Shown here piece by piece: positions 1 to 64,000 of a DNA stretch of 64,000 nucleotides (positions within the stretch are counted from its first letter, which is position 1; every line of letters begins with the position of its first letter). A program made the position numbers and the translations under genes. A model generated the notes under the pieces. It worked only from the letters and a program-made list of their open reading frames with translations. It was not told the DNA's origin and made no database searches. This DNA comes from Escherichia phage alia. The stretch lies in the sequence record NC_052655.1. One strand, 5' to 3'.

Positions 1-2
1 AT

Positions 3-1313
3 GCTACGTACATCTTTGTAGATAGAGCATTCTTTGATTTTAAAATAAAATACAATGTTAGTTCAGCTAAGTCAAGACGTGCTGCAAAGTTTGTAGACTA
101 CACACTTCGCAACATGAATGCACCACTAAGACAGTATGTACGCTCCTTGCTAACATATAAGCAATTTGGGTTTGCATTTGCAGAAAAGGTGTATGAACTT
201 GATGAAGATCCAAAAAGCCCGTATTTTGGTTATTACCGTCTTGTTAAATTGGCGTTTAGACCCCAGGATACAATTGATTTGGCACAACCTTTCACTTATT
301 CTGATGACGGTCGCACTATTCTTACGGTAAACCAAAACATTACTAATGGAATGGTAAGCCCTGGTACTAACGCAACTCTAATAGGAAGGAAAGAAATTCC
401 TATGGAGAAAGTTATTTACGTAGGGAGCAACATTACAGAGAATAATCCATTAGGTGTAAGCCCACTTCTTGCAGTATATAGAAGTTGGCGTGAAAAATCT
501 CTGATTCAAGAATACGAAGTTGTTGGTGTTTCGAAAGACTTAGGCGGTATGCCAGTGTTGATGGTTCCAAGCGATATTCTCAACAGGGCATCACTAAACC
601 CAAGCGGGGATGAAGCACAATCTTTACGTGTTCTGCAAGCAAATATCGCTAACTTACATGCTGGTGAACAATCCTATATGGTGTTACCTTCTGATGTTTA
701 TGAAGGTACTGTTATGCGCCAGTATGATCTTGTATTCCAAGGTGTTGAGGGTAGTGGTAAGCAATTCGATACACAGGCTCTAATAAAACAACGTAAATTA
801 GATATCTACAACAGATTTGGTGCAGGTGTTCTGATTATGGGTGATGGAGAAGGTGGTAGTTATTCTTTGTCAGATAACAAACAAACCCTTCTTTCACATT
901 TTATTGAGCGTGATGTAGATATTATTACAGAAGCACTAAATACTCAAGTAATTCCCCAACTTCTACGTTTGAATGGTATTTTCTTATCTCAAGAAGATAT
1001 GCCTAAATTTGTTAGTGATGATATCGGTGATCCTGATATTGAAGTTAATGCTAAGGCAATCCAACAAATCGTAGCTGCTGGTGCAATACCATTAACGCCA
1101 GAAGTGATTAATGAATTCTTCGAACGTTTAGGTTTCAATTATAGAATACCTGATGATATTGTTGCTGATCCAGATAAGTTCCAAGAATACCTTGAGACTT
1201 TTATGCCAGACAAGACTTCAAGATCTGGTGATGGTTTAGCGGCTGGTGCTGGTAATGGAACGTCAACATCTCCTGCTGCATTAGATACATCGGCAGCAAA
1301 TTTGGCAAATTAA
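3..1313 (+). CDS. portal protein, 5'-truncated at window edge
   Basis: Reading frame is open from base 3 with no stop before the first ATG at 114, so the gene probably starts upstream of the window. Lies immediately upstream of the head-morphogenesis and capsid genes; the portal assignment is by position and size only. Confidence 0.5.
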   Translation, partial: ATYIFVDRAFFDFKIKYNVSSAKSRRAAKFVDYTLRNMNAPLRQYVRSLLTYKQFGFAFAEKVYELDEDPKSPYFGYYRLVKLAFRPQDTIDLAQPFTYSDDGRTILTVNQNITNGMVSPGTNATLIGRKEIPMEKVIYVGSNITENNPLGVSPLLAVYRSWREKSLIQEYEVVGVSKDLGGMPVLMVPSDILNRASLNPSGDEAQSLRVLQANIANLHAGEQSYMVLPSDVYEGTVMRQYDLVFQGVEGSGKQFDTQALIKQRKLDIYNRFGAGVLIMGDGEGGSYSLSDNKQTLLSHFIERDVDIITEALNTQVIPQLLRLNGIFLSQEDMPKFVSDDIGDPDIEVNAKAIQQIVAAGAIPLTPEVINEFFERLGFNYRIPDDIVADPDKFQEYLETFMPDKTSRSGDGLAAGAGNGTSTSPAALDTSAANLAN

Positions 1314-1344
1314 AAATATTTTTAAAAATTTTTTAATTTAGGTA

Positions 1345-1373
1345 TTGACAAATAAGCAAATATCCTGTAGACT
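1345..1373 (+). promoter_or_regulatory. sigma70-like promoter candidate (TTGACA-N17-TAGACT)
   Basis: TTGACA at 1345-1350, 17-nt spacer, TAGACT at 1368-1373, about 35 nt upstream of the ATG at 1410. Confidence 0.4.
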
Positions 1374-1409
1374 AAGATTTATGGGATATTTGTTTTTATG
1401 AGGAACCGT

Positions 1410-1889
1410 ATGGAACTTAATAAAGACACGCTTTGGGAACTCTATAAAACGTTCAGTGGAACGAAAGAGAAAAAGCAAACCCAACAAAATTCCACTCCAG
1501 AAGAAACACCTGCTACTATCGTCAAACAAAATAAATTTGACGAAGAAAAAATGCAAGTGATTGAAGTGATGTATTGTCCACCAGAACACGATGACCTCCA
1601 CGGTGAACGTATGTCTGAAATTGAAATCAGAAAGATGGTTGACAACTTCAACGCAAATATTACTAACGTAAGTGGTAATCTTGGTCATATCAAAAACACC
1701 GATAAATTTAAACCAGTTAAGGCTTGGGTTAATGAAGTCGATTGTTATATTGGTGACGAGTTTGTTGTTGAAGGAACACCACTCGTTAAAATTCAATTCT
1801 ATGATCCTGAACTGTATGAAGCAAGAAAGAACGGCGTTCTTAAAGGTTTAAGTATTGGTGCAGTAGGATGTAAAGTGAAGAAGGATTAA
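1410..1889 (+). CDS. hypothetical head-morphogenesis protein (possible prohead protease or scaffold component)
   Basis: ATG at 1410 preceded by AGGAA; the track ATG at 1398 has no SD. Sits between portal and scaffold-like genes. Function unassigned. Confidence 0.55.
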   Translation: MELNKDTLWELYKTFSGTKEKKQTQQNSTPEETPATIVKQNKFDEEKMQVIEVMYCPPEHDDLHGERMSEIEIRKMVDNFNANITNVSGNLGHIKNTDKFKPVKAWVNEVDCYIGDEFVVEGTPLVKIQFYDPELYEARKNGVLKGLSIGAVGCKVKKD

Positions 1890-1891
1890 TT

Positions 1892-3007
1892 GTGGCACAT
1901 ACATATCTAGCTGACGTAGACTTTTCGGGTAAAGCTACGGAAGATTCTTGCGGAGCACACATTGCTTACACCTTCGATTTTCAAGGTGGTGCTGCTTCTG
2001 GCTTTAATACCCCTCTACTTTTTAAATCTGGTGACAACCCAGACATTAGCTTCACTAAATTAGAAGCTCTAGAAAAAATGGGTGAAGACGTTACTGAATT
2101 ACGTAAATCATATATGAACCAACTTATGGGATCATTATCTGATGCCGTTCGTGAAAAATACGAATCTGGTTGGGATTGGGTTTATGTAGTCGATGCCGAT
2201 TTTGATAATGGCATTGTTATTTTCTGTTCTGACTATGGAATGTTCTCTACTGATTTTACCCTTAATGGACTTCTTGTTGAAGTTGGTGATGTTGCAAAAC
2301 CAGTAGTACAAACAACGGACTATGAAGTAGTAGACGGTGATGTTTTAGTTTCCCTGGATTTCTTTGACAACTTGATTGATGATGCTCTAGGTGATTTAGT
2401 TAAGAGCGCAATTAAGTTTGATCACGTAAAAGATTATTTAGTAAAAGCTCACGAAGCTCGTACTAATAAAGACTCTGTGATTGCAGAGGATAATCCAGCA
2501 GATCTTGAATCTGCAAACACAACCGATATAAATAAAGGAGATACCCCTTTGGAAAATATTAACAAAGAAGAATTCCTGAAATCTGCTGAGGTGCAAGACC
2601 TTATTAAAGCACAGATTGCAGAAGCGGTAGAAAAAGCTGCTGCTGAAGCTCGTGCAGAGGCAGAAGCTAAAGCACAGGAAGAAATCAACAAAGCTAAGGC
2701 AGAAGCCGAAGAACTTCGTAAAGCAGAGATTGCTCGTATCGAAGAAGACTATACCAATGTAATTAAGTCTTATGGCTATGTTGAAGAAGACAAAGTTGAA
2801 GCACTTGTTAAATACCTAGTAGATAACAAAGAAATTGCTGAAACTGTTGTTACTGCATTTGAAAAAGCTCGCGAAGAAGTTGAAACAGTTAAGAAAGAAT
2901 TTGGCAAAGAAGTAGGTGTTGATGTTGAAAACAAAGAACCTGTTGCTAAATCTGCTTCTGAACTGATTCGTCAAAAAGCTGCTGAACTTAAAAAAGCCCA
3001 GAAATAA
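1892..3007 (+). CDS. putative scaffolding protein
   Basis: GTG start with AAGGA 6-7 nt upstream. C-terminal third is Ala/Glu/Lys-rich with heptad-like charge pattern (AEAVEKAAAEARAEAEAKAQEE...). Position between portal and capsid. Confidence 0.5.
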   Translation: MAHTYLADVDFSGKATEDSCGAHIAYTFDFQGGAASGFNTPLLFKSGDNPDISFTKLEALEKMGEDVTELRKSYMNQLMGSLSDAVREKYESGWDWVYVVDADFDNGIVIFCSDYGMFSTDFTLNGLLVEVGDVAKPVVQTTDYEVVDGDVLVSLDFFDNLIDDALGDLVKSAIKFDHVKDYLVKAHEARTNKDSVIAEDNPADLESANTTDINKGDTPLENINKEEFLKSAEVQDLIKAQIAEAVEKAAAEARAEAEAKAQEEINKAKAEAEELRKAEIARIEEDYTNVIKSYGYVEEDKVEALVKYLVDNKEIAETVVTAFEKAREEVETVKKEFGKEVGVDVENKEPVAKSASELIRQKAAELKKAQK

Positions 3008-3025
3008 TCTAAGGAGATTTAATTA

Positions 3026-3418
3026 ATGGCAACTGGAATTTCTTTATCAAACTACCGCCAGGAATTTGGACACCTTGTTCTGGGTGGAGTATTTAGTTCT
3101 GACCTAGGTCACTGTGTTCGTGAAGTGAACCTGGTTAAAACTGCAACCATGAAAATTGGTTCTGTACTGAAAGCTGACAACACAGAAGCTGCTTCTGCTG
3201 GTGAAGCTGTTAAAGTTCTGCTGTGGACTGACGCACTGTTCGGGATCGATGATGTTGCAGTAGGTGACACTTTCACCGCAGTTGTTGGTGTACGTGACCT
3301 GACTCTCAACCGTTATGCAGTTTACTACAAGAGTGGTGATCTGATTGATGACGCTGGCGTTGCAGCACTGGAAACTCACGATCTGAAACTGACTGAAAAA
3401 GTTGTTTTCACTTCTTAA
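3026..3418 (+). CDS. putative head decoration or accessory capsid protein
   Basis: 130 aa ORF with AAGGAGA SD, immediately upstream of the major capsid gene (lambda D-E-like arrangement). Assignment is positional. Confidence 0.4.
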   Translation: MATGISLSNYRQEFGHLVLGGVFSSDLGHCVREVNLVKTATMKIGSVLKADNTEAASAGEAVKVLLWTDALFGIDDVAVGDTFTAVVGVRDLTLNRYAVYYKSGDLIDDAGVAALETHDLKLTEKVVFTS

Positions 3419-3439
3419 TTTTTAATAGGAGATTTATAC

Positions 3440-4441
3440 ATGCCAGCTATTATCTTAGATCAGGTTGTTGACTTTAGCCCAATGATTGAGCTACAAGAAA
3501 CTCCTGATACACTTATCGCAAGTCTGAACCTGTTTGATGTTCAGTATCATGCTACCACTGCTATCGAAATTGGCAGACAGAAAAATGCAGATGGTCTGAT
3601 CCCAGCACGTGAACGTGGTGGTGAGCGTAACTTCCTGACTATGGACGCTCCAAGCGTTAAAGTCTTCCGTATTCCGTTCTTCCCTCTGGATAAGAACATT
3701 AAGGCACAGGATATTCAATCCTTCCGTAGCTTCGCTATGGGTGGCATCAATGATAACCTGCGTACCGAAGCGGAAGTTGTTAACCGCTATATGACTCAAA
3801 TCCTGCGGGATGTTGCAAAAACTAAAGAAAAAATCTTTGCAGAAGCAGTAATGGGTCGTGCATACAATGGTGTTGGTGGTGCAGCTAACTCTGCATACAA
3901 CTGGTACACCGAATGGGGTGCTACCCAGAAATCAGTATCTGTAGACTTCGCTTCTACTACTGTTTCTCCGGCTGCTACCATTGAGAAAGAAGCTCGTGCA
4001 TACATCATCGATCAGAAACAAGACGGTTCTACCGCTACTCGTATTGTTGCTCTGTGCTCTCGTGAGTTCTTTGCTTCTCTGGTTAACTCTCCGTTTGTTC
4101 GCCAGGCTTATCAATACTTCCAAGGTACTCCGAACCTTCTGCGTGACCGCCTAAGCGGTAATATGGACGTTCAGGTATTCGAATGGAATGGTGTAACCTA
4201 CATCGAAGATATCCACGGTAACATTCCTGCTGGTGAAGCGTTTGTTCTGCCAATGGGTATTCCAGATATGTTCCAGGCGCACTATGCTCCAGCGGATACT
4301 CCAGAACTGGCTAACACTGTTGCTCGTGATCTGTATACCTTTATGGTATCTGAACACCGCACTGTACAGCTACAGTCTGAATTCTCCCTGCTGGCGGTTA
4401 ATACCCGTCCAGAACTGGTAGTTAAACTGACTACTGCTTAA
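3440..4441 (+). CDS. major capsid protein
   Basis: 333 aa ORF with AGGAGA SD, followed by a strong intrinsic terminator. Position after portal/scaffold/decoration-like genes; size fits lambda E-type capsid proteins. Confidence 0.7.
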   Translation: MPAIILDQVVDFSPMIELQETPDTLIASLNLFDVQYHATTAIEIGRQKNADGLIPARERGGERNFLTMDAPSVKVFRIPFFPLDKNIKAQDIQSFRSFAMGGINDNLRTEAEVVNRYMTQILRDVAKTKEKIFAEAVMGRAYNGVGGAANSAYNWYTEWGATQKSVSVDFASTTVSPAATIEKEARAYIIDQKQDGSTATRIVALCSREFFASLVNSPFVRQAYQYFQGTPNLLRDRLSGNMDVQVFEWNGVTYIEDIHGNIPAGEAFVLPMGIPDMFQAHYAPADTPELANTVARDLYTFMVSEHRTVQLQSEFSLLAVNTRPELVVKLTTA

Positions 4442-4462
4442 TCCTTAACGGGATTCTAAAAA

Positions 4463-4489
4463 GCCTGCCCCTTGCGGGTGGGCTTTTTT
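4463..4489 (+). terminator. intrinsic terminator after capsid gene
   Basis: Stem GCCTGCCC (4463-4470) / GGGTGGGC (4476-4483) with two G-U pairs, loop CTTGC, then TTTTTT. Confidence 0.7.
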
Positions 4490-4526
4490 ATTATGTGTCC
4501 CACTAACAATGAGAGGAAACACGATT

Positions 4527-4877
4527 ATGGGTAACGCTGTACTGAAAACATATTTTAGCTACCATGAAATGATTGTGGATTTTGCTTCACTATCTCCTGC
4601 ATTAGATGCAGGTAAGACACTTAGTGTTGCTCCACCTATGTCATTCTATACTACAGATGGTAGAGTAGCCCTTGGTGGTAACTTTATTCACTTCTTAGTT
4701 CGTCTACGTGAAGAGACAGGAATTCAGGTTCATCCTTTCGGAAGTGAAGAACATCCTGGCTACTATCTCGTTAGCTATGAAGATTATGCACCTGTAGAAT
4801 TAAAAACGCAAGATAAAATTGAAGTTAAAGCAGTAGACACACCAGCAAAGAAACGTGCACAGCGCACTAAAAAGTAA
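4527..4877 (+). CDS. hypothetical head-tail joining (neck) protein
   Basis: ATG at 4527 preceded by GAGAGGA (the track start at 4509 has no SD). Basic C-terminus. Lies between capsid and tail sheath. Confidence 0.55.
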   Translation: MGNAVLKTYFSYHEMIVDFASLSPALDAGKTLSVAPPMSFYTTDGRVALGGNFIHFLVRLREETGIQVHPFGSEEHPGYYLVSYEDYAPVELKTQDKIEVKAVDTPAKKRAQRTKK

Positions 4878-4889
4878 TAGGAGGTTTAC

Positions 4890-5438
4890 ATGCTTATAGC
4901 TAGTGACCTTGTACCTATGATCCGCATATTGGTATTTAACCCTTCACAAGAAACACTGTCTGATGCAATGATTGAACAAATCATTCAAACGTGGATAGAT
5001 GTACTAGGGAATGATGATGCCAATAAATGTGCTGTACTGTGGAACAGTCTGATCTCTGTACTTGAATACTTGTGGAATACAGACGTACTAAATCATAATA
5101 CACAAACAGGTGGTGCTCTCTCTAGAAAAGAGAAAGTTGGCGAAGTACAGGTTGAAGTAACCTTTGGTACTGGACAGACAGAATACATTTCACCTTGGGA
5201 AAATATCTATAAAGGATATCTTGATGGTGATATGATGATACCTGGTTGTACTTCTGGTAGAGGTGTAACAAGTAAAGTATTAGTTGGTGGTGTTGATGCT
5301 CGTGAAATTGATCGTGTCAACAGCGATCCTAATTCAGTAAATGGTTTAGGTGGTGTTGGTAGTGTAGATCGACATACGAGAAATATCAAATATGCCAGAA
5401 ACTATGGCCCCATTGGTTACTACAGAAGGGATAAATAA
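4890..5438 (+). CDS. hypothetical head-tail joining (neck) protein
   Basis: AGGAGG SD 6 nt before the ATG; its stop overlaps the next start (TAATG). Confidence 0.6.
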   Translation: MLIASDLVPMIRILVFNPSQETLSDAMIEQIIQTWIDVLGNDDANKCAVLWNSLISVLEYLWNTDVLNHNTQTGGALSRKEKVGEVQVEVTFGTGQTEYISPWENIYKGYLDGDMMIPGCTSGRGVTSKVLVGGVDAREIDRVNSDPNSVNGLGGVGSVDRHTRNIKYARNYGPIGYYRRDK

Positions 5439-5926
5439 TGAAATGTGAGATCACACGTGGCGATGATATGTCGTTAGATGAATATTTTAGTAAAATGCTG
5501 GCTCTAGATAATATAGAAATAGATGCTGGTTTTCTTACTGCTGTTCGCCATCCAGAATCAGATCTCACTATCCCTGCAATTGCTGCCATACAACAGTTTG
5601 GTAATGAAACAAACAATACTCCTGCACGTCCGTTTTTAACGGACGGTGCAGTCCACGCCAGTAAAGAAATACCTAAGCATTTTGAAGAAGTGTTTAGAAA
5701 TTATTTACTTCGTGGAAGGGGTTTAGCTGCCTTTGAACCTATTGCAAAAGTTTCACGAGAATCTATTGCTAAAGCGATTGCTCTGCAACGTTATAGACCG
5801 CTATCTTCTGTGACTATTAAAATCCGTAGAGATAAAGGTAACTACTCTTCTCATATTCTTATTGATACTGGACACTTAATTAACAGTATTGAATCAGAAA
5901 TCAAGAAGGGTCGTTCTAAAAAATAA
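5438..5926 (+). CDS. hypothetical head-tail joining (neck) protein
   Basis: ATG overlaps the upstream stop; GAAGGG SD present. Confidence 0.6.
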   Translation: MKCEITRGDDMSLDEYFSKMLALDNIEIDAGFLTAVRHPESDLTIPAIAAIQQFGNETNNTPARPFLTDGAVHASKEIPKHFEEVFRNYLLRGRGLAAFEPIAKVSRESIAKAIALQRYRPLSSVTIKIRRDKGNYSSHILIDTGHLINSIESEIKKGRSKK

Positions 5927-5927
5927 C

Positions 5928-5956
5928 TTGCAATAAGTCTGTTTTTGATGTATACT
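5928..5956 (+). promoter_or_regulatory. sigma70-like promoter candidate (TTGCAA-N17-TATACT)
   Basis: TTGCAA 5928-5933, 17-nt spacer, TATACT 5951-5956, just upstream of the AGGAGA SD and the ATG at 5971. Confidence 0.3.
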
Positions 5957-5970
5957 AAAAAGGAGATACA

Positions 5971-6387
5971 ATGCTATTAGACCAATTTACTCTCCTTGAT
6001 CTAACAACGTATCAGGGTCGTAAAAGAACCTATGTTCAAGATCCTGATTCGCCAATTTCCAATATGGGTAATACAGTAGCATATGAAGACTTTACAATAG
6101 AGGCTGCAAGTTTGCAACCAATATCAGGTAGAACACTTCAAGCACTGCCAGAAGGATACAGATCTAAGGCACAATATAGCTTCTGGACAAAAACAGAAAT
6201 CAGAGGCATCCAGCAAGGATCAGATCAATTATCTGACCAAATACTAATAGATGGACAATGGTTTTCCATTTATTCTTTGAAAGACTGGACAAGAACATCT
6301 TTCTTAATACACACACATTGTGTTGCTATTCTAGATGACCAGAATAACACCTATTCATATTCTGAGGAGGGTGGTAATTTTGGCTAA
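5971..6387 (+). CDS. hypothetical neck / tail-completion protein
   Basis: 138 aa ORF with AGGAGA SD. Confidence 0.6.
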   Translation: MLLDQFTLLDLTTYQGRKRTYVQDPDSPISNMGNTVAYEDFTIEAASLQPISGRTLQALPEGYRSKAQYSFWTKTEIRGIQQGSDQLSDQILIDGQWFSIYSLKDWTRTSFLIHTHCVAILDDQNNTYSYSEEGGNFG

Positions 6388-7036
6388 TATCTATGAACAA
6401 ATTGAATTGTATGAAAATACGATATTATTAAATATCGCTAAGTTCTTACAAAGACTAGTGGGGCTTCCGGTTTATGTTATGGATAAACCATTTGTTAAAC
6501 CAACAACCCCATATCTGACATTACGTATTGTATCATCTGATGATTCAGGTGGTTGGTCACAAAAATATTCTTTTAGTGAAGATGCGTTTTCCTATCTAAT
6601 GGACAATAAGTATGAAATAGAACTTATGGCTTTTAGAGGAAGACCCATGACACTTTTAAGTTATGTTCTTGCGGCACTTCGTGGTGCAGATGAATTAAAA
6701 TACCAGTATCTTTATTCCAAAGGTATTAGCTTCTTATCTGCAACAAATGTTGCACAGGCTAACACTGTTCTGGATGGAGATAAAACTGAACAAAGAGCGA
6801 GAATATTTCTTACATTCAATACTACGATGGTTATTGAGGATTTAGTAACTACCGAAATTGAAGCAATTAATATGAACATTCATTCGTTCAGAGATGATTA
6901 CGATGATCCTACTCCAATAGATCTTCCTTTGGATAAGATTTACATTGTTGCTCACAGAAGTAAAACTTATTACTTTACGACGACTGATGATGGATCATTA
7001 ATTAAGTATATCCCAACGGATAATTCATTGGAATAA
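6380..7036 (+). CDS. hypothetical neck / tail-terminator-like protein
   Basis: TTG at 6380 lies 8 nt after GAGGAGGG and overlaps the upstream stop (TTGGCTAA). The track ATG at 6335 would overlap the previous gene by 53 nt and has no SD. Confidence 0.5.
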   Translation: MANIYEQIELYENTILLNIAKFLQRLVGLPVYVMDKPFVKPTTPYLTLRIVSSDDSGGWSQKYSFSEDAFSYLMDNKYEIELMAFRGRPMTLLSYVLAALRGADELKYQYLYSKGISFLSATNVAQANTVLDGDKTEQRARIFLTFNTTMVIEDLVTTEIEAINMNIHSFRDDYDDPTPIDLPLDKIYIVAHRSKTYYFTTTDDGSLIKYIPTDNSLE

Positions 7037-7056
7037 AGTTTCTAACAGGAGCATAA

Positions 7057-8463
7057 ATGGCAACTTTTCGTGATAAGGTAGTTTCCGTAACCCTTACCTA
7101 CGGTGCTACTTCAATTAGTGAAACACAGTTTGATATCCCTCTAATTCTTACAGGGCATAACGTTACTGGCAATCTTGTAGATTATTTCACTTCTTCAGAC
7201 GCACTTCTGCAAGCAGGTTTTGGCACTGCCGATCCAGCTTATAAAATGGCAAAACTACTATTTGACGGTCTGTTCGCACCAGAACAAGTTATCGTCGGTA
7301 AGCGTGATGTTTCTAAAACAACTCTAACTCCAGTAGTTGAAGATAGTGCAACTTACGTTATCACTATTAAAGCAAATTCAAAAAGCAAGGACTTCAAGTT
7401 TGTTGCCGATGATACTGCAACTGCTCAAGAGATTGTTGTTGGTTTAACAGAAATGATCAACGCAGACGTAGTGTATAAAGAATTTTTCACTGTGTCAAAC
7501 GATGGTAGTGTTATCACTGTAACCCCAGTTGCAGGTAAATACGCTACTATGGATAGTTCAGGATTCACAACTAAAGTAGAATATGCAAATGATATCTTAG
7601 AAGATATTGCTAAAATTGCAGACTATGAAAACAGTTGGTTCTGGTTACTATCTGATTCTCACGCAGAACAAGATATTATCGATCTAGCAGGTTATGTAGA
7701 AGAGCACGATAAAGTGTATTTCTTCTCTACCTCGCAACAAGGTGTTCTAACTAAAGAAGAAGATAACATTCTAGAACGCTTAGGTGATATGGGCTACAAT
7801 AACACTTGTATGGCATTGTGGATGACTAACGCTGATACAGTGTTCCCAGAGGCTGCTGTAGTTGGTTCTATCTGCTCTGCAACACCAGGTACTACTACCC
7901 TACATGGTAAAACCCTTGTTGGTATCGAGATTGAAAAACTTGGTCAGACAGCAGAAAACTTTATCGTTCAACAGAATGGTAATATTTACCGTAAAGAACA
8001 CGGTGTTCTGTTCTACCGTGATGGCTTCATGGTTAGTGGTTTCTATGTTGACTATGTGGTACACGCTCTGTGGTTCAAAGCTCGCGTAGAAGAATCTCTG
8101 TTCGCTCTATTCAAACAGCAATCTATGCTTGGTAGTGGTGTTAGAGCAACTTCTGCTGGTCTTGCTTTGATTCGTCAGGCTGTTACTGCAAACCCAATCC
8201 AAGTAGGTATTAACAATGGTTCTATTGCCAATGAGGTAGTAACTTCAGAGGAAACAGGACTTCTGGTAAGCCTTAAACCTACTATCTATATCCCATCTCG
8301 TGCAGATATGACTGATGCTCAAATCAATGCACGTTTGGTTGATGGTATGGTTATTGAATACGTATATGCTGGATTCTTCCACTATGTTAAAGTGCAGGTA
8401 AACGTTCTAACGAACCGCACTGCAAATAGCCAGAATTCCAATAGCTCTACTGTATCTTCATAA
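7057..8463 (+). CDS. tail sheath protein
   Basis: 468 aa ORF with CAGGAG SD, immediately upstream of a ~160 aa tube-like gene, the frameshifted chaperone pair and the tape measure gene (P2/Mu-like contractile-tail order). Confidence 0.7.
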   Translation: MATFRDKVVSVTLTYGATSISETQFDIPLILTGHNVTGNLVDYFTSSDALLQAGFGTADPAYKMAKLLFDGLFAPEQVIVGKRDVSKTTLTPVVEDSATYVITIKANSKSKDFKFVADDTATAQEIVVGLTEMINADVVYKEFFTVSNDGSVITVTPVAGKYATMDSSGFTTKVEYANDILEDIAKIADYENSWFWLLSDSHAEQDIIDLAGYVEEHDKVYFFSTSQQGVLTKEEDNILERLGDMGYNNTCMALWMTNADTVFPEAAVVGSICSATPGTTTLHGKTLVGIEIEKLGQTAENFIVQQNGNIYRKEHGVLFYRDGFMVSGFYVDYVVHALWFKARVEESLFALFKQQSMLGSGVRATSAGLALIRQAVTANPIQVGINNGSIANEVVTSEETGLLVSLKPTIYIPSRADMTDAQINARLVDGMVIEYVYAGFFHYVKVQVNVLTNRTANSQNSNSSTVSS

Positions 8464-8471
8464 TTAAAAGC

Positions 8472-8489
8472 AGCGGGGGAAACCCCGCT
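8472..8489 (+). terminator. hairpin after sheath gene (GAAA loop)
   Basis: AGCGGGG-GAAA-CCCCGCT perfect 7-bp stem; the downstream U-tract is weak (TATATG), so this may be a partial terminator. Confidence 0.45.
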
Positions 8490-8521
8490 TATATGAAAAG
8501 TAGTATAAAAGGAGATCCACT

Positions 8522-9001
8522 TTGGATAAAATGCTTACTGGCGTAATGGCCTATGATCCTTCTCAAGTAATCCTGTCTTTGGGTGGTTGGGAACCTTGGG
8601 GTTTCGCCGCAGATACCAAAATTGTTATTAACAAAACTAACGATATCATCAACCCATATTCAGGTACTGATGGTGACGTTTCCTTGGCGCTTAGTCGTAA
8701 CCGTTTAGGTACGCTAACAATGTCACTGCAACGTACTTCCCCAGCAAACGAAGTTCTTGCTGCTTATGCACAAACGATGTATTCTACTCGTCAAGTAGCA
8801 TTTAGCGTATATCTAGAAGACCCTCGCGGATATTATATCAGCACAATTGGTTGGATTCAAAGTCAACCGGACGACACTATTGGTGAAACTATTCAAGAAA
8901 ACCAATGGGTAATTGGTCTTAAAGATGCAAGCCTACTTCGTTCTACTGTAGGTGTTGGTGTTAACGCACTTAACTCTATTAGTGCTCTAACTATTCAGTA
9001 A
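8522..9001 (+). CDS. tail tube protein
   Basis: 159 aa ORF; TTG at 8522 is 7 nt after AAGGAGA. Sits between sheath and chaperone genes and is followed by a strong terminator. Confidence 0.7.
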   Translation: MDKMLTGVMAYDPSQVILSLGGWEPWGFAADTKIVINKTNDIINPYSGTDGDVSLALSRNRLGTLTMSLQRTSPANEVLAAYAQTMYSTRQVAFSVYLEDPRGYYISTIGWIQSQPDDTIGETIQENQWVIGLKDASLLRSTVGVGVNALNSISALTIQ

Positions 9002-9005
9002 CAAA

Positions 9006-9030
9006 AAGGGCAGAAATGCCCTTTATTTTT
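9006..9030 (+). terminator. intrinsic terminator after tube gene
   Basis: AAGGGCA-GAAA-TGCCCTT stem followed by TATTTTT. Confidence 0.7.
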
Positions 9031-9044
9031 AAAGAGAGGAAATA

Positions 9045-9527
9045 ATGGAACAACAAAAAGATAATACTATTGCAAAATTTGCTCGTCCAGAAGTAATGGT
9101 TGAAATTGATCTGGATGAAGGACGCAGTGTAAAATTTAGAGTTCTCAAGTGGAGTCCAACTAAAGTTTTTGAAAGGATTCCAGAACTAGGTAGTGTACTA
9201 GCTGTTCCTATGACAATGTATAATACTGCTCTTATGTCAGCAGACGAAGATCTAGAAGCTCGTATTGCTATGGCACTGATCCAATTATTCAGTGGTCTGG
9301 AAGAAAAAAACTTAGCCGCATTCTTACGTAAAATTTTAGATGAAGTTTACACAGAAGCAGGTCATAGTGTTTCCGATAATTTTGATGAATTGTTTTTTGC
9401 TCACCCAGAATTAGTTGTTGACTTAGCTGCAAAAGTTCTTGAGGTGAACTATGCCCCTTTTTTCAAACGAGGTTTCGGAAAACTGTTGACCCAATTTCAA
9501 GGAATAGAGACTCTAGCGAAGAGTTAA
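9045..9527 (+). CDS. tail assembly chaperone (G-like, short product)
   Basis: 160 aa ORF with AGAGAGGAAA SD, directly upstream of the tape measure gene; its 3' end overlaps a second open frame. Confidence 0.65.
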   Translation: MEQQKDNTIAKFARPEVMVEIDLDEGRSVKFRVLKWSPTKVFERIPELGSVLAVPMTMYNTALMSADEDLEARIAMALIQLFSGLEEKNLAAFLRKILDEVYTEAGHSVSDNFDELFFAHPELVVDLAAKVLEVNYAPFFKRGFGKLLTQFQGIETLAKS

Positions 9528-9802
9528 GTCCGGCAATTAAATCAGCAATTGAAATTGCCTCACAAACCCTTAGCTTGACATGGTATGAAGTAATTCTTTG
9601 TAAGGTAATTAAGAATACCTCCGAAACCTTGTCCTCGTTAGATAATTACGGTGTAGATTATCTACTTAAAATTTATGAATATTTAACATTTGAAGACTAT
9701 GTACAAGATCTTCACGTTAAAGATGCGGATATTAAACGTGGTCAACAGAGAACAATAAGAGAACTGGATACGGCTATGAAAAAATTAATTCCAGATTCAT
9801 AA
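9045..9802 (+). CDS. tail assembly chaperone, predicted -1 frameshift fusion product (GT-like)
   Basis: The -1 frame is open from 9449 to 9802 and overlaps the end of the 9045..9527 ORF. Slippery heptamer T_TTT_TTC at 9458-9464 is in the zero frame. Predicted junction peptide ...YAPFFQTRFRK... Confidence 0.5.
9458..9464 (+). other. candidate -1 ribosomal frameshift slippery site (U UUU UUC)
   Basis: X_XXY_YYZ heptamer with zero-frame codons TTT (9459-9461) and TTC (9462-9464); both Phe tRNAs can re-pair on UUU UUU after a -1 slip. Confidence 0.5.
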
Positions 9803-9821
9803 GTAATACGGAGGATTACCC

Positions 9822-11801
9822 TTGTTAGAAATTAACACTTCCAAGATTAAGAATACAGTAACGTTTACTGTAGATAAAGACAGTTTAAAAAATACTAAAG
9901 ACGCAATTAAAAACCTTAAAACTTTTACAGAATCTATTGAACCATCTTTAAATATGACTAAAATGCGTCGTCAGTTTAAAAGTATGGAAGAGTATGCTAA
10001 AAGAATAAGGCAGCAAATGTCAGGTCTTGGCGGCGGTAATCCTCCACCAATCCCACCAACCGGAGGTTCAAGTGGTGGTGGAAAAGGAGGAAGTGGTAGA
10101 GGTGGTTCTGGATCTTCTGGAGGACGTAAGACACCGGAGGAAAGAGCCGCAGAAGCCGCCGCTAAACGTGCAGCACTTGCTAATATGAAGCAAGATGATT
10201 TTAGTTTTAAAGCTATGCCTTTTACAAAAGCAGACAGCAGAATTCTAGAAAAATCTAAAAAGATTGTAGAAGAAACTGTTGAACTTTATCGTAAAGGTGT
10301 GATTACTAGCCAACAAATGAACAATACTTTGGCTAGACAGTTAGAAGAACTACGCAGATCTCATAGAGAGAAGAATGCACAACTTCTTGATGAAGAGAGA
10401 GCTAGACGTAGAATTGCCCGTCTGCAAGAAGCAGAAGATAAAAGAAGACAGCGTGTTCGAGAAAGAGAAAGAAAGGAGTTCGAACGTCAGCAAAGGAGAG
10501 AAAAAGAAGCAAGACAGCGAGATAGACAACGTAAGCTATCTGGTGTAGGTAATGCTGCTATTGCTCTTAACCCTGCTATGTTTGGTGCTGCTCTTTTAGG
10601 TGCTGGTTTATATCAAGGTATAAGCAAAATAGCTGAAAGTATCACAACTGCGGCAGAACGTATTAATATGGTTAGTAAAGGTGGTCAGAACGTACAGGTA
10701 AACCCTAATGCAATTTTAACAATGCGTACTTGGGGTGAGATGAACGGTGTAGACTCTGCCAGCATTATTAAAGCAATTGACAATATTAAAGACGTTCGTG
10801 AACGTTTAGGTAATACTGTACTCCACTCTGAATTTGATGAAAAATCAGGTAAATGGAAAGGTGGAGATAGTGGTATTAATGAAATCATGAACCAATTTGG
10901 TTGGTCGAAAGAAGATGTTGCTAAATTCCAGAACAGACCTTTAGACTTTGTTCAAGCACTTGTTAATGAAGGTCAAAAAAGAGGAATGAACTCCGCGCAA
11001 ATTGGTCGTTTGATGGAAAACCTTGGTGATGACTTAATGCACTACCAACGTATGTTTTTGGATAACGGTAAAGAGTACATGAAAGTCTTGGATATGTTAA
11101 AAAATTCAGGAGCAACTCTTAACGATGAAAACATCAAAGCAGCACAAGATTTTGTTAAGCTAAGAGCACAAATTAGTGCAGCAGGAGAAGGTTTTACCAA
11201 TAACTTACTTATAGGATTTATGGATGGTTTAAAATCTGCACCAGATTTTGCAGAGAATATGAAAACTTTCCAAGAAGCTGCTCGTGGTCTTGGTGAAATG
11301 TCTGGTAGTATTGTAAGTAGCCTTGCAAAAATTGCGAAATATTTCCTTGATTTTTCAAATAAGGTTGGGCCAAAAAACAATACTAAAGAAGCTGTAAGAG
11401 ATTATTATAATGGCACGCAGTATGGGTACGATGCACAGGTTGGTGGTAATCCTTGGGCTTATTGGCCTATTGGAAGAGATCAACATAAACCTGAAAATCA
11501 ACCTTTAGGTGACTTTGATAGTAGTTTCTTAACTAGTGCCTTAAACCCAAGTGCTTCTAGTATCGGTTACAATAGACCTGATTTAACAGCATCTATGCTA
11601 ACACCACGCCAAGGTGTTCCAGTACCATTAAGTGTAGAGAATACGGTTGTTATCCCAGACAACGCATTCCAGATTAATGTTATTCCAGATGGCTATGGTT
11701 TTAGTAATTATCTAGATGCGACAATGAATACCAGTTTTAGTAACTTCTCACAAGGTTTAACTCTTCAGTTAAGCAGTGGACAATCTTCTACTGGTGGTTA
11801 A
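9822..11801 (+). CDS. tail tape measure protein
   Basis: 659 aa ORF; TTG start 7 nt after GGAGGA. Gly-rich N-terminal tract, highly charged Arg/Glu coiled-coil segment (RRRIARLQEAEDKRRQRVRERERKEFERQQRREKEARQRDRQRK), hydrophobic central segment. Follows the chaperone pair. Confidence 0.8.
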   Translation: MLEINTSKIKNTVTFTVDKDSLKNTKDAIKNLKTFTESIEPSLNMTKMRRQFKSMEEYAKRIRQQMSGLGGGNPPPIPPTGGSSGGGKGGSGRGGSGSSGGRKTPEERAAEAAAKRAALANMKQDDFSFKAMPFTKADSRILEKSKKIVEETVELYRKGVITSQQMNNTLARQLEELRRSHREKNAQLLDEERARRRIARLQEAEDKRRQRVRERERKEFERQQRREKEARQRDRQRKLSGVGNAAIALNPAMFGAALLGAGLYQGISKIAESITTAAERINMVSKGGQNVQVNPNAILTMRTWGEMNGVDSASIIKAIDNIKDVRERLGNTVLHSEFDEKSGKWKGGDSGINEIMNQFGWSKEDVAKFQNRPLDFVQALVNEGQKRGMNSAQIGRLMENLGDDLMHYQRMFLDNGKEYMKVLDMLKNSGATLNDENIKAAQDFVKLRAQISAAGEGFTNNLLIGFMDGLKSAPDFAENMKTFQEAARGLGEMSGSIVSSLAKIAKYFLDFSNKVGPKNNTKEAVRDYYNGTQYGYDAQVGGNPWAYWPIGRDQHKPENQPLGDFDSSFLTSALNPSASSIGYNRPDLTASMLTPRQGVPVPLSVENTVVIPDNAFQINVIPDGYGFSNYLDATMNTSFSNFSQGLTLQLSSGQSSTGG

Positions 11802-11808
11802 TGCATAA

Positions 11809-11836
11809 AGCCTCGCTTCGGCGGGGCTTTTTATTT
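11809..11836 (+). terminator. intrinsic terminator after tape measure gene (UUCG loop)
   Basis: AGCCTCGC-TTCG-GCGGGGCT stem followed by TTTTATTT. Confidence 0.7.
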
Positions 11837-11839
11837 GTC

Positions 11840-11869
11840 TTGACAAAGAGTTGTTTTTCGTGATAAAAT
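11840..11869 (+). promoter_or_regulatory. sigma70-like promoter candidate with extended -10
   Basis: TTGACA 11840-11845, 18-nt spacer, TG at 11861-11862, TAAAAT 11864-11869, upstream of the AAGAGG SD and ATG at 11917. Confidence 0.45.
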
Positions 11870-11916
11870 GAGTGATAAGGGAGAATGTTTCTTATCACAT
11901 TAAGAGGTAAAATTAT

Positions 11917-12627
11917 ATGGCAGCAAACACTCCAGAACAACACGTTCAAGCGGTTTATAAAGCGGAACAAGATATAAATTCTACAAAAAACACAAATAAC
12001 TCTGCCTCTACTGTGAAAGGGGAGAATGGTTTTTGTATTTTAGCAAGTATTTACAACAGTGCAAGTGATCAATATATTCAAAATTACCAAGCTATAGTTT
12101 TTGATGCTGTTCCAAATATAGGTGTAAAACGTCAAGCAGATGTTACTAGTTATCCTGTAGAAAATGGAGCTAATGTATCGGATCACGTTCAAGTTAAAAA
12201 TAATACTTTCTCTTTATCAGGAATGATTACAGAGACACCTGTAAGATTAATGCGAGATATGCTATATAGTGCTGGTGTTAACGGTACTCGTATCAGTCAA
12301 GCAATTACTTACTTAGATAAAATATTTGATGAAAGACAGCCTATCATTTTAATAACAGAACATAAGGTGTATGAGAATGTTATTTTGAAAGGCATATCAT
12401 ATGAATATCAAACAGAATATGCGATGCAATTTGACTTGGAATTTGAACAAGTAAGATTAGTTTCCTACGGGGAAACAAATGCTATTGCACTTAAGACAAA
12501 ACCAAATAAGAATACAGGTGTTAAAAACAAGAAAGGTACTAGTCCAGATGCTGATTTGGATGCAAGAACAGGGAAAGCAACTGGTACAGAACATCTTAGT
12601 GATCACAGTGCAGATGGTAAAAAATAA
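11917..12627 (+). CDS. hypothetical tail / baseplate protein
   Basis: 236 aa ORF with AAGAGG SD, first gene after the tape measure gene. Confidence 0.5.
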   Translation: MAANTPEQHVQAVYKAEQDINSTKNTNNSASTVKGENGFCILASIYNSASDQYIQNYQAIVFDAVPNIGVKRQADVTSYPVENGANVSDHVQVKNNTFSLSGMITETPVRLMRDMLYSAGVNGTRISQAITYLDKIFDERQPIILITEHKVYENVILKGISYEYQTEYAMQFDLEFEQVRLVSYGETNAIALKTKPNKNTGVKNKKGTSPDADLDARTGKATGTEHLSDHSADGKK

Positions 12628-12638
12628 GGAGAAAATTT

Positions 12639-13058
12639 TTGGCTATTTCATCTTATTCAAAGATCAGTAGAAGCACATCTAATAGTGGCTACAATGCAGT
12701 ATTTATTGATCGAAATTTAGGTTATTATTCTTGGTACTTACCTACAGAACAGTACCCAGACCAAACATATACGGTAACTCTCGATGGAGTAGATTATGAT
12801 ATACGTTTGAGATGGAATACAAGAGATCAAGCGTGGCAAATGCAATTAGGATTATCAGGAGACAATCCTAGTGTAACTTTTAAAGTAACCAATGGTTTAG
12901 ATCTTCTAGAACCATATAAGTATATAGAATCTGTGCCGGATGGTCAACTTTATTTGGTAGATACTGTTAAAATAAACGGTAGACCTAATTACTATGACAC
13001 AGGTGTAGATAAAAGATTTGCTTTGGTTTATATCGACGCTCTTCCATATCAAGCATGA
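12639..13058 (+). CDS. hypothetical tail / baseplate protein
   Basis: TTG start 6 nt after AAGGAGA; 139 aa. Confidence 0.5.
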   Translation: MAISSYSKISRSTSNSGYNAVFIDRNLGYYSWYLPTEQYPDQTYTVTLDGVDYDIRLRWNTRDQAWQMQLGLSGDNPSVTFKVTNGLDLLEPYKYIESVPDGQLYLVDTVKINGRPNYYDTGVDKRFALVYIDALPYQA

Positions 13059-13074
13059 TAAAAGGAGTTTTTAA

Positions 13075-14085
13075 ATGGCAGAAGAAAGAAATTACACAAA
13101 AGCTCCTGCACCAAATCTAAACAGAGCATACAAACTATTAATAGGTACAGCTACTAATACTAAAGAAAAAAGGACAAAAAATTCCTCTTTCAAATCTACA
13201 GTAGACTTAGATACTAAACTAGGGGATGCTAAAAAATCAACCCCTAATTTGTATGTTATTACGGAGCACCAAATATCTTTCACAATAAGAAAAGATAATA
13301 ATAAAGATCCTAATCAAGCCGAGATAACTATTTATAACCTAAGTGATGATACTGTTAATTATATTAACAAGGGTATTCGTAACAACTTGGCTGTTGCTTT
13401 GGCGGTAGGTTATGAAGGTCAAGAGTTAATTATGATCTTTAAGGGAACGGTGCAATGGGTAAGTGATACGTTTAACAATACTGACAGACGTACAGTGTTA
13501 CATTGTCTGGATGGTGGTATTAACATCTCCGAAGCAAGGACAAGCAGAAGTTATCCGAAAGGTACAAAAGTAAGTAAGGTTGTTAAAGACTTAGTTAAAG
13601 ATTTAGGTACTACAGAAGGTAATATTCACGTAGACACAGAGAAAACTTTATCATCTGCAACAGCTATGTGTGGTAATACATCACATTACTTAGAAAGTAT
13701 CTGTAAAGGTATTGATCACAATGTGTCGATACAAGATGGATCTGTTTACGTGACACCAAGATCACAAATGTCTAGTGCAAGATGCGCATATATTAGTGCA
13801 GAAACAGGTTTAATTGGTAGTCCAGAACCTTTCCACAATGATATTAAACCAACACAAAAAGTAACTAAATCTTCTAAGAAAGCTAAAAAGCCTACAGATG
13901 GTGTTAAGTTCAGATGTGAAATGAACGGTGCTATCTTACCAGAAAAAACTGTTTGGCTCAAGAGTCATAACTATGATGGTGGTTTTAAGGTGGTGTCTGT
14001 TGTTCATACAGGAGATAGGGAAGGTAAAGACTGGACAACTGAAGTAGAGTCTGTATCTGTATCTGCAATTATTAAGAAGGGCTAG
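13075..14085 (+). CDS. putative baseplate hub protein (P2 gpD-like by position)
   Basis: 336 aa ORF with AAGGAG SD, between the tape measure and central spike genes. Assignment is positional. Confidence 0.45.
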   Translation: MAEERNYTKAPAPNLNRAYKLLIGTATNTKEKRTKNSSFKSTVDLDTKLGDAKKSTPNLYVITEHQISFTIRKDNNKDPNQAEITIYNLSDDTVNYINKGIRNNLAVALAVGYEGQELIMIFKGTVQWVSDTFNNTDRRTVLHCLDGGINISEARTSRSYPKGTKVSKVVKDLVKDLGTTEGNIHVDTEKTLSSATAMCGNTSHYLESICKGIDHNVSIQDGSVYVTPRSQMSSARCAYISAETGLIGSPEPFHNDIKPTQKVTKSSKKAKKPTDGVKFRCEMNGAILPEKTVWLKSHNYDGGFKVVSVVHTGDREGKDWTTEVESVSVSAIIKKG

Positions 14086-14087
14086 AA

Positions 14088-14825
14088 ATGGATGCTTTAA
14101 ATTTTGTAACAGCAATCCGTGGATTAATCAACGAACAAGTTGCGGAAGTACATACATCTTTACCTGTAAGGGTAATTGGTGTAGATTATGGATCTAAGAC
14201 AGTAACTTTAGAATCTATCGTAAAAAATACCAGATCTACTGAAGATGAAATAGATTACCCAACATTCCACGATGTTCCTTTTATGGTAAATGGTGGTGGG
14301 ACAGGTAGAATTTCATTTCCAATTAAAGCAGGAGATATTGGTGTTGTTGTCTTTTCAGAAAGAGATCCGTCGAATGCTTTCCAGACAGATGGAGATACAG
14401 CCAGCAGCGGAACATTAATTCAACCTTGTGGTTTGTATCCAGCCTGTTTTATTCCTAAGATAGCAACAGCTACAGATTCTTCAGAAGAAGTAGATTCTGA
14501 AAAAGTTGTTATCTCAAATAATAAGCAAACTTACGCTTCGTTTGATCCTAACGGTAATATATCTGTGTACAACACACAAGGTATGAAAATAGATATGACA
14601 CCAAACAGTATTGTCCTTACCGATGCAGGAGGAGGAAAACTTACACTGCAAGGTGGGACTATGACATATAAAGGTGGTACTGTGAATTTAAACGGTTTAA
14701 CAATCACACCTGACGGTCGTATGACAGATAGTGGTGGCATTGGTTTACACACACATACACACCCTGTACGCGGTGTTGAAACTGGTGGTAGCACTGTTAC
14801 TTCCGACAAACCAAATGGAGGTTAA
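14088..14825 (+). CDS. baseplate central spike protein (gpV-like)
   Basis: 245 aa; Gly-rich beta-helix-like C-terminal repeats (GGGKLTLQGGTMTYKGGTVNLNG) ending in GLHTHTHPV, resembling the His-rich metal-binding apex motif I recall for P2 gpV / phi92 gp138-type spikes. Confidence 0.6.
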   Translation: MDALNFVTAIRGLINEQVAEVHTSLPVRVIGVDYGSKTVTLESIVKNTRSTEDEIDYPTFHDVPFMVNGGGTGRISFPIKAGDIGVVVFSERDPSNAFQTDGDTASSGTLIQPCGLYPACFIPKIATATDSSEEVDSEKVVISNNKQTYASFDPNGNISVYNTQGMKIDMTPNSIVLTDAGGGKLTLQGGTMTYKGGTVNLNGLTITPDGRMTDSGGIGLHTHTHPVRGVETGGSTVTSDKPNGG

Positions 14826-14828
14826 CAG

Positions 14829-15464
14829 ATGGGAATACCATTTGATTTAAAACTTGATGGTTCTAACGATTTAGTAATGGTGGATGGTGATTTAACACTA
14901 ACCACAACTAAAAGTGAAATTGCAGCACAGACGCTTGGAATAACACTTAGAACTTTCCGTGGAGAATGGTTCCTCAACTCTAATTTTGGGGTTCCATATC
15001 TGCAAGAGATTATTGGTGTTGCCAAGAAGAAAGAGATTGTTGATCGCATTTTCTTATCAACTATCGCAAGTAATGTTTATATAGATAATATTAATTCCTA
15101 CACATCCTCTTATGATAGAGATGATAGGTATTACTCAATGAACGTTACTGTTACAGTTGGTGAACAAGTTGTTAGTGCGCTGTTCAGTACACAGCCGTCT
15201 GAAGAATATATCTATCCAGAAGCTGGTGATGATAATGCAGCAATCACTTGTGAAGCATTTGAAATTGTTGAATCTGCAAATAGACTCTATCGCTTTATTA
15301 ACATTGTTGGTCTTCCTAAAGATACTTATTCTACTTGGTGGAATGAGTGGTCTAACGAGGCATTGTTTGAAAAATACCTTGTTAACGAAGCCAATAAAGG
15401 TCTTGCAACCAATTACAACTATGCTATAACAGCAACAATGGGAGCTACAAATAATAATGGCTGA
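14829..15464 (+). CDS. hypothetical baseplate protein
   Basis: 211 aa ORF with GGAGG SD directly downstream of the spike gene. Confidence 0.45.
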   Translation: MGIPFDLKLDGSNDLVMVDGDLTLTTTKSEIAAQTLGITLRTFRGEWFLNSNFGVPYLQEIIGVAKKKEIVDRIFLSTIASNVYIDNINSYTSSYDRDDRYYSMNVTVTVGEQVVSALFSTQPSEEYIYPEAGDDNAAITCEAFEIVESANRLYRFINIVGLPKDTYSTWWNEWSNEALFEKYLVNEANKGLATNYNYAITATMGATNNNG

Positions 15465-15930
15465 TTTAACTACAATCAAGGTGTCTGATCTACCTGTAAC
15501 AACATCTGTTTCAGACACAGATTATTTTGTAACAGATCAATCAGGCATCACTAAGAAAACATCATTACGTGTTCTTCTTGCGGGTGCTGGTGTTACACGA
15601 AATCGTCTTTCTGCAAGGGGTACTGTCACAAATACCCTAGCTTTAGATATTAGCACGGCAGAGTATTTCTCTGCCACTTTATCTAGTCCAACTTGCAGTA
15701 TTTCATTTAGTAATGTTCCAGTTACAACTAACATTGTTCAAAACTTTACGCTATCCCTACGTCAAGGCAGTGGAGCAAATAAAGTAACGTGGCCTCAATC
15801 TGTTAAATGGAGTTTTGGTCGCGCTCCTGTTTTGAGTTATAAACAGGGAGCTACAGATATTTTTGAATTTGTTAGTTATGATAATGGAGCTACCTGGATA
15901 GGTAGTTTAGTGATGGCAGGAGTGATTTAA
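15457..15930 (+). CDS. hypothetical tail-fibre-related protein with fibre-type N-terminal motif
   Basis: 157 aa; its N-terminus (TTIKVSDLPVTTSVSDTDYFVTDQSGITKKTSLRVLL) shares a pattern with the N-terminus of the 20983 tailspike (TITNLPETSKVNGSDYLVLDQPDKTVKSTVSNFL). Confidence 0.5.
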   Translation: MADLTTIKVSDLPVTTSVSDTDYFVTDQSGITKKTSLRVLLAGAGVTRNRLSARGTVTNTLALDISTAEYFSATLSSPTCSISFSNVPVTTNIVQNFTLSLRQGSGANKVTWPQSVKWSFGRAPVLSYKQGATDIFEFVSYDNGATWIGSLVMAGVI

Positions 15931-18806
15931 TGTCAAGAATTAAGCACAGAATTGACAATGTTTTTCAACTGATCGATGGACATATTCAGTTCTTAGATCG
16001 TAATACAGGTTTAACTGTAGATCCTACAGTGCAACACTATGTATTAAACCCACAAAACGTTCTAGCTAATAACAGACACTTTATAAACTGGACTGCTCAA
16101 GAAGGGCAACCAAACGGGGATGCTACAACAGAAGGTCAATCCGTGCTTATTCTTGGTTGCGCTTATGCATACCTAGCTTCCGGCGATACAAAGTATTTAG
16201 ACTCTGCTAAAAAATATTGGCAAGCCTATATAGATTACTTCTTTGGTGGTCAACCTATCCCAGATCCGCCAGCAAAGTATCGCCCTAACTGGATTATTAA
16301 CGGTAAAGAACCACGTCTTGCACATTATCCTCTTACAGATGATGGCTACCCTACACACGGAGGTTTTAAGGGTAGCTTAATGACGTGGACTAACGGTAGA
16401 ACAGTTATTCCTCATGGTGCTCCACATTGGGGAGAATACCTTGACAAAGCATGGTTTGCTTTTAATGGTAATCTAGGATGGAACTCTGTAAACGCTACAG
16501 TATATGCTGTTAATGCAGATGGTACAACAGATTGGTCTAAGAAGGGAGATCAATGGGATGTTGATTGGATCATTGATCGTCTAGGACGTAAAGTTGATTG
16601 GGATGGAAATATCTTAGAAGAAGGTTTTCCAACATCTCAATACGGAACAGTTCAACTAAAAAATACTTCTGTAAATGGTACATATAAATTTAACTACGCG
16701 ACTTGTAACCCTGTTGAACACGGTGGTTATTTAATGGAGCGTAACACTATGTGGCATAACAGACCAGTTAACGTTCCGGTAGAAATGGGCTTTCAGGATA
16801 ATGCGTCAGATGCCGAAACTTGGTGGTGTGATGCTAACTACCTGATGTACCAAATTACAGGAGAAAGAAAATATTGGCTATGCTGGCAGTCTTCACTGTT
16901 AGTGTGTCAAGATTACTCAAACATTGATATGTTTGATAAATTCTTCCGTAAGTCTACATATGCAACTATCCCGTTTACAGATGGCATCTCTTACGATTAT
17001 TCGTATCCATCTACAGCAATACCTAAATATTCAAGAGATACTTTAGGCTATATTGTTATTAGACAAGATGTTGCTGCTCAAACAACATTAGAACAGCAAG
17101 CCATTTGGTTTAAAGTTGATCAGAACTCTAAGTTACGAGTCCAGTTTCAAGGTGTAGATGACGCAGGACATGGTATTCTTTTCCGTCCAGAGTTGGAATT
17201 AAGTAAGACCAAAGATGAAAATAACACAGTAACTTACCGTTGTGGCTTACCATTAGGTACAGCTAATATGACAAGCATGGATATCCCATTATCCAGCTTT
17301 ATGAGAAGTACCCCTCCAAATGGTGGAACATATATTATCGCAGATCCGCGAATTATTGTTGACTGGGGTGACAAAACTGTGGTACAATTTAAGTATGTAA
17401 CAGGTATTGCTGGAACTAATGATGACCAGATTGTTACTGCATCAATGGATACGGATGGTGGTGTCACTGTTGGTTTTTGGTTAACCCCTACATCAAAAGC
17501 TAATGTTAAGTCTATCACATATAGAACATATGAAGATGACTTTAACATGACTATCACGGATGCTCAAGGTTGGAGATGGTGGGCTATGCTACCTAAAACG
17601 CAAGGAGCATGGAGTACGAAGACTTTATCAGCTTCTGATTTTCAGTTAAGTGCTTATCAGCCTAATCATCCAGATACAGATCCTAAACCTTCAGCAATAA
17701 ATCTTACTGCGGTAGATCAGGTAAATTTAGTTCTTGATACGGCTCCTGTCAATGGTTTAACAGGAACAATAGATTTCTATTGTATTAACGATGTACCTGA
17801 AAGATATTCGTCATCTTCTGGTGATGATTATACCATGTACTTCCGTATTACTGTACAGGCTTCAAGTCCTCACACTGCTAAGTTAGGTGATTGTACTATT
17901 ATTGACTATAAGTTAAATAGTCTTAATTACACACCAGGAATAATTCCATTCTCTAATATCAGTGACCCAAACACTGCATTATACGATGGATGGCGTGGTA
18001 TTCCATACCCAGGATACCAGTATCCTTCCTTATACTGTTTCGCAGGTAGGGATATTGATTGGACACGTTTAAACAACAGTATTGATTTCTTGTATGATGC
18101 TCAAATGTGGTTTTATAACACGTTTGATCCTGTGATGCCTGGGCCTATGGCACAAGCATATGTGTGGGATCGTTGGGATGCAAGAAAATACGGTGAACCT
18201 AATACGTTTACTATGAAACACTGGAATGAAAAAGCGTGGGATGGTTATGAAGCTCGTGCATTCTACTGTGCTTGTCATGCTGTGTACGAACTTGTACAAA
18301 GAGGAGAAACACCTCCTGAAAAACTAGTAACAGTTTGTAAAAATTGGATCAACTATCTTAAATGGTTCCAAGACAATAATGATGGAAGAACACCAACTAT
18401 CTTTAACCCAGATGGTACAGTTCTTGCGCCTATAGATGACTTTACTAGCCATATGTCTGCACTGTTTATGGCGGGTTGTTCAATCATGGGCTTGGCAGGT
18501 TATGATTCACAAATTCCAAACATTGGTATTGTAGCAGACAGATGTTTTGATCTGATTCAGCAAAACTATATTGTGCTTTCCCCTAACCATCCGATGAATG
18601 GTTCCTGGAGTGTTGCACCACGCCCAGATTCAGATAACGGAATGTTCTTTGGTTTCCATGCTGGAGAACTATTACGTGGTTTTGGTTTATATGCCTTGTA
18701 TCGTAAACTAAACCCTCAAAACGCTTTACCAATTTTGGATAATAGTAACATACCAACACTAACTGTTCTAACTATGAATGATATTAGTGTTGATGTAACC
18801 AAATAA
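15930..18806 (+). CDS. large baseplate / tail-fibre-associated protein
   Basis: 958 aa ORF in the fibre region. No confident domain call; a possible glycosidase-like segment near the N-terminus is unverified. Confidence 0.55.
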   Translation: MSRIKHRIDNVFQLIDGHIQFLDRNTGLTVDPTVQHYVLNPQNVLANNRHFINWTAQEGQPNGDATTEGQSVLILGCAYAYLASGDTKYLDSAKKYWQAYIDYFFGGQPIPDPPAKYRPNWIINGKEPRLAHYPLTDDGYPTHGGFKGSLMTWTNGRTVIPHGAPHWGEYLDKAWFAFNGNLGWNSVNATVYAVNADGTTDWSKKGDQWDVDWIIDRLGRKVDWDGNILEEGFPTSQYGTVQLKNTSVNGTYKFNYATCNPVEHGGYLMERNTMWHNRPVNVPVEMGFQDNASDAETWWCDANYLMYQITGERKYWLCWQSSLLVCQDYSNIDMFDKFFRKSTYATIPFTDGISYDYSYPSTAIPKYSRDTLGYIVIRQDVAAQTTLEQQAIWFKVDQNSKLRVQFQGVDDAGHGILFRPELELSKTKDENNTVTYRCGLPLGTANMTSMDIPLSSFMRSTPPNGGTYIIADPRIIVDWGDKTVVQFKYVTGIAGTNDDQIVTASMDTDGGVTVGFWLTPTSKANVKSITYRTYEDDFNMTITDAQGWRWWAMLPKTQGAWSTKTLSASDFQLSAYQPNHPDTDPKPSAINLTAVDQVNLVLDTAPVNGLTGTIDFYCINDVPERYSSSSGDDYTMYFRITVQASSPHTAKLGDCTIIDYKLNSLNYTPGIIPFSNISDPNTALYDGWRGIPYPGYQYPSLYCFAGRDIDWTRLNNSIDFLYDAQMWFYNTFDPVMPGPMAQAYVWDRWDARKYGEPNTFTMKHWNEKAWDGYEARAFYCACHAVYELVQRGETPPEKLVTVCKNWINYLKWFQDNNDGRTPTIFNPDGTVLAPIDDFTSHMSALFMAGCSIMGLAGYDSQIPNIGIVADRCFDLIQQNYIVLSPNHPMNGSWSVAPRPDSDNGMFFGFHAGELLRGFGLYALYRKLNPQNALPILDNSNIPTLTVLTMNDISVDVTK

Positions 18807-18814
18807 GGAAAATA

Positions 18815-20974
18815 ATGAAACAGGCTATTTTTACTGTAACTCGAAATACGAGAGTAAATGCCAGTTCATTCAGCTATAAGACCGTCGATGGAACGGCGGT
18901 CGCTGGTAGAGATTATGTAGCTAAACAGGGAACAGTAACGTTCCCTTCTGATGCAGATTCTGCTACTGTAGTAGTTGATGTATATGAACGTCCGGCAAAC
19001 TCTTTAGATCTTTATTTTACTCTTGAGATTACTAGCATAAGTCAAAATAACATGATGATCAATGAAGAAATTCGTTGTGTTATTACGACTAATCAATCGA
19101 ATACAACCCCGCTAACTTGGCCTGTTGTGAAGTCTAGAATGTTTGATCCTAAGTTTTGGACAATAGATTCTCAATCAACAGAAAGTTGTTCTATTATCTC
19201 TAATGGTGATTCTTTCACGGCAAGAATGGTTAATAGGACAGTGGCTGGTCTTGCTGGGATTATTTGGTCAACTTACGATAAATATGATCACAAAGGATTA
19301 GGCTACCAAGAACATTCTGATTTAAGTAAAGAAAAACTTTGGTTTAAAATGGAACTTAGTCAAGGTGTTCCTGGATTAAAAGAAGAAAAATTAATGCCAT
19401 CCTTAACAGTGACACTGAAGGATGAAACAGTTCATTATGTATCTCTAAACTTTTATGCAGAAGAAGTTTCAGAGGACGGTAAAACAGCAATAATCAAATT
19501 AGATTTCTCAAATTTAAAATCTGGGCCAGAAAATGATATTGTTGTTGACACTACACAGATAGATAACATGTTCTTCTCTTTGATCTCCGCAAGGTATCAA
19601 GAAATTGAAGATGTTATACCTGTAGACAATATGGATCTTTCCTTTAAGTTTACCATACTAGAGCCTGATACTGGTTACAGTATGATGAATATGGGTAATT
19701 TAAATGTTCCGGCGCACACCATAAGAATGTGTACATCTTATGATGATATGTATAACCTAACCCCAGAGCGAGTTATTTCTAACACCTACAGATTAGGTTA
19801 TAGAGATATGATTAACCATTATAATGGTATGTCACACTATTATCAATTTAGTTGGGATGCTGGATCTAATAAATGGGCTTTGAATAGAACAGAATATTTA
19901 AACCCAGCAACAGAAGCCTGGTTTGATAATTTCCACGCTAATGCAAAAGCTATGGGCTACACAGTAATGAACTCCTTAAGTTTTGAACTTATGAGTACAG
20001 TGTGTCCTGTAGAATGGGTACAACATACTTGGAATGATGATCTGGCTGCTACAGGTTATGAGCCACCAAGTTATGTTTTATCTCCTTCAATTGATGAAGG
20101 GATGAATTATTTACAAGGTGTGATAAATAAGATAGCTTCTATATCCGCTGCCAATGATCTTCCGGTTATTATTCAGGTTGGTGAACCGTGGTGGTGGTAT
20201 AACACAGCTACCAATCTACCGTGTATTTATGATTATACAACCAAAGTTGCATTTAATAATGAAACTGGATTATATGCACAAGATGTTGGTACAGTTAAAA
20301 ATTATAAAACTGGTACACCATATGATGAATATTATGCATTCCTATCTAAAACATTAGGACTGCGTGTTGCTAAATTTGCAACAGATACCAGATTAGCATA
20401 CCCTGGAGCGAAAGTTACATTGTTACCATTTGTACCATCCATCTTAGGTAATGGTATGATGGAGTTTGTTAACTTCCCTAAAGATTATTATATTCCAGAA
20501 AACTTTGACTTTTATTGTTCAGAATGTTATGACTGGTTGTTGGAAGGTAAGATGGAAAGATCTTTCGACGCTATCAAAATACCTAATGAGCAACTAGGTT
20601 TTAGTTACGATAAGATACATTATCTTGCAGGGTTTGTTCCAGATGCAACTCTAGCACCATTATATGGCTTTGATCCTGAATCAAACTATAGAACATATTT
20701 GTGGAAAATGATTATAGGCAATATTGTATTGAATGACCAGAAGTTTGTTGGTTTATATCAATACATATGGGCTTACCCACAAATAATGCATGATTCAATA
20801 ACTGTTCTTAATTCAAAATCCCAAGTGTTTTATATGGGTAATGTGCCTTTGAATTGCTACTTGCAAGATATCACTCTTAAACAGGTAAATGTTGAGATTG
20901 CCACTATAACTGGAATTACATTAGCCACTAAATCTGGAGAAGATTTAGTAACAACACAAAAATTTTATATATAG
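18815..20974 (+). CDS. large tail protein with N-terminal Calx-beta-like domain
   Basis: 719 aa with AAGGAA SD. N-terminal SFSYKTVDGTAVAGRDYVAKQGTVTFPSDADSATVVVDVYERP matches the Calx-beta pattern (DGTA.AG.DY...G...F). Confidence 0.55.
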   Translation: MKQAIFTVTRNTRVNASSFSYKTVDGTAVAGRDYVAKQGTVTFPSDADSATVVVDVYERPANSLDLYFTLEITSISQNNMMINEEIRCVITTNQSNTTPLTWPVVKSRMFDPKFWTIDSQSTESCSIISNGDSFTARMVNRTVAGLAGIIWSTYDKYDHKGLGYQEHSDLSKEKLWFKMELSQGVPGLKEEKLMPSLTVTLKDETVHYVSLNFYAEEVSEDGKTAIIKLDFSNLKSGPENDIVVDTTQIDNMFFSLISARYQEIEDVIPVDNMDLSFKFTILEPDTGYSMMNMGNLNVPAHTIRMCTSYDDMYNLTPERVISNTYRLGYRDMINHYNGMSHYYQFSWDAGSNKWALNRTEYLNPATEAWFDNFHANAKAMGYTVMNSLSFELMSTVCPVEWVQHTWNDDLAATGYEPPSYVLSPSIDEGMNYLQGVINKIASISAANDLPVIIQVGEPWWWYNTATNLPCIYDYTTKVAFNNETGLYAQDVGTVKNYKTGTPYDEYYAFLSKTLGLRVAKFATDTRLAYPGAKVTLLPFVPSILGNGMMEFVNFPKDYYIPENFDFYCSECYDWLLEGKMERSFDAIKIPNEQLGFSYDKIHYLAGFVPDATLAPLYGFDPESNYRTYLWKMIIGNIVLNDQKFVGLYQYIWAYPQIMHDSITVLNSKSQVFYMGNVPLNCYLQDITLKQVNVEIATITGITLATKSGEDLVTTQKFYI

Positions 20975-20982
20975 GAGTAAAA

Positions 20983-22707
20983 ATGTCAACTACAATTACT
21001 AATTTACCGGAAACATCAAAAGTTAATGGTTCTGATTACCTAGTTTTAGACCAACCTGATAAGACCGTTAAAAGCACAGTTTCCAACTTTCTTACTAACA
21101 CTGGGGTGGTTGCTGCGGGGAGTGATACACCTAGAACATTATCCGATAGATTTGCTGATGTATTTAACGTTAAAGACTTTGGTGCAATTGGTGATGGAGT
21201 TGCTGATGATACAGCAGCAATACAGATAGCTAATGATGCAGCTACAGAAGTGGGTACTACTTTGTTCTTCCCTAAAGGGGTGTATCGTTGTACTGATGGT
21301 ATCGACAAGACTTGTGAATGGGTAGGTTCAGGTGCTGCAAAAATAGGTGCTTTTCCTCTTACGGATGATAAAGTATTTATGATACCAGGAATCAAGAACA
21401 AACTACCTGGTACTTGCTTGTTATTCACTGGTGTAGGAACAAAATCTTTCTCTACAAATAGAGAAGACGAGTTCTCTAGTGTACGCTATTGTGTGTTAAA
21501 TAAGGGAAGGAAAGGGCAAGGGTTAACACCTTTCGGTAAAGACCTAGCAATAGTGTGTGATTTTAACTATAAGAATACACTAGACGGAGAAGTTACAGAT
21601 CCTACTAATGACAACTCTGCGGATTACGATGTAGGGTTGTTAATGCACAATACAGACCTATCTGGCCCATCTAATGTAACAGTCGGGGGGTATTTCAAGG
21701 TAGCAGGTACAATGCACTTTGGGCAAGACCCTGACGGGTGTACTGTATATGAATTAAGGACTATGGGAAACATTGGCCTAGCTATAGTAGGGGATGGCAC
21801 TGGCACTAATAGTGCATTTAATATGCACGGTGGTGCTATCTTTGGAAACGACCATCACAGCCGTAACGTAGAGTCCGGTGTAGAGAAGTGGGGAAAACAT
21901 GCACTATACATAGACATCCCATCTTCTGTAGGTTCTGGTTCACGTAATGGTATCTCCTTCCATGGAACATGGCTGGCAACTAAGTTAGATGTTCCAGTAA
22001 AATATGACAGATGCGGTGCTATCCAATTCTTTGGTGTGGTGTTTGAGAATGCAACACAAACAGGTAGCCAACAAGCTGGAGGTATTAAAAAACAAATTGG
22101 AACCAGTAATACAGGTGATATAGGTTTCTTTGGGTGCAGATTTAATTCAGACCAGATACGTATTTCTGGTGCTTTATTGGATACTGCGACGGAATCGACA
22201 GTGATCGTTTCTGGAAGTAATGCTGGATATGGTGTTGAATTTTGGAAAGGAAAGGTTGGAGGGCGTTTTACAGGAAGCAAAAATCAAACAAATATTCAAC
22301 TAACGGATGATCCAACAAAAACAACTAGTGGTGTGGTTCTACGTCGTGATTCTTCTGGTAATTTTAATATCTTACATAACAATGATATTAAATTTACATG
22401 CGACGGTGGGGGGATTAAGACCCACCTATCATCAACTGTAGCTACAGTTAGTGGTGGTCAGACTAATATAACTAGAAACTTGCACAAGCTAAGTGGTGGT
22501 ACTCAAGAGTTAAACACATTGAACGGTGGAGTCGAAGGGATGCGTGTTGTTTTAGTGAGAAACACATCTGCCGACACAATTACACTAAAGAATCAAACAG
22601 GTAATTTACGCATCAATGGGGACTTTACTCTAGGAGCCTTCGACACTATAGAGCTAATTTACATAGGTGGTTATTGGAATGAAATAGGACGAGTTGACAG
22701 GGCTTAA
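20983..22707 (+). CDS. tailspike protein, pectate-lyase-like beta-helix (depolymerase candidate)
   Basis: 574 aa with AGGAG SD. Motif FNVKDFGAIGDGVADDTAAIQ is typical of pectate-lyase-3 / tailspike beta-helix domains; fibre-type N-terminal anchor motif. Confidence 0.7.
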   Translation: MSTTITNLPETSKVNGSDYLVLDQPDKTVKSTVSNFLTNTGVVAAGSDTPRTLSDRFADVFNVKDFGAIGDGVADDTAAIQIANDAATEVGTTLFFPKGVYRCTDGIDKTCEWVGSGAAKIGAFPLTDDKVFMIPGIKNKLPGTCLLFTGVGTKSFSTNREDEFSSVRYCVLNKGRKGQGLTPFGKDLAIVCDFNYKNTLDGEVTDPTNDNSADYDVGLLMHNTDLSGPSNVTVGGYFKVAGTMHFGQDPDGCTVYELRTMGNIGLAIVGDGTGTNSAFNMHGGAIFGNDHHSRNVESGVEKWGKHALYIDIPSSVGSGSRNGISFHGTWLATKLDVPVKYDRCGAIQFFGVVFENATQTGSQQAGGIKKQIGTSNTGDIGFFGCRFNSDQIRISGALLDTATESTVIVSGSNAGYGVEFWKGKVGGRFTGSKNQTNIQLTDDPTKTTSGVVLRRDSSGNFNILHNNDIKFTCDGGGIKTHLSSTVATVSGGQTNITRNLHKLSGGTQELNTLNGGVEGMRVVLVRNTSADTITLKNQTGNLRINGDFTLGAFDTIELIYIGGYWNEIGRVDRA

Positions 22708-22712
22708 CTAGA

Positions 22713-22734
22713 CAGTGCGTAAGCACTGCTTTTC
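22713..22734 (+). terminator. intrinsic terminator after tailspike gene (GUAA loop)
   Basis: CAGTGC-GTAA-GCACTG stem followed by CTTTTC. Confidence 0.6.
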
Positions 22735-22829
22735 ACACAACTTTTCTTAAAGGTTATCCTAGAGATAGCCTTTCTGAATGGGTGGTATCAGAAAAGTTAT
22801 TCCATGCATCTGTTTCCCTGTAACACTAT

Positions 22830-22851
22830 CCCCTCTCTGGAGGGGTTTCTT
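22830..22851 (+). terminator. second hairpin terminator in intergenic region
   Basis: CCCCTC-TCTG-GAGGGG perfect stem followed by TTTCTT. Confidence 0.5.
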
Positions 22852-22871
22852 AGAAAAACAAAGAGGTACTT

Positions 22872-23021
22872 ATGAACGAATTATGCTCCCAAGGCGGTAT
22901 TGCCCCAGGTACTACTGCCATTAGTCTTAGTGCTGCTGTACTTGTGCATTCAGCGGGTTCTGTAGACCTTGGGGAATTAGCTGTATCTCGTGATTTAAAA
23001 AGTAATGAGAACGCACTATGA
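22872..23021 (+). CDS. small hypothetical protein (49 aa), not in ORF track
   Basis: ATG at 22872 preceded by AAAGAGG at optimal spacing; its TGA stop overlaps the next ATG (ATGA). Translation MNELCSQGGIAPGTTAISLSAAVLVHSAGSVDLGELAVSRDLKSNENAL. Confidence 0.35.
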   Translation: MNELCSQGGIAPGTTAISLSAAVLVHSAGSVDLGELAVSRDLKSNENAL

Positions 23022-23263
23022 GAAAATTTTTAATAGGTATGTTCTGTACATATCCTGATAATAAAGTCAGTTCTACTAAAGTTTGGAATGCTATTGGTAT
23101 GATTGTTATGTCCAGTATGTTTATTTATTTGGGAATTGATAAAGAAATTCCTGAATGGATGGGCTGGGCTTTTGTTTTTATGATCACACCATCCAGACTA
23201 ATGAAGAATTTAATAGATTTACGTTGGGGCAGATCACCTGCCCCTGATAAGGAGGATAACTAA
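23018..23263 (+). CDS. small membrane protein (two predicted TM segments)
   Basis: 81 aa with hydrophobic stretches AIGMIVMSSMFIYLG and WMGWAFVFMITPS; coupled to the upstream small ORF and to the downstream gene (TAATG). Confidence 0.5.
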   Translation: MRKFLIGMFCTYPDNKVSSTKVWNAIGMIVMSSMFIYLGIDKEIPEWMGWAFVFMITPSRLMKNLIDLRWGRSPAPDKEDN

Positions 23264-24750
23264 TGGCAGATTATGGTTTAACAGATGCTGGTTTTGTAAT
23301 TCCAACGTTTGATGATATTTTAAATAATTATATGACAGCATTGAAAAACACTTTCGGTGCAGATACAGCTACATCTGAAGATACTGTCTTTGGACAACTG
23401 TTCCGTATTATTGCATACACAGATTACACCCTTTGGGAAGGTATGCAAGGTGTTTACAATACCCAAACCTTAGATGGTGCAGAAGGTATTTACCTTGATG
23501 AAATTTTCTCTAAAAGGGGTTTTTATCGTAAAGCTGCTTCTGCTGGTAGTGGTTATGCTTATGTTAAATCTAACAATAAGGCAGCTTGGACTTATGAACT
23601 AAGCACAGATGTTTATTTTAATGCCGATAACGATTTGACATATTATGTCAGTGCACCAACAATGTTGAATGCTAAGATTGGAGCATATACCATTTCTAAA
23701 GCAAACGCAACAGCTTCTGGTGAAACTTCCATTACTTTCTACATTCAAAGTGCTATTGATGGTGGGCTTAACAGTAAAACACTAAGTCCTAGCAATACAA
23801 ACTTTATTGTAGATCTCACGAATTTCATTAAAGCTAACGTATCAACAACAGATCGTGCTTTAGTATGGAATGATGCTAGTAATGTTTACATGGGTTATAA
23901 TCCAGAAGATAATGTTAACCCAATCGGTCTAGTAACACCAGTGAAATTTTACGCATCTATTGCAATAGGTACAAAATGGAGTGAAATTCCAGTTACGTGT
24001 TCAGACGTTGGTTATAATCCAGTAGGTACAGAAAGTATTACAGGTATTTCTTCAACGTTTACAGGCTTTTTAGATACAGGTAACTTCTATCCGTTCTCTC
24101 CAGGTACAGATGTTGAAACAGATGCAGAATTCCGTTCTCGTTTCAATGATAATATGGATGAAGCTAATGCTGCTACTCGTGCTGCTATTGTTAAAGCTCT
24201 ACTACTGACAGATGGCGTGACAAAGGTTAAGATTTATGATAACCCTACACTACACGATCAGGAACATGCCCCAGCTATGACATTCCAGACTATTGTGTAT
24301 GGTGGTACAGCAGAAGAAGTTGCACAGGTTATTTATAATACTAAGCCTATTAACACCTTAACTTATGGTACGACAGCAATTACTATCATAACAGAAGATG
24401 GTGGTCAAGAAGTAATTCGTTTTTCTCCTGGTGATAATGCGGAATACTCACTTAAACTGGTGTATCAAACTGGCAATGGTAGTGTGTTAAGTACAACAGA
24501 AAGGGAAAATATTGTTTCTGCTCTTGCAAACTTACAGGCTTATTTTGAATTAGGGTCAACAGTAACTAACGATCAGATAAAAGGTGTAATTTATTCTGCA
24601 CTTGCGTTCGGACGCTTGACTTCTCTCCGTGTTTATGTTAAACTTAATACTGAGGATGACAGTAAATATAATGAGGGAGATATCACTCCAGCGTACAATG
24701 TTGTACCATCCTTTGACCTTGATAATATTTCCTACGAGTACGGAGTCTAA
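23263..24750 (+). CDS. putative baseplate wedge protein (J-like)
   Basis: 495 aa ORF with AAGGAGG SD, upstream of fibre and fibre-chaperone genes. Assignment by size and position. Confidence 0.45.
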   Translation: MADYGLTDAGFVIPTFDDILNNYMTALKNTFGADTATSEDTVFGQLFRIIAYTDYTLWEGMQGVYNTQTLDGAEGIYLDEIFSKRGFYRKAASAGSGYAYVKSNNKAAWTYELSTDVYFNADNDLTYYVSAPTMLNAKIGAYTISKANATASGETSITFYIQSAIDGGLNSKTLSPSNTNFIVDLTNFIKANVSTTDRALVWNDASNVYMGYNPEDNVNPIGLVTPVKFYASIAIGTKWSEIPVTCSDVGYNPVGTESITGISSTFTGFLDTGNFYPFSPGTDVETDAEFRSRFNDNMDEANAATRAAIVKALLLTDGVTKVKIYDNPTLHDQEHAPAMTFQTIVYGGTAEEVAQVIYNTKPINTLTYGTTAITIITEDGGQEVIRFSPGDNAEYSLKLVYQTGNGSVLSTTERENIVSALANLQAYFELGSTVTNDQIKGVIYSALAFGRLTSLRVYVKLNTEDDSKYNEGDITPAYNVVPSFDLDNISYEYGV

Positions 24751-24752
24751 AA

Positions 24753-25382
24753 ATGGCAGTGAGTGTTGACCATGTGACAACGTGGGATAGTATCAATGAA
24801 GATGTTAAAGACCTACTGATTGAAGATTTTAAATCTTCTCCGAACATTGTCAAACTACTCTATATCATTTCTAGCGAAAAACAAAAGATAGATCAGGCAA
24901 TGATCTATCTTGCCAAACACCGCTTAATCTCTACTGCAACTGGTAAGTATTTAGATCTTATTGGTGAAGAAATGGGGATGGAAAGAAATGGTGCTACAGA
25001 TGAAGAGTATCGTACAATATTAAAAATCAGGGCTTATCGTGTTGCGTCTTCTGGTACGCGAGATGATATCATTGATATGTTCGCTCGTTTTACAGGAACA
25101 GAAAAAGAAACGATTAATACATACGTTGGATTAAATAAAACATTCGACGTATTCTTTTATAATTTGTGTCTACAATCCGATCAGGCAGTAGCACAGTTAC
25201 TTAACGTTTTCCCGATCCTAAGCAGTTATCGCTTAGGTGCGAAAGCGGGTGCAGCCTTTGGTTTCACTTCCTATTATGCCACAAAGCCACCTCATGGTAT
25301 AGGTGGTTTAGGCTCTCTTTACACAGAGGCTGAAGGAGATGATACAGGGCGAATGACTATGCTGATAGCTCAAATAGAATAA
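24753..25382 (+). CDS. hypothetical baseplate / tail protein (gpI-like position)
   Basis: 209 aa ORF immediately after the J-like gene. Confidence 0.4.
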   Translation: MAVSVDHVTTWDSINEDVKDLLIEDFKSSPNIVKLLYIISSEKQKIDQAMIYLAKHRLISTATGKYLDLIGEEMGMERNGATDEEYRTILKIRAYRVASSGTRDDIIDMFARFTGTEKETINTYVGLNKTFDVFFYNLCLQSDQAVAQLLNVFPILSSYRLGAKAGAAFGFTSYYATKPPHGIGGLGSLYTEAEGDDTGRMTMLIAQIE

Positions 25383-25395
25383 GGAGTTACCCTTA

Positions 25396-26379
25396 ATGGC
25401 AAAGCCACAATACTACCCTGACTGGGCGACACAAACAGTAACCCTCCCAGGAACGGGAAACACAAACAAGATTAGACCAAAAGAAACCATCCGTAATGTT
25501 GGTATGGACTTTGGTCAGATTATGACTTGTGAAGAAATGAACTGGATCTTAAACAATATTGGGTCTTGGATTCGCTATATGCAAGATGAATTCTTCCCAA
25601 CATTGCCTACGACATATCTTCCTATAGTCGGTACTAAAATTACAATGGCAGGTGATGCTACAGGTGAAGTTACATGGAATGGTGATGCTGCTGTAACATT
25701 ATCTATTCAAGTAGTAGATAACAGTCATAATCACTTATCAGCTAACATTACAGACGCAACATCGAACCAAGTTGTAGGAAATGTCCTTGTTAAGCGTGAT
25801 AATGGTGGTGCTATCTATGCAGGTGATATTTACACTTGTGGTACAGGTGCTACAGATCCTGCAACATTATTTTTTAGAAACTATAATGGACAAACAGTAG
25901 GCAATATGTCTTCTGAACCAGGTGCAGGTGGTCAACTCTATATTTATAGAATAAATCCATCTACTGGAGGAACATCTTGTGGAGTCCGTTTGTATGATGC
26001 AGGTTATGTTTTAATAGACAATCCTCGTTCTAATTCTGGTCAAGATACTGGCAATGGTAATGCTCTTGTAAGATTAGACTATCTTAACTCCAGACTAAAC
26101 TCATTGCAAAGCACACTGCAAAATAATATTAACAACGTTAATAGTAACTTGCAAGGCCAAATTAATAGCATTAACAATAGAGTTTCTTCTGTTGTGTCTG
26201 CTATCCGTCTTGGAACACGTATTCAAGCTGGTGTATCTGAGTCTCGTTTCTATGCTGGTCACGTGATCACAGGTTGGGGTTTTGGTGACAAGAAAGAACT
26301 TCGTGGTGCTTGGTATTGGTCAGCCCCGCTACAATATTATATTAATGGTAGCTGGATAACAGTAACCAACGTTTCGTAA
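25396..26379 (+). CDS. tail fibre protein
   Basis: 327 aa with AAGGAG SD; central Asn/Gln/Ser-rich coiled-coil-like segment (LNSRLNSLQSTLQNNINNVNSNLQGQINSINN). Directly upstream of a tail fibre assembly chaperone gene. Confidence 0.6.
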   Translation: MAKPQYYPDWATQTVTLPGTGNTNKIRPKETIRNVGMDFGQIMTCEEMNWILNNIGSWIRYMQDEFFPTLPTTYLPIVGTKITMAGDATGEVTWNGDAAVTLSIQVVDNSHNHLSANITDATSNQVVGNVLVKRDNGGAIYAGDIYTCGTGATDPATLFFRNYNGQTVGNMSSEPGAGGQLYIYRINPSTGGTSCGVRLYDAGYVLIDNPRSNSGQDTGNGNALVRLDYLNSRLNSLQSTLQNNINNVNSNLQGQINSINNRVSSVVSAIRLGTRIQAGVSESRFYAGHVITGWGFGDKKELRGAWYWSAPLQYYINGSWITVTNVS

Positions 26380-26388
26380 GGAGAGTCT

Positions 26389-26940
26389 ATGAAAAAAGAC
26401 GTTATTTTTACAGGTTTTGAATTGTATGAACCAGAATTAACAGAAGAAAATATTCTTTATCTCTCTGTTGGTGGTGGTTTTTTGCAAGACAAAGATGGTA
26501 ACGACTGGTATCAGCTTCAAAAAACTTTGATGGTAGAATATCCCGACGCTTATTTTATTACCTTAGATGATAATAATATTGTACGTGGTGCTACTAAAGA
26601 TGTTACTACCTATTTCCCTGCCGGACAATCTATTTTAGTTACATATAATGCACCAGATAAAATAGAAGATGAAAGTAATATTGGCTCTTGGCAATATGTT
26701 GAAGGTAAATTTGTTCCTCACAATAGTCTTGCTATTGAAGATGCTACTCTTAAGTTAGAAAAGGAGTTAACTTGGGCTACGAATCAAGTGTCTGCGATTC
26801 AAGATTTAGAGGAATTACAAGGTTTATCTGAAGAACAAAAAGATTGGTTAGGAAAAGTTAAACTCTATCGTGCAACATTAATTCAAATTAACGTTGAAGA
26901 TGCACCTAATATAACTTGGCCTACAAGACCTAAGAAATAG
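26389..26940 (+). CDS. tail fibre assembly chaperone (Tfa-like)
   Basis: 183 aa; C-terminal SEEQKDWLGKVKLYRATLIQINVEDAPNITWPTRP matches the conserved Tfa C-terminal pattern (W..YR..L..VD...AP.I.WP..P). Confidence 0.65.
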   Translation: MKKDVIFTGFELYEPELTEENILYLSVGGGFLQDKDGNDWYQLQKTLMVEYPDAYFITLDDNNIVRGATKDVTTYFPAGQSILVTYNAPDKIEDESNIGSWQYVEGKFVPHNSLAIEDATLKLEKELTWATNQVSAIQDLEELQGLSEEQKDWLGKVKLYRATLIQINVEDAPNITWPTRPKK

Positions 26941-26949
26941 GGGTAATGT

Positions 26950-27291
26950 ATGGAGCTAACAGAAGTATGGGATATCGCTAAAGAGGCGATTATCCCTCTT
27001 ATTGGCGTAATCTGGGTGGTCTTCAAACAGAAGATAGATGATATGGCAAGTGATTTGGACAAAATGGAAGACAAGTACCGCGAACTAGAAAAGAAGTTGG
27101 TGTTTGTTGAATCCACTTATGCTACCAAAGCAGAACTTGCTCAAATGCTTAACCAGATCAACTCTACATTAATGGCAAATAATACTGCCTTAGAACAGAA
27201 GATTGAAAAAATAATGGATTTAAAAAATGCTCCTGTTCAATTAATGTTAGAGGAGATTACAAAGCGCACACAAAGTAAGGACAAAAATTAA
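26950..27291 (+). CDS. hypothetical protein with N-terminal TM helix and coiled coil
   Basis: 113 aa; hydrophobic AIIPLIGVIWVVF followed by a charged coiled-coil-like region. Function unknown. Confidence 0.45.
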   Translation: MELTEVWDIAKEAIIPLIGVIWVVFKQKIDDMASDLDKMEDKYRELEKKLVFVESTYATKAELAQMLNQINSTLMANNTALEQKIEKIMDLKNAPVQLMLEEITKRTQSKDKN

Positions 27292-29705
27292 TGGCGAATT
27301 TTCCAACATATCCTGCTACGACACTAGAACAAGGTGTTGATCTGGTTATATTCTCGTCTAACCAGATGCATGATGTTATTAATGGGGATGCTACAGCAAC
27401 TGTAGAAACCGAAACAGGTTTAATACCTACACTGCGTAAAGCACTTGTTGATAACTTCTTCTTTAAGAGTCCTGTTGCTTGGTCAGCAGGATCAACTGAA
27501 ACTGTATTTAACCAGTTACGTTATTTTGAAAACGGTATCTTGAGTGGGTACTATTATGCCCCATCTGCCACTACTGCGAACCCTGTACCTATGCAGGGCA
27601 CACCTGTAGGAGACAGTAACTGGACTCTGTACGCTCTTAAAACTGAACAGTTAGCTTCAGATGTGTATCCTTGGTATTTTAAAGGTGCTACAGGATATGA
27701 AACAGAAATCAGTCCTCCTTATATCTTTGATAATGCTATTGTCACCATTAACGGTGTAATTCAGATTCAAGGTGAAGCATTTACTATCAAAGATAGTAAA
27801 ATTATTCTGGCAGAACCATTAGGTTTAGATCCGTCTACTGGTCTACCTAACAAATTGTTTGCTTTTATTGGTAAAACAACAGCCTCTACTTCTTACGTAG
27901 AGAAAAACCTTTTGTCATCTACCACTGGTGCAGCAATGGTTGGTCTTCCATCTGGAGGCAACCTGTTACAAGCTCAATACTTTGTAACGCCTGAGCAGTT
28001 TGGTGCAATTGGTGATGGAGTTACCGATGATACTCAAGCAATTTTAAAAACCATTACTTTCGCTAACACGAATAACATTCAAGTACGTGCAGATAAGAAT
28101 TATAGATTCACAAGCTCAATTGCTATGTCTGGTATTCGTTGGTATGGTGGTACATTCACTGGTAACGGTGGAACAATGATTTCTACTGTGTCCTGTTGGA
28201 TGGAAAACGTTCGCTTTGAAAAATGTTATGTTAAGATGTTAGGTGGTGATTGCCGATTCTATCGTAATATCTTCTCCAACGCAACATCTACAGCAGCATT
28301 CTTAATGCAAGCAATGACAAGTGAAGGTACGTTGGACTTCAGTTACAACGAAATGTATGGTTGTAAATATGCGATCCTGCAACAAGGTACTGGAGAAGTA
28401 ATGACCTACGGGCGTTACTCTAACAACTATATTCACGATATCAAAGGTGATGCTATTGAACTTAACGTAGTTCAAAAACACTACACTGAAGGTTTGATTA
28501 TAGAGAATAACCACATTGCTAACGTAGATGCTTCTGGACAAGGTGCAAACTGGGGTATTGGTATTGGTGTAGCAGGTAGTGGCCCATATGGTGTTGATGT
28601 TCCTGATTCACAATATGTACGTAATTTCAGTATCGTTGGGAATAGGGTTTACAATTGCCGTCAATGTCTACACGTTGAAATGGGTAAAAACTTCACAATA
28701 CGTGATAATGAAGTTTATCCTAACACAGCAGTTTCAACAGGTACAGGTTTAACTACTTGTGGTGTTGCATTATACGGATGCCAAGATTTTGAAGTTGATG
28801 GTTTAACTGGTTATCTGCTCAATGATCCGTCTGTTTCAACACGTATGGTCTTTATTGACTGGGGTGTTAACAGTGGAAGATATGCGGGGCCACCAATTAA
28901 CTTTACAATTAAGAATTTGGATATTCCAGAATCTTCAATTGAGATTGCAACATCTGGATCAGATGCCTGGGAAAACTCTACAATTGTTAGTAATATCAAT
29001 TGTAATGTTTTTAAATGGCGTGGGCTACCATCTAGCTCTACCTTTAATAATATTCGTTGCCGTAGTATTGACTTTATTGGTCAACACGGAAGCGGAGAAG
29101 GAAGTGGTGGCGGTTTCTATACTCGCAGCCAATTCACGTATATGAAGTGGGTAGGATGTACAGCACTTAGCGGAGATGAAACAACAGTTTCTTTTGCTAA
29201 AATCTACACTGATCGTTGCGATCAGGTTGGAAATAACTTTGGTGTTCCAACTGCTGTTGATGGTACAGGTCATCGTGGGCCAGTTTTAACTACTATTTCT
29301 GAACAATATTTTACAGCTTATGATGAATTCCCAGGTGGGCGTGAATTCCCTACTGGAACAGTTATTCATTGTGCAAGCGGTAAAAAACATGTTGTTACAG
29401 TAGGTGGTGCTTTCTTTAGTGCCAACGAGAAAATAAAAGCAACTGTTACAGGTCAAACCTATCTACAGTCTAATGCTTTAAACTGGGCTAGTAATGGCTA
29501 CGCTAAAGCAGCAGGTACTAAGATTGTTATTCCAGGTGCAGGAGCAAATGGTGGCGATCTTGTGACAACTATAGCACGTGCTACGTATGTGACAAATAGT
29601 TTGTACACAATAGATATTGCAGATCCAATTGTAACACCTACAGCAGAGAATACACAAATTAAAGCTCTGAACCCTGTTACTTTTGTTACTGTCAATAATG
29701 CTTAA
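27291..29705 (+). CDS. tailspike protein, pectate-lyase-like beta-helix (second depolymerase candidate)
   Basis: 804 aa; motif FGAIGDGVTDDTQAILKTI; shares an identical 24-nt stretch with the first tailspike gene. Confidence 0.7.
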   Translation: MANFPTYPATTLEQGVDLVIFSSNQMHDVINGDATATVETETGLIPTLRKALVDNFFFKSPVAWSAGSTETVFNQLRYFENGILSGYYYAPSATTANPVPMQGTPVGDSNWTLYALKTEQLASDVYPWYFKGATGYETEISPPYIFDNAIVTINGVIQIQGEAFTIKDSKIILAEPLGLDPSTGLPNKLFAFIGKTTASTSYVEKNLLSSTTGAAMVGLPSGGNLLQAQYFVTPEQFGAIGDGVTDDTQAILKTITFANTNNIQVRADKNYRFTSSIAMSGIRWYGGTFTGNGGTMISTVSCWMENVRFEKCYVKMLGGDCRFYRNIFSNATSTAAFLMQAMTSEGTLDFSYNEMYGCKYAILQQGTGEVMTYGRYSNNYIHDIKGDAIELNVVQKHYTEGLIIENNHIANVDASGQGANWGIGIGVAGSGPYGVDVPDSQYVRNFSIVGNRVYNCRQCLHVEMGKNFTIRDNEVYPNTAVSTGTGLTTCGVALYGCQDFEVDGLTGYLLNDPSVSTRMVFIDWGVNSGRYAGPPINFTIKNLDIPESSIEIATSGSDAWENSTIVSNINCNVFKWRGLPSSSTFNNIRCRSIDFIGQHGSGEGSGGGFYTRSQFTYMKWVGCTALSGDETTVSFAKIYTDRCDQVGNNFGVPTAVDGTGHRGPVLTTISEQYFTAYDEFPGGREFPTGTVIHCASGKKHVVTVGGAFFSANEKIKATVTGQTYLQSNALNWASNGYAKAAGTKIVIPGAGANGGDLVTTIARATYVTNSLYTIDIADPIVTPTAENTQIKALNPVTFVTVNNA

Positions 29706-29712
29706 TTAAAAG

Positions 29713-29730
29713 GGGCGAAAGCCCCTTTAT
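29713..29730 (+). terminator. intrinsic terminator (GAAA loop)
   Basis: AGGGGC-GAAA-GCCCCT stem followed by TTAT, then AAGGAG SD of the next gene. Confidence 0.6.
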
Positions 29731-29745
29731 AAAAGGAGTAGTAAA

Positions 29746-31707
29746 GTGATTTTAACACGTCCAAATAGTGCCATTGCAGACATGGTAGAGTCTCGCTATA
29801 GAAAGCGTAGAAGTTTTGCAAGTGGTTTTACCTTAAGAGATGCTCGTGAAGCATTGCTCTTTGAAGCTGACGGTAACTACTATCAGTGGAAAGGTTCTCT
29901 ACCTAAAGTTGTACCTGCTAACTCTACTCCTACATCTACTGGAGGGATTTCAGATACAGCTTGGAAAAATGTGGGTAATGCAGATGACATTGCTCAAATA
30001 GAATCAGAATTAGATGCTATTGAAGCTGAAATTGAAGATCTTAGAGAATCCATACCAGAAGCTGGTAAATCAGCTTACCAGATTGCCGTAGACAATGGTT
30101 TCCAAGGTACTGAGACACAGTGGTTGGCTTCTTTAAAAGGTGATCCAGGTGCTCCATTAAAGCTACTAGGGACGCTATCTAATACCAACCAATTACCTAC
30201 AACTGGAAACAATGCAGGGGATGCATGGATTGTAGGCGAGAATATGTATGCTTGGGATGGTACGGCTTGGAGAAAAGTAAACTCACAGGGGCCAGAAGGT
30301 AAATCTGCTTATGAAGTATGGCTTGCAGCAGGAAATGAAGGTACAGAACTAGATTATCTTGCTTCAATTAAAGGTGATAAAGGGGAGCCTGGCCCAGAGG
30401 GGCCACAAGGTGTGCCAGGTAATAATGCTAATGGTTTTGATTACCAAGGCGCAGCTAATTCCGTTTCAGATCTTCCTTCTGCATCTCATGGAAACACATC
30501 TCAAGCATGGAGTGTTGGTACATATCTATACGTGTCAAACGGTGTAGAATGGATCAATATGGGCGCTATAGTGGGGCCAAAAGGAGATAAAGGCGACAAA
30601 GGAGATAAGGGTAACACTGGTGATTCAGCTTATCAAGTCTGGTTAAATGCTGGTAACGTTGGTACTATTGACGAATATATTGCCTCTCTGAAAGGAGAAA
30701 AAGGTGATAAAGGAGACAAGGGTGATCAAGGTGAGCAGGGTATACAAGGCTTGACGGGGCCAACTGGCGCAGGGTTGACCATTATTGATATTCTGACTAA
30801 CACTTCTGAACTACCACAAACTGGAGAAGATGGTGATGGTTATCTAATCAATAATGAACTTTGGGTCTGGTTGCAAGGAGCCACAGAGTGGACAAATGTT
30901 GGTCGTTTAGCTGGTACTCCAATCACTGCAAAAGGACACGTTGCGTCTGCAAGTGCGCTTCCTCCTACAGCCAATTACGGTGATGCTTATCTGACGGAAG
31001 ATACAGGTCATCTTTACATTTACACCTATAATGAACAAACTCAAACTGCTGAATATGTAGATATGGGTAGTTTGAAAGGTGATAAGGGTGAAAAAGGTGA
31101 CGCTGGTACTAACGGTACAGACGGTGCAACTTGGATTGTTAAAACAACAGATCCAATCTCTAGTGATGGTAAACAAGGTGATTATGCCTTTAATATCTCC
31201 ACTGGTGAGGTGTTCTTAAAAACATCTGCAACTGTCTGGACTTCTCAAGGTACACTACCTAGCATCACAGATGCACCTAGTGACGGTAAGATCTATGCTC
31301 GTAAAGATGGAACATGGGAAGAACTCACTAGTTCTGTAGATGGTCAAGATATAGTTCCAACAAAAGTAACAACTAATTTTATAGAGGTTACAGCATACAC
31401 TAACAACTCTGTTACAGGGGACTGGACACCTCCAGGAACACATAACATGAATGTGTTGAATCTTACTGGTAACTCTACTATAAAAGCATGGCCTGGTGTC
31501 GAAGATAGCACAAAACCTAAACCATTCTCTGCAATAGTTTATCTTATCCAAGATGCCACTGGGGGTCATACTGTTACTTTAGATCCATCTTACAAAGTAA
31601 TTGGTTCTAGTGATATTAATACAGATCCTAACGGAGTAACAATACTACAACTAACATATTGTGGTGTTGGTGATTACGTGGATGCTATTGTTGCTAAACG
31701 CACATAA
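29746..31707 (+). CDS. collagen-like repeat tail fibre protein
   Basis: GTG start 7 nt after AAGGAG. Several Gly-X-Y tracts (GDKGEPGPEGPQGVPG; GPKGDKGDKGDKGNTGDS; GEKGDKGDKGDQGEQGIQGLTGPTGAG; GDKGEKGDAGTNGTDGA) and three copies of a ~30-aa module. Confidence 0.7.
   Translation: MILTRPNSAIADMVESRYRKRRSFASGFTLRDAREALLFEADGNYYQWKGSLPKVVPANSTPTSTGGISDTAWKNVGNADDIAQIESELDAIEAEIEDLRESIPEAGKSAYQIAVDNGFQGTETQWLASLKGDPGAPLKLLGTLSNTNQLPTTGNNAGDAWIVGENMYAWDGTAWRKVNSQGPEGKSAYEVWLAAGNEGTELDYLASIKGDKGEPGPEGPQGVPGNNANGFDYQGAANSVSDLPSASHGNTSQAWSVGTYLYVSNGVEWINMGAIVGPKGDKGDKGDKGNTGDSAYQVWLNAGNVGTIDEYIASLKGEKGDKGDKGDQGEQGIQGLTGPTGAGLTIIDILTNTSELPQTGEDGDGYLINNELWVWLQGATEWTNVGRLAGTPITAKGHVASASALPPTANYGDAYLTEDTGHLYIYTYNEQTQTAEYVDMGSLKGDKGEKGDAGTNGTDGATWIVKTTDPISSDGKQGDYAFNISTGEVFLKTSATVWTSQGTLPSITDAPSDGKIYARKDGTWEELTSSVDGQDIVPTKVTTNFIEVTAYTNNSVTGDWTPPGTHNMNVLNLTGNSTIKAWPGVEDSTKPKPFSAIVYLIQDATGGHTVTLDPSYKVIGSSDINTDPNGVTILQLTYCGVGDYVDAIVAKRT
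30049..30750 (+). repeat. internal tandem module repeats with collagen-like Gly-X-Y tracts
   Basis: Three related modules (SAYQIAVDNGFQGTETQWLASLKGDPG / SAYEVWLAAGNEGTELDYLASIKGDKGEPG / SAYQVWLNAGNVGTIDEYIASLKGEKGDKG), each followed by G-X-Y repeats. Confidence 0.6.
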
Positions 31708-31710
31708 TCA

Positions 31711-31735
31711 AAGCCCCTTCGGGGGCTTATTATTT
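31711..31735 (+). terminator. intrinsic terminator (UUCG loop)
   Basis: AAGCCCC-TTCG-GGGGCTT stem followed by ATTATTT. Confidence 0.6.
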
Positions 31736-31746
31736 AAGGAGATTAA

Positions 31747-34566
31747 ATGTATCCTATTCCTTTATTTATGTCAACAACATCAGCTTCAGTAGTAACAGCT
31801 ACATCTATAACTACTTCCTCTATTGGTATTGCAATAGTTGGTGGTAAAAAACAACTGACATACACAGTTACACCGGAAGATGGTGCATTATTTGATATAG
31901 CTTTTTCATCTTCAGATAATACCAAAATGGTTATAGATAATAGTGGTATGATGGAGTTTGTTGCCGAAGGTGGTTTTGATGCAATAATGACAGCTAAAAA
32001 TAATTTAGGTGCTGTCTTAACTGATCAATCTGGTGGTTATGCTTCAGAATTAAGTGTGTACACTGAAAGTCTATCGGCTATGGATGTAGGCACTACTCAA
32101 CAGTTGGTTGCTACAATCAGTCCAGAAGGTGCTAAAGACCTTCCAGATATGGTAATTACATACACCACAACAGATCCAGAAGTAGCTACTGTAAGCCCTA
32201 CAGGGTTAATAACTGCTCTTAAAGATGGCGGTTGCCGTATAGGTTGTACTGCAACGTATCAAGGAACAGTTGTGGCCTCTGATAGTTCTTATTTAGGTGT
32301 TAATGCTATTCCTGTTATTTCTAATGTAACAGCCGTGGCAAACAGCTATGGAGACGTTCGTGTTGCTTGGGATGTAGCTGATCCGCTAGACGGTGATACT
32401 TATACTGTAGAAGTATTAGATTTAAGTGATAATAGTGTCCAGTGGACTACAACAACCACGAATACTTACGCCTATTTTGATATCTCTGACTCTATTCCTC
32501 TTTATGGGTTTGCTCCAACATACCTTAAAATTAATGTTAAGAGCACCAAAGCAGCAGCCGTTATCTTTAATAACTCAATAGCTACAGATGATTCATTCAT
32601 TAAAGAAGTTATTGTCTTTGCTGGACAAGATAACGTAAATGCACACTTTACAGAACTATCTGGTGCAAATAAAGCAGCAATGGGTAGCACAACAGCCCGT
32701 AATGCATATGCTACGCAACGTGGTTTAGCAAATGCTGAAGTTCTTCCGTTAAATACAGCTTCTGGATCATCAGCAGCAGATAAATATGCTGACGATAAAG
32801 CTGGAACAGGTACACCAGATAACTACTGGTATGATCTGGATAACACAGCAGATGGGCCATGCTTAACTAACTTTATCACTAAAGTCACACCTTATGCAAG
32901 TAAGGTTAAAGCGATTATTTGGGGACAAGGTGAAAATGATGCTGTATCAGCATCTTCTACTGTTGCAGGTAGGTACAGTAACACTACACGTTACCATGAT
33001 GCTACGATAGCCATCTTTGATAAGATGCGTACAATAGTTCCTGCTTCTCAAGCAAAAATTGTTTGGCAGATCCTAGGACGTTCTTATTTATATGGTGTAG
33101 AAGTTAATGGTGTGGATTGGCAGAAGTACAGAAATGTACAAAGAACCATCTCTACAGCACGTGATGATGTTATCATTGGTTCTTGGGTAGATGGTGCTGA
33201 ACGTTACAGTGGTTATGTTTATGAAGAAGGTATTGATGGTCGTATCCATTATGTTTCTTCTGTATACCAAACAGCAGCTACAAAACTTGCTAAATCAGCA
33301 GCAGACGGTACAGACTTAACATCAACGTCACCTGTTTGGGTTGATATGGCTGTTCCAACTGGAGCAACAGCTACTTCCCAACCTAATCAAGATACAATTT
33401 TAGCATGGGATGCTCAAGGCTATAGTAAACACTACTTCCGTAATATTAACGTCTTAACTGCATCTGTATTAACTGAACAAACGCTTAATACGAACAGTTA
33501 TACGTTTACCTATGCAGATCAAGTAGAACAATATGGTTTTGCAGCAGGAACTACTATATTTGATGTTGCATATTATGACGAAGCAAATGATGTGTTATCT
33601 CCTTTAGTACGTTTTAATGTTAACGTTACAGCAGGAACCGTAGAAGATAAACCTGTCGTGATGGACTATGATTTGACGCAAGAAACTCTTCCATCAGATG
33701 TTAAGGTTAATGGTGGGAACTCTTTTGCTCGTGCTTCTGGAGATAAACTTGTAGCCACTAACACCTTGGTTGCTCCGTTGGAGTATGTTGGTACTACCCC
33801 TGTAGGTAGACGTGTAACAGCTAACACAGCTACACAAATTTTTGTCAACAACGCCTTAACAAGCGCAAGCCCGTGGATAAAGACCAAATTAACTGTTGCA
33901 GCTTCATCTGATAACTCTCCGGCTGGAACTACTGCTAATGTATTCAAATTAACTCCGACTACAACCTCTGGTAGTCATATCTTAACTGCAACATATACTA
34001 ACGCGTACAACATATCTGCCGGACGTAACTGGTCTGCCTCTGTTTTCTTGAAAGCGAACGGGATTACTAAGGCCAAACTAAGATTAAAAGCAGGAACTGA
34101 AGTTAATGAGGGTACTTTTGATTTAGCAGCAGGTACATTCACAGGAAGTGAAGCTAATATTATATCTATGGGCAACGGTTGGTATCGTGCTATTCTGCAT
34201 AAAACAGGGATAGCCAAACAGTCCTCCATAAGTTTTGAAATAATTGCCTTGGATGCAACTGGTGCGGAGATTTTCGCTGGAGATGGTACTAGTAACCTTG
34301 CAGTTTGGTTGCCACAGCTTGAAGGTGCTTCTACAGGAGAAACATCAAAAGCTGGATCGCCTTATGTCTGCATATATCCTGGAAATTTAGGAGGAGTATC
34401 CTTCACTATACCAAGGAACGGACATACTGGTGTGGATGTTTACTATTCCAACGGAGACGTTGTTCGTGACGTATTCTCTGGTACGGCATCTACTTGGACA
34501 ATAAACTACTCCAGCTTGTACGATTGGGGATCAGTCTTTATTACAGGTTTGAAATATTACGACTAA
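31747..34566 (+). CDS. tail fibre protein with Ig-like domains and SGNH/SASA-like esterase domain
   Basis: 939 aa; N-terminal bacterial Ig-like (BIG2-type) segments; motifs IVFAGQDNVNAHF and AIIWGQGENDA resemble the GQSN and W.QGE.. motifs of sialate O-acetylesterase-like SGNH hydrolases. Confidence 0.55.
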   Translation: MYPIPLFMSTTSASVVTATSITTSSIGIAIVGGKKQLTYTVTPEDGALFDIAFSSSDNTKMVIDNSGMMEFVAEGGFDAIMTAKNNLGAVLTDQSGGYASELSVYTESLSAMDVGTTQQLVATISPEGAKDLPDMVITYTTTDPEVATVSPTGLITALKDGGCRIGCTATYQGTVVASDSSYLGVNAIPVISNVTAVANSYGDVRVAWDVADPLDGDTYTVEVLDLSDNSVQWTTTTTNTYAYFDISDSIPLYGFAPTYLKINVKSTKAAAVIFNNSIATDDSFIKEVIVFAGQDNVNAHFTELSGANKAAMGSTTARNAYATQRGLANAEVLPLNTASGSSAADKYADDKAGTGTPDNYWYDLDNTADGPCLTNFITKVTPYASKVKAIIWGQGENDAVSASSTVAGRYSNTTRYHDATIAIFDKMRTIVPASQAKIVWQILGRSYLYGVEVNGVDWQKYRNVQRTISTARDDVIIGSWVDGAERYSGYVYEEGIDGRIHYVSSVYQTAATKLAKSAADGTDLTSTSPVWVDMAVPTGATATSQPNQDTILAWDAQGYSKHYFRNINVLTASVLTEQTLNTNSYTFTYADQVEQYGFAAGTTIFDVAYYDEANDVLSPLVRFNVNVTAGTVEDKPVVMDYDLTQETLPSDVKVNGGNSFARASGDKLVATNTLVAPLEYVGTTPVGRRVTANTATQIFVNNALTSASPWIKTKLTVAASSDNSPAGTTANVFKLTPTTTSGSHILTATYTNAYNISAGRNWSASVFLKANGITKAKLRLKAGTEVNEGTFDLAAGTFTGSEANIISMGNGWYRAILHKTGIAKQSSISFEIIALDATGAEIFAGDGTSNLAVWLPQLEGASTGETSKAGSPYVCIYPGNLGGVSFTIPRNGHTGVDVYYSNGDVVRDVFSGTASTWTINYSSLYDWGSVFITGLKYYD

Positions 34567-34567
34567 T

Positions 34568-34594
34568 AAAAAAGGAGCCATTAGGCTCCTTTTC
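34568..34594. terminator. bidirectional intrinsic terminator at strand switch
   Basis: A-tract (34568-34573), GGAGCC-ATTA-GGCTCC stem, T-tract (34590-34594), between convergent gene ends at 34566 (+) and 34602 (-). Confidence 0.75.
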
Positions 34595-34601
34595 TTTTAT
34601 C

Positions 34602-35033
34602 TTAGTCAGTGAAAATTACGCTTACATCTTCTTTAGAAAAGAGTTTATGATCTTCACCTTTTGTCTCAAGAGTTTCATACAGGTTAAGAAGTTCTGAAAC
34701 ATCTTTCTCTACCAGTTTCTTCAATGTTGCAATTTTCTGTTTGCGACTCTTAATACGTTCAGCTACAACCTTACGCTGGTATCCGGCAGTACGATAACCT
34801 GAGAAAGTTACACCAGTGAGACTTGCAGTTACAGGATCGTAGTGACGTTCAATCTGAAATTTATTAAAAGGTACAGCGTCATCACGAATAATCTTACCGC
34901 CATTACTTACTTGACGAAGACCAGTAACTTGTTCCAGTCGTGCCATAGAAATCTTTGGAGACAGACCAGAGTCCAGGTTCATACCGTTGTTAATCAGTGC
35001 TTTCAGGGTGATTTTGCTGTTCAGTGTACTCAT
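34602..35033 (-). CDS. hypothetical protein
   Basis: 143 aa; ATG at 35033 preceded by GGAGGAA; overlaps the 3' end of the methyltransferase gene by 44 nt in another frame. Confidence 0.55.
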   Translation of the reverse strand: MSTLNSKITLKALINNGMNLDSGLSPKISMARLEQVTGLRQVSNGGKIIRDDAVPFNKFQIERHYDPVTASLTGVTFSGYRTAGYQRKVVAERIKSRKQKIATLKKLVEKDVSELLNLYETLETKGEDHKLFSKEDVSVIFTD

Positions 35034-35721
35034 TTAGTCGTTCCTCCGCTTGCTTAAAAATATTTACATCGGCTTCACAGCCTAAGTATTCTCTACCTGT
35101 TAAAAGTGCCGCAACTTGTGTTGTTGCACTTCCAGAGAAGAAGTCTAAGACTACATCTCCTTCGTTGGTGTGTATATTAATAAGGTCACAAAACAAAGTC
35201 AAGTGTTTTTGTGTTGGATGAAAACGATCTGCTCCTTGATAGATAGGATACTCAAACACACCCTTATGGTAGGAAGCATTGAAGGTTGGCTTCGAACCTT
35301 TAACACAAACAATAGCCATCTCTTTAGCGTTACTAAGATAGTTAACACCACTGTTGATGGGTACAGGGTTTGTTTTAATCCATTCGATAGTACGGAACAT
35401 ACGAAAACCAAGTGGTTCAAGGATTTCACGTAGTTCTTGGATCTTCCAGATATCATACCAAACGATGCAAGTACCACCTTTTCTAAGCACCCTGTAGGCT
35501 TCTTTGAATACTTCTTTAAAGTAAGGAATATCTACAACATCCCAATCACCAAAGTTGTAAGATACACGGAATCTATCCGTATCTTTTCCAGTCGGCTCTC
35601 CAGATTGAAAATTTGTGTCACGAGAAATAGCATATGGTGGGTCAGTAAGAATCAAATCTACACTATTGCTTTCGAGGGTTTGCAGGTAGTTTAATGCGGT
35701 GTTGTTTACAAATTCGCTCAT
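34990..35721 (-). CDS. DNA methyltransferase (N6-adenine / N4-cytosine type, permuted beta-class)
   Basis: 243 aa; motif IV DPPY near the N-terminus (LILTDPPYA) and AdoMet-binding motif I near the C-terminus (VLDFFSGSATT); AAGGAGA SD. Confidence 0.8.
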   Translation of the reverse strand: MSEFVNNTALNYLQTLESNSVDLILTDPPYAISRDTNFQSGEPTGKDTDRFRVSYNFGDWDVVDIPYFKEVFKEAYRVLRKGGTCIVWYDIWKIQELREILEPLGFRMFRTIEWIKTNPVPINSGVNYLSNAKEMAIVCVKGSKPTFNASYHKGVFEYPIYQGADRFHPTQKHLTLFCDLINIHTNEGDVVLDFFSGSATTQVAALLTGREYLGCEADVNIFKQAEERLNEYTEQQNHPESTD

Positions 35722-35737
35722 TATATCTCCTTCAAAG

Positions 35738-35759
35738 AAAAGGAGCCGTTAGGCTCCTT
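35738..35759 (-). terminator. hairpin terminator; second copy of the GGAGCC hairpin
   Basis: AAAA-GGAGCC-GTTA-GGCTCC-TT, 21/22 identical to the hairpin at 34570-34591. On the minus strand it follows the SSB-like gene and is followed by a T-rich run. Confidence 0.55.
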
Positions 35760-35781
35760 ATATTCACACAATATTTAACTA

Positions 35782-36729
35782 TTAGAAACAGTGCAGGAAG
35801 TTTCGACCATACTGCAAACCAATAGGAGCAAATGGGATATCATCATCGAAATCTTGAACAACAGGTTCTGGTTCTTTCGGTGCTGGCTCTTTCTTCTCTA
35901 CTTTTTTAGTTTCTTTCTTAACTTCTTGTACCGGGGTAGACATTCCACGGATAGCAGCAGCTACTTTATCAGACAAAGCAAGAACTTCACGAGCAGCTTC
36001 AATAATCTCTTCTGCCGTTACAGTTTTACCTGTATGATCACGACAAGCGTTAAGAATTGCGTGTCCAACTGAAGCACCAAGATCATAGTCAGTCACATCA
36101 ACGCCACGATCTTTAGCAATTTCTGCTTTCAGAGTAACAGTTGCAGATTGTACCACACCAGCCAAGTCGAAAGCATCACCTTTCACACCAGCACGTAGAA
36201 GCTCCAGAGCGCCGTTTACAGCGTGTCCTGTTTCAATCCCTACGGTATCACGTTTTTTGTAGTTAGGCTTGCTACCTTCGTTATTAGATGGCTTATTTCC
36301 ACCTTTTGAAGAAGATTGTGCTTGCTGAACACCTTCTGTTGAAAGAATAGTGATTTTACCTTTAGAGGAATTGTAGTATGTTTTGCCATTCCATTCAGAA
36401 GGTTTAACATCCATAGTTAGTTCTACACCTTTTTCGATAGTAACCCACTTATCACCATCTTTAACTTGCAGGTTTTCATGTTCTGGGTGCAGTTTAACTT
36501 CACCTAGGCTAACCCAAACACCTTTATCATCAGCACCAGCACCTTTCTCTTTAATAAGCAGGGATGCTTTGTGAGTTGATTCAATTTTCTTATCTGGCTG
36601 ACCTGCAACCTTAATATAAGAGACTTTCATTTCATCAAACTTATCCAGTTTGACATATTCAACGATACCTTCAGCCCAGAATGCTTCTTTTTTAGTACGA
36701 CGGTCGATTTCAGAATTAATTACTGGCAT
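35782..36729 (-). CDS. putative ssDNA-binding protein with SSB-like acidic motif (DFDDDIPF)
   Basis: 315 aa; DFDDDIPF matches the E. coli SSB C-terminal tip but here is followed by 15 more residues (APIGLQYGRNFLHCF); Lys/Pro/Glu-rich linker precedes it. Confidence 0.45.
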   Translation of the reverse strand: MPVINSEIDRRTKKEAFWAEGIVEYVKLDKFDEMKVSYIKVAGQPDKKIESTHKASLLIKEKGAGADDKGVWVSLGEVKLHPEHENLQVKDGDKWVTIEKGVELTMDVKPSEWNGKTYYNSSKGKITILSTEGVQQAQSSSKGGNKPSNNEGSKPNYKKRDTVGIETGHAVNGALELLRAGVKGDAFDLAGVVQSATVTLKAEIAKDRGVDVTDYDLGASVGHAILNACRDHTGKTVTAEEIIEAAREVLALSDKVAAAIRGMSTPVQEVKKETKKVEKKEPAPKEPEPVVQDFDDDIPFAPIGLQYGRNFLHCF

Positions 36730-36745
36730 AAATTCTCCTCTATAA

Positions 36746-37144
36746 TTACATTACTTTAACACAAAACTCTCGTAAAAGAGTAGCGTCAGTTTCTTCCAAC
36801 AGGTATTTACCAAGACCAATACCAAATCCTATTTCACCACTTTCGAAATGGAGGATTTGTATCTTTTCTCCACCAAGGTTAATTACTTTTGCTTTTCCAG
36901 GATTATCCAAAACATCTCGTATTGTATCCTGTAGTAGCATTAGTTCACGCTTTGTGATAGTGGTTTCAGATATCTCTTTGTTTTCTACCCTCACTGTTAA
37001 ACGATTGTATCCACCAAAGAGACATAGTATTTGAATAAAAAAGGTATTATCTTGAGGTTCAACATCTTTTTTAGTTAGCTCAAGACGATTAGTTTCTCTA
37101 CTGTAGAACGTCTCGACTAAGATTTTAGAACGATTATCTGTCAT
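36746..37144 (-). CDS. hypothetical protein
   Basis: 132 aa ORF in the replication block. Confidence 0.5.
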   Translation of the reverse strand: MTDNRSKILVETFYSRETNRLELTKKDVEPQDNTFFIQILCLFGGYNRLTVRVENKEISETTITKRELMLLQDTIRDVLDNPGKAKVINLGGEKIQILHFESGEIGFGIGLGKYLLEETDATLLREFCVKVM

Positions 37145-37187
37145 TCAAGTCCTCATAATAACACATAATTATAATGTTTGTCAACAC

Positions 37188-37802
37188 TTAAATCTTAAAT
37201 TCTTCGTTGTTAAATGAATCCAGTGTACGTACTTCTGGTTCTTTGGGAATGAAAACGTCTTTTACAAAGCGGAACATAGGGAAACGTTCTGCCATTTTAC
37301 GGACGTGTGCTTCTTTACCTGTGTATCGGTGATTAATAGTGCAAATATTAGTTTTCAATGCAAAGTCAAAATCTGGATGATATACATAATTTTGACCATC
37401 CCAGTAACACAAGCAAATAGCTACATCAAAGTTCCATACGATTTCACTGCGTACACCTTCTTCCATGATCATAAAGTTAAACTTAAGATCTTTATAGTAT
37501 GCTTCAAATACCCATTTCAAATGTGGTAGTTCGGCATAAGTGTGTTCTGTTTGCTTAGTAAGTTGTTTAACATTACGTGCACCAACACCCAACATCAAAA
37601 ATTTCTCTACTAGTACGAGTGTATTGTGGTTAGGCATACGCAAGTAAATGTCAATATCTTGCGCAGGTTTCTCTAATCGCCAGTCACGTACAGCGCCGCC
37701 AGCTACAATTGCAAACGGATCTACCAGTTGGCACATACGTAATACTTCTAAAGCTCGTACTTTTTGATCTTCAATATTCATATTTTCTCCTATCGTGTCC
37801 AC
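37188..37802 (-). CDS. nucleotidyltransferase, CCA-adding-enzyme-like head domain (Pol beta superfamily)
   Basis: 204 aa; motif AIVAGGAVRDWRLEKPAQDIDIYL resembles the GGAVRD...D.D signature of class II tRNA nucleotidyltransferases / poly(A) polymerases. Confidence 0.5.
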   Translation of the reverse strand: MDTIGENMNIEDQKVRALEVLRMCQLVDPFAIVAGGAVRDWRLEKPAQDIDIYLRMPNHNTLVLVEKFLMLGVGARNVKQLTKQTEHTYAELPHLKWVFEAYYKDLKFNFMIMEEGVRSEIVWNFDVAICLCYWDGQNYVYHPDFDFALKTNICTINHRYTGKEAHVRKMAERFPMFRFVKDVFIPKEPEVRTLDSFNNEEFKI

Positions 37803-38386
37803 TCTTTATGTTGTTCTACATGCTCAAGCATTTCATTATACAGTGCTTTAAGATGTGGAACAACTCTTTCATCTTCAGTTTCAAAGAATTTTGTAAGCTG
37901 TTCTGCCTTAGCTTTCAACCAGCAAAGATGCGCTTCAATTTCAGTATTAAAACGTCCCAGTGTTATAACACGTCCATCACGTTGAATATGGGCTTTATAC
38001 TTTTTACGATCTTTTTCGTAACTACATCCTACCATAGTCCCATGAGATCTTTTACTTACTCTATAAGCTAAGAACTTGTTAAGATCTCCTGTTACTAAAA
38101 GACAGGTATCGGGAGAGTAAACTCTCCCTCCTATAATATCTTTATCAAGTTCTAAGTTTTCCCAGTTATCCCAAGTTTGCAACCAGGAGTAGAAATTGGA
38201 GAACAGTTTCCATTCTTCACAAACCGTCACCCCATTATAACAAGGATCACGTTCTTGTTGACAAGGGGAGTAACACCTCCCCAACATAGCCATCCATTTC
38301 ATATAATGCGGCGTTAGTTTCTTACTACCAGGTAGCGTACTCTCGCCTTCCAAATCATTAATACCTTCACCATATACGGTAAGCAT
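37790..38386 (-). CDS. putative homing endonuclease-like protein with AP2-type DNA-binding domain
   Basis: 198 aa; N-terminal Y..W..M..RC....Y pattern (HYMKWMAMLGRCYSPC...CEEW) and C-terminal AP2-like segment (GCSYEKDRKKYKAHIQRDGRVITLGRFNTEIEAHLCW), as seen in free-standing phage homing endonucleases. Confidence 0.45.
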   Translation of the reverse strand: MLTVYGEGINDLEGESTLPGSKKLTPHYMKWMAMLGRCYSPCQQERDPCYNGVTVCEEWKLFSNFYSWLQTWDNWENLELDKDIIGGRVYSPDTCLLVTGDLNKFLAYRVSKRSHGTMVGCSYEKDRKKYKAHIQRDGRVITLGRFNTEIEAHLCWLKAKAEQLTKFFETEDERVVPHLKALYNEMLEHVEQHKEWTR

Positions 38387-38413
38387 AAAAACTCCTTTAA
38401 AATCAAAGAGATG

Positions 38414-40993
38414 TCAGTGACAAGACGCCCATGAGTTACCAACATCGTAACCAGCAGTGAGAGGTACATTAAGATTGTAATACTCACCAGCTTTATTAAC
38501 AGCGATAGATGCTAATTCTCCAGCACGACTGTAGGCTGTAAACCAACCACCTTTCGGAGATTCATGTACGTTAGCCCAAATCTTGCCAGTACGTTTCTCT
38601 TCCTCTTCTTTCCAGGCATTAACTTTATCCAAACATTCTTTATCAATTTTCTTTTGTTCTTCTGGATCATCAACTTGAGTCCAACCTAAAGATTCTTTAG
38701 AGAACCATTTAAAATGCACTAGATCACGAGTAACTTCAAGCTGTGCTTCATCGTGATATGCAATCATTTGTTGAACGAATGACTTATTTTTCCAGTCATC
38801 AACAAAAAAGTCAACAGCTAATCCTTCTTCTTCGATAAGATCGTCGTAGATAACCATTGCTCTTTTTGCACAAATAACACCACCACTCTGGAACAGAGAG
38901 TTAAGTATTGCGTGTGCAGATCGTGTAGGTACTTTCCTACCATCAATACCAAGAATGTATTTCTTACCTGTTTTAACCCAAAAGTCATGCAGACGTTCTT
39001 TAAGAAGCGCAAGAGGTTTTGCAGCTTCCCAGAAAGCATCGTATACAAGCTGTCCTGTATACATATCACTACCTATAGTTTTTGCTACTTTTGCAGCTTG
39101 AGCACCATAAGTAATACCATACTTAACAGATTTAGCAGGGCTTCGTTCAAACTTACGACCAATAGTGTCAGAAATACGTCGAGCCATCATTGTATGAACA
39201 TCATTAGGTTTTTCCAATAATAGAGCATTACAATATTCGTGTGGTTCCTGCTCGTACCGCCAACAGTAGTGCGATTCTATTTTTGCCTCAAGAGAATCAA
39301 AGTCATAACCAATTTGGAAGTATTTTGGAACTTCTACACCAAATAAGTTACGCATTTCATATCCGTACAGAGATGTTACACGTGGGATATTTGCTACTAA
39401 CCTATGTTTCATACGAGACGTAGCTGCATCACACGTTGCAGCAGGAGTTGGTATACGACCATCAGCCCTTACTGCTGCCAGATAACCTTTATCGTAATCT
39501 TCTTCATCTTCTTCCCAATCAGCACCACCCCCTAGAATAGAGTTCCTACGGTGTTTATACGTAAGATACTGCACAATCTGCGTAGCATAAGGAAACTTTT
39601 CACCTAGTGCTTCCAAGTTAGGACAAATATCTTTCTCTTGCCCTTTTGTAAAGGAAGGGTTAGTAAGCACTTTAACACCACGACCTTTAGCTTTAGCAAT
39701 ACGATCTCTTAGTTTCCATTCCAAAGTTTCTGGTGTGCACTCCAGATGATCACATCTGTCCTGGCAAAAGTTAGATGCTAACGTTTGATCAACATAATCA
39801 CGAATAGCTTTCTCCATTTGTGCTTCATCTTTCTTAATCTTAGTGCCAGATTTAAGAGTGATATCTTTATCTTTATATTCAGATGGACTCCAACCTAAAC
39901 CAACTAACCAGTTTTTAATATGTGTAGTGTCGTCTAAAGTAGCAGGTACTGTAGGATCACAAATAGGTTCTTCTGCTGGAATAGGTAGTTTAAACTCTTT
40001 ACCTAGTGCAAATAACCACCAACCATCTTCTTTTTGTACAAGTTCACCAGAATGTTTCTCTGCAAACTTTATCATGTTACTTGAAGGTTCACCATTCTTT
40101 TTAAACTGTAGTTTAGGTGGAATGAATGATTTCAAATAACCTTTAGTAGCAGGTTTAGGAGGTAGCACAGGTTCTGCCTCTAAACGACATGCTTCCATTC
40201 GAGCATCCAGATCACGAATATTATCTTCTGCTTGTTTCATGTTGAAAGCAAAGCCACGGTGCTCTTGACGTGTAATAATATCAGCTACACGTTGTTCTAA
40301 GTTAAATGGTTCAGACCACTTATTATAATCACCCCACTCTTCCATCAAATAACGGAACACTGCGGTGTTAGCTTTGTTATCGTAAATACAGTAATACAGC
40401 ATATCTGCTGCAAATGTTTTAAATCTTTCAGTTTCAGGAATGTTTTTTCTAAAATCAATTTTAACATCCCCTCCAGCTTTCTTAGATAACTCTGCCAGAC
40501 TATGACCACCGAAGCGATCAGGGTTTAGTGTCTTACTTAAGATCATAGTATCACAAATTTCAATGTTACTATTACCCCAAGTATTGTACTTAATACTGTA
40601 GTTGAGTTTAAAAAATAATTTAATTGCCAGTAAGTCAAAGTTAATGATGTTATGTCCAACTACTTTGGTAATTTTATAGTTTGAATTACCTTTAAATTTA
40701 CCTGTTCCATTTACAAAATCAGGAAAATCTTTAAGAGGGAAATGGGTATATTCTAAATGCTCATATTCCTCCAGTCGGTATTCATACTTTCCGTCAGTCT
40801 CAACATACGGACGACCATCGAAAAGATATTTATCACCATCATGGAAAGCAATAATCTCTCCAGTATCATGACTTTCGCACACAATACAGTGCATTGCAAA
40901 ACTATCTTTTAAACGATATGGACTTGCCAAGTAATCTACACTTTCGTCATTAAGCAAGTTGTTACTTTCAATGTCGAAAGTAAAAGCTCCCAT
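38414..40993 (-). CDS. DNA polymerase, family A, with 3'-5' exonuclease domain
   Basis: 859 aa with AAGGAGGGAGA SD. Exo I motif FDIESNNL; motif A-like YDFDSLEAKIESHY; motif B KSVKYGITYGAQAAK; motif C YHDEAQLE. Confidence 0.85.
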   Translation of the reverse strand: MGAFTFDIESNNLLNDESVDYLASPYRLKDSFAMHCIVCESHDTGEIIAFHDGDKYLFDGRPYVETDGKYEYRLEEYEHLEYTHFPLKDFPDFVNGTGKFKGNSNYKITKVVGHNIINFDLLAIKLFFKLNYSIKYNTWGNSNIEICDTMILSKTLNPDRFGGHSLAELSKKAGGDVKIDFRKNIPETERFKTFAADMLYYCIYDNKANTAVFRYLMEEWGDYNKWSEPFNLEQRVADIITRQEHRGFAFNMKQAEDNIRDLDARMEACRLEAEPVLPPKPATKGYLKSFIPPKLQFKKNGEPSSNMIKFAEKHSGELVQKEDGWWLFALGKEFKLPIPAEEPICDPTVPATLDDTTHIKNWLVGLGWSPSEYKDKDITLKSGTKIKKDEAQMEKAIRDYVDQTLASNFCQDRCDHLECTPETLEWKLRDRIAKAKGRGVKVLTNPSFTKGQEKDICPNLEALGEKFPYATQIVQYLTYKHRRNSILGGGADWEEDEEDYDKGYLAAVRADGRIPTPAATCDAATSRMKHRLVANIPRVTSLYGYEMRNLFGVEVPKYFQIGYDFDSLEAKIESHYCWRYEQEPHEYCNALLLEKPNDVHTMMARRISDTIGRKFERSPAKSVKYGITYGAQAAKVAKTIGSDMYTGQLVYDAFWEAAKPLALLKERLHDFWVKTGKKYILGIDGRKVPTRSAHAILNSLFQSGGVICAKRAMVIYDDLIEEEGLAVDFFVDDWKNKSFVQQMIAYHDEAQLEVTRDLVHFKWFSKESLGWTQVDDPEEQKKIDKECLDKVNAWKEEEEKRTGKIWANVHESPKGGWFTAYSRAGELASIAVNKAGEYYNLNVPLTAGYDVGNSWASCH

Positions 40994-41062
40994 TCTCCCT
41001 CCTTAAAATATTTCTAAAGTCTTAATTTGTTAATACTGTACCACAAATTAATTGTTTTGTAA

Positions 41063-41080
41063 AGGGGCTTTCGCCCCTTC
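41063..41080 (-). terminator. hairpin between hypothetical gene and DNA polymerase gene
   Basis: AAAGGGGC-TTTC-GCCCCTT on the plus strand (GAAA loop on the minus strand); inverted copy of the 29713-29730 hairpin core. Confidence 0.45.
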
Positions 41081-41083
41081 TTG

Positions 41084-41479
41084 TTATTTATTGTCAGCAC
41101 TTAGTTGTACTTTAATAAGGCAATTAGGGACACCATTGGTATTTCTCAAGCCTACACGTTCAATTTTAACAGTGCCTGTCAAACCATTAAAAGTGGAAAC
41201 AATGTTATTAATGTTTTCATCCTTACTAGTGATATCAAGAATAACTTTATCACTGACATTTTTCAACATACGATCTACAAGCTCTCCCACAAAACCACTG
41301 GTAGTTTGAATGAGAAGGTATAGACAACCATCCTCAAACCACAAATGTTCACCATAAGCATAACCGTATGGTTCTAATTCCGATCCATCTTGAAATTTAA
41401 ACTTAGCAATAGTTTTCGTATAATCATACGCTAAAGCAGAAGGGCATACCCCATAGAGGATATTTTCGTTGTCTTTCAT
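41084..41479 (-). CDS. hypothetical protein
   Basis: ATG at 41479 preceded by AAGGAGAAA, 11 nt after the primase-helicase stop. The track start at 41608 would overlap the upstream gene by 119 nt. Confidence 0.5.
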   Translation of the reverse strand: MKDNENILYGVCPSALAYDYTKTIAKFKFQDGSELEPYGYAYGEHLWFEDGCLYLLIQTTSGFVGELVDRMLKNVSDKVILDITSKDENINNIVSTFNGLTGTVKIERVGLRNTNGVPNCLIKVQLSADNK

Positions 41480-41489
41480 ATTTTTCTCC

Positions 41490-43262
41490 TTAATAAGAAC
41501 CAGCAGAAATATTTTCTGGGTTACTCGTGTATTGATCGTAATCGTGAAGTGTAGCTGTTTTAATCTCATAGAAGAAACTACCTGCTGCACCAGTCTCTGA
41601 GAACTCACGGTTCTTTAGAATGTAGCAATATGTGCGGTTACGTTCCATAGGATCTTCAGCTTGTTTATCACGCTCCAGCGCAATTGTGATACCAGCACCT
41701 TTAGCAAGGAAGCTACTACCCATTGCATCATCTTCTACAATATGTTCATTACTATTGTTAGAAGACTTTTTAACGTGTGAAATTACAACAATGGTTATTG
41801 CATACTCTTTCATAATGCGTTTGAGCCACGTCGCAAGTTCCTCTTGTTGTGACACGTCCATACCAGAAAGCAAGTCAGAATAAGGGTCGATAACAAGAAT
41901 GGTTACTCCGAAATAAATAATCATTTCCAGAACCTTCTCTTTAATCACATCTACGTTAGCTCCACGATCATCACAAACATAGAAACGTGGTGTTCCATCT
42001 TCTCGTTCGTAAAAATCACGAATCTTTTCTTCATTATCTTTTAAAATCTTTTCCTTCTCTTCTTTTGTTTTACGGTGAAGAGGGATGTGCAAGAATGAAG
42101 ACAGTAAGTTACGAGAATACTTCTTATACGTTGCCTCCAAAGATAAAATACCAAGAGTATGTTCTGGGTGTGCAAGAATAATGTGCTTCGTAATCTCGTT
42201 AACCAACAGTGTCTTACCAATACTTGTTTTTGCAAGTATAACAGTAATTTCTTCTTCTACCAAGCCTCCACCTAACATATTAGAAGCAACACGCATGAAT
42301 GGAGGAAGGGTGATCATTTTAGCTTCCAGGCATTCCAAGGCTGCTTCATACAGTACGTTAGAAGCGTAAACACCAGCAGGTGTGTACAGTTTAGCTTTGA
42401 AAAAGCGATCAATAAAATGATCAATTTTTCCTTCTACTAGTGCCTGGTTAGGATCTTTAACATCCGTTAGTTCCATCACGTAAACTTTATTACGTGGTAA
42501 GATTTTAACACATTTCTCAACTGCTGCACGTCCAGCTTCATCATTATCCATACATAGAACAATCTTTTTAAATTGATCTAAGAATTTATAACGATGTTGA
42601 AGCTGCTTATGCAGAGATGTTTCGCCACAAGTACCAGATACTACAGCAGGAACAGGATATTTACCACCCTTGTTATAATCTTTTAGCATCTGTGTTGCAG
42701 CCAGCATATCGTGTTCACCACCAACGATTAGAATAGTACCGCTGTGGTTACGATATTTAAACTCCCCAAAAAGATCACAATCCTTTCCTGTTTCACCGAT
42801 AGGATGTGAGAAATCTTTTGGATCGATACGTTGTTTATACCCAGCAATATTGTAATCTTTAGTTGTAGGGTATAGTGTTGAAATTACTTCGCCAGTAGCT
42901 TCATCGTACATATAACGTACACCGAAAGGCTTAGAGATATCTTCACGAATACCGCGATAACCTTTTGGATTAGTTCCAGTGCTGGCTTTTAGTTTATCAT
43001 GTACTTCTGGATTAAACTCACTACCCAAGATATCCTCCTCTTCAATTTCTTCGCCGTGTGCATTTAACCATTTTTGATCAGGGATAGTAAAGCCACAAGA
43101 AAAACAATGTGCGCCTCGATGGTCTTCATCGGCATCTAAGCCATATACCATCAAATTGTTTTGTGATCGATCACGCCCTCCTTTCATACAACGAGGACAC
43201 CCAGTATGTCCTTCTTGACTTAGATCAATGTTATACCCATATTTATTTACAACATAAGACAC
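41490..43262 (-). CDS. DNA primase-helicase (T7 gp4-like)
   Basis: 590 aa; GTG start after AGGAGA. N-terminal zinc-finger cysteines (CPRC...HCFSCGF), central primase region, C-terminal Walker A (AKTSIGKT) of a DnaB-like helicase. Confidence 0.8.
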   Translation of the reverse strand: MSYVVNKYGYNIDLSQEGHTGCPRCMKGGRDRSQNNLMVYGLDADEDHRGAHCFSCGFTIPDQKWLNAHGEEIEEEDILGSEFNPEVHDKLKASTGTNPKGYRGIREDISKPFGVRYMYDEATGEVISTLYPTTKDYNIAGYKQRIDPKDFSHPIGETGKDCDLFGEFKYRNHSGTILIVGGEHDMLAATQMLKDYNKGGKYPVPAVVSGTCGETSLHKQLQHRYKFLDQFKKIVLCMDNDEAGRAAVEKCVKILPRNKVYVMELTDVKDPNQALVEGKIDHFIDRFFKAKLYTPAGVYASNVLYEAALECLEAKMITLPPFMRVASNMLGGGLVEEEITVILAKTSIGKTLLVNEITKHIILAHPEHTLGILSLEATYKKYSRNLLSSFLHIPLHRKTKEEKEKILKDNEEKIRDFYEREDGTPRFYVCDDRGANVDVIKEKVLEMIIYFGVTILVIDPYSDLLSGMDVSQQEELATWLKRIMKEYAITIVVISHVKKSSNNSNEHIVEDDAMGSSFLAKGAGITIALERDKQAEDPMERNRTYCYILKNREFSETGAAGSFFYEIKTATLHDYDQYTSNPENISAGSY

Positions 43263-43274
43263 ATGATTCTCCTA

Positions 43275-43544
43275 CTAAAATGATTCGTTTGTCTCCATAA
43301 TATATTGCATTTCCAAATCTTCCATATGTTTCTTAAATTGGTAAACAATTTCCGATGGGGAAATATCTATATCAAAAAGTTCTTTTGTACCAGAATAAAA
43401 CCTAATACCATCAACAATAAGACCACCATAATAATCCCAATCACTTTCTCGTGAGAAAGGATTAGGTTCTTCATAATAGTAATCTACTTCAACAATAATA
43501 GGTTCTTTATTATCTTGTTTATACTCAAAATCAAAAGTGTTCAT
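43275..43544 (-). CDS. hypothetical protein
   Basis: 89 aa; start overlaps the upstream stop (TAATG). Confidence 0.5.
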   Translation of the reverse strand: MNTFDFEYKQDNKEPIIVEVDYYYEEPNPFSRESDWDYYGGLIVDGIRFYSGTKELFDIDISPSEIVYQFKKHMEDLEMQYIMETNESF

Positions 43545-44488
43545 TATAAATCCTCGATAAGCAGTCTGCGGGTTTCATTTAAATCATCAATATTGTAGTT
43601 ATCTCTTACATACTTAGCAAGAGCCAATCCTTTCTCAATACAAACATCAGGAGATTCGATTAAGTATTCTACAATATCTTTCCACTCTTTAACTGAATCA
43701 GCAAAGAAGATTAGATCTTTAAATTCTTCAGTATAATAGTTCTCTCGTGGCGAACAAACGAGTGGCAAACCTTTAGCACCAGCTTCAAGAATTTTTAAAT
43801 TACTTTTGGCATTATTAAAATGATTATTTACTAATGGAGCTATGGAGATTTGATGACCATCGTATGCTTCCATATAACACTCATAAGGACGAATACCTTC
43901 ATAAACACAATCTGGTTGAATATTTTCTTTAATTTGCAACCATTGAGCACTACTTAACTCTTCATGATCTCTACGAAATCCACATAAAGTTAAATCTTTA
44001 CCAAAATCAGGAAGAATTGCTAAATCATGTTTATGTGTTTCACTTCCCGCCCAAACCAGTGGACTTTTAGAATAACGGTCTTTCGTAAGAACAAACTGTC
44101 CTTCATCAAAAGGTAATCCGTTAGGCACAATATGTACATTATCATTGTATTGGCTTAATTCAACCTTTAATGCTGGAGTTGTTGTAGTTACAAGATCGCT
44201 TCTTTCAAGGAACCATTTTAGATCATCTCGGATTTGATTTTCAAATAATCCTTCAAGCATATGCCCTTCAGGAATAATTAAAGAATCATCCAGATCCATT
44301 ACCAATTTAAACCCAAGTTGTTTAAGAGCCAGGAAACCTGGCTTTCCACGTGTTGGTACTCCATTGAACACAAAAATATTATGCTTAGGATTAATGGTCA
44401 GTTTGCGTTTATATGGCAAAATGATCCTATGAAAATCACATACACTATACTTTTCATTTCCGCGTGTGTCAAGAATAATATTAGGCAT
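43544..44488 (-). CDS. glycosyltransferase (GT-B-like), paralog 1
   Basis: 314 aa; AAGGAG SD. Shares motifs PYDEGQFVLTKDR and YDGHQISIAPLVNNHFNNAKSNLKILEAGAKGLP with the adjacent paralog; the E....A.A.G.P segment resembles GT-B nucleotide-sugar-binding regions. Confidence 0.55.
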   Translation of the reverse strand: MPNIILDTRGNEKYSVCDFHRIILPYKRKLTINPKHNIFVFNGVPTRGKPGFLALKQLGFKLVMDLDDSLIIPEGHMLEGLFENQIRDDLKWFLERSDLVTTTTPALKVELSQYNDNVHIVPNGLPFDEGQFVLTKDRYSKSPLVWAGSETHKHDLAILPDFGKDLTLCGFRRDHEELSSAQWLQIKENIQPDCVYEGIRPYECYMEAYDGHQISIAPLVNNHFNNAKSNLKILEAGAKGLPLVCSPRENYYTEEFKDLIFFADSVKEWKDIVEYLIESPDVCIEKGLALAKYVRDNYNIDDLNETRRLLIEDL

Positions 44489-44499
44489 ATAACTCCTTG

Positions 44500-45474
44500 T
44501 TAAAGACTTTCAATAACTTGACGACGCAGTTCATTGGCATCTGCAAGATTATAATTAAGACGAACGTGTTCTGCAAGCATCATACCACGATCTTCTGTGT
44601 ATCTAGGGTTCCTCATTAGCTTGACAACTTCATAATGCCAAGATGCTTTAGAGTCTGCATAGATAACAGCCTTTGCATCTACCGGATTGAAGTACGGCAG
44701 CACAGGAGAACAGATAATAGGAAGACCCTTTGCACCTGCTTCCAAAATCTTCAAATTGCTTTTACAGTTGTTGAAGTCATTATCTACCAGGGGAGCAATT
44801 GCAATACTGTGACCGTCATACACAGACATATACTCACCTAAATTTTTAATAGCTGGTTTATACTGTGCATTTGGAATTTTACGTTTTATTTTAACCCACT
44901 CCGCAGTAGTTAGATACTGACTATTATTTCCAACAGGTGCAGAAGGATACACTTCATACCCTGCAATTGTCAATAGTGTATCATCAAATGTATTAGCTAC
45001 AAGAGATAAATCAGGCTCATGGCTTGCTCCTCCAGCCCAGATAATAGGTGTGTCAGAACTACGGTCTTTTGTCAAAGTAAATTGACCTTCGTCGTAAGGT
45101 AGTGCGTTTCTAATTACGACAACATTACGATTTAAATGACGAATTTTGTAAGCTAGGTATTCTGTTGTTACAGTAACAACATCTGCTAACTTAACCATCT
45201 CTACAATAGTCTTTGAATGATTAGTAAATACGCCAGCCATATAATGTTCAGGATTAAGTGAATAAAAATCATCTAAATCAACAATAATCTTAACACCTTG
45301 TGCCTTCAGGCGTTTAACCTCGTCTGCTCCACGAGAATACACTCTATTAAAAACTAAAACGTCTTTCTTAGGTTTAAACGTATTTCCAGCAAATGGCATT
45401 ACAATACGATGGTAATCACAACCACTGCCTAACTTATTATCACACTTAAGTACAGGAGTATTAGGATTTACCAT
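44500..45474 (-). CDS. glycosyltransferase (GT-B-like), paralog 2
   Basis: ATG at 45474 preceded by GAGGAGG; this start aligns with the paralog N-terminus (the track start at 45513 has no SD). Confidence 0.55.
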   Translation of the reverse strand: MVNPNTPVLKCDNKLGSGCDYHRIVMPFAGNTFKPKKDVLVFNRVYSRGADEVKRLKAQGVKIIVDLDDFYSLNPEHYMAGVFTNHSKTIVEMVKLADVVTVTTEYLAYKIRHLNRNVVVIRNALPYDEGQFTLTKDRSSDTPIIWAGGASHEPDLSLVANTFDDTLLTIAGYEVYPSAPVGNNSQYLTTAEWVKIKRKIPNAQYKPAIKNLGEYMSVYDGHSIAIAPLVDNDFNNCKSNLKILEAGAKGLPIICSPVLPYFNPVDAKAVIYADSKASWHYEVVKLMRNPRYTEDRGMMLAEHVRLNYNLADANELRRQVIESL

Positions 45475-46147
45475 ATTTTTGAGCCTCCTCATAAGAGATA
45501 AAAGTTTTACCATTGCGAAGATCCTCCAGGGATTGTTTATATTGTTCCCAGTTTACACCAATCCCCTGTTCTTTCTCTTCTTTTGACAGATTCGCAAAAG
45601 GTAAAGGATTGTCTCCAAATACATCATCAGGATGGATAAACGCCATAATTCGAATAGGACATGGCACGCCTTGAATACCTCGGTTCAAACCTGCCAGTGG
45701 AACGCGATGAATCCACTCTGCATCTTCATATCCATAACCGTGGGTGTATGAGCGGAAATAGCCAGCTTTCTCAATAACTGCACGGGAATACATACCAAAC
45801 TGGCACATACCTAGTTCCCAAATAACCACTTCCCCTTCAATACCTTTTACTTTATCTTTAAAGTATTCAGGCATACCAAAGAAATCCCAACCATTTTCCT
45901 TCGCCTGTTTTACAAAATATGTTTCCCAACCTTGAACAACAGGATAGCAATCATCATCAAAAATAAACCAGTAATCATACCCTTCATCATAAAACTTTTT
46001 CATCAGTTCATTACGAGCATATGCAACACCTTTTCGCTCCCGATCATACTGCACAACAAAAGTAGCATTAGGATCAGTCACAAGATAATCTTTAAGAGGA
46101 CGCTTACCTACAGTAATAACACCAACACCAATTTTTGTATTTTCCAA
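45461..46147 (-). CDS. glycosyltransferase (GT-A-like, DxD motif)
   Basis: 228 aa; TTG start after AAGGAG; DxD-containing FIFDDDCYP. Confidence 0.55.
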   Translation of the reverse strand: MENTKIGVGVITVGKRPLKDYLVTDPNATFVVQYDRERKGVAYARNELMKKFYDEGYDYWFIFDDDCYPVVQGWETYFVKQAKENGWDFFGMPEYFKDKVKGIEGEVVIWELGMCQFGMYSRAVIEKAGYFRSYTHGYGYEDAEWIHRVPLAGLNRGIQGVPCPIRIMAFIHPDDVFGDNPLPFANLSKEEKEQGIGVNWEQYKQSLEDLRNGKTFISYEEAQKYGKS

Positions 46148-46156
46148 AATAACTCC

Positions 46157-46720
46157 TTAAATAATTTTATTCATGTCTTGACAATGTAAAAGGTGTGAAA
46201 TAGCTTTTCTAGGATCATCATTACCTAAACGGTATGTGTGAAATAAATATAACCCACGTAGTAAACCTAGCCTTTTATTGTTAGCGTGCAATGCTTTAGA
46301 GAAAATTATATCAAACTGTATTGATCTTTCCTCAAAAGGGATTTCATTCCACAGACTCTTACGAAAGAGAAGAAAGAATCCTGCTAAGATAGCATCTGTA
46401 GGTACTTCCTCTATTGAGTTTCCCCATTCTAGATGTGCTCTTTTTGCAATCTCAATGTGGTGTAATATATTTGGATCTTCACTTCTTTCATTATTAAATA
46501 ATTGATATGTTGATCCCAATCTATTACAAGATGCACCAAGAACATCAAAATCAGGATTTGAACGGACTATTGATTCCAGCCAAGCAGGTTGTTCTGGAAG
46601 AAGAAACATTGTATCAATGTCTCTTAGGCAAATCCAACTATCTTCTGGTAAAACACTTATTGTGTCATTGATACCTTTTCCAATATCTCCAGAAAGATAG
46701 GGAGTTATGTGAAATATCAT
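46157..46720 (-). CDS. putative glycosyltransferase (GT-A-like)
   Basis: 187 aa; GGAGGGAG SD; LRDIDTMF DxD-like motif. Weaker assignment. Confidence 0.4.
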   Translation of the reverse strand: MIFHITPYLSGDIGKGINDTISVLPEDSWICLRDIDTMFLLPEQPAWLESIVRSNPDFDVLGASCNRLGSTYQLFNNERSEDPNILHHIEIAKRAHLEWGNSIEEVPTDAILAGFFLLFRKSLWNEIPFEERSIQFDIIFSKALHANNKRLGLLRGLYLFHTYRLGNDDPRKAISHLLHCQDMNKII

Positions 46721-46777
46721 ACTCCCTCCGTATTATTACTTTAGCATTTTTAGACTAAAAAGTCCAAATGGTTTTAC

Positions 46778-46972
46778 CTATTGATTACGTTTTGCGAGTT
46801 CCATTTGGATAGCTAAACTGTGATCTCGTGCTTCCATATACTCTTTATATGTTTCATTAAGATGATCACGACAAACATCACGCAGTTTAATCAGTTTATC
46901 TGTAGGGATACCACTAAGATCATCCCAAGATTTTACAACTTCACCAGTATCATTGATCCCAATGGTTTTCAT
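46778..46972 (-). CDS. hypothetical protein
   Basis: 64 aa with AAGGAGG SD. Confidence 0.5.
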   Translation of the reverse strand: MKTIGINDTGEVVKSWDDLSGIPTDKLIKLRDVCRDHLNETYKEYMEARDHSLAIQMELAKRNQ

Positions 46973-47180
46973 CTACAACCTCCTTAATTGCTACAGCACA
47001 GTTTTTGCAGATACACTGCCCTTTACCTTTAGAAATCTGGATGTAAGGTTCATTTTCATTTTCGCCCTTACGTGAGTCATATATTACAGAATTGAAGCAC
47101 ACAACGCAAATATTTTTTAAGATTGTATACTTATCAACTTTCTTTTTTGTTTTAAAGTTAACTTCAATAACATCAGCCAT
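46950..47180 (-). CDS. hypothetical zinc-ribbon protein
   Basis: ATG at 47180 overlaps the upstream stop (ATGA); two Cys pairs (CVVC ... CICKNC). The track start at 47228 is also possible. Confidence 0.45.
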   Translation of the reverse strand: MADVIEVNFKTKKKVDKYTILKNICVVCFNSVIYDSRKGENENEPYIQISKGKGQCICKNCAVAIKEVVDENHWDQ

Positions 47181-47458
47181 CAGTGTAACACTCCCAGTAT
47201 GTTGCTTTGTGACATAACCATAGAACATTCAACATTATCGTGACTACGTGAAAAACGTTCCCAAACATCTTCATCGACTCGTAAAGCTATACAAGGATAG
47301 ACGTTATCATTGATCATTTCAATTGAATAAACATCCACATTGTCTTCGTCTTCGATGAACATCATTGCAAACTGTTCTAAATGTTTCCTAATGTAATGTA
47401 CATCCTCTTCTGTAAGACCAATAACAAGATAACTTGCAACGATAACGCCATCTTTCAT
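47180..47458 (-). CDS. hypothetical protein
   Basis: 92 aa ORF. Confidence 0.5.
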   Translation of the reverse strand: MKDGVIVASYLVIGLTEEDVHYIRKHLEQFAMMFIEDEDNVDVYSIEMINDNVYPCIALRVDEDVWERFSRSHDNVECSMVMSQSNILGVLH

Positions 47459-47468
47459 CTATATCTCC

Positions 47469-47978
47469 TTAGCGATAGAATTGATGTTCTTTGTAGCGGT
47501 ACACTAGAACCATATCTTTTTCCCAGTGTGCTCTTATTGTAGATTTTTTAAAGTATAATGCTCCTTTTGTAATATCTAATGCAATTCGTAATTCTGGAAA
47601 ATGCGTATCGAGATAAAGTAGACGTTCTGCTATAGCCTTAGCTTCCTTCCACTTATCACGTTCCATAACGTTGAATGTCTTTGTGTAAGAGAATTGTCCT
47701 TTTTGAAACAAAACTTCTTTTATAGTATCAGGGAAATATGAATCTCTAGCCCTATTCAATACTACATTACCAACAGCAGACATACCGCGCTTTCCTTGAT
47801 TACGACTTTCTGCATAGATTGCACAAGCTAATAGATTTTCTTTACTATCACGCTTTGTACACTTGTGAACTACTTTAGCAGTTTTTACGTTTGCAGCTTC
47901 GGCTTGCGCCACGACAGGTGTAAATGTAAAAGCAGTTAAGGATAGTAACGCAATTGCGACAAAGGTTTTTATTGACAA
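47469..47978 (-). CDS. secreted cell-wall hydrolase (SleB-like), endolysin candidate with signal peptide
   Basis: TTG start 5 nt after AGGAGG. N-terminal signal peptide (MSIKTFVAIALLSLTAFTFTPVVAQA); motif CAIYAESRNQGKRGMSAVGNVVLNR resembles the SleB-type cell-wall hydrolase family. Confidence 0.6.
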   Translation of the reverse strand: MSIKTFVAIALLSLTAFTFTPVVAQAEAANVKTAKVVHKCTKRDSKENLLACAIYAESRNQGKRGMSAVGNVVLNRARDSYFPDTIKEVLFQKGQFSYTKTFNVMERDKWKEAKAIAERLLYLDTHFPELRIALDITKGALYFKKSTIRAHWEKDMVLVYRYKEHQFYR

Positions 47979-48071
47979 ACTTGCCTCCTATTTTGTTAAA
48001 CGAACTTTTATTGTAACACAGAAGAGGCTGTTTTGCAAGTGGAGGGGGGATAATCCCCCTCTTACACCCTG

Positions 48072-48674
48072 TTAGATGTTGTAAACCTTCGTATGAGTTA
48101 CTACACCATCTTCTACAAAATCAATACGTTCTTGATCCGTAACTAGTGCAGACAACACTTTAAATTTAATTGTTACACGTTCAAAAGCTGGTTGACCATC
48201 TTTAAGATAATTATGTTCAGTTGTTACTGTCTTGTTTACAAAATCAACTTTCGCTTTACCGTTTTCGCGCAAGTGGAATGTTTTTCCTGCTTTATACACA
48301 ATTTCAACATTACCTTCGAGAGTAATTCCTTCAAAAAGTTCGCCCTCTTCTTCATTTTCTTCACTTTTGAACAGACGACGAAACTCTTCCATATCAAGAT
48401 AAACAACATCTTCAGAATAACTATCAGTAAGGTATGTCTTACCATCCATTAACCCGAAATATTGCCAGATCGCAGAATAAACATCACTAGTTGATCCAAG
48501 GGTATCTCTGAGTTTAGTTCCACGGATTACTTCATAAACTTCAAAATTGAAACCAGACTGCAAAGCATTAAACAGTACATCACTAACTTCTAAAGCATAA
48601 TCTTCATTGTTGTCAATATCCACAAGAAAATTGCCGCTACGAATAAGTTTTTGACCTTCTAAAGTAATACTCAT
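48072..48674 (-). CDS. hypothetical protein
   Basis: 200 aa with GAGGAGAAA SD. Confidence 0.55.
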   Translation of the reverse strand: MSITLEGQKLIRSGNFLVDIDNNEDYALEVSDVLFNALQSGFNFEVYEVIRGTKLRDTLGSTSDVYSAIWQYFGLMDGKTYLTDSYSEDVVYLDMEEFRRLFKSEENEEEGELFEGITLEGNVEIVYKAGKTFHLRENGKAKVDFVNKTVTTEHNYLKDGQPAFERVTIKFKVLSALVTDQERIDFVEDGVVTHTKVYNI

Positions 48675-48702
48675 TGTTTTCTCCTCTTCTATTTAAAATA
48701 TG

Positions 48703-48718
48703 CGCCCCGAAGGGCGCT
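48703..48718 (-). terminator. intrinsic terminator after terD-like gene (UUCG loop on minus strand)
   Basis: GCGCCC-CGAA-GGGCGC on the plus strand; on the minus strand it is followed by TATTTTAAAT. Confidence 0.55.
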
Positions 48719-48726
48719 ATGATTTA

Positions 48727-49323
48727 TTACTCGAACCAATCGTCGCCAGCGCCAAACGCTTTAACTACATCATAAATGTCAAGTCCAGCTTTACCTACAC
48801 CATATGCTTTCAGTTTCCATTCGTTATCTTCCCGCACCAGGGAGGCAACGTGGCAAATGGTATTACCTGCAAGTTCTGGAGCCAAGAAGTCAAAGTCCAG
48901 CAGTTCAACGTTACGTTCATCATCGAAGATTTTAAGGAAACCTTCGGTAGCGTGACCAAGGCGTTTCTTACCCGTTTCGTCATCAATAGTAATTACGAAT
49001 GCAATTTCCTGTGCTTCAGCAGAGATATTATCCAGTGTAACATCAATCTGCTCCATTTGCCCTACACCGTCACGAACATCTTCACCTGCAAAAGTAGAAC
49101 GTTCAGGATCAAATTTCTGTGCGTAGCATACCAGGTGGCGAGGAGACAACAGTTCCGGCAGACCAGATGCATTGTGTCGGCAAATCAGAGCACTAACATC
49201 CAGATCCAGTTTTTCGTTAGATTTCCAAGAGAATTCCAGACGAATGCGTTTCAGTGCTGGTGCAATCTTTTTCAGAGAAACTTTTTCGCTAGAACCTTTT
49301 TTCAGGGAAATTTTCTGAGTCAT
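48727..49323 (-). CDS. terD: TerD-family protein
   Basis: 198 aa; AAGGAGG SD. Hallmarks KISLKKGSSEKVSLKK, LDLDVSALI, IAFVITIDD and NEWKLKAYGVGKAGL align with TerD as I recall it. Confidence 0.8.
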   Translation of the reverse strand: MTQKISLKKGSSEKVSLKKIAPALKRIRLEFSWKSNEKLDLDVSALICRHNASGLPELLSPRHLVCYAQKFDPERSTFAGEDVRDGVGQMEQIDVTLDNISAEAQEIAFVITIDDETGKKRLGHATEGFLKIFDDERNVELLDFDFLAPELAGNTICHVASLVREDNEWKLKAYGVGKAGLDIYDVVKAFGAGDDWFE

Positions 49324-49360
49324 AATTTATTACCTCCTTTGTTGTTAATTTACGTTGTCT

Positions 49361-49388
49361 ATTTTACTAATCTTTTCTACAAAGTCAA
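49361..49388 (-). promoter_or_regulatory. sigma70-like promoter candidate (minus strand) upstream of terD-like gene
   Basis: On the minus strand: TTGACT (plus 49383-49388), 16-nt spacer, TAAAAT (plus 49361-49366). Confidence 0.3.
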
Positions 49389-49395
49389 GCGTTTT

Positions 49396-50190
49396 TTACG
49401 CTTTTGCTCCAAATTTTTTAACCCACTCGCCAAACTCTTCAGATAGCAGTTTATCGTAAAGTTCTTCGTCAGACAAGGACAAATCTGCAATACCGATAAA
49501 ATCAACATTATCGTATTCTTTTGCCAAGTCTTTCAGGAATTTAAAGTTTGCATTACCTACACCGACCATAAACCAGTAAACAGGAGTGTTGCGGTGTTTG
49601 TTCAGCAAACTACGTACTGCTGAAGTATCCATGTTCTCCCCGTCAGTTTGGAAGAAAATCATTGCAGGAGTACGATCAACTTGTGCATCAGTATCTACAA
49701 CCTGTTCTATAACAGTACGTGTAACTTCTACAAGTTCTTTTTTACCAGTTAGTTTAGCAAGGAAACCCTTAGCCGGAACTTCTTCATACTCAACGACTTG
49801 GCGTGTAATATTTTTCATAGGTACACTACCGAAGTATGTATCATAGATCTCTTGCATTACTGGAGCATAAGCAGTACCACCATTGATGCAAACATTAGAC
49901 ATACAAGAGCCGACATAATCATCATATACATCAGCCGTTGCAGGAGGCAGTTCAAAAGAAGAACTATTGAAAGCCCACATGTCAATCTGTGCATTATCAT
50001 CAAACTTCATACCAAACGGCAGCAGCTTACCTACAAAATCACTAACAGTGCCATCACGATACAGCTCACACATACTACCCGAAATATCTAAGGCGCTTCC
50101 GACACGAAGAACAACATCGTTAATCTTTTTCTTACGCAGAGATACGGTAAGAGTTTCTTGACGTTTTTTAAGACTGATTTTATTGGACAT
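49396..50190 (-). CDS. von Willebrand factor A (vWA) domain protein (TerY-like)
   Basis: 264 aa; AAGGAGAAA SD. MIDAS-type motif DISGSM and downstream FFQTDGE; N-terminus has a TerD-like ISLKK motif. Confidence 0.65.
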   Translation of the reverse strand: MSNKISLKKRQETLTVSLRKKKINDVVLRVGSALDISGSMCELYRDGTVSDFVGKLLPFGMKFDDNAQIDMWAFNSSSFELPPATADVYDDYVGSCMSNVCINGGTAYAPVMQEIYDTYFGSVPMKNITRQVVEYEEVPAKGFLAKLTGKKELVEVTRTVIEQVVDTDAQVDRTPAMIFFQTDGENMDTSAVRSLLNKHRNTPVYWFMVGVGNANFKFLKDLAKEYDNVDFIGIADLSLSDEELYDKLLSEEFGEWVKKFGAKA

Positions 50191-50191
50191 A

Positions 50192-50461
50192 TTATTTCTC
50201 CTTTCTGAGTGTAATGTTAGTAACTTCTAAATCCACTTCTACCATTTCTGTATCATATGAAATACAGCTAAGTTGACCTCTTTGTGAACCGTTCAGACAC
50301 ATTGCTTGGTTTGTATTAACTTTAATAAACACTAAGTTTCTGAACGTATCTAAACCAGAATCTTGATACGCAACATAATATACAAATGTATCACCTGCAT
50401 CAAGTTCTCCAAAACATTTAGGTTCATCTGATTCGTCGTCTTTGATATTAAATTTAAGCAC
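50192..50461 (-). CDS. hypothetical protein
   Basis: 89 aa; GTG start after AAGGAGAAG; stop is 1 nt before the vWA start. Confidence 0.5.
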   Translation of the reverse strand: MLKFNIKDDESDEPKCFGELDAGDTFVYYVAYQDSGLDTFRNLVFIKVNTNQAMCLNGSQRGQLSCISYDTEMVEVDLEVTNITLRKEK

Positions 50462-51017
50462 TATCTTCTCCTTTACCTGCTCTCAAGCCTAAATAGAAAG
50501 CCTCTCTGGTGATCTTTTGCAACTCGTTTAAAGAGATAGTTACAACTAAATCATCTTCAATTTCTAGCTTTGAGTCTTCTTCTGTCTCAATGCAAGTATT
50601 ATGCACTTTGTGGTAAGGATTGTCAACACGTTTAAATTTATTATTTTCAGTGCTGAAGAAGCAATCTGGATCTTCTTCCCCATCACCCCAACCCTGGTTA
50701 GGATCTTCTTCAGATCTTTCTGTTGGGATCTCGCCTGTAAAGTGCTCTTCTAATACCAGAGCAATCCCATCTCCAAGATCGGAAGAGAACATCAAATTAC
50801 AAACTTCTTCCCAAGGCATAGACCACTTAAATCTTTTACGATTGCCATGTTTATCTTCTTCGTTAGAGAAAACACTACCATAGCTATCATAATTCCCATA
50901 CATCTCTTCGATAACCTTACCACCTTTCAAAAGAAATAGGTAGCAAGGAGAGCCATCGAAAGAGGTAGAAAGAGCAGCATTACCAGACTCTTTGCACAAG
51001 AAACTAAAACATCCCAT
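50454..51017 (-). CDS. hypothetical acidic protein
   Basis: 187 aa ORF coupled to its neighbours. Confidence 0.5.
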   Translation of the reverse strand: MGCFSFLCKESGNAALSTSFDGSPCYLFLLKGGKVIEEMYGNYDSYGSVFSNEEDKHGNRKRFKWSMPWEEVCNLMFSSDLGDGIALVLEEHFTGEIPTERSEEDPNQGWGDGEEDPDCFFSTENNKFKRVDNPYHKVHNTCIETEEDSKLEIEDDLVVTISLNELQKITREAFYLGLRAGKGEDSA

Positions 51018-51217
51018 TATACACCAGCCTTAAGATCAATTATAGCCAAAGTTGTTTCAGAGTGTGTTTGCTCGTCTACAGGTGCAGTCATATGATAATA
51101 CAAAAAGTCTTCGGCATCATACCAATCTGACTCTTGACCTTGTTTCCAACCATCAATGAAAGCATCTTCCATAATGGTTTGTAACTCTTCACGAGTTAAG
51201 TGAATATCTTTACTCAT
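51017..51217 (-). CDS. hypothetical protein
   Basis: 66 aa ORF coupled to its neighbours. Confidence 0.45.
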   Translation of the reverse strand: MSKDIHLTREELQTIMEDAFIDGWKQGQESDWYDAEDFLYYHMTAPVDEQTHSETTLAIIDLKAGV

Positions 51218-51450
51218 TACACATTCTCCTCTTTTACCAATTCCATCGTTGAACTATCAAAACCATCTTTAGAAGAATAGGTATAGACAGAACGTAGTTC
51301 TCGCAGGACAGTGAATACATTAGGATCATCTAACCAAGCATCCTGGAGGAGAACATAACGATCTTCATTGTCGTACTGGACGGCAATCATAGAACCAGAC
51401 AGTTTGTAAATTTTAATATTCATAATATATTTCTCCTTAAAGTAGACCAC
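51217..51450 (-). CDS. hypothetical protein
   Basis: 77 aa ORF coupled to its neighbours. Confidence 0.45.
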   Translation of the reverse strand: MVYFKEKYIMNIKIYKLSGSMIAVQYDNEDRYVLLQDAWLDDPNVFTVLRELRSVYTYSSKDGFDSSTMELVKEENV

Positions 51451-52540
51451 GTTTAACAGTTTGAATCATACCATCTTCAAGAGATTGTACTTCTTGGATG
51501 TAATCAATACGAGCAGCACGGGCTTCAGTATTGATTCGGTTAGTTTCTTCTAACATTTTAACTAAGTTTTCTTGATCGCGACGTAATGTTTCAATATCCA
51601 ATACTTGACGATTAGCAAGTTGTGTAGCTTCAATTTGGTTTTGTGCAGCCAGATCACTACCCATTGCAATAGCAGCATTAAATTCGTTCAGTACATTGTT
51701 CTGTGTATCTGCTGCTTTCTTCTGGCGTAGACTTTCAATATACATAGAAAAGTTTGCAGAGTAAGCAGGGATAACATTATTCACAATATTACGGGCTGAT
51801 CGCATCAAACTTGCAGATACTTTCTGCATACTTTGTACACGTGGCCCCATCTGAACACACAGTAAACGCAAGGCTTTCAGGTCTGCAATACGAATTTCAA
51901 GCAGATCCATAGTATCACGAGTACGTTGACGCTCTTCTACTTCATTTTCAGGTAGTGTATTAAGGCGAACTTCTTCTTTTTCATAAGTAGCTGTTAGAAG
52001 CTCTATATCCCTGTTTAAGCTAAGAGCATATTTTGCAATAGCCTCTTCTAAACGTTGCAGATATCGTAAAGAATCTTCTTCTTTTTTCAAGTCTGTTTGG
52101 AGTGTCTTTACCAAACCTTCAATACGATTATTGATGGTGTCAAATTCTCCAAACAAATCTTCTTTCATACCTAAAACTTTCTTAAATAGTTTACCTAAAC
52201 CTTTAGATTGTTTAATAGAATTAGGATCAAGTTGCTTTGCTTGCTTAATAAGTGCGGTTAAACGTTCACTCATTTCATCTCCCTGGGATGAACGCTGGTG
52301 TTTAAGCACTTCGGCATTAAGGTTACGAAGAGTAAGTCCTGCATCAGCACCAACTTGTTCAATCTCTTCACGAGACATTGGAGGCAGCATTTGTACAGGT
52401 CGTGCAACAGCAGGGGCATATACAGGGCTTGCATCCATAGCACTTGGAGCAAACAAAGACTTACTTTTTTCTGTTGTTGCCGTGAATACACTCATTTCAG
52501 ACGGTTTGCTTTTTACGGCACTGATAAAAGGACTGGACAT
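51437..52540 (-). CDS. TelA-like toxic-anion-resistance family protein (tentative)
   Basis: 367 aa, largely coiled-coil/helical; GGAGGAAA SD. Size, composition and adjacency to terD/terC-like genes suggest TelA/KlaA; no unique motif verified. Confidence 0.4.
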   Translation of the reverse strand: MSSPFISAVKSKPSEMSVFTATTEKSKSLFAPSAMDASPVYAPAVARPVQMLPPMSREEIEQVGADAGLTLRNLNAEVLKHQRSSQGDEMSERLTALIKQAKQLDPNSIKQSKGLGKLFKKVLGMKEDLFGEFDTINNRIEGLVKTLQTDLKKEEDSLRYLQRLEEAIAKYALSLNRDIELLTATYEKEEVRLNTLPENEVEERQRTRDTMDLLEIRIADLKALRLLCVQMGPRVQSMQKVSASLMRSARNIVNNVIPAYSANFSMYIESLRQKKAADTQNNVLNEFNAAIAMGSDLAAQNQIEATQLANRQVLDIETLRRDQENLVKMLEETNRINTEARAARIDYIQEVQSLEDGMIQTVKRGLL

Positions 52541-52608
52541 TCAATTTCCTCCATATTCTTTAGTAGATGGTGATACCTCTGTACCACCATCATAACACAA
52601 ATTAAGTA

Positions 52609-53460
52609 TTAAACAAACATATCTAAATAATTTGTAGTAATAAATGCTCCATCTGCTTCCAGATTAACATAACCAGTAGCATTAGTGGTTAAGAAATCCA
52701 GATCGAAGGACTCTTTAACACCCCGTACCTCAACACGAGAGATATCGAATACAGGTAGTGTAACAGCCTCTTCGTGCAATACCGTACCTTTGTAGGTTGC
52801 CTTAATGATAAACTTGATATTACCCGTTCCAGCATCATACAAAACACTTTCAAACCCTTTGAGAGTATACTTATCACCAGAAGTGAAGTGCAAAGTTGCT
52901 TTGTTTACAGTACGTTTCTTACGAGGAGTTCCTTTCACACGTTTATGATCACTACGTTTTTTGTACTTAGGAATGAATACAAACGATACACTATCAAGAA
53001 AGGTATCAACATCAAGGATTTTAATATCCTCTGTTGCAGCAAATTTTGAAGTCGTTGCATCAAAATGCTTTTCCCTGCGATCATACATAAAGATATCAAA
53101 ACGATCTTCTAAATCAAACAAATTATGTATCTTAATTTCAGAATGCTTGCACATTGCAGCAACCTTAAACTCTTCAAAACGTGGGTGTTCTACCAGTTCT
53201 TCAAGTTTTACACCAAAGACAGTATATGGCTTCGAAGTTTTTTCTGGCGTTGGCATTACAGAAGCATAATCACCGATTGCGCTTTTAAAGCAAAATTGTT
53301 CTTGACCTGTATTTTTACCAACGAATTTACAATATTCGTCATCGTGCATACTTTCTTTGGTAGTACCAACAAACTCAAAACCATCTTTATTCTTCTCAAG
53401 AATTTCTTGATTAAAGATCCAACCTTCCAGGCGATACACTTTACCAACTTCTAGTTTCAT
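52609..53460 (-). CDS. hypothetical protein
   Basis: 283 aa with AAGGAGAAA SD. Confidence 0.55.
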   Translation of the reverse strand: MKLEVGKVYRLEGWIFNQEILEKNKDGFEFVGTTKESMHDDEYCKFVGKNTGQEQFCFKSAIGDYASVMPTPEKTSKPYTVFGVKLEELVEHPRFEEFKVAAMCKHSEIKIHNLFDLEDRFDIFMYDRREKHFDATTSKFAATEDIKILDVDTFLDSVSFVFIPKYKKRSDHKRVKGTPRKKRTVNKATLHFTSGDKYTLKGFESVLYDAGTGNIKFIIKATYKGTVLHEEAVTLPVFDISRVEVRGVKESFDLDFLTTNATGYVNLEADGAFITTNYLDMFV

Positions 53461-53495
53461 CTGTTTCTCCTTCTTATTTAATCTGTATTAAATTA

Positions 53496-54086
53496 TTAAC
53501 GACGACGTGAGCTACTAAAACTACGTTTCGACGAAGAATAACTTTTCGAAGACTTACTATAAGAGCTAATAGGACTTGAGTAAGACTTACGAGCAGAGTA
53601 ATCACTATTCACTTTTGTTGTTGATGGGCGTGAATACGTTTGTACACTTTGCTGCTTAATTGTGTTTTGTTTAGTGGTTGTATATGTATTTACAGGTTTA
53701 TCATAAAAACTACGCTTTTGTGTTGTATATGATTTACTGTTAGTTGTAGGAGCAGCATTGTTATTAATAATGGTTGTGTTGCTACCACCATCTCTATAAC
53801 CACCACCGCCACTATTACCACTCAACATATGACCAAGAAGCATACCTGTAGCAAAGTCACCTACACCAGAAGAACCACTACCACCTCCTTGCACAACAAC
53901 TGTGGAAGGTTGTGCAGGTGCTGCTTGAACAACTTGAGGTGCAGGTTGATTTACATATTGTTCATCTACCATCTGATTTGGTGTTTGTTGGTAACGTTGA
54001 TTTTGTACATTTTCAGAATCATCACAACCTACCAGCAATGCACTACCTAAAACAACTGCAACAATAAAAGATTTAATGTTTTTCAT
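53496..54086 (-). CDS. lipoprotein with Ser/Thr/Tyr-rich low-complexity C-terminus
   Basis: ATG at 54086 preceded by GAGAGGG. Lipobox LLVGC after a hydrophobic signal sequence; Gly-rich tract; long S/T/K/Y-rich tail. Confidence 0.55.
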   Translation of the reverse strand: MKNIKSFIVAVVLGSALLVGCDDSENVQNQRYQQTPNQMVDEQYVNQPAPQVVQAAPAQPSTVVVQGGGSGSSGVGDFATGMLLGHMLSGNSGGGGYRDGGSNTTIINNNAAPTTNSKSYTTQKRSFYDKPVNTYTTTKQNTIKQQSVQTYSRPSTTKVNSDYSARKSYSSPISSYSKSSKSYSSSKRSFSSSRRR

Positions 54087-54279
54087 TTGTAACCCTCTCA
54101 TTTAAAGTCTCAACACAATTTTTAAAATCCCTAGAGAAACAATACATCTGTTCTCCGTTCCTGTTGATAGTAATTGTATGGTTATCAATATATGTTGTCA
54201 AGATAAAAATCAAACAAAATAACCCTAAAGCAAAACAAATATTTTCAAACAGAATCCAAAGAACACGTAAAACCACCAT
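54073..54279 (-). CDS. small hydrophobic membrane protein
   Basis: 68 aa; hydrophobic stretch VLRVLWILFENICFALGLFCLIFIL; overlaps the lipoprotein start by 14 nt. Confidence 0.4.
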   Translation of the reverse strand: MVVLRVLWILFENICFALGLFCLIFILTTYIDNHTITINRNGEQMYCFSRDFKNCVETLNERVTNEKH

Positions 54280-54293
54280 CAGATCACCTCAAC

Positions 54294-54309
54294 AAAGCCC
54301 CCGAAGGGG
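54294..54309 (-). terminator. hairpin after terC-like gene (UUCG loop on minus strand)
   Basis: AGCCCC-CGAA-GGGGCT on the plus strand, immediately downstream of the terC-like stop on the minus strand; U-tract weak. Confidence 0.4.
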
Positions 54310-54318
54310 CTTAATGAA

Positions 54319-55296
54319 TTAAGCAACAGTCTGGTCTTCTTTTTCAGGGAAGATTAAACTTGCAACAACACCCAACCCAAGAGTACCTAACACAATATAC
54401 ATACTGATCGTCGGATCAATGTGTGCTGGCAGGAAACTCATTTTTGCGTGCAGAGTTTCTGCAAACGGGTGATACATCAGTTTTACACCCACAAATACCA
54501 GGACTACGATAACTGCTTTCTCCAGATGAACCAAATACTTCAGTGCAACACTAAGAACAAAGAACAGAGCACGTAAACCTAAGATTGCACAGAGCATCGA
54601 AGAGAACACCAGCAGAGGTTCTTGTGTCACTGCAATTACTGCTGGAACAGAGTCTACTGCAAAGATTACGTCAACCATTTCCATTACAAACACACAAACC
54701 AGAGCCGGAGTTGCTACACGAACACCATTCTTGATTGTGAAGAACTTCTCACCATCCATCTGATCAGATACAGGGAACAGCTTACGAACAATGCGAGTAG
54801 CCCAGTGTTTAGAGTAATCAACTTCTGCATCATTATCTCCAGCGAATACCATTTTAGCCGCACAGAAAAGGATGACAGCACCGAAGAAGATATTAACATA
54901 CCAGCCCAAACTCAACAAGTAAGTGCCTACTGCTACAAACACACCTCGGAAGACAATCGCACCTGCAATACCCCAAAGTAGAATTTTGTGCTGCAAGTGT
55001 GTGCTTTTAATACCAAAACTTGCGAAGACTGCCACAAATACTACTAAGTTATCTACAGAAAGAGATTTCTCCAACACATACCCACTCAAGAACAAGCTCG
55101 CAAAATCAGCACCGTGTTGGAAGTATACAAAACCATAGTAGGCTAATGATACCCCAATCCAGAAAATTGACCAACCAACTGCCGATTTAAATGAAATCTC
55201 TTTGTTTTCTCTGTGTCCAAAGAAATCAATACAAATCGACAAGACTAAAATACCCACTAAAACAACCACATCAATAATTGGGAAACCCAGTTGCAT
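54319..55296 (-). CDS. terC: TerC-family integral membrane protein
   Basis: 325 aa multi-pass membrane protein with the TerC hallmark LEKSLSVDNL; AAAGAGGAG SD. Confidence 0.8.
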   Translation of the reverse strand: MQLGFPIIDVVVLVGILVLSICIDFFGHRENKEISFKSAVGWSIFWIGVSLAYYGFVYFQHGADFASLFLSGYVLEKSLSVDNLVVFVAVFASFGIKSTHLQHKILLWGIAGAIVFRGVFVAVGTYLLSLGWYVNIFFGAVILFCAAKMVFAGDNDAEVDYSKHWATRIVRKLFPVSDQMDGEKFFTIKNGVRVATPALVCVFVMEMVDVIFAVDSVPAVIAVTQEPLLVFSSMLCAILGLRALFFVLSVALKYLVHLEKAVIVVLVFVGVKLMYHPFAETLHAKMSFLPAHIDPTISMYIVLGTLGLGVVASLIFPEKEDQTVA

Positions 55297-55314
55297 TCTT
55301 TTCTCCTCTTTAAT

Positions 55315-55373
55315 GCGGAGGACAATCCTCCGCTCTATGTCGTATACTATAAACTGTTTTTAAAGAAAGTCAA
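55315..55373 (-). promoter_or_regulatory. promoter candidate plus 5'-UTR hairpin upstream of terC-like gene
   Basis: On the minus strand: TTGACT (plus 55368-55373), 16-nt spacer, TATAGT (plus 55346-55351), then hairpin GCGGAGG-ATTGT-CCTCCGC (plus 55315-55333) just upstream of the SD. Confidence 0.35.
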
Positions 55374-55622
55374 CTAGTTCAGTTCTGTAATTTTAAGTTT
55401 ATCTTCTTTGTTAATGATAGGGAAAGCTACAGCATCACCTACATCATCAATAAAGCAAATAGCAAGACCACCTTCCACTTTGCTAACCTGACCATTAAAG
55501 GCGTGATACGGGGCAGGAACAATATCTCCATCTTCAAGGAGAATAGCCTCATAAACCTTACCAATAGTACAATCACGAGTGTTTTTAAATTTTTCAAGCA
55601 CTTCAACATTTACTTTACGCAT
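55374..55622 (-). CDS. hypothetical protein
   Basis: 82 aa ORF. Confidence 0.5.
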   Translation of the reverse strand: MRKVNVEVLEKFKNTRDCTIGKVYEAILLEDGDIVPAPYHAFNGQVSKVEGGLAICFIDDVGDAVAFPIINKEDKLKITELN

Positions 55623-55636
55623 ATAAAGATCCTCTC

Positions 55637-55843
55637 TTATTTGTTAGATTGAAAGATACCACGAAGTACCGCAAGAATGAACGTCACACAGACTACACTC
55701 CAAAACGTTACAGGAACATGATGCCAGTCTAAACCGATAATGTCAATCATATAGTTGTATGCTAAAAGCAGTAGCCAACTAGGGATTAACACAATCAAGA
55801 ACACAACAATAAAACAACCTAATACTGCTAAAACACCTGCCAT
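55637..55843 (-). CDS. small membrane protein
   Basis: 68 aa, almost entirely hydrophobic (two predicted TM helices). Confidence 0.5.
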   Translation of the reverse strand: MAGVLAVLGCFIVVFLIVLIPSWLLLLAYNYMIDIIGLDWHHVPVTFWSVVCVTFILAVLRGIFQSNK

Positions 55844-55852
55844 ACTTTCTCC

Positions 55853-56569
55853 TTATTTCAGTTTGTAAACAATTACATTTAAACCTTTGTTCACTAGAGT
55901 TTCTTCGATCATAAGTTTTACAATATTCCAAGAACCTCCAGCCAAACCACAACCAAGCATTGGTAAACCTACAATTTTACCGCCTGAAGATACAACATCG
56001 TCTCCCATACTATCTAACGCATTGTAGATAGCTTCATAATTCAGGTCACGCTTACCTTCCTCACGACGACTATAACCATATTGTCCATATAAATTATAAA
56101 TTGTCAAATTGTTTTCTGTATATTTGGTAAACGTACCTAATTTTTTATAATCACCACGTTTAGTGGCACAATCTGCTTTAAACGCACCAGGCCACTTGCT
56201 TTTAATTTTTGGTGCAATACCACTACCCATAGTGCAAAAACAGTTACAGCAGTGTGCTATAGCGTCTATATCGCCTCTCTCGGCTGCTGCTAAAAGATCA
56301 CCGTATACCTCAATGATACCTGCCGGATAACTTGTTACAATTTCATCTTCCCAATACATTTTCTCTACACCACCGATCAGTGCAAAGTTTTGTGTAATGC
56401 GATCATCAATATAGTTAAGACCTGAAACATACACAGCGTATTCATCCTGTGCTGTAATACCTTGCACACGAATTCTTAAGACACCATCTTTATCTGTTGC
56501 TACACGCCCAAAATCTTTTTCTGTAATATTGGTGATAGGATCTCCGAAAGTCATTACTTTATTAGACAT
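55853..56569 (-). CDS. macro-domain protein (ADP-ribose binding / processing)
   Basis: ATG at 56569 preceded by AAAGGGGA and overlapping the upstream stop (ATGTCTAA). Motif DAIAHCCNCFCTMGSGIAPKI fits the macro-domain H..N.......G.G.A pattern. The track start at 56686 would overlap the upstream gene by 125 nt. Confidence 0.6.
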   Translation of the reverse strand: MSNKVMTFGDPITNITEKDFGRVATDKDGVLRIRVQGITAQDEYAVYVSGLNYIDDRITQNFALIGGVEKMYWEDEIVTSYPAGIIEVYGDLLAAAERGDIDAIAHCCNCFCTMGSGIAPKIKSKWPGAFKADCATKRGDYKKLGTFTKYTENNLTIYNLYGQYGYSRREEGKRDLNYEAIYNALDSMGDDVVSSGGKIVGLPMLGCGLAGGSWNIVKLMIEETLVNKGLNVIVYKLK

Positions 56570-57419
56570 AATAATCCCCTTTAACATTAGGTTTGTTGAT
56601 AATGTTGCTTTCAAAAAATTGACGTAGGAAATCAAAGTTCTCTTTGTATTTTTCAATGTTATTGTAACCTTCTGCAAGGCAACCAAAGAACAGTTGTTCT
56701 ACATAATACAAAGGAAGTTGTGAAAGTGCAATTTTAAAATCAACTTCGCTTTGACTCATTAGATACTTAATAGGACGAACCAAACATTTAGCATCAGCTT
56801 CTTGCTTAATCATTTTAATAAAAGCTGCCAGATTATTGATATAGTTGAAGTTAAGTGCAGCTTCGGTGTTGGCTTCTGTACCTTCATACTTTGCAAAGTA
56901 CAGGAAAAACGTATCGTTTTCAACACCTTCTTTGTCTAAAATTTCAATAAGTTTTTCTTCGTGTGTTCCTGTAATATTAACATCATCAATGAAAATCAGA
57001 GTTTTATTACCCCAGAAATCACGATTGATAGAGAAAGTGTCACCATCGATCAAAGCCTTACGATCTTCTTTGCTAAGAAATCCATAATCATTGATATAGC
57101 TCACTTTACGATGAACGATATCCCACTCCACTGCTTTACCCCCTTTGATAGAGATTAGGTAGTTGAGGTGATCTACAAAATGTTCAGATAACACTGTAGC
57201 TGCATTTTTCACATAGTTATATGGAGATGGAATAACAACAAAACTTTCATTTACCAGTCGTTCTTCATACTTAGAAAAGAAACTTTCAGCCAGAATGCGT
57301 CCCATTCTTTTTGCTGCCTGGTTACTACCAAACTTCAGTTTGGAATAATCTGCAATGTTAAATTTTGCTTCCTTCAGGTTAGTAAAAGTATTAGCAAAAT
57401 GTTGAATTTGATTACGCAT
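56562..57419 (-). CDS. type I phosphoribosyltransferase-fold protein
   Basis: 285 aa; AAGAGGAA SD. PRPP-binding-loop-like motif KTLIFIDDVNITGTHEEK. Substrate unknown. Confidence 0.45.
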   Translation of the reverse strand: MRNQIQHFANTFTNLKEAKFNIADYSKLKFGSNQAAKRMGRILAESFFSKYEERLVNESFVVIPSPYNYVKNAATVLSEHFVDHLNYLISIKGGKAVEWDIVHRKVSYINDYGFLSKEDRKALIDGDTFSINRDFWGNKTLIFIDDVNITGTHEEKLIEILDKEGVENDTFFLYFAKYEGTEANTEAALNFNYINNLAAFIKMIKQEADAKCLVRPIKYLMSQSEVDFKIALSQLPLYYVEQLFFGCLAEGYNNIEKYKENFDFLRQFFESNIINKPNVKGDYYV

Positions 57420-58068
57420 TAATAAGTTCCTCTTTTTTAAGTTTAGCCAACAAGTCTTCTGGATTAATAATATGACAGAACTTCATCCCTATGTCAACAG
57501 CTTTCCCATCATAGATCAAACTATCTCCAACGTGTAAAATCTCCTCTGGTGCGAGATCAAACGTTACCATTTCATCAAAAGAGAGTTTAAAAAACCTGGG
57601 ATCTGGTTTACACAAGCAAAACTCATCAGAAAAATGCATAAAATCGAATGGTAATTTTGTCAAGCCAGAATATACAGCTAAGAAACTACCAGGTACAAAA
57701 TTGGTATTGCTTTTAATACTCAAAGAATAGGTTGAACTTAGCTCTTCCAACTTCTTGCAAAGTTCAGGGTTTAATATTGGAGGATGTTTTATAAACATTG
57801 CTAAACAGTCTCTTTTTAACCCATCTACTTTATCAAGATCAATGTTCAAATGAGCAGAAAGTGTTTCCCAAGCATTTCTAGATGTTCCACAAATGCCTTT
57901 TTCTGCTTTTAAATCCAGGAGAGTTTTTACCTCTTTATATACGGTAGCTGCTTCTGCCTCAGAACAAGAGGCATACTCGGCAATAACCTTGTTGCGCTCT
58001 TCTGCATACAAAGGATTAGCAGTAATAAGAGTATTCCATACATCAAAAGAAATATGCTTAACAGTCAT
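57412..58068 (-). CDS. HAD-superfamily hydrolase (phosphatase candidate)
   Basis: ATG at 58068 preceded by GGAGGA. HAD motif I FDVWNTL (DxD-type nucleophile) and motif IV HVGDSLIYDG. Its stop overlaps the PRTase start by 8 nt. Confidence 0.6.
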   Translation of the reverse strand: MTVKHISFDVWNTLITANPLYAEERNKVIAEYASCSEAEAATVYKEVKTLLDLKAEKGICGTSRNAWETLSAHLNIDLDKVDGLKRDCLAMFIKHPPILNPELCKKLEELSSTYSLSIKSNTNFVPGSFLAVYSGLTKLPFDFMHFSDEFCLCKPDPRFFKLSFDEMVTFDLAPEEILHVGDSLIYDGKAVDIGMKFCHIINPEDLLAKLKKEELINA

Positions 58069-58070
58069 TT

Positions 58071-58226
58071 TTAATCCTCCGTCCAAAAGAATATCATCTG
58101 CTTAATTTTATTGATTTCTTGATGTAGTAACTTTCCAGCATGTGATTGATCTTTAATATTGACAGCAAGAATTTCAAGTTCCGTTAGTTTTTCTTGGATA
58201 GCTTTATATTCATCATCTGTAAGCAT
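58071..58226 (-). CDS. small hypothetical protein (51 aa), not in ORF track
   Basis: ATG at 58226 preceded by AAAGGGGAAG; stop lies 2 nt before the HAD start. Translation MLTDDEYKAIQEKLTELEILAVNIKDQSHAGKLLHQEINKIKQMIFFWTED. Confidence 0.3.
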   Translation of the reverse strand: MLTDDEYKAIQEKLTELEILAVNIKDQSHAGKLLHQEINKIKQMIFFWTED

Positions 58227-58237
58227 TTTCTTCCCCT

Positions 58238-58441
58238 TTAGAATGGTAATCTTTGTATGTCACTTATCCCCACACCCAGAAGTCTAGCAATATCCTTATC
58301 TAAAAGCAACTCTTTTTGTTCTAAAATGTTAATCAAATCTCCTAATACTTCTTTAATGTCACGATCATTTTTAGCAACGTGACCACCTGCGGTATCAACT
58401 TTATCTTTAAAAACAAAATAATGATCCATAATACCCTCCAT
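58238..58441 (-). CDS. hypothetical protein
   Basis: 67 aa ORF; the alternative ATG at 58429 has a GGAGGG SD and may be the true start. Confidence 0.45.
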   Translation of the reverse strand: MEGIMDHYFVFKDKVDTAGGHVAKNDRDIKEVLGDLINILEQKELLLDKDIARLLGVGISDIQRLPF

Positions 58442-58447
58442 ATAAAT

Positions 58448-58469
58448 AAAGGAGGCTTTCGCCTCCTTT
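58448..58469 (-). terminator. intrinsic terminator after ATPase gene (GAAA loop on minus strand)
   Basis: AAAGGAGGC-TTTC-GCCTCCTTT on the plus strand; on the minus strand it is followed by ATTTATA. Confidence 0.5.
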
Positions 58470-58475
58470 TATCAC

Positions 58476-59636
58476 TTAGTAAGAACGACCACCAAACACA
58501 TACTCTGTGTAGTTTTTACGTTCTTTGTTTTTAATAACAACTTCAATGTTGTTACCTTTATCATCGGTGAACATAAAGTGATAACCGTCACCACCCATTG
58601 TACGGATGTGTTTTTCATCATACGTCAGCAAGATACGGTCTACACCCCAGTAGTAGTCACCTTCTTCATCTTTATCTTCTACGGTAACAATCCCTTCCAT
58701 TTCAGGAAGATGCTCTTCACCTAGTTTATGGTCTACAGCTACAACATAACGATTACCGCTAAACAAACCTTGTGCTGTCATACCGTCAATATCGGTATCT
58801 GCCGAAACATCTCCTGTACGATCTACACCGTTAACTTTCAGAAGTTTAACCTCTTTTGCAGCATAGCGGTGTTCAGTAATACTGATACCCATTAATGCAA
58901 GTGCATCAGAGAATTTGTCATTAGGATAACGGTTAAGTTCTTCTACTAATGACTGAACAATATCAAAGTTCAAGTCCACGGACAGATTATAAAGCGTTTC
59001 AAAATCTGGTAAAAAGGCTTTGTTCTCCAGATTTTTAGCCAGATAATCATCCATAGTAGCTTTAGGTAGTTTCTTATAGCTAAAGCTGTAGAAAATACGG
59101 CTAGGGCGATTACGCAAAAATTCTGATACATAACCATCATTTTTAGTCAATACAAACAGCTTGTCATAGCCACCAACACCATCCAGCAGGGTAAGCAAAC
59201 CATCCTGTGCATCTTTTTCAGCATACAGTTTATCAAATTCATCGATCATAATCATCACAGGTTGTGTGATTTTAGACATAAAATTGATAAAGCCTTCACC
59301 ATTAAAAGCACTACCGATAGAAATAGTAGGAATACCCATTTCACGAAGAGCAGAAGACAGCATTTTAGCTTGCAAAGTTTTACCGCTACCCTTCGTACCC
59401 TCAAGGAGAACACCTGTGTTTTTACCTTTGCGGCTAAGGAACGTCTTGATAATACGTTCTGATTTATCATCAGTATCACCGTATGTTACTGAAGGGACTT
59501 CCATATCGTTTTTAGGATACAGGAAGAACTCACCACTTTGAGTAACACCTACACCAAAAGTTCCTGCTGGAATTTCTTCGATATCTGTACCAGACTTCTG
59601 ACGCAGGAAGATTTGATTGCCGAATACTGTAAACAT
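58476..59636 (-). CDS. P-loop NTPase / AAA-type ATPase
   Basis: 386 aa; GAGGAGAAA SD. Walker A LLEGTKGSGKTLQAK and Walker B-like VMIMIDEFDKL. Confidence 0.6.
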   Translation of the reverse strand: MFTVFGNQIFLRQKSGTDIEEIPAGTFGVGVTQSGEFFLYPKNDMEVPSVTYGDTDDKSERIIKTFLSRKGKNTGVLLEGTKGSGKTLQAKMLSSALREMGIPTISIGSAFNGEGFINFMSKITQPVMIMIDEFDKLYAEKDAQDGLLTLLDGVGGYDKLFVLTKNDGYVSEFLRNRPSRIFYSFSYKKLPKATMDDYLAKNLENKAFLPDFETLYNLSVDLNFDIVQSLVEELNRYPNDKFSDALALMGISITEHRYAAKEVKLLKVNGVDRTGDVSADTDIDGMTAQGLFSGNRYVVAVDHKLGEEHLPEMEGIVTVEDKDEEGDYYWGVDRILLTYDEKHIRTMGGDGYHFMFTDDKGNNIEVVIKNKERKNYTEYVFGGRSY

Positions 59637-59656
59637 AGTTTTCTCCTCTATTTAAT

Positions 59657-60127
59657 TTAGTCAGATTCCCAAATGTTGTCTTTCTTAATCCACATTCGTT
59701 GATTATCTGAACCTCTATAACGTTTCGTTGTTGGTTGATTCATATCATACTTACCATCTATCACTATGTCAACCAGTTTTTTAATTTTTTCTGGAATTTC
59801 TTCAAAAAGATATCCTGTATATAAGACAATATCTTTTTTGTTTCCAAAACAATCTCTTACCTTCTCAAGAACATACTCTACAGTGTCAATGTTCTCTTTG
59901 TCAAGAGGTTCACCACCTAAAACTGTTAATCCTTTAATGAAAGGTCGAGATAAATCTTTCAAGATAAGATCTAATGTTTCAGTAGTGAACTCTTGTCCGT
60001 AGTTATACGACCAGGCTTTCTGGTTGAAGCAGCCACGGCAACCGTGGCTACAACCGCTCACCCACAAAGAGCATCTTACACCGTCACCGTTGAGCATGTC
60101 AACAGGTTCATATCCGGCATAATTCAA
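59657..60127 (-). CDS. nrdG: anaerobic ribonucleotide reductase activating protein (radical SAM)
   Basis: 156 aa; TTG start overlapping the nrdD stop (TTGA) after AAGGGAG. Radical-SAM cysteine motif CSHGCRGC. Directly downstream of nrdD. Confidence 0.75.
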   Translation of the reverse strand: MNYAGYEPVDMLNGDGVRCSLWVSGCSHGCRGCFNQKAWSYNYGQEFTTETLDLILKDLSRPFIKGLTVLGGEPLDKENIDTVEYVLEKVRDCFGNKKDIVLYTGYLFEEIPEKIKKLVDIVIDGKYDMNQPTTKRYRGSDNQRMWIKKDNIWESD

Positions 60128-61923
60128 AAATGTTTCTCCCTTTCCAGTACCTCTTGCATTTTACCTTTATTATAAGGGCGAGAGTTAGGGGCAGACAGGT
60201 ATCCTGACACTCTTCTGATTACAGATATAGATTCTTCCTCATGATTGCCACAACTTGGACACTCGAAGCCTTTAGCTGTTGCCTTAAATTCACCATGAAA
60301 ACCACATTTGAAACACTGATCTACAGGTTGGTTCACGCCAAAATAAGGAATTTTGTTGTAGGCATAATCTACAAGAGTTTCCAGTGCTTGCAAGTTATTT
60401 TTAAGGTTTGGTGTTTCTACATAACCTATGTTCCCACCATTACTGATTTGTGCAAAACCTTCCTCATAATCCCACTTTTGGAACGGGGTAGTGTGCATCC
60501 ACACAGGTTGATGGAAAGAGTTTGTCAAGTAGTCACGATCAATAGAACCAGGATAGCGATCATTTAATGCTTTGGCAAATTTATAGCACAAGGATTCTGC
60601 TGGTGTTCCATACAAACTAAAAGCTAAACCAGAACGTTCTTTAAATGTGCCACAGATATCCTTCATATATTGAAGGATGTTTTTACCCATTGCTTTTGGA
60701 TTGGTGTTACCTGGGTATAAAATCTCCATAGCTTCTGCTAAACCTACATAACCGATACTAATAGAGGCATAACCACCTTCGAATAGTTTACCAATCTCTT
60801 CATTAGCTTCTAGTCGAGCTAAAGCCCCTTCCATAAACAATGTAGGGTTTTGGGATGCTTTGGTATGTCTAATACGGTTAACACGTAGTATATGTGCCTT
60901 ATACGCCATCTCCATATGTTGTTCCAACAGTTCAGTAAATAAGATGCCCTTTTCACGGGACTCTGCTGCAATGATAGGTAAGTTTAAAGAAACTACACCT
61001 AAGTTGAAACGACCATCATATTTTTCACCTTGCTCTGTTGCATAGTATGACAAGAAGCTACGGCAACCCATGCTTGTGACGCGACCATCTGAAGATCCTG
61101 TAACTTCTTTGTTTAAAGGTACAGAGATAAAATCAGGATAAATGCGTTCAGCACAACACTCCATTGCCAGTTGCTTCAAATCATAGTTTGGATCGCCAGC
61201 TTTCATGTTAACACCATCTTCCAAGAAGAAGATAACTTTAGGAAACACAGGAGTTACCCTATCTTTTCCTAATCCTTGTTTGTGCACCATTAGGTAGTTT
61301 TTAGTGATCATTCTACCAAAAGCAGAGGTATCCAAACCTAAACTAATTGTTATAAAAGGTGACTGACCATTTACACTCATTAGGGTGTTCACCTGGTAGA
61401 TTAAAGTTTGCATTGCATCATAGACCTGTTTATCTACCATACGCATAGCAATATCATAATCGCCAACATCGGCATATATTTTGTTAAAACTTGCTTTAAC
61501 GTATTGACTAAGCCCAGTATCAATATGTGCACAAGTTTGTCCACCATATTGGCTAGAAGCTACTGCTTGAATAATTTGAGTTAGGACAGTAGTTGCTACA
61601 CCTATAGACTTTGGTTTTTCAATATGTGCATTACCAATACGGAAACCGTTCTCAAGCATATCTTGGTAATTTACCAGGCAACAATTAGTTAGAGGTGAGA
61701 GTAAATAATCTAAATCGTGAATGTGACCATACCCACTTTTGTGCCATTCTGCCAGATCATCCGGTAAAATATGGGTCATTGCCATGTGCTTGCTTAGGAT
61801 ACCTGCTAGTAAGTCTCGGTGAGTATTAACAATCATTGCAGGTTTGTTTGCATTTTCACGAGTAAATTCTTCGGATGTTTGTTCGAGGAATCCGATTACA
61901 TCCTCATATAGTTTTTGGGTCAT
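60124..61923 (-). CDS. nrdD: anaerobic ribonucleoside-triphosphate reductase
   Basis: ATG at 61923 preceded by GGAGGA. C-terminal zinc-ribbon cysteines (CFKCGF...CPSCGN) and glycyl-radical-type motif RRVSGYL. The track start at 61953 adds 10 residues without an SD. Confidence 0.8.
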   Translation of the reverse strand: MTQKLYEDVIGFLEQTSEEFTRENANKPAMIVNTHRDLLAGILSKHMAMTHILPDDLAEWHKSGYGHIHDLDYLLSPLTNCCLVNYQDMLENGFRIGNAHIEKPKSIGVATTVLTQIIQAVASSQYGGQTCAHIDTGLSQYVKASFNKIYADVGDYDIAMRMVDKQVYDAMQTLIYQVNTLMSVNGQSPFITISLGLDTSAFGRMITKNYLMVHKQGLGKDRVTPVFPKVIFFLEDGVNMKAGDPNYDLKQLAMECCAERIYPDFISVPLNKEVTGSSDGRVTSMGCRSFLSYYATEQGEKYDGRFNLGVVSLNLPIIAAESREKGILFTELLEQHMEMAYKAHILRVNRIRHTKASQNPTLFMEGALARLEANEEIGKLFEGGYASISIGYVGLAEAMEILYPGNTNPKAMGKNILQYMKDICGTFKERSGLAFSLYGTPAESLCYKFAKALNDRYPGSIDRDYLTNSFHQPVWMHTTPFQKWDYEEGFAQISNGGNIGYVETPNLKNNLQALETLVDYAYNKIPYFGVNQPVDQCFKCGFHGEFKATAKGFECPSCGNHEEESISVIRRVSGYLSAPNSRPYNKGKMQEVLEREKHF

Positions 61924-61942
61924 TAATCCTCCGTGGAAAATA

Positions 61943-61965
61943 AAAGCCAGCATTAAGCTGGCTTT
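61943..61965 (-). terminator. hairpin terminator/attenuator immediately upstream of nrdD
   Basis: AAAGCCAGC-ATTAA-GCTGGCTTT perfect 9-bp stem; on the minus strand it is followed by TTTTATTTT and then the nrdD SD. Confidence 0.5.
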
Positions 61966-62012
61966 AGGGTGGATCTTTATTTTAAATCTTTTTCGTAAGA
62001 TTGTCCTTGATC

Positions 62013-62963
62013 TTAGTCAAGGTTTTTGGTAATACGTGTACAACCGTCAGAAGTCAAACCGTCAACTTGAGTTTCCCAAGTGCCATGAATATTTCGGAAC
62101 AATGTTGTTACACCTTTTGGTTCATTAATAATGATTGCCATAACAAGTTTAGGATCGATAACAGACATAATCTTTTCCTCAATACCCTCTGTAATAACAT
62201 TATTACGCACAATATTAATTACATCTTCTTGTACAGTAAGGGTACTTACGTTCTTAAGAGTATATACCTGCTGCGTAGTGTAAATGATACGAACATAGCT
62301 TACAGAACGAGTAGGCACAGGTTTACGCGGTCGGCGAAAACGTGGTTTTGGTGAAGATTCAGTCTTACTTTCATTTTTTGAATAATACTCCTCAAACAGT
62401 TTAGTAAATGTTTTTACATCAACTACAAACCGATCTTTCCTATATGGAGAATTCTTATGTGCACCATTAATACCACTGTTTTCATCGAAGAAAGTAATGT
62501 TTTCTTCAGTTGAATACATTAGATAATGATCTGCATTTTTCCAATGTGGTTGTGGACAATGAGGATTACAAACGGAAAGCAAATAACTAATATTTTCTTC
62601 CGTGGCCTCAGTATCCAGGAAACACGTATTATGCACAGTCAGTTGTACTTTTTCAGCCATATCTTTTTCTTTATCCTCTTTAGTAAGATATTCAGTACGA
62701 ATAATCTCCAGAAAACCTTCAGGTGTTACTTCCATAAATTTATATTCAGGATGAAGCTCCATATATTCAAACCCACAACCATCTAACTGCTGTAGGAAGT
62801 TAGGGTAGAAGAACAAATCATTAACACTGTGAATCAGATCATTGATTTCTGCTTCAGTTGTGTAACCAAAACTCTTGTGAATTGCTTCGTTAAGAATATG
62901 CAGGATACCCATCTCTTCTGCTGCTTTTTTAACTTCCAGTTTATTAGCGTAAAATGCAATCAT
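62013..62963 (-). CDS. hypothetical protein
   Basis: 316 aa ORF; Lys/Arg/Pro-rich segment (KPRFRRPRKPVP). Confidence 0.55.
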   Translation of the reverse strand: MIAFYANKLEVKKAAEEMGILHILNEAIHKSFGYTTEAEINDLIHSVNDLFFYPNFLQQLDGCGFEYMELHPEYKFMEVTPEGFLEIIRTEYLTKEDKEKDMAEKVQLTVHNTCFLDTEATEENISYLLSVCNPHCPQPHWKNADHYLMYSTEENITFFDENSGINGAHKNSPYRKDRFVVDVKTFTKLFEEYYSKNESKTESSPKPRFRRPRKPVPTRSVSYVRIIYTTQQVYTLKNVSTLTVQEDVINIVRNNVITEGIEEKIMSVIDPKLVMAIIINEPKGVTTLFRNIHGTWETQVDGLTSDGCTRITKNLD

Positions 62964-62980
62964 TATGTTCTCCTTCTAAA

Positions 62981-63415
62981 TTAGTTTAAAATTTCTTTTG
63001 CAATGGTAGAAGCAAGTTTTCCATCATATTGATTCGGATACTCTGCTTTAAGGTGTTTCATCATATCTGGCATTTTCTTGCCTGTCAAGGCAAATTCTTC
63101 AGCAATAGCTCGAAGATCATCTTCAGATAGCATTTCTGGCAAATATTTTTCCAGAGTGGTGATATCACGCATAGCTCGCTCACACTTGCTAATGGAGGCA
63201 TTAACTTTCTTAAGCGAGTCTAGTTCCTCTTTAGCGTGTGCAATACCAATCTTAACAATGTTAATCATAATATCGTCTTCTGATTTATTTAGATTTGCCT
63301 TTTGAGTACGAGCAAGGTCAAACTCACCAATAATATTAGTTAACAAAGCAAAAGCACCCTTATCGGTTGTACGTGCTAAAATACGATCTGCTTTCATTTG
63401 TGTCACAATAGACAT
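62981..63415 (-). CDS. GatB/YqeY-domain protein
   Basis: 144 aa; C-terminal MPDMMKHLKAEYPNQYDGKLASTIAKEIL resembles the YqeY / GatB C-terminal domain signature. Confidence 0.5.
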   Translation of the reverse strand: MSIVTQMKADRILARTTDKGAFALLTNIIGEFDLARTQKANLNKSEDDIMINIVKIGIAHAKEELDSLKKVNASISKCERAMRDITTLEKYLPEMLSEDDLRAIAEEFALTGKKMPDMMKHLKAEYPNQYDGKLASTIAKEILN

Positions 63416-63427
63416 TCTATTCTCCTC

Positions 63428-64000
63428 TTATTTGCTAATGCTTTGAGTCTTGTTTACAACACGGTTTATTGCCAGTGAAGCCCTAGGCTCTGCAATACCT
63501 GTTGCATAGATATAAGGATGACCTTTTGGAGACTCCCTCATACCGAATGAACCTAATTCTAAACCATATTCATCCTCTACGTCAACCCCAATATTAGTGG
63601 GTACTAAATATGTTTTAACTCCGTAATAAGTAGAGAAGAAACAGCGCATAGCGTTAGCATACTCTTCAATTGTAGCATCAGGGTAGAACTCAATCAACTC
63701 CAATTTCAAGAAAATATTAAAATGGGTATCATCTAAATTTTCTTCTGTGCGGTAACATGGTGTTAGTGCCATATACGGATTACCTACTGCAAATTCAAAA
63801 CCATCCTTCTCCATTTGCAGGAAAGATTGTTCTGCACTAGCTACATAGTATTTACCGTTAGGATGCCCTAATGGGCGATCCTCTTTATTTTCTGGTAGTG
63901 TATACGCCAGTATATCAGCATCCACGAGATATGGAACTTCTAACATTTGTGCAAATCGACCATAGTAATCAATAGCTTGAGCTATTACTGCAACATTCAT
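63428..64000 (-). CDS. class II aminoacyl-tRNA-synthetase-like catalytic-core protein (AsnA / EpmA-like), possibly 5'-truncated at window edge
   Basis: Motif-2-like CYRTEENLDDTHFNIFLKLELIEFY (compare fRnE...H.pEFt.lE.Y) and motif-3-like YATGIAEPRASLAINRV. The ATG sits exactly at the window end, so the true start may be further upstream in the gene (beyond base 64000). Confidence 0.4.
   Translation of the reverse strand: MNVAVIAQAIDYYGRFAQMLEVPYLVDADILAYTLPENKEDRPLGHPNGKYYVASAEQSFLQMEKDGFEFAVGNPYMALTPCYRTEENLDDTHFNIFLKLELIEFYPDATIEEYANAMRCFFSTYYGVKTYLVPTNIGVDVEDEYGLELGSFGMRESPKGHPYIYATGIAEPRASLAINRVVNKTQSISK

Follow-up and report, generated by a model that had tools for sequence, protein, structure and literature searches.

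Does the gene that closes the tail-fibre cluster in Escherichia phage alia encode a virion-borne esterase? The phage is a Justusliebigvirus, a phi92-like E. coli myophage, and phi92-like phages have among the broadest coliphage host ranges known, with the roles of individual tail proteins still to be sorted out (PMC8594841, PMC13450770). Within the window (the whole 64,000-nucleotide stretch analysed), a 939-aa open reading frame (ORF) on the + strand at 31747–34566 had been described in a first-pass annotation as a tail fibre, carrying N-terminal Ig-like repeats and an SGNH esterase domain of the SASA type. The label 'tail carbohydrate esterase' is already in GenBank, so that some records call the protein a tail esterase. 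Virion SGNH esterases are well known. We find that the fold and family of the central domain are as annotated, and that the nucleophile serine has been replaced by aspartate.

An accessory gene at the end of the tail-fibre cluster

Read from the sequence, the ORF stands as annotated, with an ATG start, a ribosome-binding site and a terminator (Table 1). It follows the colanidase and gp151-type fibre genes and closes the cluster; PHROG tail families match its product at E = 0 and 1e-226. Orthologues are PaulScherrer bas60_0037, the 'tail carbohydrate esterase' of ALITA and the decayed phi92 gene_152/153. Identity of the ORF with phi92 gp151 was considered and ruled out: gp151 is the upstream 653-aa fibre (29746–31707), and the ORF corresponds to phi92 gene_152 plus gene_153. 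The proteomic and structural literature searched yielded no mention of phi92 gp152/153 or their orthologues, and a search of the literature for Justusliebigvirus virion proteomics gave nothing relevant. A locus search with single-protein queries returned near-identical IMG/VR contigs only, and none of the three parts of the protein has a paralogue elsewhere in the window.

The gene is unevenly preserved among relatives. The phi92 copy has decayed through a 218-nt deletion and frameshifts, the ALITA copy is truncated by S720*, and arall and KKP_3264 carry a natural short form of 628 aa. The positional orthologue in phAPEC8, gp086, lacks the whole FN3–SASA–FN3 cassette. The protein is therefore accessory, and dispensable in some relatives.

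Table 1 Features of the 939-aa ORF and its borders (window coordinates).
Feature	Position	Strand	Remarks
Ribosome-binding site AAGGAG	31736–31741	+	5 nt before the ATG; read directly from the sequence
ORF, 939 aa	31747–34566	+	Final gene of the + strand tail-fibre cluster
Conserved N-terminal peptide MYPIPLF...	31747–31791	+	Common to phAPEC8 gp086, the Avunavirus homologue P0004 and P0082
Two Big_2 Ig-like domains, residues ~16–191	31792–32319	+	Pfam Big_2, E = 1.7e-13, two stretches
FN3/Ig-like linker domain, residues ~192–279	32320–32583	+	Starts the FN3–SASA–FN3 cassette
SASA-type SGNH-fold domain, residues ~280–525	32584–33321	+	~245 residues
Block I, G-Q-D-N, residues 293–296	32623–32634	+	Asp295 (GAT, nt 32629–32631) at the nucleophile Ser position
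Block II, G340-S-S342	32764–32772	+	Oxyanion-hole loop; identical in the nearest Ser-bearing relatives
Block III, W392-G-Q-G-E-N-D398	32920–32940	+	Intact; Pfam SASA partial match; aligns with RcapMu56 WWQGEAD
Block V, D-G-R-I-H	33235–33249	+	His501 kept; Asp at H-4, not the canonical H-3
Second FN3-like domain, residues 526–628	33322–33630	+	The short 628-aa natural form stops at its end
Optional C-terminal module, jelly-roll core residues ~694–876	33631–34563	+	NCBIfam GTA_spike_fiber, E = 1.1e-18
Intrinsic-terminator hairpin, strong	34570–34593	+	Separates the ORF from convergent minus-strand genes

Domain architecture

The protein begins with a short peptide that is kept even where the domain following it differs. 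The Ig-like repeats noticed in the first pass are borne out by Pfam Big_2 and by PHROG Ig-domain matches spanning residues 10–204, and the Big_2 pair is 63% identical to residues 411–587 of phAPEC8 gp086. The fold of the ensuing linker domain is assigned from its sequence pattern and the cassette boundaries only. Beyond the SASA-type domain, dS climbs to about 1.0 in the second FN3-like segment, and a recombination breakpoint lies near the start of this domain; PHROG 32204 covers everything up to its end (residues 1–628).

Homologues of the C-terminal module are the RcGTA head-spike fibre Rcc01080, the appendage at the C-terminus of gp17, the distal tail protein of Sf11, and the baseplate proteins Pa193 gp46 and E217 gp45; the module is also related to CBM-like jelly rolls. 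This assignment is mainly one of sequence homology; the predicted model, from a reduced alignment, is poor (mean pLDDT 57.5) and reliable at residues ~710–865 only.

A profile scan found no coiled-coil, collagen or β-helix signatures in the 939-aa protein, and the domain types that it does contain are usually monomeric. By its build the protein looks like a monomeric appendage with domains strung like beads, not a trimeric fibre. Gene position and homology make the term 'tail fibre' plausible for this putative virion protein.

A SASA-type SGNH domain

An exhaustive phmmer search of 1.84 billion representatives found 79 homologues of the central domain at E ≤ 1e-3, with 36 at E ≤ 1e-10 (a narrower search gave 2 proteins for this domain and 6 for the C-terminal part). 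The motifs GQDN and WGQGEND, on which the SGNH annotation was built, are not chance resemblances; they form blocks I and III of the domain shared by these homologues. Against Pfam SASA (PF03629) the protein itself scores 14.2 bits (E = 0.034), a partial match over residues 374–433 that lies under the 24.8-bit cut-off, but eight of ten more distant phmmer homologues pass.

With the family profile, N4 gp65 (9lc0, 9yf4) is matched at E = 2.5e-87; the matches to two SASA structures, 1zmb and 2apj, are at about 1e-3. Alignment by hhalign with RcapMu56, a canonical DUF303 tail protein (itself 43 bits against Pfam SASA), gives 92% probability, with blocks II, III and V in register. The AlphaFold2 model (pLDDT 91.3, pTM 0.86) has the three-layer α/β/α, flavodoxin-like SGNH hydrolase fold with a five-strand parallel sheet, as the first-pass annotation had anticipated. 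Foldseek places N4 gp65 first (TM 0.77), followed by 7kmm and 1zmb, and dozens of GDSL/SGNH esterase structures score a probability of 1.0; structure matches in BFVD are phage SGNH tail proteins. Given the transitive Pfam matches, the profile matches to 1zmb and 2apj, the hhalign result and the Foldseek matches, the central domain genuinely belongs to the sialate-O-acetylesterase/DUF303 branch of SGNH-fold proteins; judged by sequence, its SASA/DUF303 membership holds through transitive homology, with the direct Pfam score sub-threshold.

Loss of the nucleophile serine

Competent SASA/SGNH esterases carry their nucleophile Ser in block I (G-Q-S-N or G-D-S). The family consensus is G-Q-S-N, and of the 55 aligned domain copies that cover this site, 47 have Ser. 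Here the position is Asp295. In the model Asp295 lies at the start of helix α1, directly after strand β1; the placement of block I relative to solved SASA enzymes comes from the family alignment and this secondary-structure position, without a significant pairwise alignment. The first-pass annotation was silent on GQDN differing from GQSN precisely at the catalytic serine. Because Asp295 occupies the nucleophile position, the canonical site offers no 'candidate serine'.

GQDN is invariant in seven of seven Justusliebigvirus copies, and an Avunavirus homologue of 47% identity also has Asp (GGDN). Similarly distant relatives carry Ala or Met (GQAN, GQMN). Another family cluster has Glu (GHEN) but no His, and in four clusters besides N4 gp65 Ser and His are both gone.

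The remainder of the site is better kept. The oxyanion-hole elements (the block II Gly and block III, the latter Q-G-E-x-D or G-x-N-D in competent enzymes) are present and aligned with RcapMu56. His501 aligns to the canonical catalytic His, a residue found in 54 of 60 family copies; the nearest Ser-bearing relatives likewise lack an Asp at H-3. The domain is under purifying selection (dN/dS 0.08–0.12). With Asp295 in place of Ser and the block V Asp displaced from H-3, the active Ser-His-Asp esterase first proposed is not upheld: judged by sequence, the canonical triad, whose absence had been named beforehand as grounds for rejection, is lacking and the claim of a canonical esterase fails, although activity by another mechanism is conceivable.

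Comparison with known tail proteins and esterases

The closest solved structure is N4 gp65, a non-contractile tail sheath and receptor-binding protein (9lc0, 9yf4, 9yf5, 9yft) with two SASA-like domains, D(436–602) and D(721–1007). A cassette of SASA-like domain plus FN3 is common to gp65 and the 939-aa protein; both have incomplete catalytic residues, and both occur in NGR-dependent phages, the NGR glycan being targeted by Justusliebigvirus Bas60–62 and by N4 (PMC11990801, PMC8669472). Their settings differ. N4 gp65 is a 1382-aa sheath subunit that forms a heterodimer with gp64, whereas the 939-aa protein has Big_2 domains and lacks the NCTSP_N and TIM-barrel parts, which in the window sit on a separate gene (18815–20974). 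The gp65 domains have also lost more: domain 2 is without Ser, block III (QGE.D) and His, and domain 1, only half a domain, has no His, while the 939-aa protein has lost only Ser. The gp65 domains, like the four clusters without Ser and His, provide a non-catalytic precedent in the same sub-family.

SASA/DUF303 acetylesterases (PF03629; 1zmb, 2apj, the CE20 enzyme XAC1771 in 7kmm, and RcapMu56) have the same fold and block II, III and V signatures, but show GQSN with Ser and usually D-x-x-H, where the 939-aa protein has GQDN and D-x-x-x-H. In RcapMu, the canonical DUF303 tail protein is encoded one gene from a homologue of the C-terminal module. SGNH esterase tailspikes (G7C gp63.1; Pectobacterium phages Possum and PP99; Moo19/B2) also use a virion-borne SGNH-fold domain for host glycan recognition. 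They differ in being trimeric and in retaining an intact Ser triad, with O-antigen deacetylation demonstrated for G7C, and are remote structural relatives (Foldseek E about 1e-5, TM about 0.4); G7C gp63.1 is absent from the top 50 Foldseek PDB matches. Among the structural matches are CE2 esterases (2w9x, 2wao), in which the SGNH active-site cleft doubles as a non-catalytic polysaccharide-binding site. CE2 enzymes, in which a Ser-His dyad is retained, are still esterases, and their kinship with the 939-aa protein is by fold only.

A candidate glycan-binding module

We favour, giving it about an even chance, a constrained module on an accessory tail appendage that would bind acetyl-glycans in a non-cleaving or non-canonical manner. 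The gene would supply the phi92-like myophage with an accessory appendage, probably located on the virion, whose beads run from an N-terminal anchor peptide (the putative virion-attachment end) through two Big_2 Ig domains and the FN3–SASA–FN3 cassette to the optional CBM-like jelly-roll module. With Ser replaced by Asp in block I, and with the oxyanion-hole blocks, the catalytic His and purifying selection retained, the central domain would no longer act as a canonical serine esterase; its preserved active-site cleft may instead bind an O-acetylated surface glycan without cleaving it, or with very slow turnover. Candidate ligands would be the NGR glycan, O-acetylated ECA and colanic acid. Together, the SASA domain and the jelly-roll module could then provide reversible, avidity-type adsorption. 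Against a binding-only role, all catalytic elements except Ser are intact, and chemistry in which Asp or water serves as nucleophile could be conceived.

A rival reading, in line with the first-pass annotation and the GenBank label, is an active virion-borne O-acetylesterase; its catalytic centre would be non-canonical, and we consider it unlikely. Asp295 might act as nucleophile through an acyl-anhydride intermediate, or pair with His501 to activate water, with the oxyanion hole retained; the enzyme would remove acetyl groups from NGR, ECA, colanic acid or O-antigen and so permit processive movement, like G7C gp63.1. Such an enzyme would be in keeping with the SGNH fold and SASA membership, with the intact His501 and blocks II and III in a domain under purifying selection, with an Asp kept between lineages only 47% identical and with the Glu of the GHEN cluster, though His is lost there. 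Esterase tailspikes are, moreover, established in N4-like phages (PMC10743462). Yet Ala or Met stands at the site in relatives of similar distance, which indicates a relaxed need for the nucleophile in the sub-family, and N4 gp65 uses the same domain non-catalytically. Established enzymology also weighs against it, in that a serine hydrolase normally loses ester hydrolysis when its nucleophile Ser is changed to Asp. An Asp nucleophile is, to our knowledge, without precedent among SGNH and SASA enzymes, and the literature searched gave no report of serine-less SGNH domains or pseudoenzymes in phages.

In a second rival reading the domain is a ligand-free spacer or scaffold, the fossil of an enzyme whose stable fold has been kept, as in the packed N4 sheath; any host recognition would then fall to the Ig domains and to the jelly-roll module at the C-terminus. 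The same-family gp65 domains are indeed structural sheath parts, and the decay of the gene in phi92, its truncation in ALITA and the cassette-free positional orthologue of phAPEC8 all speak for a spacer. A pure spacer would, however, hardly be expected to hold His501, QGE.D and the GSS loop unchanged across 47% sequence divergence, or to show a dN/dS of about 0.1. The 628-aa forms, which are without the C-terminal module, retain SASA as their largest distal domain, which suggests that SASA serves there as the functional head. We rate the scaffold as improbable. The bolder proposal, which we hold to be quite doubtful, is that the Ser-to-Asp domain represents either a new catalytic SGNH variant, an Asp/His or Asp-activated-water acetyl-glycan esterase or transferase favoured by selection in coliphages that depend on NGR, or a natural 'substrate-trap' lectin, descended from an esterase, that holds an O-acetylated, conserved E. 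coli glycan instead of cutting it.

Implications

The present analysis guards against over-annotation, since the domain behind the 'tail carbohydrate esterase' label that is now spreading in GenBank is without its nucleophile; the 939-aa protein is instead a candidate non-cleaving glycan binder. Its domain family is common to this protein and the N4 sheath protein gp65, in two NGR-dependent phage groups. Were the domain merely a fossil, the result would be an ordinary one. Should it bind or process NGR, the domain would be of use in probing the NGR receptor, and if either the new catalytic variant or the substrate-trap lectin proved true, it would offer a handle on the chemistry of that receptor.

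SASA/SGNH assignment of the central domain

The 939-aa product begins with two Big_2 domains (Pfam E 1.7e-13, two stretches), bearing out the N-terminal Ig-like repeats named in the first-pass annotation. The two motifs it singled out are also present, GQDN at residues 293–296 and WGQGEND at 392–398. A direct match to Pfam SASA is weak (14.2 bits, E 0.034, residues 374–433 only; cut-off 24.8 bits), but 8 of 10 more distant homologues scanned pass the gathering score, at 25–49 bits. Exhaustive phmmer searching with residues 265–560 gave 79 homologues, most sitting inside long multidomain proteins; 36 reach E<=1e-10. The family profile A1, built from 21 sequences, matches the SASA-family crystal structures 1zmb and 2apj (E about 1e-3) and, as two tandem copies, the phage N4 sheath protein gp65 (9lc0, 9yf4, 9yf5 and 9yft; E 2.5e-87). 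Aligned by hhalign to RcapMu56, a canonical DUF303 tail protein scoring 43 bits with Pfam SASA, it reaches 92% probability, with signature blocks II, III and V in register.

The AlphaFold2 model of residues 265–560 is confident (pLDDT 91.3, pTM 0.86). Foldseek places N4 gp65 as the best match in the PDB (TM 0.77), followed by the CE20 acetylesterase XAC1771 (7kmm), 1zmb and many GDSL/SGNH esterases (probability 1.0); matches in BFVD are phage SGNH tail and tailspike proteins. The central domain thus has the SGNH fold and belongs to SASA by transitive homology.

Replacement of the catalytic serine

The same annotation proposed an esterase from motifs resembling the catalytic blocks; the fold is supported, the serine nucleophile is not. 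In an alignment of the query and 59 homologous domain copies, the consensus for block I is G-Q-S-N. Its third position is occupied in 55 copies, 47 of which carry Ser; the window protein instead has Asp295 (codon GAT). Strand β1 of the model spans residues 287–293 and helix α1 starts at 295, making this the canonical SGNH nucleophile position. Other features persist: W-G-Q-G-E-N-D, His501 (His in 54/60 domain copies) and G340-S-S342, which the nearest Ser-bearing relatives share. The block V Asp lies at H-4 (DGRIH) instead of H-3, and the closest Ser-bearing relatives likewise have no Asp at H-3.

GQDN occurs in all seven Justusliebigvirus copies examined and is retained in the disrupted phi92 copy, while the 47%-identical Avunavirus homologue (Av-05-type phages) has GGDN. 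Other clusters of similar distance show GQAN, GQMN, GHEN or GDAN, and in four clusters the His is gone as well. In N4 gp65, domain 1 (436–602) retains Ser and block III and ends before block V; none of Ser, block III and His survives in domain 2 (721–1007). These losses lead us to conclude, from sequence, that catalysis has been given up repeatedly in this phage-tail SASA sub-family.

Genomic setting and modular relatives

The window is from a phi92-like E. coli myophage, a Justusliebigvirus of the Stephanstirmvirinae, and the gene is 99% identical in ALITA, inny, Paula and PaulScherrer (bas60_0037). Preceded by genes for a colanidase and a 653-aa fibre, it closes the tail-fibre cluster; genes past the terminator lie on the opposite strand. 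Between it and the fibre gene lies a GC-rich hairpin (AAGCCCCTTCGGGGGCTT) with no good T-tract, which may terminate transcription partially or affect RNA stability, thereby lowering expression of the last gene.

Features of the window and of related phages.
Feature	Position	Strand	Remarks
719-aa protein	18815–20974	+	Calx-beta, NCTSP_N and contiguous TIM-barrel_NCTSP (N-terminal modules of N4 sheath)
Colanidase	27291–29705		tail-fibre cluster
653-aa fibre	29746–31707	+	phi92 gp151 type; Tail_spike_N domain of CBA120 TSP1/N4 gp66, collagen repeats
GC-rich hairpin	31711–31728	+	
Ribosome-binding site AAGGAG	5 nt upstream of ATG	+	read from sequence
ORF, 939 aa	31747–34566	+	read from sequence
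Terminator hairpin	34570–34593		10-bp stem, directly 3' of ORF
N4 gp65	NC_008720, 3720–7868		
N4 gp64	NC_008720, 7901–9154		
phi92 gene_152 + gene_153	NC_023693, 8411–10073		orthologue
ALITA orthologue	12001–14820		annotated as two CDS
phiAxp-2 1391-aa protein	NC_029106, 1029–5204		'tail sheath and receptor binding protein'

The separate window genes for the 719-aa protein, the 653-aa fibre and the SASA protein divide three N4 tail modules among them. In N4 itself, gp65 374–416 resembles Pfam TIM-barrel_NCTSP positions 4–46 and gp64 109–407 positions 60–347; gp65 436–602 corresponds to SASA-like HMM positions 13–176 (GESQ Ser, WGQGDQD) and gp64 18–78 to positions 186–248, including the block V His (QIHF). 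The sheath heterodimer looks like two nested split domains, and a complete Ser+His site could therefore form only across the gp65/gp64 interface.

The same SASA-like domain occurs in the Achromobacter siphophage phiAxp-2 (Casjensviridae), in a gene adjoining the tape-measure gene, directly 3'; the module is thus exchanged among the tails of podo-, myo- and siphophages. Two 146-kb GenBank records labelled 'Campylobacter phage', MG065639 (A150) and MG065656 (C3), match Justusliebigvirus genomes in size and contain the domain at 94.6% identity; they look mislabelled or contaminated.

Maintenance of the domain and possible decay of the gene

Residues 280–525 give dN/dS of 0.08–0.12 (Nei-Gojobori, against four relatives), so the SASA domain is maintained; taken whole, the gene is accessory. 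In phi92 the orthologue has lost 218 nt, carries at least one additional frameshift and stops at about residue 628, and in ALITA codon 720 is a nonsense codon; such lesions reflect either genuine decay of this accessory gene or errors in sequencing. A natural 628-aa form lacking the C-terminal module is encoded by many Justusliebigvirus genomes (arall, Serratia phage KKP_3264). Against short-form phages, dS rises from 0.03–0.13 over residues 1–525 to about 1.0 over 526–628, placing a recombination junction just after the SASA domain (33322–33630; loci L017, L018 and L015). At least three alleles of the 3' end are indicated, in which it is absent, of type A, or of type B (62% identity). The positional orthologue phAPEC8 gp086 shares the N-terminal peptide, the Big_2 pair (63% identity) and the C-terminal module (63%), and lacks the FN3-SASA-FN3 cassette. 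Its N-terminal region of 410 residues is unrelated and, judged by eye, resembles RCC1 repeats.

The C-terminal module

Residues 629–939 match NCBIfam GTA_spike_fiber (E 1.1e-18). BLASTP and profile searches relate them to the RcGTA head-spike fibre Rcc01080 (6tb9), the baseplate proteins Pa193 gp46 and E217 gp45, and the C-terminal part of the Sf11 distal tail protein gp17 (9occ), described as an 'appendage of unknown function' (PMC12724387). Confident modelling is confined to a jelly-roll core (about residues 710–865), whose structural resemblance extends, at greater distance, to CBMs and lectins. A homologue of this module also occurs in RcapMu, one gene away from that phage's canonical SASA tail protein, so the two modules recur as a pair in unrelated phages.

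Functional interpretation

The best-supported reading, to which we give about an even chance, is that the protein would be an accessory appendage of the tail or baseplate, probably monomeric, whose conserved, serine-less esterase derivative serves as a putative glycan-binding site, the likely ligand being an O-acetylated, conserved surface polysaccharide. A non-canonical active esterase, drawing on the retained block II, WGQGEND and His501 with Asp at the serine position, seems unlikely. That a domain under such constraint is a pure scaffold seems unlikely too.

For the glycan-binding reading, a link to NGR is circumstantial: Justusliebigvirus Bas60–62 and N4 both depend on this glycan (PMC11990801, PMC8669472), and both groups carry the SASA-like family. 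Most Vequintavirinae, also wecB/nfrB-dependent, lack the domain (just four Av-05-type records match, at about 47% identity), so it cannot be a universal NGR receptor-binding protein.

SGNH esterases carried on virions are well documented, with G7C gp63.1 as one example (PMC10743462). Record labels for this protein range from 'lateral tail fiber protein with intimin and glycosidase domains' (PaulScherrer), 'tail protein' and 'non-contractile tail sheath' (KKE7M) to 'tail carbohydrate esterase' (ALITA, vB-Eco-KMB37), so the esterase idea is already public. A 2026 phi92 cryo-EM paper leaves the fibre II density without assignment and does not mention the orthologue (PMC13450770). The family is thus annotated and its closest relative solved; what is new is a Ser-to-Asp active site under purifying selection and a modular relationship to N4 gp65.

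Follow-up and report, generated by a model that had tools for sequence, protein, structure and literature searches.

Twin terminator hairpins around a phage methylase-gp154 pair best read as a disarmed restriction-modification module

Morons, found in lambdoid phages such as HK97, are extra genes with their own promoter and terminator that lie between conserved genes. Phage "orphan" methylases are usually viewed as methylases that have simply lost their endonuclease. Hairpin-loop inversion, the flip-flop of a loop between the arms of an inverted repeat, occurs in chloroplast non-coding DNA and through quasi-palindrome template switching. Among type II restriction-modification systems, iceA1 and hpyIM form an NlaIII-like CATG system (PMC13340068), and phage orphan DNA methyltransferases are generally assumed to protect against host restriction (Murphy et al. 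2013, as cited in PMC12210895).

We analyzed a 64-kb window (the whole stretch of DNA under study) from a virulent, phi92-like phage of the genus Justusliebigvirus, in which a DNA methyltransferase gene and a small partner gene lie between two nearly identical hairpins. The region contains the following features:

31747-34566, plus strand: tail protein gene (receptor-binding type), 939 aa; ORF with a Big_2 domain.
34570-34593, both strands: hairpin 1, AAAAGGAGCC-ATTA-GGCTCCTTTT, 10-bp stem; predicted bidirectional intrinsic terminator at a convergent junction.
34602-35033, minus strand: gp154 homologue, 143 aa; IceA/NlaIII-type N-terminal domain, no nuclease module.
34990-35721, minus strand: beta-class N6/N4 DNA methyltransferase, 243 aa, with DPPY motif (PF01555).
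35727-35732, minus strand: methylase Shine-Dalgarno AAGGAG, 5 nt upstream of the ATG, read from the sequence.
35740-35759, minus strand: hairpin 2, AAGGAGCC-TAAC-GGCTCCTT followed by TTCTTTG, 8-bp stem; predicted intrinsic terminator or attenuator.
35782-36729, minus strand: SSB-like protein (phi92 gp156), 315 aa; ORF.
37155-37184, minus strand: candidate sigma-70-like promoter TTGACA-18-TATTAT (11/12, with TG), from a consensus scan.

The 1146 bases between the hairpins hold only the methylase and the 143-aa ORF (gp154), the start of which overlaps the last 44 nt of the methylase gene. On one side, the tail gene closes the plus-strand late block; it is variable among Justusliebigvirus genomes and annotated in relatives as tail protein or lateral tail fibre. 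On the other side, several records annotate the SSB-like gene as single-stranded DNA-binding protein, and a C-terminal comparison with relatives revealed the canonical ...DFDDDIPF tip followed by a 15-aa extension (35785-35829).

The two copies of the hairpin element, AAAAGGAGCCATTAGGCTCCTT at 34570-34591 and AAAAGGAGCCGTTAGGCTCCTT at 35738-35759, are identical at 21 of 22 positions, with the sole mismatch in the loop. An earlier note on this DNA had described the copies in these terms, along with the gene content between them and a bidirectional terminator at the strand switch, all of which we confirmed. Its assignment of a direct orientation is not robust, because the stem is its own reverse complement. 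In an inverted register the copies share AAAGAAAAGGAGCC and GGCTCCTT (22 positions) with their T-tails (TTTTCTTT) on opposite strands, and the direct register is favoured by the 4-nt loop alone. This loop itself flips: among a handful of near-identical genomes, the hairpin-1 loop reads TAAT or ATTA, and AATA or TATT, which are two reverse-complement pairs.

Both hairpins exhibited the stable, G+C-rich stem-loop and the 3' U-tract of intrinsic terminators, and the record of phage Paula lists each of them as a terminator. Hairpin 1, at a junction of convergent genes, carries T-tracts (U-tracts in RNA) on both strands; its predicted folding energies are -15.7 kcal/mol for the plus strand (z -4.0) and -19.1 kcal/mol for the minus strand (z -5.8). 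The U-tract of hairpin 2 is found solely on the minus strand (TTTTCTTTG), where the hairpin folds with -14.7 kcal/mol, 22 nt past the stop codon of the SSB-like gene; z-scores of both hairpins range from -3.1 to -5.8. Across 9 Justusliebigvirus genomes hairpin 2 is unchanged, and hairpin 1 is part of a conserved element of ~38 nt (34563-34601) that also occurs in ZCKP1, in the relative L013 and in Tlsvirus phSE-5. An Rfam scan of 34300-36000 returned no known RNA family, with the terminator hairpins matching sRNA models below threshold only. We also considered pairing of the right arm of hairpin 2 (CTCCTT) with the methylase Shine-Dalgarno AAGGAG and rejected it as a trivial result of the SD-like left arm; this pairing is far weaker than the terminator stem.

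Based on this arrangement, hairpin 1 would act as a bidirectional terminator where the plus-strand tail block meets the minus-strand replication block, and hairpin 2 as a terminator after the SSB-like gene. Only ~17 nt, including the ribosome-binding site (the AAGGAG is annotated as such in the phi92 record), separate hairpin 2 from the methylase start, and our consensus scan, which phage-specific promoters would escape, revealed no sigma-70-like promoter there. This speaks against the suggestion of the earlier note that the unit is a moron, even though the terminator expected downstream of a moron is present as hairpin 1, 8 nt from the gp154 stop codon. Because the methylase start is this close to hairpin 2 and no promoter is detectable, we propose that both genes are most likely transcribed from an upstream promoter by polymerases that read through hairpin 2, so that expression of methylase and gp154 would be reduced. 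The candidate at 37155-37184 is the best one upstream of the operon and the likely source of such transcripts, and the 44-nt overlap probably couples gp154 translation to methylase translation.

The methylase is readily assigned. It matches PF01555 with 106.9 bits (cutoff 26.7; 1.9e-30; residues 21-227), belongs to phrog_67 and is recognized by PADLOC as MTase_II (1.5e-46), while its nearest solved structures are the adenine methyltransferases 5hek and 5hfj (1e-28). Both the DPPY and the FxGxG AdoMet motifs are present (...LILTDPPYA... and ...DFFSGSATT...). All 54 Justusliebigvirus records carry the protein at ≥99% identity; the next phage homologue is 34% identical. A bacterial homologue (P0072) is 57% identical and adjoins a full-length IceA (PF05315) protein. 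A second homologue with 57% identity (P0070) has neither IceA nor gp154 adjacent, and a 50-aa ORF past its methylase gene was tested as a gp154 remnant and is not one. The enzyme would modify adenine or N4-cytosine, and CATG as its motif is a guess from the IceA-linked bacterial relative. CATG is depleted in the genome (O/E 0.54), which is not as full self-protection at CATG would predict but is not decisive either way on CATG specificity. In the BASEL study (PMC8594841), phi92-like phages were reported to be "exceptionally susceptible" to the set of restriction systems under test, and therefore any protective role must be narrow.

The partner, gp154, belongs to a conserved family that carries no annotation and has at least 290 members (46 clusters at 50% identity). 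Its model comprises a winged-helix-like N-terminal domain followed by a long helix (residues 83-125). Direct family searches (Pfam, NCBIfam, PADLOC and a PDB sequence search) gave no match, a Foldseek search of the model against the PDB yielded nothing below E 0.26, and gp154 did not match PF05315 at E up to 10, so the Pfam family threshold is not reached. In the reverse direction, 2 of 60 PF05315 members touched gp154 (E about 0.03). When we searched 1.84 billion proteins with a gp154 profile, it matched a PF05315 protein, P0270, at E 6.3e-7, and hhalign aligned the two with a probability of 97.2% (E 3.4e-11; 37% identity over 65 columns). The homologous part covers the N-terminal 65-85 residues of PF05315 proteins, and N44, G45, R50 and G79 are invariant across the gp154 family and IceA-type proteins. 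The same comparison with the IceA protein of L150 alone (probability 1%, E 0.053) is too weak to use. The link between gp154 and IceA is solid only through P0270; in full, it draws on this one full-length bridging protein, on a short one (P0276) and on a single bacterial neighbourhood. Taken together, profile comparison shows that the N-terminal domain of gp154 is homologous to the N-terminus of IceA/NlaIII-type endonucleases.

What differs is the C-terminal half. The Cys/His nuclease module (DHKxGR ... CN ... CKxC ... CxGCYWYD) can be aligned between P0270 and the L150 protein; gp154 lacks it, as does every other family member examined, and these proteins end with the long helix. Probably, then, gp154 has retained a DNA-recognising domain, and the helix that stands in place of the nuclease module is probably dimerising. 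A literature search on twin hairpins or on a truncated IceA-like partner in phages returned nothing relevant.

We found methylase and gp154 as an overlapping pair in all ten phage-type contexts examined (L140-L149), eight of them in unrelated neighbourhoods that include genes for thymidylate synthase, DHFR, RNR and PhoH as well as other unrelated genes. Hairpins flank the pair in neither of the two unrelated contexts in which flanking DNA was inspected (L142, L143), an observation that the earlier note had named as evidence against its own proposal of a hairpin-bounded unit. For the other six, gene tables show the pair packed between neighbouring genes. These comparisons show that many large phages keep the pairing of methylase and gp154. 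With the methylase present, the partner lacking its nuclease module and PADLOC not recognizing gp154, the locus falls short of an active type II restriction-modification system. The best reading of the cassette from its sequence is a disarmed restriction-modification pair, a relic of a type II system rather than a member of one.

The role of such a pair is a more tentative matter. It is conceivable, though we would not expect it on present evidence, that it represents an undescribed "disarmed" class of restriction-modification systems under selection across many large virulent phages, in which gp154 binds the target (possibly CATG) and acts as an anti-restriction factor or as a methylase subunit. 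As an anti-restriction factor, gp154 would shield sites or poison host endonucleases of the same family; alternatively, it would target or regulate the methylase. In L013, gp154 occurs alone behind its own sigma-70-type promoter, which would fit a function of its own.

Combining both parts of the locus, we favour, with a probability of roughly 0.7, the reading that the hairpins are terminators of converging gene blocks that became alike by an old duplication or homogenisation, and that the cargo is a disarmed NlaIII/IceA-type module fixed in the genus. One junction terminator, with a stem very common in phages, would have been duplicated locally (and inverted) or homogenised with its neighbour, and the twin likeness would be no scar of a methylase insertion. 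The cargo would be an anciently acquired module from an NlaIII/IceA-type type II restriction-modification system, with gp154 keeping the N-terminal domain of the endonuclease after loss of the Cys/His nuclease module.

What lies between the SSB-like gene and the tail gene varies among relatives. ESCO13, L012 and L014 have a single hairpin and no cargo there, and L011 has no cargo but two hairpins, separated by 30 nt. Both hairpins are also present in L013, where the junction holds a promoter and gp154; L010 carries an HNH gene and gp154, ZCKP1 an HNH gene alone, and Justusliebigvirus, L140 and L141 methylase and gp154. The L013 unit (terminator, TTGACG-17-TAATAT promoter, ribosome-binding site, gene, terminator) is precisely absent in L011. 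No methylase remnants were found in L013, L010, L011, ZCKP1, ESCO13 or J2-1. In L013 the 5' leader of gp154 resembles the 3' end of the methylase ORF, which we judged a coincidence due to an AG-rich ribosome-binding site, given that the methylase domain recognized by Pfam extends to within ~8 nt of the gp154 start.

These alignments support the junction as a variable cargo slot between related genera and hairpin 1 as a homology breakpoint where one tail gene is exchanged for another, and to this extent the proposal of a moron or recombination module in the earlier note survives. On the presence or absence that it had suggested looking for, the unit is absent in Phapecoctavirus (ESCO13), an HNH gene takes its place in ZCKP1, gp154 is present in L013 and absent in L011, and 54 of 54 Justusliebigvirus records have the methylase. 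Its interpretation of the hairpins as duplicated boundaries of a methylase insertion is not supported: in distant relatives both hairpins occur at the empty site of L011 and around gp154 alone in L013, and they are therefore independent of the methylase. Nor is the repeat single when the site is empty and doubled only with cargo (L011; L140, L141).

Stems at the position after the SSB-like gene differ between lineages: Justusliebigvirus has AAGGAGCC-TAAC, L140 AAGGGGC-TTCG, L141 GGGGCT-GAAA and L013 AAGGGAGCC-GAAA. ESCO13 and L012 show a compensatory pair change (GGGAACC/GGTTCCC vs GGGAGCC/GGCTCCC). In these comparisons the hairpin is conserved in structure without being conserved in sequence. 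Since L140 and L141, which are closer relatives, share the gene order of the window with a different upstream stem (GGGGC type), the twin likeness is specific to the lineage of the window. In L013, a stretch of 25 nt of hairpin A, loop and T-tail included, matches hairpin B in reverse complement. The twin GGAGCC state is found in Justusliebigvirus and in the L011/L013 clade and not in L141, whose SSB-like protein is closest to that of the window (75% identity); a duplication in the common ancestor hence needs later replacement in some lineages.

To judge how readily such likeness arises, we surveyed the terminators of the genome. It contains ~21 terminator-like hairpins, which group by stem into about 10 families; one of these, AAAGGGGC-TTTC-GCCCCTTT, has five copies at scattered sites. 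Because terminator stems recur at unrelated places in the genome, some neighbouring hairpins should match by chance. We counted three pairs of neighbours from one family where 2.0 are expected (P = 0.32), and one or more such pairs would arise with a probability of 0.90. The twin likeness exceeds chance against random sequence, but not against this terminator background. The element has no third copy within the 64-kb window with up to 3 mismatches (shuffles expect 0), and a search of the complete 145-kb genome of Antha (99% identical), a check proposed by the earlier note, found the exact stem at these two sites only. Thus, recurrence at many unrelated sites of the genome, which the note would have taken as counter-evidence, is not seen for the exact stem, though the stem is common across phages. 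It occurs in at least 120 IMG/VR viral contigs, mostly with GAAA/TTTC or TTCG/CGAA loops, and directly 3' of an ssb gene in about 9 of these. By its distribution, the stem is a generic phage terminator stem.

This background is also an argument for the strongest alternative, which we consider unlikely although it deserves weight: two independent terminators drawn from a small repertoire of favoured stems, without any duplication. The presence of the stem in at least 120 unrelated viral contigs, the terminator families recurring at scattered sites with adjacent pairs at chance frequency, and the use of other stems at the hairpin-2 position in L140 and L141 are all consistent with convergence. 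However, not only the stems but also the A-rich flank (AAAGAAAAGG) and the T-tail (TTTTCTTT) are alike, and in L013 the likeness spans 25 contiguous nt with the loop included. The loops TAAC and TAAT, rather than being of the common GAAA/TTCG types, are rare, yet only one base apart.

More doubtful is the idea that terminator elements of 22-38 nt serve as portable homology, through which cargo and tail genes are exchanged at the junction by recombination. Cargo in the relatives differs exactly at the hairpins, and homology of the tail gene to many relatives begins only at 34522, 34553 or 34569, positions that coincide with hairpin 1 or shortly precede it; two different tail-gene flanks adjoin this hairpin. 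ZCKP1 has the backbone of a Phapecoctavirus, but its SSB 3' end, its hairpin 1 and the end of its tail gene are Justusliebigvirus-like, and GATAAAAGAAAAGGAGCC-N4-GGCTCCTTTTTTATTA is identical but for the loop in Tlsvirus (Drexlerviridae), at the same tail-fibre/ssb junction. Nevertheless, breakpoints at gene ends are expected anyway, since selection removes gene-breaking recombinants. Moreover, elements of 22-38 nt offer little length for homologous recombination, we identified no recombinant carrying a hybrid hairpin, and the methylase pair bears no sign of recent exchange.

The reading of the earlier note, a moron- or transposon-like insertion of the methylase unit with the hairpins as duplicated target or boundary, draws on the near-identity of the copies, the absence of the stem elsewhere in the 145-kb genome and the single hairpin at the junction of Phapecoctavirus relatives without the unit, but is already largely refuted by L011 (hairpin pair at an empty site), L013 (pair around gp154 alone) and L140 and L141 (same module, unlike hairpins), and we regard it as very improbable given also the missing hairpins in the two flanks inspected elsewhere, the lack of an internal promoter, of polymorphism in 54 genomes and of any transposase, integrase or homing enzyme in the unit, and the ambiguous orientation with its flipping loop.

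The hairpins themselves are of little consequence, being in all likelihood ordinary terminators, and they carry a caution: near-identical short hairpins around a gene are expected by chance where phages reuse few terminator stems. The cargo is of greater interest, as an unannotated family here retains the non-catalytic half of an endonuclease, tightly coupled to a methylase in several unrelated phage lineages. If gp154 binds the recognition site, this would be a simple new way to handle restriction or to steer the phage's own methylation, and it would give a name to a gene found in every phi92-like therapeutic-candidate phage.

Compared with known systems, both hairpins have the anatomy of ordinary intrinsic terminators (G+C-rich 8-10-bp stem, tetraloop, A-tract before and U-tract after, just past stop codons) with nothing unusual about it, and hairpin 1 serves both strands. 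The only oddity is that neighbouring hairpins share stem and flanks, with the hairpin-1 loop in both orientations. Like intra-operon attenuators, hairpin 2 lies between a gene for an abundant product (SSB-like) and one for a catalytic product (methylase). The hairpin-1 loops resemble hairpin-loop inversions in that they form reverse-complement pairs among otherwise near-identical genomes; they differ in lying in a phage terminator and in coming from a handful of genomes. The gp154 unit of L013 has exactly the form of a moron, whereas in the window the methylase ORF stands where the promoter segment would be, the phage is virulent and the unit is fixed in the genus. With phage orphan methyltransferases the cassette shares a phage-borne methylase without an active cognate endonuclease, but it is not truly solitary, since a conserved endonuclease remnant is retained. 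With the NlaIII and IceA1-M.HpyI systems (CATG; PF05315 endonuclease plus adenine methylase) it shares the order of methylase then partner and the tight linkage, and it differs from them in that gp154 lacks the C-terminal nuclease module, the genes overlap and the pair resides in virulent phages.

The earlier note had placed two copies of a hairpin around a methylase unit and had read them as the edges of a moron-type insertion or a recombination-delimited module. Both copies were found at the positions claimed, where they are the sole window matches to the element at three mismatches or fewer (none expected from shuffled sequences), and the interval between them holds only the methylase and the 143-aa ORF encoding gp154, with the 44-nt overlap described.

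Features of the methylase region in the window.
31747-34566, plus strand: tail gene, its stop codon bordering hairpin 1
34570-34591: hairpin 1, AAAAGGAGCCATTAGGCTCCTT
34602-35033, minus strand: gp154 ORF, 143 aa, overlapping the methylase ORF by 44 nt
34990-35721, minus strand: methylase, PF01555, 243 aa
35738-35759: hairpin 2, AAAAGGAGCCGTTAGGCTCCTT
35782-36729, minus strand: SSB-like gene, its stop codon 22 nt before hairpin 2

Hairpin 1, between the stop codons of the plus-strand tail gene and gp154, is followed by a T-tract on either strand. Hairpin 2 lies 22 nt past the SSB-like stop codon and ~17 nt ahead of the methylase start codon, with a T-tract in the minus-strand sense only. Both are stable in RNA folding, and both are annotated as terminators in the record of Paula, which, like Antha, ALITA and phi92, is a phi92-like coliphage (genus Justusliebigvirus, subfamily Stephanstirmvirinae) 98–99% identical to the window region. 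The pair is real but appears to consist of ordinary terminators that use a common stem and probably descend from an old local duplication. The Shine-Dalgarno sequence of the methylase, AAGGAG, lies 7 nt downstream of the right arm of hairpin 2 (CTCCTT; 35727-35757, minus strand) and, being complementary to it, offers a weak alternative pairing that is probably trivial.

The direct orientation ascribed to the copies is favored by their plus-strand loops (ATTA in hairpin 1, GTTA in hairpin 2) whereas an inverted relation is favored by their flanks, which share AAAGAAAAGGAGCC once one copy is reverse-complemented, and by their TTTTCTTT tails, which lie on opposite strands. The stem is palindromic, which leaves orientation to loop and flanks. 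Hairpin 2 does not vary across nine Justusliebigvirus genomes, in which the loop of hairpin 1 (34580-34583) reads TAAT, ATTA, AATA or TATT, that is, two reverse-complement pairs in near-identical genomes (same site in the compared sequences L008, L009 and L138). This loop therefore looks as if it had flipped repeatedly between its palindromic arms, and direct orientation is not a stable property.

In the complete Antha genome (145,329 bp), which served for a whole-genome stem search and a terminator census, the GGAGCC stem occurs at the two methylase-flanking sites and at no others; this exact stem is thus not scattered over many sites, the finding that the earlier note held would count against a module. 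Its uniqueness means less in view of the census, in which ~21 terminator-like hairpin sites group into some ten stem families recurring at unrelated places: AAAGGGGC-TTTC-GCCCCTTT has five scattered copies (e.g., 2029, 63100, 73956, 122987 and 136073), AAACCCGC-TTCG-GCGGGTTT three, and AAGCCCC-TTCG-GGGGCTT three to four. Such reuse of exact sequences could mean either that optimal stems arose repeatedly by convergence or that one site was copied to another. When the family order in Antha was permuted, 2.0 adjacent same-family pairs were expected (3 observed; P = 0.32), and the probability of at least one such pair was 0.90. Across phages, the AAGGAGCC-N4-GGCTCCTT stem was present in at least 120 IMG/VR contigs, with mostly GAAA/TTTC or TTCG/CGAA loops among the matches listed, and the GGAGCC-type stem is generic. 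Within the window, the nearest relative of the pair is a bidirectional hairpin, AAAGGAGGC-GAAA-GCCTCCTTT, at 58447-58470 (5 mismatches).

Related junctions were retrieved with the SSB-like gene as anchor and from annotated records.

Arrangement of the SSB/tail junction in related phages and contigs.
ESCO13 and L012 (Phapecoctavirus type): tail gene, single hairpin, SSB gene
L014: single hairpin, GGGAGCC stem
ZCKP1: hairpin 1 as in the window, HNH endonuclease gene, no hairpin 2, SSB gene
L011: SSB stop codon, hairpin A (GGAGCC-GAAA-GGCTCC-TTTTCTTTTG), 20 nt, hairpin B (AAAGGAGCC-TTTC-GGCTCC-TTTTTTATTT), tail gene; nothing between the hairpins
L013: as L011, plus a ~520-bp unit exactly between the hairpins
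L010: as L013, plus an HNH gene at the SSB stop codon

The single hairpin of ESCO13 and L012 has the flanks of the window's and a stem differing by one compensatory pair (GGGAACC/GGTTCCC). The unit in L013 encodes a gp154 homologue (39% identity) behind a TTGACG-17-TAATAT promoter and a ribosome-binding site. Once reverse-complemented, hairpin A of L013 matches hairpin B without interruption for 25 nt, loop and T-tail included, which points to the twin hairpins being back-to-back terminators, one per incoming operon. Since both hairpins are present in the empty L011 junction and around the gp154 unit of L013, twin hairpins exist independently of the methylase, and we largely reject them as marks of its insertion. 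What stands of the earlier note's reading is that the SSB-to-tail interval is a cargo slot, framed by the hairpins, whose content varies by genus. Two different HNH genes lie at this junction (ZCKP1, 3198-3605; L010, 4906-5412, where the SSB stop codon overlaps the HNH start in TGATG), and it seems to attract homing-type genes.

Two metagenomic contigs, L140 and L141, share the gene order of the window (SSB-like, methylase, gp154, convergent tail gene), with methylases 81% and 80% and SSB-like proteins 54% and 75% identical to the window's. At the junction they have a hairpin of the GGGAGCCTC or GGGAACCTC type, and their post-SSB stems (AAGGGGC-TTCG-GCCCCTT in L140, GGGGCT-GAAA-AGCCCC in L141) differ from that of the window. 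The terminator at this position is thus kept in structure rather than sequence, which argues for function, and the likeness of the two hairpins is a lineage-specific state, not something inherent to the module. In eight more phage-type contexts (L142-L149), selected via methylase homologues at 61–72% identity and, independently, via gp154-family members, an overlapping gene for a 128–137-aa gp154 homologue always comes directly after that of the methylase, and the pair lies among thymidylate synthase, DHFR, ribonucleotide reductase, PhoH, RNase H-like and other genes. No hairpins were found in the flanking DNA inspected in L142 and L143, so relatives do carry the methylase without them, which the earlier note had named as grounds for refuting its reading; in the gene tables of the remaining six, the pair is packed between adjoining genes. 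Within Justusliebigvirus, gp154 and the methylase (≥99% identity; next phage homologue 34%) are present in 54 records, which give no sign of current mobility of the cassette. Four 'Campylobacter phage' records (MG065645, MG065689, MG065639 and MG065656; host C. jejuni) are ~98.5% identical to phi92-like phages over the region, which suggests mislabelling or contamination.

Homology between Justusliebigvirus genomes begins at 34522, 34553 or 34569 in many records, and beyond hairpin 1 different genomes carry two unrelated tail-gene ends; hairpin 1 is thus a boundary of tail-gene exchange. Under a rival explanation, short conserved hairpin elements would themselves promote recombination at the junction. 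The ~38-nt element TAATAAAAAAGGAGCC-N4-GGCTCCTTTTCTTTTAT (34563-34601) recurs, identical except for its loop, in Tlsvirus (T1-like, Drexlerviridae; L004, 2500-2540), again between a tail-fibre gene and ssb, and in ~9 of 120 sampled viral contigs this stem comes immediately after an ssb gene ending in ...DDIPF. The window's SSB-like protein carries 15 extra residues, APIGLQYGRNFLHCF, after its ...DFDDDIPF tip (35782-35829, minus strand), while those of L140, L141, L013, L011, L014 and ESCO13 all end exactly at ...IPF. Bacterial SSB binds its partners through this tip, which the extension would bury. In ZCKP1, a protein otherwise identical to that of ESCO13 bears the same extension, suggestive of recombination.

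From hairpin 2 to the methylase, no sigma-70-like promoter was found; the best nearby candidate (TTGACA-18-TATTAT, 37184-37155) lies upstream of the two genes preceding hairpin 2. Methylase and gp154 would be made from transcripts reading through hairpin 2, presumably at levels below the SSB-like protein, with gp154 translation coupled to that of the methylase via the 44-nt overlap. A promoter-like TTGACT-17-TAATAT inside the methylase ORF (35174-35202, minus strand), ~140 nt upstream of the gp154 start and with a −10 hexamer identical to that of the L013 gp154 promoter, could allow methylase-independent gp154 expression.

The more interesting result than the hairpins is the identity of the overlooked 143-aa gene. 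gp154 itself matches no Pfam family above threshold, and no gp154-type partner protein was described in the literature searched, which is not proof of novelty. An exhaustive HMMER search of 1.84 billion representatives with the gp154 profile yielded 46 clusters, almost all of 100–143 aa, and also the 206-aa P0270 (E = 6.3e-7), a PF05315 (IceA) protein at 61 bits (cutoff 24). In hhalign, the profile matched P0270 with 97.2% probability (E = 3.4e-11; 37% identity over gp154 residues 15-80). Weaker independent signals are a viral structure-library match to a protein annotated ICEA1 (probability 0.85) and two of 60 gp154-family members that touch PF05315; the bridge to IceA consists of few sequences. 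In a joint alignment, a C-terminal Cys/His module (DHKxGR ... CN ... KRExCKxC ... CxGCYWYD) is common to the two IceA proteins and entirely absent from gp154 proteins; it resembles an HNH-type nuclease motif. Together, this homology and the missing module point to gp154 as the nuclease-less N-terminal domain of an IceA/NlaIII-type endonuclease. The profile also matched three long proteins (P0249, 3257 aa; P0265, 1801 aa; P0277, 1674 aa) in 10–22 separate stretches, either a repeated domain or helix or low-complexity artefacts.

The methylase is of the beta class (PF01555, DPPY motif), and its nearest solved relatives are adenine methyltransferases. In bacteria, a gene for a 245-aa PF05315 protein follows that of P0072, a methylase sharing 57% identity with the phage enzyme; another homologue at 57% has neither an IceA nor a gp154 partner. 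The Antha genome has four genes annotated as DNA methyltransferases; CATG (O/E 0.54) and GGCC (0.36) are its most depleted 4-base palindromes, and GATC (1.01) is not depleted. In the BASEL study (PMC8594841), phi92-like phages were reported to be highly sensitive to the restriction systems tested, which together with the CATG depletion makes a simple broad protective role unlikely. In Helicobacter pylori, iceA1 and hpyIM form an NlaIII-like, CATG-specific restriction-modification system (PMC13340068); judged by homology, the phage cassette is best described as a putative disarmed restriction-modification pair, its 143-aa gene appearing to encode a conserved remnant, stripped of the nuclease, of the restriction enzyme that once partnered the methylase.

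What the first reader, a model, noticed from the sequence alone, without database searches (positions are those of the whole stretch)
35782..36729. SSB-like protein with an internal, not terminal, DFDDDIPF motif
The sequence DFDDDIPF is identical to the C-terminal tip of E. coli SSB, which recruits many host replication and repair proteins and, as I recall, needs a free C-terminus. Here it is followed by 15 more residues (APIGLQYGRNFLHCF) before the stop, and the protein has an extra helical domain. This could be a decoy that titrates host SSB-interacting proteins, a sequencing or assembly artefact near the cassette hairpin, or a new variant of the interaction motif.
Basis: partly seen in the sequence, partly recalled or inferred. 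Interest (0 to 1): 0.5.

Follow-up and report, generated by a model that had tools for sequence, protein, structure and literature searches.

The report
Phage SSB tail capped by mobile-endonuclease cassette
The 15 extra residues after the host-like DDDIPF tip of this phage single-strand-DNA-binding protein are real, conserved and under selection; they were delivered by a homing-endonuclease cassette that inserts exactly between the last codon and the stop codon, and the same unremarked "capped tip" sits on hundreds of phage, prophage and plasmid SSBs.

Summary
Observation confirmed. ORF 35782-36729(-) encodes 315 aa ending DFDDDIPF(293-300)+APIGLQYGRNFLHCF. It has an OB fold, a four-helix bundle and a disordered tail, and it is the phi92 gp156 orthologue.

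It is not an artefact. At least 49 phage genomes encode the same protein, and seven differences from a related phage in the 15 codons are all synonymous.

About 75% of homologues stop right after DDDIPF. That is a true polymorphism. Near-identical phage pairs differ by a cassette inserted exactly at the Phe|stop junction. The cassette holds the 15 extension codons plus an endonuclease gene whose ATG lies inside the extension. Phage nieznany carries the window's exact extension with an intact endonuclease. The window keeps only an 11-codon stub (MVETSCTVSNS*) and a terminator.

At least 71 of 80 relatives of this endonuclease sit directly behind genes ending in an SSB tip.

The extension itself is far broader. 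It occurs on at least 6 unrelated ssDNA-binding scaffolds in phages, conjugative plasmids and prophages (410 of 5,426 E. coli genomes for one subtype). It is under purifying selection, and the internal tip stays conserved.

Its function is not shown. Most likely it caps the tip's free carboxylate and changes which host partners bind. A free-tip homologue (Bas52_0087) triggers the DRT10 defence.

The parts
35782..36729 (-). SSB-like protein gene (315 aa), orthologue of phi92 gp156, PHROG family phrog_4477
   Evidence: ORF list and sequence. phrog_4477 E 2.2e-101, with the profile ending at residue 300. >=99% identical in 49 phage records. BLASTP 2e-15 to Bas52_0087.
36340..36729 (-). N-terminal OB-fold domain (aa 1-130), presumed ssDNA-binding
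35950..36243 (-). Four-helix bundle (aa 163-260). Probably an oligomerisation domain, by analogy with Bas52_0087 escape mutations.
   Evidence: Helices 163-179, 186-208, 215-230 and 239-260, pLDDT >92. Bas52 D252 aligns with the window's nearly invariant D161. The preprint places D252V/Y351C at a putative oligomerisation interface.
35854..35949 (-). Lys/Glu/Pro-rich disordered linker (aa 261-292)
   Evidence: pLDDT 52-66 and no secondary structure. Poorly conserved in the family alignment.
35830..35853 (-). DFDDDIPF, identical to the E. coli SSB C-terminal tip but internal here (aa 293-300)
   Evidence: Translation. Matches PDB SSB chains only at their C-terminal MDFDDDIPF. Tip codons have pN/pS 0.028 in extension-bearing loci (part of the core is fixed by ascertainment).
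35785..35829 (-). 15-codon extension APIGLQYGRNFLHCF (aa 301-315); 5' part of the mobile cassette
   Evidence: Identical peptide in nieznany and EcG1, with only synonymous DNA differences. Family consensus A-P-[IV]-G-L-x-[YF]-x-x-x-x-[IL]-x-x-hydrophobic.
35775..35810 (-). Stub of the homing-endonuclease gene in an overlapping frame: MVETSCTVSNS*; its ATG lies inside extension codons Q-Y-G
   Evidence: Compare the intact nieznany_213 MVETSCIASKVCFKCG... (164 aa, phrog_2340 E 1.5e-48) and the EcG1 stub MVETSCIASKVCFKC|MRLNAE*.
35740..35759 (-). Intrinsic-terminator-like hairpin AAGGAGCC-TAAC-GGCTCCTT followed by a T-rich tail; shared with EcG1

Best explanation
SHOWN: The gene encodes a phage SSB-like protein with an OB fold, a four-helix bundle and a disordered linker that ends in the host SSB tip DFDDDIPF. 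The 15 extra residues are a real, inherited, translated module. In this lineage the module arrived as the 5' end of a mobile cassette inserted exactly between the Phe codon and the stop codon of genes ending ...DDIPF. The cassette consists of the 15 extension codons with their own stop, plus a free-standing endonuclease gene whose ATG sits inside extension codons CAA-T|ATG|G. In phi92-like phages, including this window, the endonuclease gene has since been deleted, leaving the extension, an 11-codon stub and a terminator. The endonuclease family is specialised for the 3' ends of SSB-type genes.

INFERRED: The tip-coding DNA is the homing site, and the extension is carried over by co-conversion. 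The extension is older and broader than the endonuclease. It ends many phage, prophage and conjugative-plasmid SSBs that show no endonuclease trace, and it is under purifying selection there. It is therefore a functional peptide, not a scar.

MOST LIKELY MECHANISM (inferred, not shown): Peptide-bonding Phe300 removes the free alpha-carboxylate that canonical partner pockets anchor, and adds a beta-strand-like APIGLxY plus a new hydrophobic C-terminus. The protein would still coat ssDNA, but the tip's partner set would be changed or made conditional. This may also alter tip-dependent host sensing, since a free-tip homologue triggers DRT10.
For: Reality and selection: 54 genomes are >=95% identical over the region and 49 encode the protein at >=99%. 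Window versus EcG1 shows 7 synonymous and 0 non-synonymous differences in 15 codons. Within-subtype pN/pS is 0.06-0.26 at pS 0.28-0.69. No homologue has an intermediate-length extension: 0-1 residues or 14-17 residues only.

Cassette: AlexBoehm versus MaxBurger differ by a clean ~645-nt insertion at the Phe|stop junction, and the endonuclease ORF ends on the original stop. ESCO13, EcG1 and nieznany show empty, stub and intact states. The 29-nt overlap architecture recurs in rV5, nieznany and morffagbaw, which has a canonical-type SSB next to Erf. In Vequintavirus, every listed extension-plus record that carries annotation except phita32, O157 typing phage 5, phiWec189, MiataMamis and SYGMH1 (listed only as hypothetical proteins) has an endonuclease annotated under the match, and no extension-minus record does.

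Specialisation: in >=71 of 80 IMG/VR loci, the ORF just upstream of an endonuclease relative ends in an SSB-tip motif.

Breadth: at least 154 phage records and 116 plasmid records cover >=80% of the tail query. There are 53 clusters at 50% identity with the motif C-terminal in nearly all, on scaffolds phrog_4477, 2544/32668, 3284, 9002/DUF669, 44 and canonical SSB. 410 of 5,426 E. coli genomes carry one subtype. About 125 of 135 extension-bearing loci show no endonuclease trace.

Tip retained: EPPMDFDDDIPF is conserved in extension-bearing genes.

Capping logic: SSB-Ct pockets use a hydrophobic pocket, a basic lip that anchors the alpha-carboxyl group, and a basic ridge (PMC10164576).

Family biology: Bas52_0087 (408 aa, free ...FDDDIPF) is required to trigger DRT10, and ExoI/SbcB antagonises it.
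Against: No binding, cleavage or homing was tested, so the functional part is inference. AlphaFold2 leaves the extension unstructured (pLDDT about 52-56) and suggests no partner. If the cap simply blocked the tip, the tip should decay, yet it stays conserved. That fits conditional or bipartite binding, or proteolytic unmasking, as well as it fits 'capping'. Part of the tip's invariance (DDIPFAP / FDDDIPFA) was imposed by the search patterns. The nuclease class has no Pfam hit and rests on PHROG names and on motifs read by eye. Most relatives of the endonuclease follow tips with 0-1 extra residue, not the 15-aa extension, so the endonuclease does not need the extension. Whether the extension helps the phage, the endonuclease or both is unresolved.
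Confidence: 0.6

Rival explanations
1. Neutral footprint. The extension is only the translated leader of a selfish endonuclease cassette, for example to couple endonuclease translation to the highly expressed SSB gene. It has no role for the SSB-like protein, and in the window it is a fossil left after the endonuclease was deleted.
For: The extension arrives together with the endonuclease, and the endonuclease start codon lies inside it. The window and EcG1 hold endonuclease stubs.
Against: Purifying selection acts on the extension frame where no endonuclease is present: 7 of 7 synonymous changes between window and EcG1, and pN/pS 0.06-0.26 within subtypes. Changes that are synonymous for the extension are non-synonymous in the stub frame (read from the sequences). 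No truncated extensions exist among 100 homologues. About 125 of 135 extension-bearing loci have no endonuclease remnant. Translational coupling would not need 15 conserved residues.
Confidence: 0.12
2. Removable pro-peptide or degron. The hydrophobic C-terminal extension is trimmed, or it targets the protein to a host protease (ClpXP, Lon or FtsH type). Either the free DDDIPF tip is regenerated after translation, or the protein's lifetime is limited.
For: The internal tip remains strongly conserved, as expected if it becomes terminal again. F-A-P is the most invariant junction, and the last residue is almost always hydrophobic. Non-polar disordered C-termini are known protease signals in E. 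coli (own knowledge, not tested here).
Against: No protease is known to cut F|AP, and nothing was tested. A generic degron would not need the conserved G-L-x-Y core. The resemblances to ssrA and to the SulA C-terminus were recalled from memory and hold for only a few variants.
Confidence: 0.15
3. Decoy. The protein titrates host SSB-interacting proteins through its DDDIPF motif.
For: The tip is identical to the host's. [quoted passage not shown]
Against: This would apply to the free-tip alleles and does not explain the extension. Canonical pockets anchor the terminal carboxylate, which is absent here. The OB fold and linker argue for a working ssDNA-binding protein rather than a pure decoy.
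Confidence: 0.08
4. Sequencing, assembly or annotation artefact: the true stop lies directly after DDDIPF.
For: About 75% of homologues do stop there.
Against: The same sequence occurs in about 50 independently sequenced genomes. There are synonymous-only differences from EcG1 and nieznany. The extension-plus and extension-minus alleles differ by a defined cassette, not by a point error.
Confidence: 0.01

Closest known systems
C-terminal tip of E. coli SSB (SSB-Ct, ...PPMDFDDDIPF)
   Same: The window has the identical 8-residue DFDDDIPF at the end of a disordered linker behind an OB fold. Many extension-bearing relatives share 11-12 residues (EPPMDFDDDIPF) with the host.
   Different: Here the Phe is peptide-bonded to 15 more residues, so the alpha-carboxyl group that the partner's 'basic lip' anchors (PMC10164576) is absent. 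The OB scaffold is not PF00436.
Bas52_0087 (QXV84166.1) of phage RudolfGeigy, the SSB-like trigger of the DRT10/UG17 defence (bioRxiv 10.64898/2026.04.29.721553)
   Same: Homologous OB and helical domains (BLASTP 2e-15, 33-41% identity), the same PHROG family lineage (rV5 gp209 type) and the same tip motif.
   Different: Bas52_0087 has two OB folds (408 aa) and a free ...FDDDIPF end. The window protein has one OB fold and the 15-aa cap. The preprint does not mention extended alleles.
T4 SegG, a free-standing GIY-YIG homing endonuclease between genes 32 and 59 that targets gene 32 (the T4 SSB) (PMC2988022)
   Same: A free-standing endonuclease gene next to the phage ssDNA-binding-protein gene, with presence/absence polymorphism between relatives and co-conversion of flanking sequence.
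   Different: A different nuclease family (phrog_2340/1035; HNH or endonuclease-VII-like by PHROG names). Insertion is at the exact last-codon|stop junction on the 3' side, and the cassette extends the SSB reading frame by 15 conserved residues. No cleavage was tested.
Phage and plasmid SSBs with free host-like or variant tips (e.g. P1 Ssb; HK620 SSB ...NDYPPF, needed by Sak4, PMC5928155)
   Same: ssDNA-binding proteins encoded by mobile elements whose last six residues mediate partner recruitment.
   Different: Those tips are terminal. The class described here carries a conserved 14-17-residue add-on after the tip.

Membership tests
Canonical bacterial SSB (Pfam PF00436 type) | Sequence match to the SSB OB-domain family | tested here: not met
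   No Pfam family at E<=0.1 and no PDB sequence match at E<=10. The similarity is at fold level only.
Canonical bacterial SSB (Pfam PF00436 type) | OB fold followed by a disordered linker and an acidic tip | tested here: met
Canonical bacterial SSB (Pfam PF00436 type) | ssDNA binding and homotetramer formation | not testable with these tools
   Needs EMSA and SEC-MALS.
Functional SSB-Ct interaction tip | Asp-rich stretch followed by I-P-F | tested here: met
   DFDDDIPF.
Functional SSB-Ct interaction tip | Phe is the C-terminal residue with a free alpha-carboxyl group (anchored by the partner's basic lip; PMC10164576) | tested here: not met
   15 residues follow Phe300.
Functional SSB-Ct interaction tip | Binds host SSB-interacting proteins (ExoI, chi, PriA, RecQ and others) | not testable with these tools
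   Needs peptide binding assays or pull-downs.
phrog_4477 / phi92 gp156 / rV5 gp209 / Bas52_0087 SSB-like family | Full-length sequence homology | tested here: met
   phrog_4477 E 2.2e-101. 97-100% identity to phi92-like orthologues. BLASTP 2e-15 to Bas52_0087.
Extended SSB tip (DDDIPF + A-P-[IV]-G-L-x-[YF]-...-hydrophobic end) | 14-17 residues directly after the tip Phe that match the profile and lie at the extreme C-terminus | tested here: met
   The window tail is the first row of profile A4. There are 53 clusters at 50% identity, with the motif C-terminal in nearly all.
Extended SSB tip (DDDIPF + A-P-[IV]-G-L-x-[YF]-...-hydrophobic end) | Purifying selection on the extension peptide | tested here: met
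   7 synonymous and 0 non-synonymous differences versus EcG1; pN/pS 0.06-0.26 within subtypes.
Free-standing homing-endonuclease cassette | Intact endonuclease gene present | tested here: not met
   The window keeps only an 11-codon stub. The intact gene is in nieznany (164 aa, phrog_2340 E 1.5e-48).
Free-standing homing-endonuclease cassette | Presence/absence polymorphism with a precise, recurrent junction between near-identical genomes | tested here: met
   AlexBoehm/MaxBurger, ESCO13/EcG1/nieznany, and the two Vequintavirus classes.
Free-standing homing-endonuclease cassette | Consistent association of the endonuclease family with one target gene type | tested here: met
   >=71 of 80 relatives lie just downstream of an ORF ending in an SSB-tip motif.
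Free-standing homing-endonuclease cassette | Site-specific cleavage of the cassette-less allele and biased inheritance | not testable with these tools
   Needs in vitro cleavage assays and co-infection crosses.
Free-standing homing-endonuclease cassette | Recognised nuclease domain in a curated library | tested here: inconclusive
   No Pfam hit. PHROG names are 'endonuclease', 'endonuclease VII' and 'HNH endonuclease'. The HH...WLC..HH..WH motif was read by eye.

The most novel reading that the evidence does not exclude
The 15-residue cap is a functional cargo that a homing endonuclease spreads between mobile elements. On this reading it is a portable peptide switch that converts the promiscuous host-SSB tip into a masked or retargeted ligand, letting phages and plasmids keep ssDNA coating while escaping tip-dependent host nucleases or immune sensors such as DRT10 with ExoI. 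That would be a selfish nuclease carrying an anti-defence or host-interaction module, and the first natural SSB tip that works without a free C-terminus.
Probability: 0.25. Interest if true: 0.85.

Novelty: new variant of a known kind. Interest (0 to 1): 0.66.

Why it matters
Work on SSB treats the free C-terminal Phe of the tip as indispensable for recruiting about 20 genome-maintenance proteins. Here a natural, conserved and widespread class of phage, prophage and plasmid ssDNA-binding proteins keeps a perfect host-like tip but buries it behind a selected 15-residue add-on. Databases annotate these genes simply as 'ssb' or 'hypothetical'.

This gives a direct handle on how mobile elements tune the host SSB interactome. 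Natural isogenic pairs already exist in the BASEL collection: Bas54 is capped, and Bas52 and Bas56 have free tips. A free-tip member of the family is a known trigger of the DRT10 defence, so a functional test is straightforward.

The work also identifies an endonuclease family that homes to the tip-coding end of SSB genes. That explains how the same tail moved onto unrelated scaffolds.

Tried and rejected
- Pfam found no family for the SSB-like protein, and a PDB sequence search found nothing.
It was redone with 42-aa tails, which returned mostly fragments. The representative-library HMM search gave the usable picture.
- The tail profile against PDB matched only the terminal MDFDDDIPF of SSB chains and engineered fusions. 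Nothing matched the extension.
- Literature searches for the peptide strings IPFAPIGL, IPFAPVGL, IPFAPVTL and DIPFAP found no paper. Searches on SSB-Ct in phages and plasmids found no description of extended tips.
- I first suspected that the endonuclease always accompanies the extension. That was rejected: of 127 loci scanned for ORFs, only L013 and L090 have an intact relative, and among all 135 extension-bearing loci only the QYG[RK]/QEGR clade shows endonuclease genes or stubs.
- Three ideas recalled from memory were not supported: a beta-clamp motif (QL[SD]LF) does not fit the conserved positions; similarity to the SulA sul20 Lon degron or to ssrA YALAA holds for only a few variants; no dedicated phage partner is likely, because extension-plus and extension-minus alleles sit in otherwise identical gene neighbourhoods.
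- Per-phage DRT10 sensitivity could not be obtained. The data are in a figure and are not in the text.
- A programmed frameshift or read-through at the tip was considered by eye. There is no slippery heptamer and no nearby stop in the alternative frames, so it was dropped.

Full report
**1. The observation**

The minus-strand ORF 35782..36729 encodes 315 aa. Translating 35782-35853 gives DFDDDIPFAPIGLQYGRNFLHCF*. So DFDDDIPF is residues 293-300 (nt 35830-35853), the extension is residues 301-315 (nt 35785-35829), and TAA is at 35782-35784. A terminator-like hairpin follows at 35740-35759(-).

**2. What the protein is**

- The window is a phi92-like (Justusliebigvirus) phage. 54 phage records match 35600-36900 at >=95% identity, and 49 encode the protein at >=99%. 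The gene is the orthologue of Phi92_gp156.
- Pfam gives nothing. PHROGs gives phrog_4477 (function unknown) at E 2.2e-101, and that profile ends at residue 300, the Phe of DDDIPF.
- An AlphaFold2 model built on a 79-sequence alignment (mean pLDDT 84.6) has a beta domain at 1-130, a disordered stretch at 131-160, a four-helix bundle at 163-260 and a disordered tail at 261-315.
- 'SSB-like' is therefore supported at fold and architecture level. It is not supported at family level, and ssDNA binding itself is untested.

**3. Not an artefact, but a polymorphism**

Among 100 homologues, about 75 end exactly at ...D[IVL]PF. Twenty-four (99% down to about 30% identity) carry 14-17 further residues of one conserved type: APIGLQYGRNFLHCF, APIGLPYGRNFIHCI, APVGLQYARHAIYAI and SPLGLQYPNHSMYALYA. 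One homologue has a single extra residue, and none has an intermediate length.

Two Phapecoctavirus genomes with identical gene order make a natural pair. They are near-identical in DNA up to GATGATGATATTCC(R)TT. ESCO13 then has a stop and its own terminator. EcG1 continues with the 15 codons and has the window's terminator hairpin. Window versus EcG1 shows 7 differences in the 15 codons, all synonymous.

**4. Where the extension came from**

- In Vequintavirus, proteins >99% identical fall into two classes. One covers residues 1-423 (extension present). In that class, every listed annotated record except phita32, O157 typing phage 5, phiWec189, MiataMamis and SYGMH1 has an 'endonuclease VII' or 'homing endonuclease' annotated under the match. 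The other class covers 1-408 (ends at ...DIPF), and none of its records has one.
- AlexBoehm/Bas56 and MaxBurger/Bas54 differ by one clean ~645-nt insertion, placed exactly between the Phe codon and the TAA of the SSB-like gene. The insert starts with the extension codons and their own stop (APVGLQYGKSRIHAL*).
- The insert contains a 207-aa endonuclease ORF (phrog_1035). Its ATG lies inside extension codons CAA-T|ATG|GC, and it ends ...TAC TTC on the original TAA.
- The same 29-nt-overlap architecture occurs in rV5, in the Phapecoctavirus nieznany, and in the siphovirus morffagbaw. In morffagbaw the upstream gene is a canonical-type ssb next to Erf.
- nieznany carries exactly the window's extension, followed by an intact 164-aa endonuclease: MVETSCIASKVCFKCG...HHCDYDKPL..WLCPLHHEAWH...GLNAE (phrog_2340, E 1.5e-48).
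- In the same overlapping frame, EcG1 reads MVETSCIASKVCFKC|MRLNAE*. That is an internal deletion keeping the first 15 and last 5 codons. The window reads MVETSCTVSNS* at 35775-35810.
- So the window carries a cassette whose endonuclease has been deleted, while the extension has been kept intact.

**5. The endonuclease family is specialised for SSB 3' ends**

A scan of IMG/VR with the nieznany/morffagbaw endonuclease gave 158 confirmed relatives, of which the best 80 were fetched. In at least 71 of those 80, the ORF that ends just upstream terminates in an SSB-tip motif. The endings are PF+Asn 48, free PF 16, PF+Ser 3, PF+Asp 2, the 15-aa extension 4, other short extensions 3, and none 4.

From this I infer, without a test, that the conserved tip-coding DNA is the homing target, and that crossing-over within it carries whatever lies 3' of the Phe codon. 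T4 SegG, a free-standing endonuclease between genes 32 and 59 that targets gene 32, is the closest precedent (PMC2988022).

**6. The extension is broader than the endonuclease**

- Tail-only searches find the same composite end on canonical Gln/Gly-rich SSBs of Escherichia, Salmonella, Proteus, Providencia, Klebsiella and Tatumella.
- At least 154 phage records cover >=80% of the tail query, including lambdoid mEp235, whose 168-aa SSB ends EPPMDFDDDIPFAPVTLPFPRHAIHAI and lies next to a Rad52-like annealase, exo and abc2.
- 116 plasmid records cover >=80% of the query, and 100 of the 133 matching plasmids are conjugative.
- 47 species-representative genomes match, nearly all Gammaproteobacteria.
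- 410 of 5,426 complete E. coli genomes carry one subtype alone, annotated just 'ssb'.
- An HMM search of 1.84 billion representatives finds 53 clusters at 50% identity, with the motif at the extreme C-terminus in nearly all.
- The scaffolds include phrog_4477, phrog_2544/32668, phrog_3284, phrog_9002/DUF669, phrog_44 and canonical SSB. In those with full-length PHROG matches (phrog_4477, 2544, 3284), the family profile ends at the tip and the extension lies beyond it.
- Of 135 extension-bearing loci, only the QYG[RK]/QEGR clade, which includes the window, shows endonuclease genes or stubs.

**7. Selection**

- Within subtypes the extension has pN/pS 0.06-0.26, with pS 0.28-0.69.
- Across 78 unique tails, pN/pS is 0.73 for the linker, 0.29 for extension residues 1-7, 0.53 for residues 8-15, and 0.028 for the tip.
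- Caveat: the core DDIPFAP / FDDDIPFA was imposed by the search patterns. The flanking E-P-P-M-D-F positions were not imposed and are still conserved.
- Between window and EcG1, changes that are synonymous in the extension frame are non-synonymous in the stub frame (T7I and V8A; read). The extension peptide is therefore the selected product.
- The extension has alternating hydrophobic residues at I3, L5 and Y7, further hydrophobic positions at 11, 12 and 15, and an almost invariably hydrophobic last residue.

**8. Mechanism**

Shown: the protein's architecture, the reality of the extension and selection on it, its delivery by a cassette in this lineage, and the endonuclease family's association with SSB 3' ends.

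Inferred: canonical partner pockets bury the terminal Phe, anchor its alpha-carboxyl group with a basic lip, and contact the Asp residues with a basic ridge (PMC10164576). With Phe300 peptide-bonded, that anchor is gone. Yet the tip stays conserved, so it is still used. Three possibilities fit:

- (a) The capped tail is a modified or bipartite ligand with a changed partner set.
- (b) The cap makes tip use conditional.
- (c) The cap is removed or acts as a protease signal.

I favour (a) or (b), because the extension has its own conserved core and a fixed length. No result here separates them from (c).

**9. Link to known biology**

Bas52 is phage RudolfGeigy. bas52_0087 (QXV84166.1) is the rV5-type homologue with a free ...QYSFDDDIPF end. 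It aligns with the window protein in both folded domains, and its escape residue D252 aligns with the window's nearly invariant D161.

The preprint 10.64898/2026.04.29.721553 shows that this protein is required to trigger the DRT10 reverse-transcriptase defence, that host ExoI/SbcB antagonises activation, and that DRT10 also restricts Stephanstirmvirinae. The ESCO13 and nieznany records place Phapecoctavirus in that subfamily; Justusliebigvirus, the window's genus, also belongs to it by my own knowledge of the taxonomy, which I did not check here. The preprint does not mention capped alleles. Natural capped and uncapped pairs therefore exist in the same phage collection (Bas54 versus Bas52 and Bas56), and the question is directly testable.

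**10. Novelty and verdict**

No paper in the searchable library contains the extension strings or describes extended SSB tips. The protein family, SSB tips and free-standing homing endonucleases are all known kinds. The conserved capped tip, and an endonuclease family that homes to the last-codon|stop junction of SSB genes, are new variants of those kinds.

'Artefact' is refuted. 'New variant of the motif' is supported as a sequence class. 'Decoy' is untested. The origin, a degraded homing-endonuclease cassette, was missed.

Noticed in passing
IMG/VR loci L140-L219 (e.g. L142, L146, L159, L172): In 48 of 80 loci with a relative of the endonuclease, the upstream SSB-type ORF ends ...IPF-Asn, a one-residue cap. 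The junction DNA is strikingly conserved (GAYATHCCTTTTAATTAG...TATAAT), which may be an embedded promoter or the homing site. So a blocked terminal Phe is common even outside the 15-aa class.
   Followed up: partly
window 37790-38386 (-): A separate 198-aa HNH endonuclease gene (phrog_953, E 8.5e-74) lies three genes upstream of the SSB-like gene. This is a second likely homing endonuclease in the same early-gene cluster.
   Followed up: no
window 34990-35721 (-), 36746-37144 (-), 37188-37802 (-): The neighbours are a Dam-like N6/N4 DNA methyltransferase (PF01555, E 1.9e-30), a conserved 132-aa protein of unknown function (phrog_16560) and a nucleotidyltransferase (phrog_1614). The last two keep their order next to the SSB-like gene in Phapecoctavirus.
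   Followed up: no
L006 (plasmid p96A29192-65, IncFIC/FII, conjugative) 4545-7437: An extension-bearing ssb is immediately followed by a type IA topoisomerase gene. Topo III is a known partner of the SSB tip in E. coli (own knowledge), so this may hint at a partner.
   Followed up: no
L005/L008/L009 (rV5, AlexBoehm, MaxBurger): Vequintavirus tips read DF-C-DDIPF (Cys in place of Asp) in both capped and uncapped alleles, whereas Bas52 reads SFDDDIPF. The tip itself therefore varies within the genus.
   Followed up: no
E. coli chromosomes H260-H262 (e.g. NZ_CP092252.1 1447028-1447075): Matches of 46-48 nt to the extension-coding DNA alone, at 98-100% identity, lie where no gene is annotated. They may be orphan extension remnants or unannotated or pseudogenised ssb ends.
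   Followed up: no
INPHARED records MG0656xx: About 20 'Campylobacter phage' records (host C. jejuni) are 98-99% identical to E. coli phi92-like and rV5-like phages. The host labels look doubtful.
   Followed up: no
L126, L128, L130, L131, L134, L136 (Pseudomonas, Azoarcus, Gallionella, a Proteobacteria MAG, Parcubacteria MAG): Shorter or divergent add-ons also follow DDDIPF-AP outside Enterobacterales and Vibrionales, for example APLHHLAGA and APIARGIHSYSV. F-A-P is the most persistent feature.
   Followed up: no
P0100 (179 aa) and L013 (382-aa scaffold, extension APIGLQEGRLFLHMI): Further unrelated scaffolds carry the capped tip. L013 also has an adjacent relative of the endonuclease, so the cassette has reached at least five different host genes.
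   Followed up: partly
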